A stretch of DNA of 13,148 nucleotides from an uncultured Polyangiaceae bacterium (lineage in GTDB: Bacteria > Myxococcota_A > Polyangia > Polyangiales > Polyangiaceae), in contig CAXSGJ010000030.1 in NCBI GenBank assembly GCA_964236865.1, positions 51,919 to 65,066 of the forward strand, read 5' to 3'. Position numbers and translations under genes: made by a program. The notes beneath the pieces were generated by a model that was given only the letters and a program-made list of their open reading frames with translations, was not told the origin of the DNA and searched no databases. Below are positions 1 to 13,148 of this stretch, piece by piece (position 1 is the stretch's first letter; each line of letters begins with the position of its first letter).

Positions 1-2
1 CG

Positions 3-51
3 CGCGCCGCCCCGTCGCCAACACGCGCCGCCCCGTCGCCAACACGCGCCG
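3..51. repeat. Perfect 21-bp tandem direct repeat (2 full copies plus a partial third) touching the window edge
   Basis: Positions 3-23 and 24-44 are both cgcgccgccccgtcgccaaca; 45-51 (cgcgccg) restarts the unit. The period equals 7 codons and sits in the recQ reading frame, where it would read RAAPSPT-RAAPSPT. Confidence 0.9.
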
Positions 52-1877
52 TGCGCTCGACTTCTGAGTTGCCACGCGCAGCGCCACTCCCCGCGCGCGC
101 CCCGCCGCGTGCGCCGAGCACGGCCGCGCCCCGCGAACTCGCCGACTTGTTGCGCGAGCGCTTCGGCTTCAGCGCATTCCGCCCCCATCAGCAGGCGGTT
201 TGTGAAGCCGCCGCCCGCGGCGAGGACGTGCTGCTCGTCATGCCCACCGGCGCGGGCAAATCGCTCTGTTACCAGCTACCGGGGTTGGCTCGCGGTGGCA
301 CAACGCTCGTCGTGAGCCCGCTCATCGCATTGATGGAGGATCAGGTGATCCGGCTGCAGGCGCTCGGACTGCGCGCAGAACGCATTCACTCGGGCAGGTC
401 GCGGCTCGAGTCGCGGCAAGTGTGTGCGGACTACGTCGCAGGCGCGCTCGATTACCTCTTCATCGCGCCGGAGCGCCTGGGCGTGGCTGGGTTCCCCGAA
501 CTGCTTGCGCGGCGGCCTTTGGGCTTGATTGCCATTGATGAAGCGCACTGCATCTCGCAGTGGGGCCATGACTTTCGTCCGGACTATCGTCTGCTCGGGC
601 AGCGCCTGCCACTGCTGCGCCCGGCCCCGGTGGTGGCGCTCACGGCCACCGCCACCCCGCGCGTGCAGCAGGACATCGTGGCTCAACTCGGCTTGGGGGC
701 GGTGCGCCAATTCATTCATGGCTTTCGCCGGCACAATTTGGCGCTCGAAGCGTTGGAGGTTCCGCCCAAAGATCGACCGGGTCGCACGCTGCAATGGCTC
801 TCAGCGCCCGATCGCTTGCCGGCGATCGTGTATGCACCCACGCGCAAGGCGGCAGAGCACGTGGCGGCGGTGCTTGCGGCCCAGTTTCGCGCCCAGCCGT
901 ATCACGCAGGCTTGACGGCAGAGACGCGCGAGCGCGTGCAGGCGGACTTTCTCGCGGGCCGATTGGACGTGGTGGTCGCGACCGTCGCGTTCGGCATGGG
1001 CGTCGACAAGGCCGACGTTCGCACCGTGCTCCACTTGGCCCTACCCGGCAGTGTCGAGGCTTACTACCAGGAGATCGGTCGCGCGGGCCGGGACGGCAAG
1101 CCATCCCGCACCGTGCTCATGCACCACTTCGCCGATCGCAAGACGCACGAGTTCTTTTTGGACCGTGACTACCCGAGTGAGTCATTGCTCGAAAAGTTAT
1201 TCAAGGCGCTCAAATCGTCGCCCGTCACTCCGGACGCGCTACGCAAAAAAACGCGCGTCGCCAAGGGTGACTTCGAGAAGGCACTCGAGAAGCTGTGGAT
1301 CCACGGCGGCGTGCGGGGGATGCCAGAAGCTGAGCTCGTCCGCGGGCACGAAGCCTGGCGAGCGCCGTACGCCGCGCAGCGTGCCCTGCGTGCCGAACAA
1401 CTCGAGCTGGTCGGCAAATTTGCCCAAAGCCGTCAATGCCGCATGGTCGGGCTCGTGCGCCACTTCGGGGACGAGGCCGATTCCGGACAAGCCTGTGGTC
1501 GCTGTGACGTGTGCGCCCCGGAAGCGGGTATCGTCGCCAACTCGCTGGGGCCTCCGCCAAAGGTGAAGACTTCGGCAAAGCGCGGGCGTAAGACCGGCAG
1601 CCGGCGTGCACGCGGCGTCACGCGCGCCACGGGGGTTGCGCTCCCATCCAGCGGCGAGAGCGCCGCGCTAGTCGCCAGCTTGCGCGCCTGGCGCCTGCTG
1701 GAAGCCAAAAAGAAGCGCGTGCCAGCGTTTCGCATCTTGAGCAATCGCGCCCTGGTCGCGATTGCGGAGGCACGCCCGGCGAGCGCGGCCGCCCTGCGTG
1801 GCATCACCGGGATCGGGCCTAAAGTGCTGCAGAGCTACAGCACACAACTCGTGAGCTTATGCGCGCGCCATTCCTGA
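51..1877 (+). CDS. recQ: ATP-dependent DNA helicase RecQ (SF2) with RecQ-Ct zinc module and C-terminal HRDC domain
   Basis: Helicase motifs: 'FRPHQ', 'LLVMPTGAGKSLCYQLP' (from nt ~243), 'AIDEAHCISQWGHDFRPDY' (nt ~531-590), 'ALTATAT', 'VATVAFGMGVDKADVR', 'YYQEIGRAGRDG'. Four-Cys zinc module 'CRMVGLVRHFGD...CGRCDVC' (1437-1514). HRDC-like 'FRILSNRALVAIAEARPASAAALRGITGIGPKVLQSY' at the C-terminus. The GTG at 51 is only the first start codon inside the window. The frame has no stop back to nt 3, so the true start may lie upstream. Confidence 0.9.
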   Translation: MRSTSELPRAAPLPARAPPRAPSTAAPRELADLLRERFGFSAFRPHQQAVCEAAARGEDVLLVMPTGAGKSLCYQLPGLARGGTTLVVSPLIALMEDQVIRLQALGLRAERIHSGRSRLESRQVCADYVAGALDYLFIAPERLGVAGFPELLARRPLGLIAIDEAHCISQWGHDFRPDYRLLGQRLPLLRPAPVVALTATATPRVQQDIVAQLGLGAVRQFIHGFRRHNLALEALEVPPKDRPGRTLQWLSAPDRLPAIVYAPTRKAAEHVAAVLAAQFRAQPYHAGLTAETRERVQADFLAGRLDVVVATVAFGMGVDKADVRTVLHLALPGSVEAYYQEIGRAGRDGKPSRTVLMHHFADRKTHEFFLDRDYPSESLLEKLFKALKSSPVTPDALRKKTRVAKGDFEKALEKLWIHGGVRGMPEAELVRGHEAWRAPYAAQRALRAEQLELVGKFAQSRQCRMVGLVRHFGDEADSGQACGRCDVCAPEAGIVANSLGPPPKVKTSAKRGRKTGSRRARGVTRATGVALPSSGESAALVASLRAWRLLEAKKKRVPAFRILSNRALVAIAEARPASAAALRGITGIGPKVLQSYSTQLVSLCARHS

Positions 1878-1883
1878 AACCGC

Positions 1884-1901
1884 GTGTGCGATATCGCGCA
1901 C
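1884..1901 (+). terminator. Near-perfect 18-nt palindrome/hairpin 7 nt after the recQ stop codon
   Basis: gtgtgcgatatcgcgcac forms a 7-bp stem (one G-U pair) around an ATAT centre. There is no downstream U-tract, so it could equally be a protein-binding dyad. Confidence 0.25.
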
Positions 1902-2043
1902 CCGGTGGGTAGACCTGCCACCTCTGCCACACGAAGTTCTGGGGATAGTCTGATTTGATCATGCCGATGATAGATTTTGCTGGCTCGCTGTGGGTAACGG
2001 GGGACATTTCACACTCGCGAAACACTCGCGCAGGAGCTTCGAA

Positions 2044-3702
2044 ATGACGACGACTACTTGGGCGGGTTTGAAGGGGCGCACTCGCTGCGGAATTGCGGTT
2101 TTATGTGGATTTTCCTGGGCTTGTTCCACGAACGTCCCCACCGGCAGCGGGCCGAGCCGGCCGACGGACGGCGGCAACAGCAATGCCGGCGGCTCGAGCG
2201 GCACCGGCCTCACGGGAACGGTCGGGGGCGGGCCGGGCACGCTGTGCATTGATAACTCGTGTGGCGGAGGCATGGCCGCTCCGACGATCACCTGCGGTGA
2301 TGGCACCCTGACCAACAGCGAAGCCTGCGATGACGGCAACACCGTCTCGAACGACGGTTGCAGCGCAGACTGCTTGATGGTCGAGGTCGGCTATTCTTGC
2401 GTTGCGGCCGGCCAGCTCTGCTACCGCATCGCCAAGTGCGGCGACGGCCTGGCGGTCGACCCGGAAATCTGCGACGACGGCAACACCGCCGCCGGCGATG
2501 GCTGCTCTCCGCGGTGCACGTTGGAGCTAGGTTTCAAGTGCGCCGGCTCGCCCAGCATGTGCACCGCCACGACCTGCGGGGATGGCATGAAAGAGGGCGC
2601 AGAGAGCTGCGACGACGGGAACAAAAATCCCTACGACGGTTGCAGCTCGGTTTGCCAGACGGAGCCCAACTGCAAGGCGGGCGCGTGTGTTTCGGACTGT
2701 GGCGACGGCTTGGTGATCGGTGAAGAGTGCGATGATGGCAACACGCGCAGCGGGGACGGTTGCTCCGATCAGTGCAAGGTCGAAAAAGGATTCATGTGCG
2801 CGGCGGCAATGACCATGTCCGATACGCTGGACGTGCCGATCGTGTATCGCGACTTCCGCGAACACCAGGACCCCAATCACGGGCATCCAAATTTTCACTG
2901 GCCGGGCTTCAGTTACGCGACGCCAGGCATCGCCAAGCTGACGCTCGATGCCGATGGCAAGCCGCAATACGACGGCACGGGCAACCTGCACGTGGATAGC
3001 CAGGCAAATTTTGCCTCCTGGTATCGCGACACCGACTACAGCCTCAAGTTCATCGACAAGCTCACGCTCACGAACGCGGCTGGCGTGTACACTTATGATA
3101 ACCCCGCATTCTTCCCGCTCGACACGCGCGGCTGGGTGGTGGCCGCCGCGACACCGGAGGCGCCCTACGGCGGTCATAATTTCGCCTTCACGAGCGAAGT
3201 GCACTACTACTTTCAATACGACGCAGCCAAGGCGGCGACGCTCTCGTTCCGCGGGGACGACGACGTCTGGGTGTTCGTGTCCGGGCGACTCGTGGTCGAC
3301 TTGGGCGGGGTACACGACGTCGTTTCTGGCTCGGTGGTCCTGAGCCCAACGACGGTCGATACCATCAAAGCGCCGCTTAATTTGGTTCAAGACAAGATCT
3401 ACGAGATCGACGTCTTTCAAGCCGAACGCAACCCGGGCGCCTCGAATTACAAGCTATCCCTGAGCGGCTTCAACCCAAACCCCACGCTTTGCACGCCGGT
3501 GTGCGGCGACGCGGTCCTCAGCATCGGCGAGCAATGCGATGACGGCGCCAACATGGGCGGCTACGGTAAGTGCGCGGCGGGTTGCGTGCTCACCGAATAT
3601 TGCGGCGATGGCAAGGTCGAAGGGCCGGAGGACTGCGACGACGGCAATCACATCGACACGGACGGCTGCAACAATGCGTGCCGGGACCTGAGCGTGCAGT
3701 GA
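2044..3702 (+). CDS. Secreted (possibly lipid-anchored) protein: four Myxococcus-type cysteine-rich repeats, a fibro-slime (PA14-like) domain, then two more cysteine-rich repeats
   Basis: The ATG at 2044 is preferred over the GTG at 1990 because AGGAG (2032-2036) lies 7 nt upstream. The N-terminus 'MTTTTWAGLKGRTRCGIAVLCGFSWAC' looks like a signal peptide and is followed by a Gly/Ser linker. Repeats follow 'CGDG.....E.CDDGN....DGCS..C'. The central region carries fibro-slime hallmarks: 'IVYRDF..H.....HPNF', 'FFPLD', 'HNFAFTSEVHYYFQY', 'FRGDDDVWVFVSGRLVVDLGGVH', 'FQAERNPGASNYKL'. Confidence 0.85.
   Translation: MTTTTWAGLKGRTRCGIAVLCGFSWACSTNVPTGSGPSRPTDGGNSNAGGSSGTGLTGTVGGGPGTLCIDNSCGGGMAAPTITCGDGTLTNSEACDDGNTVSNDGCSADCLMVEVGYSCVAAGQLCYRIAKCGDGLAVDPEICDDGNTAAGDGCSPRCTLELGFKCAGSPSMCTATTCGDGMKEGAESCDDGNKNPYDGCSSVCQTEPNCKAGACVSDCGDGLVIGEECDDGNTRSGDGCSDQCKVEKGFMCAAAMTMSDTLDVPIVYRDFREHQDPNHGHPNFHWPGFSYATPGIAKLTLDADGKPQYDGTGNLHVDSQANFASWYRDTDYSLKFIDKLTLTNAAGVYTYDNPAFFPLDTRGWVVAAATPEAPYGGHNFAFTSEVHYYFQYDAAKAATLSFRGDDDVWVFVSGRLVVDLGGVHDVVSGSVVLSPTTVDTIKAPLNLVQDKIYEIDVFQAERNPGASNYKLSLSGFNPNPTLCTPVCGDAVLSIGEQCDDGANMGGYGKCAAGCVLTEYCGDGKVEGPEDCDDGNHIDTDGCNNACRDLSVQ
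2293..2799 (+). repeat. Four consecutive ~35-50 aa cysteine-rich repeats (protein level, with recurring tgcga[tc]ga[ct]gg[cg]aac DNA cores)
   Basis: 'CGDGTLTNSEACDDGNTVSNDGCSADC', 'CGDGLAVDPEICDDGNTAAGDGCSPRC', 'CGDGMKEGAESCDDGNKNPYDGCSSVC', 'CGDGLVIGEECDDGNTRSGDGCSDQC'. Confidence 0.85.
2836..3489 (+). other. Fibro-slime / PA14-like domain region of the 2044-3702 protein
   Basis: Motif string listed for the CDS (RDF...HPNF, FFPLD, GDDDVWVF..G.L..DLGG.H, F.AER....SN). Boundaries are approximate. Confidence 0.7.
3502..3681 (+). repeat. Two C-terminal cysteine-rich repeats (one degenerate, one canonical)
   Basis: 'CGDAVLSIGEQCDDGANMGGYGKCAAGC' and 'CGDGKVEGPEDCDDGNHIDTDGCNNAC'. Confidence 0.8.
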
Positions 3703-3716
3703 CCACCGGTACGGGG

Positions 3717-3747
3717 CGAGCGCGGTCGGCAGTCGATCACGCGCTCG
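3717..3747. terminator. 8-bp GC-rich inverted repeat between convergent genes (overlaps the kinase stop codon)
   Basis: cgagcgcg (3717-3724) and cgcgctcg (3740-3747) are exact reverse complements separated by a 15-nt loop. No U-tract on either side. Confidence 0.3.
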
Positions 3748-5755
3748 GTCCGTTCAAGGTCGCGGCGATTTTAGCGAGGTCGATGATCACAGCGAGCAAC
3801 TCGGCTTGGTCGAAGGGCTTGCGCAAGTGCATCTGGAAGCCCGCCTCGAGAGCACGATTGCGATCCTCCGGATACGCATAAGCGGTCAGCGCCGCCGCGG
3901 GCGTTTTCATTAGTGTGGGGTTCGAGCGAACGGCGCGGATGAAGGCGTAACCGTCCAAACCGGGCAAGCCGACATCGGAGATGATCACGTCGATCGGACT
4001 GCTGCCGAGCAGCTCCAGGGCGTGCTCGGCGTCGAAGGCGCTCGTGACTTCGACGCCGCTCTCACTCAAAATTGCGCTGACGACTTCCCGCGAATCGAAG
4101 TCATCTTCCACGAGCAGCAAGCGCAGGCCGAGCAGCACGGGCTGTTCGGCGGGTGATGACCGCTTCCATGAGTCGGGCCCGCCGCGGGTCGCTTCCAGGC
4201 TGTCGTGGACCATGGGCAAGGTGACGATGAACGTAGCCCCATTGCCCTCACCGGCGCTCTCCGCGTGAATTTCCCCGCCGTGCAGCTCGACCAGGTGTTT
4301 GGTGATCGCGAGGCCAAGGCCGAGGCCGCCATGGTTCCGGCGAATCGAGCCGTCTTCTTGAGAAAATTTCTGGAATAGGCGGGCCAAGAAGTCGTGCTTG
4401 ATGCCGGCGCCCGTATCCGAGACGACGATGCGCACCTGTTCCCCGGTCTCGGCAACGCTCACGCTGACGCGGCCGTGCTTGGGCGTGAATTTGACGGCGT
4501 TGCCGACCAGGTTCCAGATGATTTGTTGGATCCGCCCGGGATCCGCCATGACCGGTCCGGCATCGCGGTCGATGTCGACGGACAGTTCAACGCTCTTGGC
4601 TAGCGCGGCGGGCCGTATCGCATCGAGCGCCGCCTCCACCGCGTCGGCTGGGTTGGTCAGACCCGGCTCGATCCGCATCTTGCCCGAGATGATGCGCGAT
4701 ACGTCGAGCAGGTCATCGACGAGGCGCGCTTGGGCGATGGCGTTACGCTCGATTGCCGCCAGCGCCTTTTCGCGTTTTTCCGAGGCGACGGTACCGGCGT
4801 TCAGCATCCTCGCCCAGCCCAGGATCGCGTTGAGCGGCGTGCGCAGCTCGTGGGACACGGTGGCCAGAAACTCGTCCTTCATCTTGGCGGTCAGCAGCGC
4901 CTCTTGGTGAAGCAGCTTTTGGTCGTGCACGTCGGTGCACGTGCCCATCCACGACAACACGTTGCCGGCGTCGTCACACAGCGTGACCGCGCGAATCAAA
5001 AACCAGCGGTAGATGCCGGCCGCGTTGCGAAAGCGACCTTCGACTTCGTACGGTGTCTTGGTCTCGAGCGCGTTGTTCCAGTGCTTGATGGCCAACGGCC
5101 GCGTCTCTGGATCGTGCACGGACGCCCAGCGTTCGTCATTGGGATCCTCGAGAGCTAGCCCCGTGAACTCTGACCAGCGCCGATTGCGGAACGTGACCAT
5201 TCCCTTTGCGTCGGAGATCCAAATCAGCTGCGGCATCGTTTCGACGAGCGAGCGGAGCTGCCCCTCGCTGGTCAGGGCTCGACGCTGCGCCTCTTGCTCC
5301 CGCTCAGCCAGTCGCGCGTGCGCCTGTTCGAGATCCAGGTGCGCGATCTCGAGCTGTTGACCGCGCACGTTCGAGACGCGCGCGGATTCCGCGAACGCAA
5401 CGGCTTTAGGCAAGATGGGCACGAGCAATAACGCGGTCGCAACGGACGCGGTGGCCGTGATGATGCGCACGCCAGCGTCCGCCCAATACACCGGGTGCCA
5501 CACGGTCACGACATCCAAAAAGTGCGTCAGCCCGCAGGACAAGATGAAGGTACCGAAGGCCCAATACACCCACGCGAAGGGGATATTTCGGATGCGGCGT
5601 ACCAGTATGGCCAGCGTCGAGGCGATTGCGGCGTACGCCACACCGATCAACGAGTTGGCCGACACTTGGGTCCAGACCATGGCCGGTGACCACAAGTAAC
5701 AATGGCCGTGGGGCATGAAGCCTTGTCCGAATAGATGCTCTAGCCAGTGCCACAT
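3737..5755 (-). CDS. Hybrid sensor histidine kinase: ETR1-like three-helix membrane (ethylene-binding-type) domain, coiled coil, PAS, HisKA, HATPase_c, receiver
   Basis: The ATG at 5755 has GGAG (complement of 5763-5766) 7 nt upstream. H-box 'SHELRTPLNAILGW' (His codon at 4850-4852). N-box 'IIWNLVGNAVKFT', G1 'DTGAGI', G2 'GGLGLGLAI'. Receiver motifs 'LLLVEDD', 'DVIISDVGLPGLDG' (Asp codon at 3974-3976), 'ALTAYA', 'HLRKP'. A PAS-like segment spans 'LVETMPQLIWISD...GIYRWFLIRAVTLCDDAGNVLSWMGTCTDV'. The N-terminal domain is listed as a separate entry. Confidence 0.92.
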   Translation of the reverse strand: MWHWLEHLFGQGFMPHGHCYLWSPAMVWTQVSANSLIGVAYAAIASTLAILVRRIRNIPFAWVYWAFGTFILSCGLTHFLDVVTVWHPVYWADAGVRIITATASVATALLLVPILPKAVAFAESARVSNVRGQQLEIAHLDLEQAHARLAEREQEAQRRALTSEGQLRSLVETMPQLIWISDAKGMVTFRNRRWSEFTGLALEDPNDERWASVHDPETRPLAIKHWNNALETKTPYEVEGRFRNAAGIYRWFLIRAVTLCDDAGNVLSWMGTCTDVHDQKLLHQEALLTAKMKDEFLATVSHELRTPLNAILGWARMLNAGTVASEKREKALAAIERNAIAQARLVDDLLDVSRIISGKMRIEPGLTNPADAVEAALDAIRPAALAKSVELSVDIDRDAGPVMADPGRIQQIIWNLVGNAVKFTPKHGRVSVSVAETGEQVRIVVSDTGAGIKHDFLARLFQKFSQEDGSIRRNHGGLGLGLAITKHLVELHGGEIHAESAGEGNGATFIVTLPMVHDSLEATRGGPDSWKRSSPAEQPVLLGLRLLLVEDDFDSREVVSAILSESGVEVTSAFDAEHALELLGSSPIDVIISDVGLPGLDGYAFIRAVRSNPTLMKTPAAALTAYAYPEDRNRALEAGFQMHLRKPFDQAELLAVIIDLAKIAATLNGPSA
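5411..5701 (-). other. Ethylene-binding-domain (EBD)-like three-TM module, homologous to the Arabidopsis ETR1 N-terminus
   Basis: Kinase residues 32-83 align without gaps to ETR1 23-74 as I recall that sequence. 'VAYAAIA' matches 'LAYFSIP'. 'IPFAWVYWAFGTFILSCGLTHFL' matches '[23 protein letters not shown]'. Helix 3 'ATALLLVPILP' matches 'ATALMLVHIIP' after a 3-residue shorter loop. The Cys codon (5534-5536) and His codon (5522-5524) correspond to ETR1 Cys65/His69. Confidence 0.75.
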
Positions 5756-5825
5756 CGCTTTTCTCCGTCGAGGCTACTGTACTCCGCGGCTCCTTCAGCG
5801 GCTGTTTTACGGCTCGGGGCCGAAA

Positions 5826-5853
5826 ATTCTAGCCATGGGCTCGCGGCCGTCAC
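5826..5853 (-). promoter_or_regulatory. Candidate sigma70-type promoter for the kinase gene
   Basis: On the minus strand this reads GTGACG (5853-5848), a 16-nt spacer, then TAGAAT (5831-5826). It lies ~70 nt upstream of the ATG at 5755. This is a pattern match only. Confidence 0.25.
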
Positions 5854-5952
5854 GTTCGACTGTCACGCACGTGCTCCGGGTCCGTGCGACAACCTGACGC
5901 GGTGCCCCACACCCCGTTTTCGCGCTAACCTTGTCCCAGAACGCCGAGCCAC

Positions 5953-6786
5953 ATGTACCGACCCGCCTTCAAATTCTTGCCGCGCCTGGCCCCGTGGGCC
6001 GTGCTCGTGGCGCTCGCACCGCTCGCCTGCGGTGGCCCTGTCGACAGTAGCCCGGCGGATGCGGGGCAGGATGTTCCGACCGAGCCTCCGACCGAGCCTT
6101 CACCCCCTGAACCCAATGCCTCCGCCCCCGCAGCCTCGGAGCCCGCACCGCGCCCGCACCGCGTCGGCTGCGCTCCGCCGAGCGGCGTGAGCAATGCGCC
6201 CCGCACCATCGCCGAGACGGTCGCGATGTTGAACGCCATGCCCAAGCCGGTGACGCTGCCCTGTTTCTTAGAGGCGCTCGCTCGCCCGCTCGAGATCAAC
6301 GCGACCAACAGCCTGTTCAGCGCGCAGCCGTCGCAGGGCGCGCGCACGCCGCGCATATTCCTGTTTCGCGATCTCAACACCATGTCGGTGGTGCCCGCCG
6401 GTACCGGCGCGCCACTCCTGGAGTTTGGTGAACAGCGCCCAAACTACCAGTCTCTCAAGGCCGAGCTCGAGTTTCCGATTGTCGGCCAGTTGTCGGACAG
6501 CGCCCCGTTCGAGCGGGTGCAATTCAGCGAAGAGCTGTCGAATTGCGGCGTCTGCCATAACGCAGAGCGGGTCGAGATCAGCGCGACTGGCATCCGGCAG
6601 TTCGTCTCACAATCGCTGCGGCCCTTGCCCCAAGATGCAGTCCCCGCTGCCTACTTGCAGCACGAGCTGGCCGTCTGCGACAGTACCTTGGAGCCGGGCC
6701 GCTGCGCCTTGCTCGATGGCCTGCTCGGCTGGGGTCTGGTCACGGATCGCCCGTTCCCACTCGAGATGGCGACATTCGGCGGGTAG
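5953..6786 (+). CDS. Putative lipoprotein with Pro-rich linker and a single CxxCH motif; function unknown
   Basis: Signal peptide plus lipobox-like 'WAVLVALAPLAC|GG' (Cys codon at 6028-6030). Low-complexity linker 'PTEPPTEPSPPEPNASAPAASEPAPRP'. 'NCGVCHNAE' is encoded at 6544-6558. The mature part contains six Cys. I recognise no family. Confidence 0.7.
   Translation: MYRPAFKFLPRLAPWAVLVALAPLACGGPVDSSPADAGQDVPTEPPTEPSPPEPNASAPAASEPAPRPHRVGCAPPSGVSNAPRTIAETVAMLNAMPKPVTLPCFLEALARPLEINATNSLFSAQPSQGARTPRIFLFRDLNTMSVVPAGTGAPLLEFGEQRPNYQSLKAELEFPIVGQLSDSAPFERVQFSEELSNCGVCHNAERVEISATGIRQFVSQSLRPLPQDAVPAAYLQHELAVCDSTLEPGRCALLDGLLGWGLVTDRPFPLEMATFGG
6076..6099 (+). repeat. Perfect 12-bp tandem duplication inside the lipoprotein linker
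   Basis: ccgaccgagcct occurs twice (6076-6087 and 6088-6099), encoding PTEP-PTEP. Confidence 0.9.
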
Positions 6787-6789
6787 CGC

Positions 6790-6972
6790 TCAGCCGGGTT
6801 TTTTTTTCTTGGCGCGCTTTGCCGGCCGCTTACTAGCCTTTTTAGGCCAACCCTTTTCCATCTGCGCATACGACTCACGGGAGACCGTCGAACGCGATTT
6901 GGGTCGGCTTTTGCCCGCTTTTTTTCGTTTGTTGATGTTGTTGACCAGCGAGTTTTTTTTCTTAGCGGCCAC
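6790..6972 (-). CDS. 60-aa highly basic Lys-rich mini-protein (hypothetical)
   Basis: Sequence: 'MAAKKKNSLVNNINKRKKAGKSRPKSRSTVSRESYAQMEKGWPKKASKRPAKRAKKKKPG'. The GTG start overlaps the stop of the upstream same-strand gene by 11 nt. Non-Lys codons follow the high-GC host style (tcg ctg gtc aac aac atc aac), which favours this frame over the mirror + frame. Short and compositionally odd, so confidence is moderate. Confidence 0.5.
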   Translation of the reverse strand: MAAKKKNSLVNNINKRKKAGKSRPKSRSTVSRESYAQMEKGWPKKASKRPAKRAKKKKPG

Positions 6973-7387
6973 GTTGACCTCGGCTCTCCGCGCGCGGCTT
7001 GGTCTTCGCGTAGCGCTCTAACAGACGCTTGCCCTTGGCGGCTAGCCGGGCTGCCGCGGCGGCTGTCTTCGGAACCGGCTCGCCCCAAGCGTGGGCCGAA
7101 AGAGCAAGGCGCGTGGGTTCGCCCTGGGCATCGAGCATCGGGCCGCGCGGGTTCGCGAAGTGACGGCGCAAAAATGAGCCTTTGCGCCTGAGCTTGTCCG
7201 GCGTGTCCGCGGCGCCCTTCACGCCGGGCTTCAAGTGCGCGCCTTCTTTGTCCGCGAAATATTGGCGGCCGGCGTTGGTGAGTCCGCCCTTCGGATCTTT
7301 GCGTGACGCAGTCCGCCCCACGCGGGCTTTCGACGCGCGCACACCGCGCGTCGAAGAGGCTGTCTTTTTGCTCGCTTTGGTAACCAT
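6962..7387 (-). CDS. 141-aa basic hypothetical protein
   Basis: The internal ATG at 7387 is preferred over the ORF-track start at 7462 because GGAGG sits 3 nt upstream (minus strand ...ctacGGGGAGGcgATG). Motifs 'DPKGGLTNAGRQYF', 'LKPGV', 'RRKGSFLRRHF' and 'GEPTRLALSAHAWG' resemble a small conserved family I associate with phage and bacterial hypothetical proteins. That link is unverified. Confidence 0.6.
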   Translation of the reverse strand: MVTKASKKTASSTRGVRASKARVGRTASRKDPKGGLTNAGRQYFADKEGAHLKPGVKGAADTPDKLRRKGSFLRRHFANPRGPMLDAQGEPTRLALSAHAWGEPVPKTAAAAARLAAKGKRLLERYAKTKPRAESRGQRGR

Positions 7388-7465
7388 CGCCTCCCCGTAG
7401 CGAGACTCATGCCAAGCGCAGGCGCCGTCTAAGTACGCTGCCTGTGACCACGCCAGGATCACACG

Positions 7466-8272
7466 CTACATGTGGGGGGCGCCCGCATCCGTAATTTCTG
7501 TCGGGGGTTTGGGGATACAGAACGTGGCGTTCAGCAATTGAAACTTCAGGCCGCTGGCGGCGGACGCTCGTTGCACCTTCCCGCGCGCGATCACGGTTTG
7601 ACCGTTGGCAGGCATGCTGCAGCACATCGCCGAGTCGTCGCCGGTGCACGTGTTGCCGGGCAACGCGACGGCTTCCGGCCTGCCGTCGAGCACGATGTTC
7701 ATCATGAGCGCGTGGCAGCAGGCGCCGGGAGCACACTTTTGACTGCCGGGCGGCCGCGCTGGCGTGAGCGCGAGTGGACCTTGGACCGCCACCATTTGGC
7801 CGACATGCTTGTCCGCATTGTACTGCAGCTGTCCCCATTCCTCCGCGATCACACCGGCCTCACAGTCCGGGATGGCGGTCGGTGCCTTCGCGCATTTGCG
7901 GTGCACCTGGCAGGAGCTGTTCCAACTCACCGCGGCCGCGGGCTGCGCCGCGCGAGCAGCCAGTGCCTCCGCTGCCTCTTGCTCCGCTTCGTCCAACTTA
8001 TCGGGTTTGTGCGCCGCGACCTCGGGATGACCTTGGGGCATGGTCGGATGGCCAGGCGCAGCGGCCGCGCTCGTCATGGCCGACGGGGCCAGGTCCTGGT
8101 TCCAGTCGCGGTGCGTCAACGCAGGTTTGACGGGGCCTTCTGCTTTTGATTTGCACCCGACCATGAGCAGCGCCGCGTAGGCTGAGCCGGCCAGCAGCGC
8201 GCGCGCAGATCTCGCGCTGCACCGCGCGAAAGCTGATGCAGAACCGAAGCTTACCCAAGTCACGCTGTTCAT
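7466..8272 (-). CDS. Cys-rich putative lipoprotein with a His/Met-rich segment; function unknown
   Basis: Signal peptide plus lipobox 'ALLAGSAYAALLMVGC|KSK'. The segment 'GHPTMPQGHPEVAAHKP' is followed by an Ala/Glu-rich helix. The C-terminal domain has 10 Cys, including two CC doublets ('GACCHALMM', 'SAMCCSMP'). Confidence 0.7.
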   Translation of the reverse strand: MNSVTWVSFGSASAFARCSARSARALLAGSAYAALLMVGCKSKAEGPVKPALTHRDWNQDLAPSAMTSAAAAPGHPTMPQGHPEVAAHKPDKLDEAEQEAAEALAARAAQPAAAVSWNSSCQVHRKCAKAPTAIPDCEAGVIAEEWGQLQYNADKHVGQMVAVQGPLALTPARPPGSQKCAPGACCHALMMNIVLDGRPEAVALPGNTCTGDDSAMCCSMPANGQTVIARGKVQRASAASGLKFQLLNATFCIPKPPTEITDAGAPHM

Positions 8273-8399
8273 CTCGCCCGGAAGTTAGCCGGTCGGCTTC
8301 CAGCCGCAAGTGCCGGCGCCGAAAATCGCCTGGAGCGCGCCGGGCTCTTCGGCTAAGCCTGAACCGCCGTGCCGCGCCGGTAAGCGGTCAGCGAGCCCC

Positions 8400-11300
8400 A
8401 TGCCCCTTTCCGCATTTCACGTGGCCGTGCAGCGCTGGTTCAGCGAACGGCTAGGGGAGCCCACGCGACCGCAGCGCGAGGGTTGGCCTGCAATCCGCGA
8501 CGGTAAGCACACGCTCATCGCGGCGCCCACCGGCTCGGGCAAAACCTTAGCCGCATTCCTGTCTGCGTTGGATGAGCTATTGACGCGGGGTGGCGCGCTC
8601 GAGGCGAGCACCCAGGTGCTGTATATCTCGCCGTTGAAGGCTCTCGCCAGCGACATACACAAGAATCTCGAGGCGCCTCTGGCCGAGATCCGTGCGCTCG
8701 ACCCGAGCCTGCCCGAGCTGCGCGTTGCCGTGCGTACCGGCGACACCTCAGCCAAGAGCCGGGCCTCCATGAGCAAGCGCCCGCCGCATATTCTGGTCAC
8801 TACCCCAGAATCTGCCTATATCTTGCTGACCAGCGAGGGCGGGCGGCAGATGCTGAGCACCGTGCGCACGGTGATCGTGGACGAGATCCACGCCTTGGCG
8901 CGCGACAAACGCGGCTCCCACTTGGCCCTCACGCTCGAACGCCTGGATGCGCTCACGGGCTGCCCGGTGCAGCGGATCGGTCTGTCCGCCACGCAGAAAC
9001 CGATCGAAGAGGTCGCGCAGTTTCTGGTCGGCGTGGGTCGCGAGTGCGTGCTCGTCGACGCCGGGCATCTGCGCACGATCGACCTAGGCATCGAGCTGCC
9101 GCTTTCACCGCTGACCGCGGTGTGCTCGCACGAGGTATGGGACGAAATCTACGAGCGTATCGCGGTGCTAATCCGCGAGCATCGGACCACGTTGGTGTTC
9201 GTCAACACGCGCAAGATGGCGGAGCGTGTTGCGGCTCGGCTAGGGACTCGCCTGGGGGCGGCAGAGGTTGCCTGCCACCACGGCAGCCTGGCGGCGCCAC
9301 GCCGGCACGACGCGGAGCAACGCCTCAAAGGGGGGCAGCTGAAAGTGCTGGTCGCCACTGCGTCACTCGAGCTCGGCATCGACATCGGGGACGTCGACTT
9401 GGTGCTGCAAATTGGCGCTTCCCGCTCCATCGCCACGCTGCTCCAGCGCGTGGGTCGCGCCGGTCACGGGGTGCAGCGCACGCCGAAAGGCCGCATGTTC
9501 CCGCTGACCTTGGACGAGCTGGTCGAGGCGGCCGCGCTCGTACGCAGTATCCGCGCCGGCACGCTGGATCGCACGCCGCAGCCCGGGCGTCCGCTCGACA
9601 TTTTGGCCCAGCAGATCGTAGCCGCTTGCGTGGCGGAGACTTGGGACGAGGCGCTCTTGTTCCAGATGCTGCGGCGCGCTTGGCCGTACCGTGAGCTCAC
9701 CCGTAGCGACTTCGACGAAGTCGTGAAGATGCATACCGAAGGGCGTTGGGCGCTGCTGCACCGCGACGGCATCGGCCAGCGGCTTCGGGCCACGCGGCGC
9801 GCGCGCTTGACGGCTATCACGTCGGGCGGCGCCATCGCGGACAACGCCGACTACCAAGTGATCCTCGATCCGGAAGGCACGCTCGTCGGCACGCTGAACG
9901 AGGACTTCGCGATCGAGTCGAACGGCGGAGACATTTTCCAGTTGGGCACGGCTTCCTGGCGGATTCTGCGCGTCAGCGGCGGCGTGGTGCGCGTGGCGGA
10001 CGCGCAGGGCTCGCCGCCCACGATCCCCTTTTGGCTCGGTGAAGCACCGGCGCGCACCCGCGAGCTATCGCATGAAATTTCGCGCGTACGCGAGCACGCT
10101 GCGGTCGATCCGCGACTCATGGCGGACGACATTGGCGACGCCGCCGCGCGGCAGCTCTCGGAATATGCGTCAGCTGGCGTGAGCGTGCTGGGCGTCGTGC
10201 CCACGCAAAGTCGCGTCGTTTTGGAACGCTTCTTCGACGAGAGCGGCGGCATGCAGCTCGTGTTGCACGCGCCCTTTGGCGGCCGCATCAATCGCGCTTG
10301 GGGCCTCGCCTTGCGCAAGCGTTTCTGTCGCGGTTTTGGCTTCGAGCTGCAAGCGGCGGCCAATGAAGAGGCGATCGTGCTGTCGCTTGGCCCGCAGCAC
10401 AGCTTCCCGCTCGAGGAAGTGTTCGATTACCTGAATCCAGAGACGGCAGAGGCGCTTTTGGTCCAAGCGCTCTTGCCGGCGCCAATGTTCAAGACGCGCT
10501 GGCGCTGGAACGTGTCCCGCGCCTTGCTGGTGGAGCGCATGCGCGGGGGTAAGCGCACGCCACCGCCGCTCGTCCGCATGCGCGCCGATGATCTACTAGC
10601 TGCGAGCTTTCCCGCGGCGGTGGCCTGCGGCGAAACCCTGCCGCCCGGCGACATCGAAGTGCCCATGGATCACCCCTTGGTGCGGCAAACCGTCTTCGAT
10701 TGTTTGAACGAAGCCATGGATATCGAGGGATTTTTGGCGGTATTACGCGGCTTGCGCGATGGCAGCATCGAGCGCGTCGCGATTGACTCCCCCGCGCCCT
10801 CGGTGTTCGCGCACGGCATCCTGGCGGCCCAGCCGTACACATTTTTGGACGACGCCCCGCTCGAGGAGCGCCGCACTCAAGCGGTGCTCAGCCGTCGCAC
10901 GCTGGACGTAAAGTCTGCCGACGAGCTCGGCGCGCTCGACCCCGAGGCCATCCGCCGCGTCCGCGAGGAAGCCTGGCCCGCGCCGACCTCCGCGGAAGAG
11001 GTGCACGAAGCGCTGCTTTGGATGGGCTATGCAACCGTCGAAGAAGCGCAACCCTGGTCGGGTTGGATGCAAGAGCTCGCCAGCACGGGCCGCGTGGAGC
11101 TCGTGGGCGACCGCTACTTTGCTTTCGAGGCACCGCGCGAGCCGAAGGAAGTGTGGCGCGGTCGTCTGGAAGCGCTCGGGCCCGTGTCCAGCGACGACCC
11201 GCTGCTGTTCGAGCTCGAGAGTGAAGGCTGTGTCCTGCGTGGGCGCTTCGAGGGCCGCGCTGGTTGGTGCAGTCGGCGCCTGCTTTCACGCATTCACCGT

Positions 11301-12266
11301 TACACGCTGGAGGGTCTCAGAAAGGAGATTGAGCCCGTGACCGGCGTGGAATTCCTTCGCTTTCTAGCCTCCTGGCAACACCTGGACTCCGATAAGAAGC
11401 TCGACGGACCGCGCGGCGTGCTGGAAGTGATCCGCAAGCTTTCTGCATTCGAGGTGCCGGCGCTGGCCTGGGAGGCGAGCGTGCTGCCGGCCCGCGTCCG
11501 CGGCTACAAACGAGAATGGCTGGACGAGCTCACGCTGTCGGGAGAGGTCGTTTGGGGAAGGCTATGGGGTAGCGGCGCGGCGCCCATTCGCAGTACGCCG
11601 GTGTGCCTCGTCCCGCGCGATCACCTGGAGTCTTGGCTTGGCCTATCCCACGCCCCGCCGGCCTCCGAGTTCGGCCATGCCGCACGGCTCATTCATGGCT
11701 TGCTCGCCGCGCGCGGCGCCATGTTTGCGCAAGGCCTACAGCGCGCATCCGAGCTGCACATGGATGAGCTCGACGAAGGCTTGGCGGAGCTCATCGCGCG
11801 CGGCCTCGTCACCTGCGACTCGTTCAGCGGTTTGCGGTCGCTGCTGCTCAGCCCGTCCAAGCGCCGTTCCGCTGTAAAGTCGGCCGGGCGCTGGAGCCTG
11901 CTGCGCCAGGAGGCGCCTACGGCACCAGCGGCGGAATTTGTCGCGCGTCAATTATTGCAACGCACCGGCGTCGTGTTTCGAAAGACCGTCGCGCGCGAGA
12001 AGCAGCCGTTGCCCTGGCGCGACTTGCTGCGCGTGCTGCGCACCCTCGAGGCGCGCGGTGAAGTGCGCGGGGGTCGCTTCGTAGCCGGCTTCGACGGCGA
12101 GCAGTACGCCCTGCCCGAAGCCGTCGCCTTGCTCCGCGCCGTGCGTCGCCGCGGCCCGGGCGAGCCGCTCCACGCATCCGCCGCCGATCCGCTAAATTTT
12201 CGCGGGATCCTCACGCCCGACGAGCGCGTCTCCCCGCTGTCCCGTCAAAAGGTGCTGGTCGCCTAG
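8400..12266 (+). CDS. lhr: Lhr-family large ATP-dependent DExH helicase (long form)
   Basis: Motifs: 'LIAAPTGSGKTLAAFL' (from nt ~8523), 'VIVDEIHAL' (nt ~8871), 'GLSATQ', 'HHGSL', 'LVATASLELGIDIG', 'LQRVGRAGH'. These are followed by a long Lhr-type extension ('FQLGTASWRILRV', 'RGEVRGGRFVAGFDGEQYALPEAV'). The ATG at 8400 ('MPLSAFHVAVQRWF') is preferred over the GTG at 8310, because it gives the usual ~40-aa lead-in to motif I and leaves 127 bp for divergent promoters. Confidence 0.88.
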   Translation: MPLSAFHVAVQRWFSERLGEPTRPQREGWPAIRDGKHTLIAAPTGSGKTLAAFLSALDELLTRGGALEASTQVLYISPLKALASDIHKNLEAPLAEIRALDPSLPELRVAVRTGDTSAKSRASMSKRPPHILVTTPESAYILLTSEGGRQMLSTVRTVIVDEIHALARDKRGSHLALTLERLDALTGCPVQRIGLSATQKPIEEVAQFLVGVGRECVLVDAGHLRTIDLGIELPLSPLTAVCSHEVWDEIYERIAVLIREHRTTLVFVNTRKMAERVAARLGTRLGAAEVACHHGSLAAPRRHDAEQRLKGGQLKVLVATASLELGIDIGDVDLVLQIGASRSIATLLQRVGRAGHGVQRTPKGRMFPLTLDELVEAAALVRSIRAGTLDRTPQPGRPLDILAQQIVAACVAETWDEALLFQMLRRAWPYRELTRSDFDEVVKMHTEGRWALLHRDGIGQRLRATRRARLTAITSGGAIADNADYQVILDPEGTLVGTLNEDFAIESNGGDIFQLGTASWRILRVSGGVVRVADAQGSPPTIPFWLGEAPARTRELSHEISRVREHAAVDPRLMADDIGDAAARQLSEYASAGVSVLGVVPTQSRVVLERFFDESGGMQLVLHAPFGGRINRAWGLALRKRFCRGFGFELQAAANEEAIVLSLGPQHSFPLEEVFDYLNPETAEALLVQALLPAPMFKTRWRWNVSRALLVERMRGGKRTPPPLVRMRADDLLAASFPAAVACGETLPPGDIEVPMDHPLVRQTVFDCLNEAMDIEGFLAVLRGLRDGSIERVAIDSPAPSVFAHGILAAQPYTFLDDAPLEERRTQAVLSRRTLDVKSADELGALDPEAIRRVREEAWPAPTSAEEVHEALLWMGYATVEEAQPWSGWMQELASTGRVELVGDRYFAFEAPREPKEVWRGRLEALGPVSSDDPLLFELESEGCVLRGRFEGRAGWCSRRLLSRIHRYTLEGLRKEIEPVTGVEFLRFLASWQHLDSDKKLDGPRGVLEVIRKLSAFEVPALAWEASVLPARVRGYKREWLDELTLSGEVVWGRLWGSGAAPIRSTPVCLVPRDHLESWLGLSHAPPASEFGHAARLIHGLLAARGAMFAQGLQRASELHMDELDEGLAELIARGLVTCDSFSGLRSLLLSPSKRRSAVKSAGRWSLLRQEAPTAPAAEFVARQLLQRTGVVFRKTVAREKQPLPWRDLLRVLRTLEARGEVRGGRFVAGFDGEQYALPEAVALLRAVRRRGPGEPLHASAADPLNFRGILTPDERVSPLSRQKVLVA

Positions 12267-12270
12267 CGCG

Positions 12271-12304
12271 GTCGATTGGCGTCGGCGAACGCCGGCCAAT
12301 CGGC
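12271..12304. terminator. Strong GC-rich hairpin between the convergent lhr and hydrolase genes
   Basis: cgattggc (12273-12280) pairs with gccaatcg (12295-12302). An inner cggc/gccg stem follows a 2-nt bulge and closes a GAAC loop. No U-tract; it could act bidirectionally. Confidence 0.35.
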
Positions 12305-12339
12305 GGTCGAACTTGTGGGGGTGCTCCTGCGCGGCGTGG

Positions 12340-13143
12340 TCAGCGTGGTGGCGACAGAAACTCGCTCACCGCGGCGGCGAAGGCGGCGGGGGCCGTGAGC
12401 ATGGCCATGTGCTGTTGACCATCCAGCACCACTGCGCGCGCGTTGGGCAAGCGCGCGGTGAGGGTTTGGGCGCCAGCAATCATGCGCCGTGGGCTCGCGC
12501 CACCGGTCAACATCAACGTCGGCAGGCCCACGCTGGCGAGATCGGCCCAATCGAGCGAGAACGCGCGTTGTACGCGTGAATCGTAAGACAGCGTGTGCGC
12601 GAGCACGCTCACCATTTGGCTCCACGCCGGGCCGCTCCGCATCGCTTGCAGATCGCTTTCGGTAGTGCGCGGGCCCTCGCGAAAGAAGGTCTCCACTGCC
12701 AGCTCCCGCTGACCCGCTGCCAGCAGCGCGTCCAGGCGCTCCGGCAAATCCTCCGCGATGCGATCGGCCGCGTCGAAGAAGACCGGCGGCTCATAGGCGA
12801 TGAGCCGTTCGAGCTTGTCGGGGTGACGCGCAGCAACCTGAAGGGAGAGAAGCGCGCCGGACGAATGACCGAGCAGGTCGAGGGGACCCGGAATCGCTCT
12901 CAATAATGCTAAAATGTCTTCCAACTCGCGCTCGGGCGCATAGAGCGGGCTATCGCCGCTATTGCCTCGACCGCGTCGATCCATGACGTACACACAGCGT
13001 TCGCGCGCGAGTACCTGCACGGTGCTCGTCCACAGGCGCGCTCCGAACAAAGCGCCAGATACGACGACCAAAGCGCGCCCGTCGCCATGACTTTCCGCTG
13101 CGATCGCGGTGCCGTCTGCTGATTCGACGAGGAGCTCTGCCAT
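12340..13143 (-). CDS. Alpha/beta-fold hydrolase
   Basis: 'VYVMDRRGRGNSG' is the typical D.RG.G.S turn. Nucleophile elbow 'LLGHSSGA' (Ser codon at 12862-12864). C-terminal catalytic His context 'VLDGQQHMAML'. Substrate is unknown. Confidence 0.85.
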   Translation of the reverse strand: MAELLVESADGTAIAAESHGDGRALVVVSGALFGARLWTSTVQVLARERCVYVMDRRGRGNSGDSPLYAPERELEDILALLRAIPGPLDLLGHSSGALLSLQVAARHPDKLERLIAYEPPVFFDAADRIAEDLPERLDALLAAGQRELAVETFFREGPRTTESDLQAMRSGPAWSQMVSVLAHTLSYDSRVQRAFSLDWADLASVGLPTLMLTGGASPRRMIAGAQTLTARLPNARAVVLDGQQHMAMLTAPAAFAAAVSEFLSPPR

Positions 13144-13148
13144 GGTTT

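Follow-up and report, generated by a model that had tools for sequence, protein, structure and literature searches.

The stretch of DNA analysed (the window, 13,148 nucleotides from an uncultured Polyangiaceae bacterium) carries on its reverse strand, at positions 3737-5755, an ATG-initiated gene for a hybrid sensor histidine kinase of 672 amino acids, as seen from the ORF list, the translation, the Pfam domains and the orthologues. This ORF is a real gene; Pfam domains span it from end to end, and full-length orthologues (66-73% identity) occur in Polyangiaceae/Myxococcales genome bins (L003-L008). The ATG is preceded by a GGAG located 9-12 nucleotides upstream and by an in-frame stop nine codons upstream. 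Two overlapping ORFs (5406-5753, reverse strand; 5415-5699, forward strand) were dismissed as by-products of the high G+C content. The kinase gene is apparently monocistronic, its downstream neighbour being convergent and its upstream neighbour divergent. About 70 nucleotides upstream of the start codon, also on the reverse strand, lies a weak sigma-70-like match (GTGACG-16-TAGAAT, 5826-5853), which may be proposed, as a suggestion only, as the kinase promoter, the scan for the sigma-70 consensus having returned one site versus 0.5 expected in shuffled sequences.

The only neighbours conserved between the window and the orthologous loci encode an Lhr helicase, a RecQ, an alpha/beta hydrolase and two proteins that match no known family, and the gene adjoining the kinase gene carries myxobacterial repeats. 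Given this neighbour, and the closest relatives being found in Polyangiaceae bins, the soil bacterium assumed as the source in the original prediction is plausible. No gene for a response regulator, an Hpt protein or a copper chaperone/ATPase was found in the window or the orthologous loci, so that the neighbours are silent on both the input and the output of the kinase. An Rfam search of the window returned no RNA family.

Using Pfam and AlphaFold2, we found the kinase to comprise, in this order, an ethylene-binding-type domain (EBD), a long helix (the coiled coil of the original prediction), and PAS, HisKA, HATPase and receiver (REC) domains. The PAS domain (amino acids 166-279; 4919-5260, reverse strand, like all features of the kinase given below) matches PAS_3 (E=8.9e-14), PAS_4 (E=5.6e-10) and PAS (E=1.5e-8). 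It is followed by the HisKA dimerisation and phospho-acceptor domain (292-357; 4685-4882; PF00512, E=4.4e-17), with His302 in the motif SHELRTP; the HATPase_c catalytic domain (405-515; 4211-4543; PF02518, E=1.3e-29), with an N box at 415, a G1 box (DTGAGI) at 447 and a G2 box (GGLGLGL) at 476; and the receiver domain (547-657; 3785-4117; PF00072, E=6.4e-22), with Asp551/552, the phospho-acceptor Asp594, Thr624 and Lys646. The scores of HisKA, HATPase_c and Response_reg all exceed the Pfam cutoffs and, as judged from their sequences, the kinase and receiver parts carry every catalytic motif of a hybrid two-component kinase.

The N-terminal module falls in the ETR1_N family (PF25487, Ethylene receptor 1-like N-terminal domain), with an E-value of 2.2e-30 and 105.2 bits versus a gathering score of 27; the match (amino acids 26-120; 5396-5680) covers positions 2-96 of the 97-position profile, i.e. 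the whole profile, and overlies the region first singled out (5411-5755, amino acids 1-115). A BLASTP comparison of the kinase with P0027, a plant protein recorded as an "ethylene receptor" and sharing 98% identity with Arabidopsis ETR1, showed 33% identity over 94 amino acids (E=4e-12). The alignment, read as ETR1 via P0027, runs without a gap between residues 30-86 of the kinase and 21-77 of ETR1, which includes the gapless stretch originally claimed (32-83 with 23-74), and all the matches then listed were recovered (Tyr41/Tyr32, Ile44/Ile35, Pro59/Pro50, Trp62-Val63, Phe67-Gly68, Phe70-Ile71, Cys74-Gly75 and Thr77-His78), together with the helix 3 segment ATALLLVPILP facing ATALMLVHIIP. [quoted passage not shown] Such a domain is not unusual; it has its own Pfam family, which is matched at E<=1e-3 by 7,876 representatives of 50%-identity clusters. 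The kinase reveals no new kind of system, ETR1_N being already a large, catalogued bacterial family.

The three N-terminal hydrophobic helices anticipated from the translation correspond to three hydropathy peaks, all located before amino acid 130, and to helices 24-54, 61-86 and 90-150 of the AlphaFold2 model (mean pLDDT 84.3). In this membrane module, lysines and arginines are confined to the loop 52-60 and the sequence beyond helix 3; by the positive-inside rule, this gives the expected topology with the N-terminus out and the C-terminus in. Helix 1 (5594-5686), as delimited by the model, hydropathy and residue mapping, bears Gln30, Asn34 (codon 5654-5656; ETR1 Asp25), Tyr41 (ETR1 Tyr32), Ile44 (ETR1 Ile35) and Ala45 (codon 5621-5623; ETR1 Pro36). 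Helix 2 (5498-5575) bears Ile71 (ETR1 Ile62) and, one helical turn apart, the predicted Cu(I) ligands Cys74 (codon 5534-5536) and His78 (codon 5522-5524), the equivalents of Cys65 and His69, which are the Cu(I) ligands of ETR1. Helix 3 (5306-5488), bearing Asp93 and Arg97 (codon 5465-5467; ETR1 Lys91), continues unbroken in the model into the cytoplasmic signalling helix. Helix 1 is preceded by a predicted periplasmic motif, FMPHGHCYLW (amino acids 13-22; 5690-5719), modelled with low confidence, the cysteine of which aligns with the N-terminal cysteine of plant ETR1. This motif is well conserved among 152 aligned sequences (Pro15 in 144, His16 in 149, Gly17 in 146, Cys19 in 150 and Trp22 in 146). 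A sequence search of solved structures found no ethylene-binding domain, and a Foldseek search of solved structures with the AlphaFold2 model returned only unrelated helical proteins, all at E-values of at least 0.89.

Among the seven ETR1 residues that are all expected in a predicted functional ethylene receptor, five are kept in the kinase (Tyr41, Ile44, Ile71, Cys74 and His78) and two are replaced (Asp25 by Asn34 and Pro36 by Ala45), as had been read at the outset, while the basic residue at the Lys91 position is kept as Arg97. In the 152 aligned sequences, Cys74, His78 and Ile44 each occur in 151, and Tyr41 and Ile71 in 149. Asn34 is shared by 62 of the 150 closest relatives; Asn is paired with Arg97 in 59 of 62 Asn-type proteins, and Asp with Lys in 82 of 88 Asp-type ones, counts that do not stand for independent events. 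Gln30, Tyr64, Asp81 and Asp93 are also specific to the Asn-type subgroup. At the Pro36 position, the same 150 bacterial relatives have mostly Ser (101), then Pro (29) and Ala (18), and Ser/Ala occurs there in cyanobacterial Asp/Lys-type proteins as well.

The subgroup signature was present in 27 of 80 genome loci. The Asn-type loci almost all belong to Myxococcota, and the cyanobacterial loci retrieved are all of the Asp type; canonical Asp/Pro/Lys-type kinases also occur in Myxococcota bins (L056, L059, L062, L068 and L076). All 28 Asn-type proteins taken from genomes possess ETR1_N, together with HisKA in 26 cases, a receiver in 20 and a PAS domain in about 12, and the high number of HisKA domains indicates that ETR1_N is consistently wired to a kinase. 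As judged from these alignments, the Asn34, Ala45 and Arg97 changes are a conserved set defining a mainly myxobacterial subgroup, and not decay. With the signature columns left out, a neighbour-joining tree required seven Asp/Asn changes, with 21 of the 62 Asn-type proteins in the largest pure Asn clade; as its approximately 100 columns are too few to separate one lineage from several, we do not claim monophyly of the Asn-type proteins.

The Pro36 requirement reportedly originates from the alanine scan of ETR1 by Wang et al. in 2006. In two later reports, ETR1 Asp25, Tyr32, Ile35, Pro36, Ile62, Cys65 and His69 are the seven residues that predict ethylene binding; Pro36 is scored as required through its replacement by the same alanine as Ala45; and the receptors shown to bind ethylene (AtETR1, SynEtr1 and AzoEtr1, with GeiEtr1/2 by prediction) keep all seven residues (PMC11819568, PMC6682694). 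In ETR1, Asp25 bonds to both His69 and Lys91; the D25N mutation decreases the affinity at least 100-fold, the binding of 14C-ethylene being undetectable when assayed in yeast, and the mutant is a working receptor that still signals ethylene in planta; the K91R mutant retains 63% of the wild-type ethylene binding, yet it is hyposensitive (PMC10266040, PMC11971883). Thus, the two substitutions, which the original prediction had treated as minor, concern two of the seven predictive residues, one of them with a large measured effect. Natural Asn25 variants, a recognised low-affinity state, have been reported mostly in cyanobacteria (Azhar et al. 2023, PMC10266040; PMC11971883), whereas the Asn-type loci retrieved here are nearly all myxococcal. 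The kinase has Asn at this position, but its Pro36 and Lys91 positions are changed too. Our literature search found no binding test of any Asn-type or Ser/Ala-36-type bacterial protein, and a search joining myxobacteria and ethylene receptors returned nothing relevant.

With two of the seven residues changed, a canonical high-affinity receptor is not predicted by the sequence, and the retention of only five ETR1-required residues, with alanine at the very position where alanine scored Pro36 as required, speaks, like the undetectable 14C-ethylene binding of ETR1 D25N in yeast (PMC10266040), against the ethylene sensing that we propose below. What stands of the predicted bacterial ethylene receptor is therefore the homology of its binding domain, its Cu(I) ligands and its kinase motifs, and not the canonical high-affinity site. 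We propose, with moderate confidence, that this hybrid histidine kinase, bound to the membrane of a Polyangiaceae-type myxobacterium, operates as a Cu(I)-based gas sensor binding ethylene at lower affinity, and releasing it faster, than ETR1. Each monomer would hold one Cu(I) inside the membrane, between Cys74 and His78, and ethylene, a membrane-soluble gas, would bind to this copper. The resulting change would be relayed via a polar contact between Asn34 in helix 1 and Arg97 in helix 3 (within a putative set of Asn34-His78-Arg97-Asp93 contacts), then down helix 3 and the signalling helix and through the PAS domain, to alter the autophosphorylation of His302. His302 would then pass its phosphoryl group to the fused receiver, at Asp594, which would hand it on to an Hpt protein and a response regulator encoded elsewhere. 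The presence of Asn for Asp25, Ala for Pro36 and Arg for Lys91 leads us to expect much weaker binding and much faster release, so that, compared with ETR1, SynEtr1 and AzoEtr1, the kinase would be tuned to respond to higher ethylene levels, and in a rapidly reversible manner, rather than to act as a part-per-billion integrator.

It is possible that the Asn-type subgroup has a ligand different from ethylene. The same fold and copper site would then serve to sense some other small Cu(I)-binding molecule (for instance CO, NO, an isonitrile or a larger alkene), or else copper availability or the oxidation of Cu(I) (by oxygen or redox stress), while natural levels of ethylene would elicit no response. 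The replacement of two of the seven ethylene-binding residues is consistent with such a change of ligand, and at least six positions in or near the site (Gln30, Asn34, Ala/Ser45, Tyr64, Asp93 and Arg97) change together, which looks like a re-specialisation; moreover, Myxococcota keep both the canonical and the Asn-type classes, as expected if their jobs differ. We nevertheless regard another ligand as rather unlikely, because the copper-holding and site-lining residues of ETR1 are unchanged except at positions 25 and 36, the ETR1 D25N mutant still responds to ethylene in plants (PMC10266040, PMC11971883), and we found no ETR1_N domain shown by experiment to have another physiological ligand. 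A further, rather unlikely, reading is that the proteins harbouring Gln30, Asn34, Ala or Ser45, Tyr64, Asp93 and Arg97 form a class of their own among copper-based gas sensors, mainly in myxobacteria. The buried negative charge would then have been lost from helix 1, where Asp gives way to Asn at 34, and regained in helix 3, where Ser gives way to Asp at 93, one turn away from Arg97. Such a class could comprise fast, low-affinity ethylene sensors suited to gradients in predation or swarming, or sensors of another gas.

In the original prediction, the kinase would be an ethylene receptor of the canonical, high-affinity ETR1 kind, unaffected by either substitution. Five of the seven key residues, both copper ligands included, are indeed identical, and the Ser/Ala majority at the Pro36 position of the closest 150 bacterial relatives suggests that this proline may matter less in bacterial versions. 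However, the D25N mutation by itself costs ETR1 an at least 100-fold loss of affinity, with no binding detected in yeast (PMC10266040), and every receptor shown to bind ethylene keeps all seven residues (PMC11819568, PMC6682694), so that we judge an unaltered high-affinity receptor to be improbable. We find it very unlikely that the ETR1_N module is a mere membrane anchor and dimerisation device leaving the sensing to the PAS domain, in spite of the well-formed PAS located between the membrane module and the kinase and of the loss of two "required" residues. Indeed, Cys74, His78, Tyr41, Ile44, Ile71, Thr77 and the PHGHC motif are near-invariant over 150 relatives that are about 50% identical, an anchor would not be expected to show paired changes at putatively contacting positions, and a PAS domain occurs in only about 12 of the 28 Asn-type proteins.

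As for the low-affinity ethylene sensor that we favour, its closest validated counterpart makes two statements of the original prediction out of date, namely that experimental support in bacteria is limited to cyanobacterial SynEtr1 and that non-cyanobacterial homologues are essentially uncharacterised. AzoEtr1 from Azospirillum brasilense, reported in 2025, is an EBD-PAS-histidine kinase protein of 525 amino acids; it binds 14C-ethylene, and both biofilm formation and root colonisation are under its control (PMC11819568). We recovered its gene from strain Sp7 (L001:3001-4578). Like the kinase studied here, AzoEtr1 is bacterial and non-cyanobacterial; it presents in the same order a PHGxC motif (LPHGVCLFW versus FMPHGHCYLW), a three-helix EBD, a PAS domain and a histidine kinase; its BLASTP match is collinear over the EBD, PAS and kinase (E=4e-54); and both proteins keep the Cys and His copper ligands, the Tyr and the two Ile. 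Unlike the kinase, it possesses all seven residues (including Asp35 and Pro46) and Lys at the Lys91 position, versus Asn34, Ala45 and Arg97; and, in place of a fused receiver, it has a response-regulator gene directly downstream, whereas the receiver of the kinase is part of the protein itself and no partner gene lies close by. The two binding domains are only about 34% identical. SynEtr1 (Slr1212) from Synechocystis PCC 6803 and GeiEtr1/2 from Geitlerinema, compared with the kinase on the basis of their published descriptions, also have an EBD fused to a histidine kinase and a single N-terminal Cys, and SynEtr1 signals by phosphotransfer; they differ from the kinase by their seven conserved residues and, for SynEtr1, by an additional cyanobacteriochrome light sensor (PMC6682694). 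Arabidopsis ETR1 shares with the kinase a homologous binding domain, the topology, the Cys65/His69 copper site and the layout of kinase and receiver, but it has a GAF domain in place of PAS and both Cys4 and Cys6 in place of the single N-terminal Cys of the PHGHC motif; the kinase lacks Pro36, has Arg for Lys91 and has gained Asp93. Furthermore, ETR1 acts mainly through CTR1, whereas the kinase, in which all catalytic motifs are kept, presumably signals by phosphorelay.

How broadly, and how sensitively, soil microbes use the plant hormone ethylene is the question at stake. To our knowledge, ethylene sensing in non-photosynthetic bacteria has been shown in one species only, Azospirillum. The kinase adds predatory myxobacteria (Polyangiaceae, including the cultivable Sorangium cellulosum So ce56, whose Asn-type gene lies within 3371665-3388018 of NC_010162.1, locus L018) to the lineages possessing the receptor fold, and it points to a whole family branch that normally carries substitutions which cost ETR1 two orders of magnitude in affinity or all of its detectable binding. 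This Asn-type branch thereby offers a natural test of both the Asp25-His69-Lys91 model of high affinity and the seven-residue rule for bacterial receptors. Myxococcus stipitatus possesses a homologue of the ethylene-forming enzyme, which was chosen for ethylene production in E. coli (PMC9101411), and, in the reading of a distinct myxobacterial sensor class, ethylene could therefore be a signal produced by the myxobacteria themselves, and not just a plant cue.

The 672-aa hybrid histidine kinase is encoded at 3737-5755 on the minus strand, with the ETR1-like domain at the 5' end of the gene. Its ATG start codon is preceded by GGAG at a distance of 9-12 nt and, nine codons away, by an in-frame stop; a single weak promoter-like site was also seen upstream of the gene. 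The N-terminus, MW..LE..FG..FMPHGHCYLW, is common to the kinase and its close relatives. As claimed in the original prediction, the layout is EBD (ethylene-binding domain)-PAS-HisKA-HATPase-REC, since Pfam identified in that order ETR1_N (PF25487; aa 26-120; E=2.2e-30; 105 bits for a cutoff of 27; profile positions 2-96 of 97), PAS (aa 166-279; PAS_3, E=8.9e-14), HisKA (aa 292-357; E=4.4e-17), HATPase_c (aa 405-515; E=1.3e-29) and Response_reg (aa 547-657; E=6.4e-22). The ETR1_N match covers nearly the whole profile, and membership in this homology family is secure. NCBIfam returned generic hybrid-kinase similarity only, under all curated cutoffs. The H, N, G1 and G2 boxes are intact, and the receiver Asp/Asp/Asp/Thr/Lys set is likewise complete.

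The three predicted N-terminal hydrophobic helices were found both as three hydropathy peaks, all before aa 130, and in an AlphaFold2 model (18 sequences, mean pLDDT 84.3) as helices 24-54, 61-86 and 90-150, the length of the last indicating that helix 3 continues directly as a cytoplasmic signalling helix. Because Lys and Arg in the membrane module are confined to the 52-60 loop and the stretch after helix 3, the topology comes out as N-out/C-in, as in ETR1 and as anticipated. As the ETR1 reference we used P0027, the best database match to an ETR1 N-terminal query; this protein, labelled 'ethylene receptor' (ETR1_N + GAF), is 98% identical to the query, and none of the five differences affects a key residue. 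BLASTP aligned aa 1-135 of the kinase with P0027 (33% identity, 94 aa, E=4e-12) and paired residues 30-86 with ETR1 21-77 without gaps, thereby recovering the gapless match, every listed identity and the D25->N34 and P36->A45 substitutions originally reported. The same alignment places Arg97 at the position of ETR1 Lys91.

It is worth noting that seven ETR1 residues are used to predict function, namely D25, Y32, I35, P36, I62, C65 and H69 (PMC11819568, PMC6682694), of which the kinase retains five; judged from its sequence, the binding site is not canonical. In ETR1, Asp25 bonds to His69 and Lys91; the D25N mutant is a working receptor with an affinity at least 100-fold lower, and its 14C-ethylene binding is not detectable in yeast; the K91R mutant binds ethylene at 63% of the wild-type level, yet is hyposensitive (PMC10266040, PMC11971883). 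Of 1,221 sequences, 3.67% were reported to have a natural Asn at the Asp25 position, 'most commonly in cyanobacteria' (PMC10266040, PMC11971883). As for Pro36, it was reportedly scored as required by an alanine scan, Ala being the residue which that scan introduced (PMC11819568, PMC6682694). In the closest bacterial relatives (database proteins P0147-P0294 and genome loci L022-L081) the commonest residue at this position is Ser, including in cyanobacterial proteins with Asp and Lys at positions 25 and 91, so that the seven-residue rule may exclude most of the family. In the literature, seemingly no Ser-type protein has been tested for binding.

The domain itself is abundant. When 1.84 billion cluster representatives were scanned in full by HMMER with aa 1-135 as the query, 7,876 proteins matched at E<=1e-3, of which 5,498 also reached E<=1e-10; ETR1_N is a Pfam family of its own, with which all close relatives are already tagged in the database. 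Bacterial ethylene receptors have been predicted by the field for years. The original premise that cyanobacterial SynEtr1 is the only experimentally supported bacterial case, other homologues being essentially uncharacterised, is outdated, since AzoEtr1 of Azospirillum brasilense (525 aa, EBD-PAS-HK) was validated in 2025 as a protein that binds 14C-ethylene and governs both the formation of biofilms and the colonisation of roots (PMC11819568). Searching plasmids by tblastn with the ETR1_N domain of the window kinase, we found its gene on replicon p1 of A. brasilense Sp7, as a 525-aa ORF with Asp35 and Cys75, the sites of the D35A and C75A mutants (PMC11819568). From the binding domain through PAS to the kinase region, AzoEtr1 and the window kinase are collinear (E=4e-54), and the architecture was therefore already known. 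This kind of system is known, catalogued and experimentally anchored in a non-cyanobacterium, and natural Asn25 variants are already described.

What appears to be undescribed in the literature searched is the Asn state as a conserved, mainly myxobacterial subgroup, together with its Pro36 and Lys91 changes and its gain of Asp93. In a 152-sequence alignment of the 150 best representatives (of the 7,876 at E<=1e-3) with the window kinase, AzoEtr1 and P0027, C74, H78 and I44 were each conserved in 151 sequences; for Y41 and I71 the number was 149. At position 34, 62 sequences had Asn and 88 had Asp; at position 45, Ser was the majority residue (101), ahead of Pro (29) and Ala (18). Asn34 was paired with Arg97 in 59/62 sequences and Asp with Lys in 82/88, counts that are not independent events, because the alignment is too short to decide between a single and a repeated origin of the Asn state (with the signature columns removed, a neighbour-joining tree required seven Asp/Asn changes). 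Further markers of the Asn-type subgroup are Gln30 (versus His), Tyr64 (versus Phe), Asp81 (versus Glu) and Asp93 (versus Ser). Gln30 and Asp93 sit one helical turn away from Asn34 and Arg97, respectively, in each case towards the periplasm; we infer that the buried negative charge may have shifted out of helix 1 into helix 3, rather than being lost.

Scanning 185,579 species genomes yielded at least 576 related loci, of which we retained the best 80. Closest among these are genome bins of Polyangiaceae and Myxococcales (L003-L008), with 79-83% identity for the domain and 66-73% for the whole protein. The full Asn-type signature occurs in 27 of these best 80, nearly all from Myxococcota, the others being from one Bacteriovoracaceae bin, two gammaproteobacterial bins and a few unclassified bins; all cyanobacterial loci among the best 80 are Asp/Lys-type. 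Some Myxococcota bins (L056, L059, L062, L068 and L076) have kinases of the canonical Asp/Pro/Lys type; taken across bins, this phylum holds both these and the Asn/(Ala,Ser)/Arg-type (L003-L018). Among 28 Asn-type proteins, ETR1_N is present in 28, HisKA in 26, a receiver in 20 and PAS in about 12. Sorangium cellulosum So ce56 (NC_010162.1, within 3371665-3388018) has a gene for an ETR1_N kinase of the Asn type (~516 aa) that shows the complete signature; being cultivable and sequenced, it would be a practical organism for testing the subgroup, which offers a natural test of both the Asp25-His69-Lys91 model and the seven-residue rule.

That the copper ligands and the residues of the pocket are strictly conserved across this large, diverse and always kinase-fused subgroup argues that its ETR1_N domain is a working sensor; it speaks against a pure membrane anchor, which we regard as the least probable reading. 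On balance we propose, with slightly more confidence than doubt, that the kinase senses ethylene through Cu(I) in its binding domain, with an affinity much lower and a release faster than those of ETR1, SynEtr1 and AzoEtr1, and that a phosphorelay would carry the signal from His302 to Asp594 and then to further partners. The main rival, tentative at best, is that the re-tuned site responds to a different ligand that binds Cu(I), or monitors copper or the redox state. A canonical high-affinity ethylene receptor is quite unlikely. According to PMC9101411, a homologue of the ethylene-forming enzyme from Myxococcus stipitatus DSM 14675 was chosen for producing ethylene in E. coli, and myxobacteria might therefore make ethylene besides sensing it; the window holds no ethylene-forming-enzyme gene.

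The FMPHGHCYLW motif (aa 13-22; 5690-5719, minus strand) directly precedes helix 1 on the periplasmic side and is near-invariant among the 150 relatives (H16 in 149, G17 in 146 and C19 in 150 of 152). It corresponds to LPHGVCLFW in AzoEtr1, and its Cys is matched in the alignment by the N-terminal Cys of plant ETR1; according to the literature, a single Cys at this place may form a dimer disulfide. One possibility for the conserved Pro-His-Gly-His is a copper-entry site; AlphaFold2 confidence is low in this stretch.

In the window we found no response regulator, Hpt or copper-handling gene and no Rfam RNA family; the kinase looks monocistronic and orphan, and its neighbours are uninformative on output. 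Downstream, and convergent with it, lies the gene of a 570-aa protein (1990-3702, plus strand), the two stop codons being 34 nt apart; the protein has five myxobacterial cysteine-rich acidic repeats (TIGR02232, DUF4215) and a fibro-slime/PA14 domain, and it is a marker of myxobacterial origin. A RecQ helicase with HRDC (51-1877, plus) lies further downstream. Upstream, three small genes whose function is not assigned by family precede a 1,318-aa Lhr-type helicase (8310-12266, plus): a divergent 277-aa ORF lacking Pfam and NCBIfam matches (5953-6786, plus; a 58%-identical copy has the same position in L008), a DUF6321 protein (6962-7462, minus) and a 268-aa ORF with no family match (7466-8272, minus; 41-44% identity in L003, L005 and L008). 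Beyond Lhr is an alpha/beta hydrolase (12340-13143). Two DNA helicase genes, RecQ and Lhr, lie on either side of the kinase. In the Polyangiaceae bins L003, L005, L007 and L008, synteny with the kinase extends to Lhr, the 268-aa ORF, the hydrolase and RecQ.
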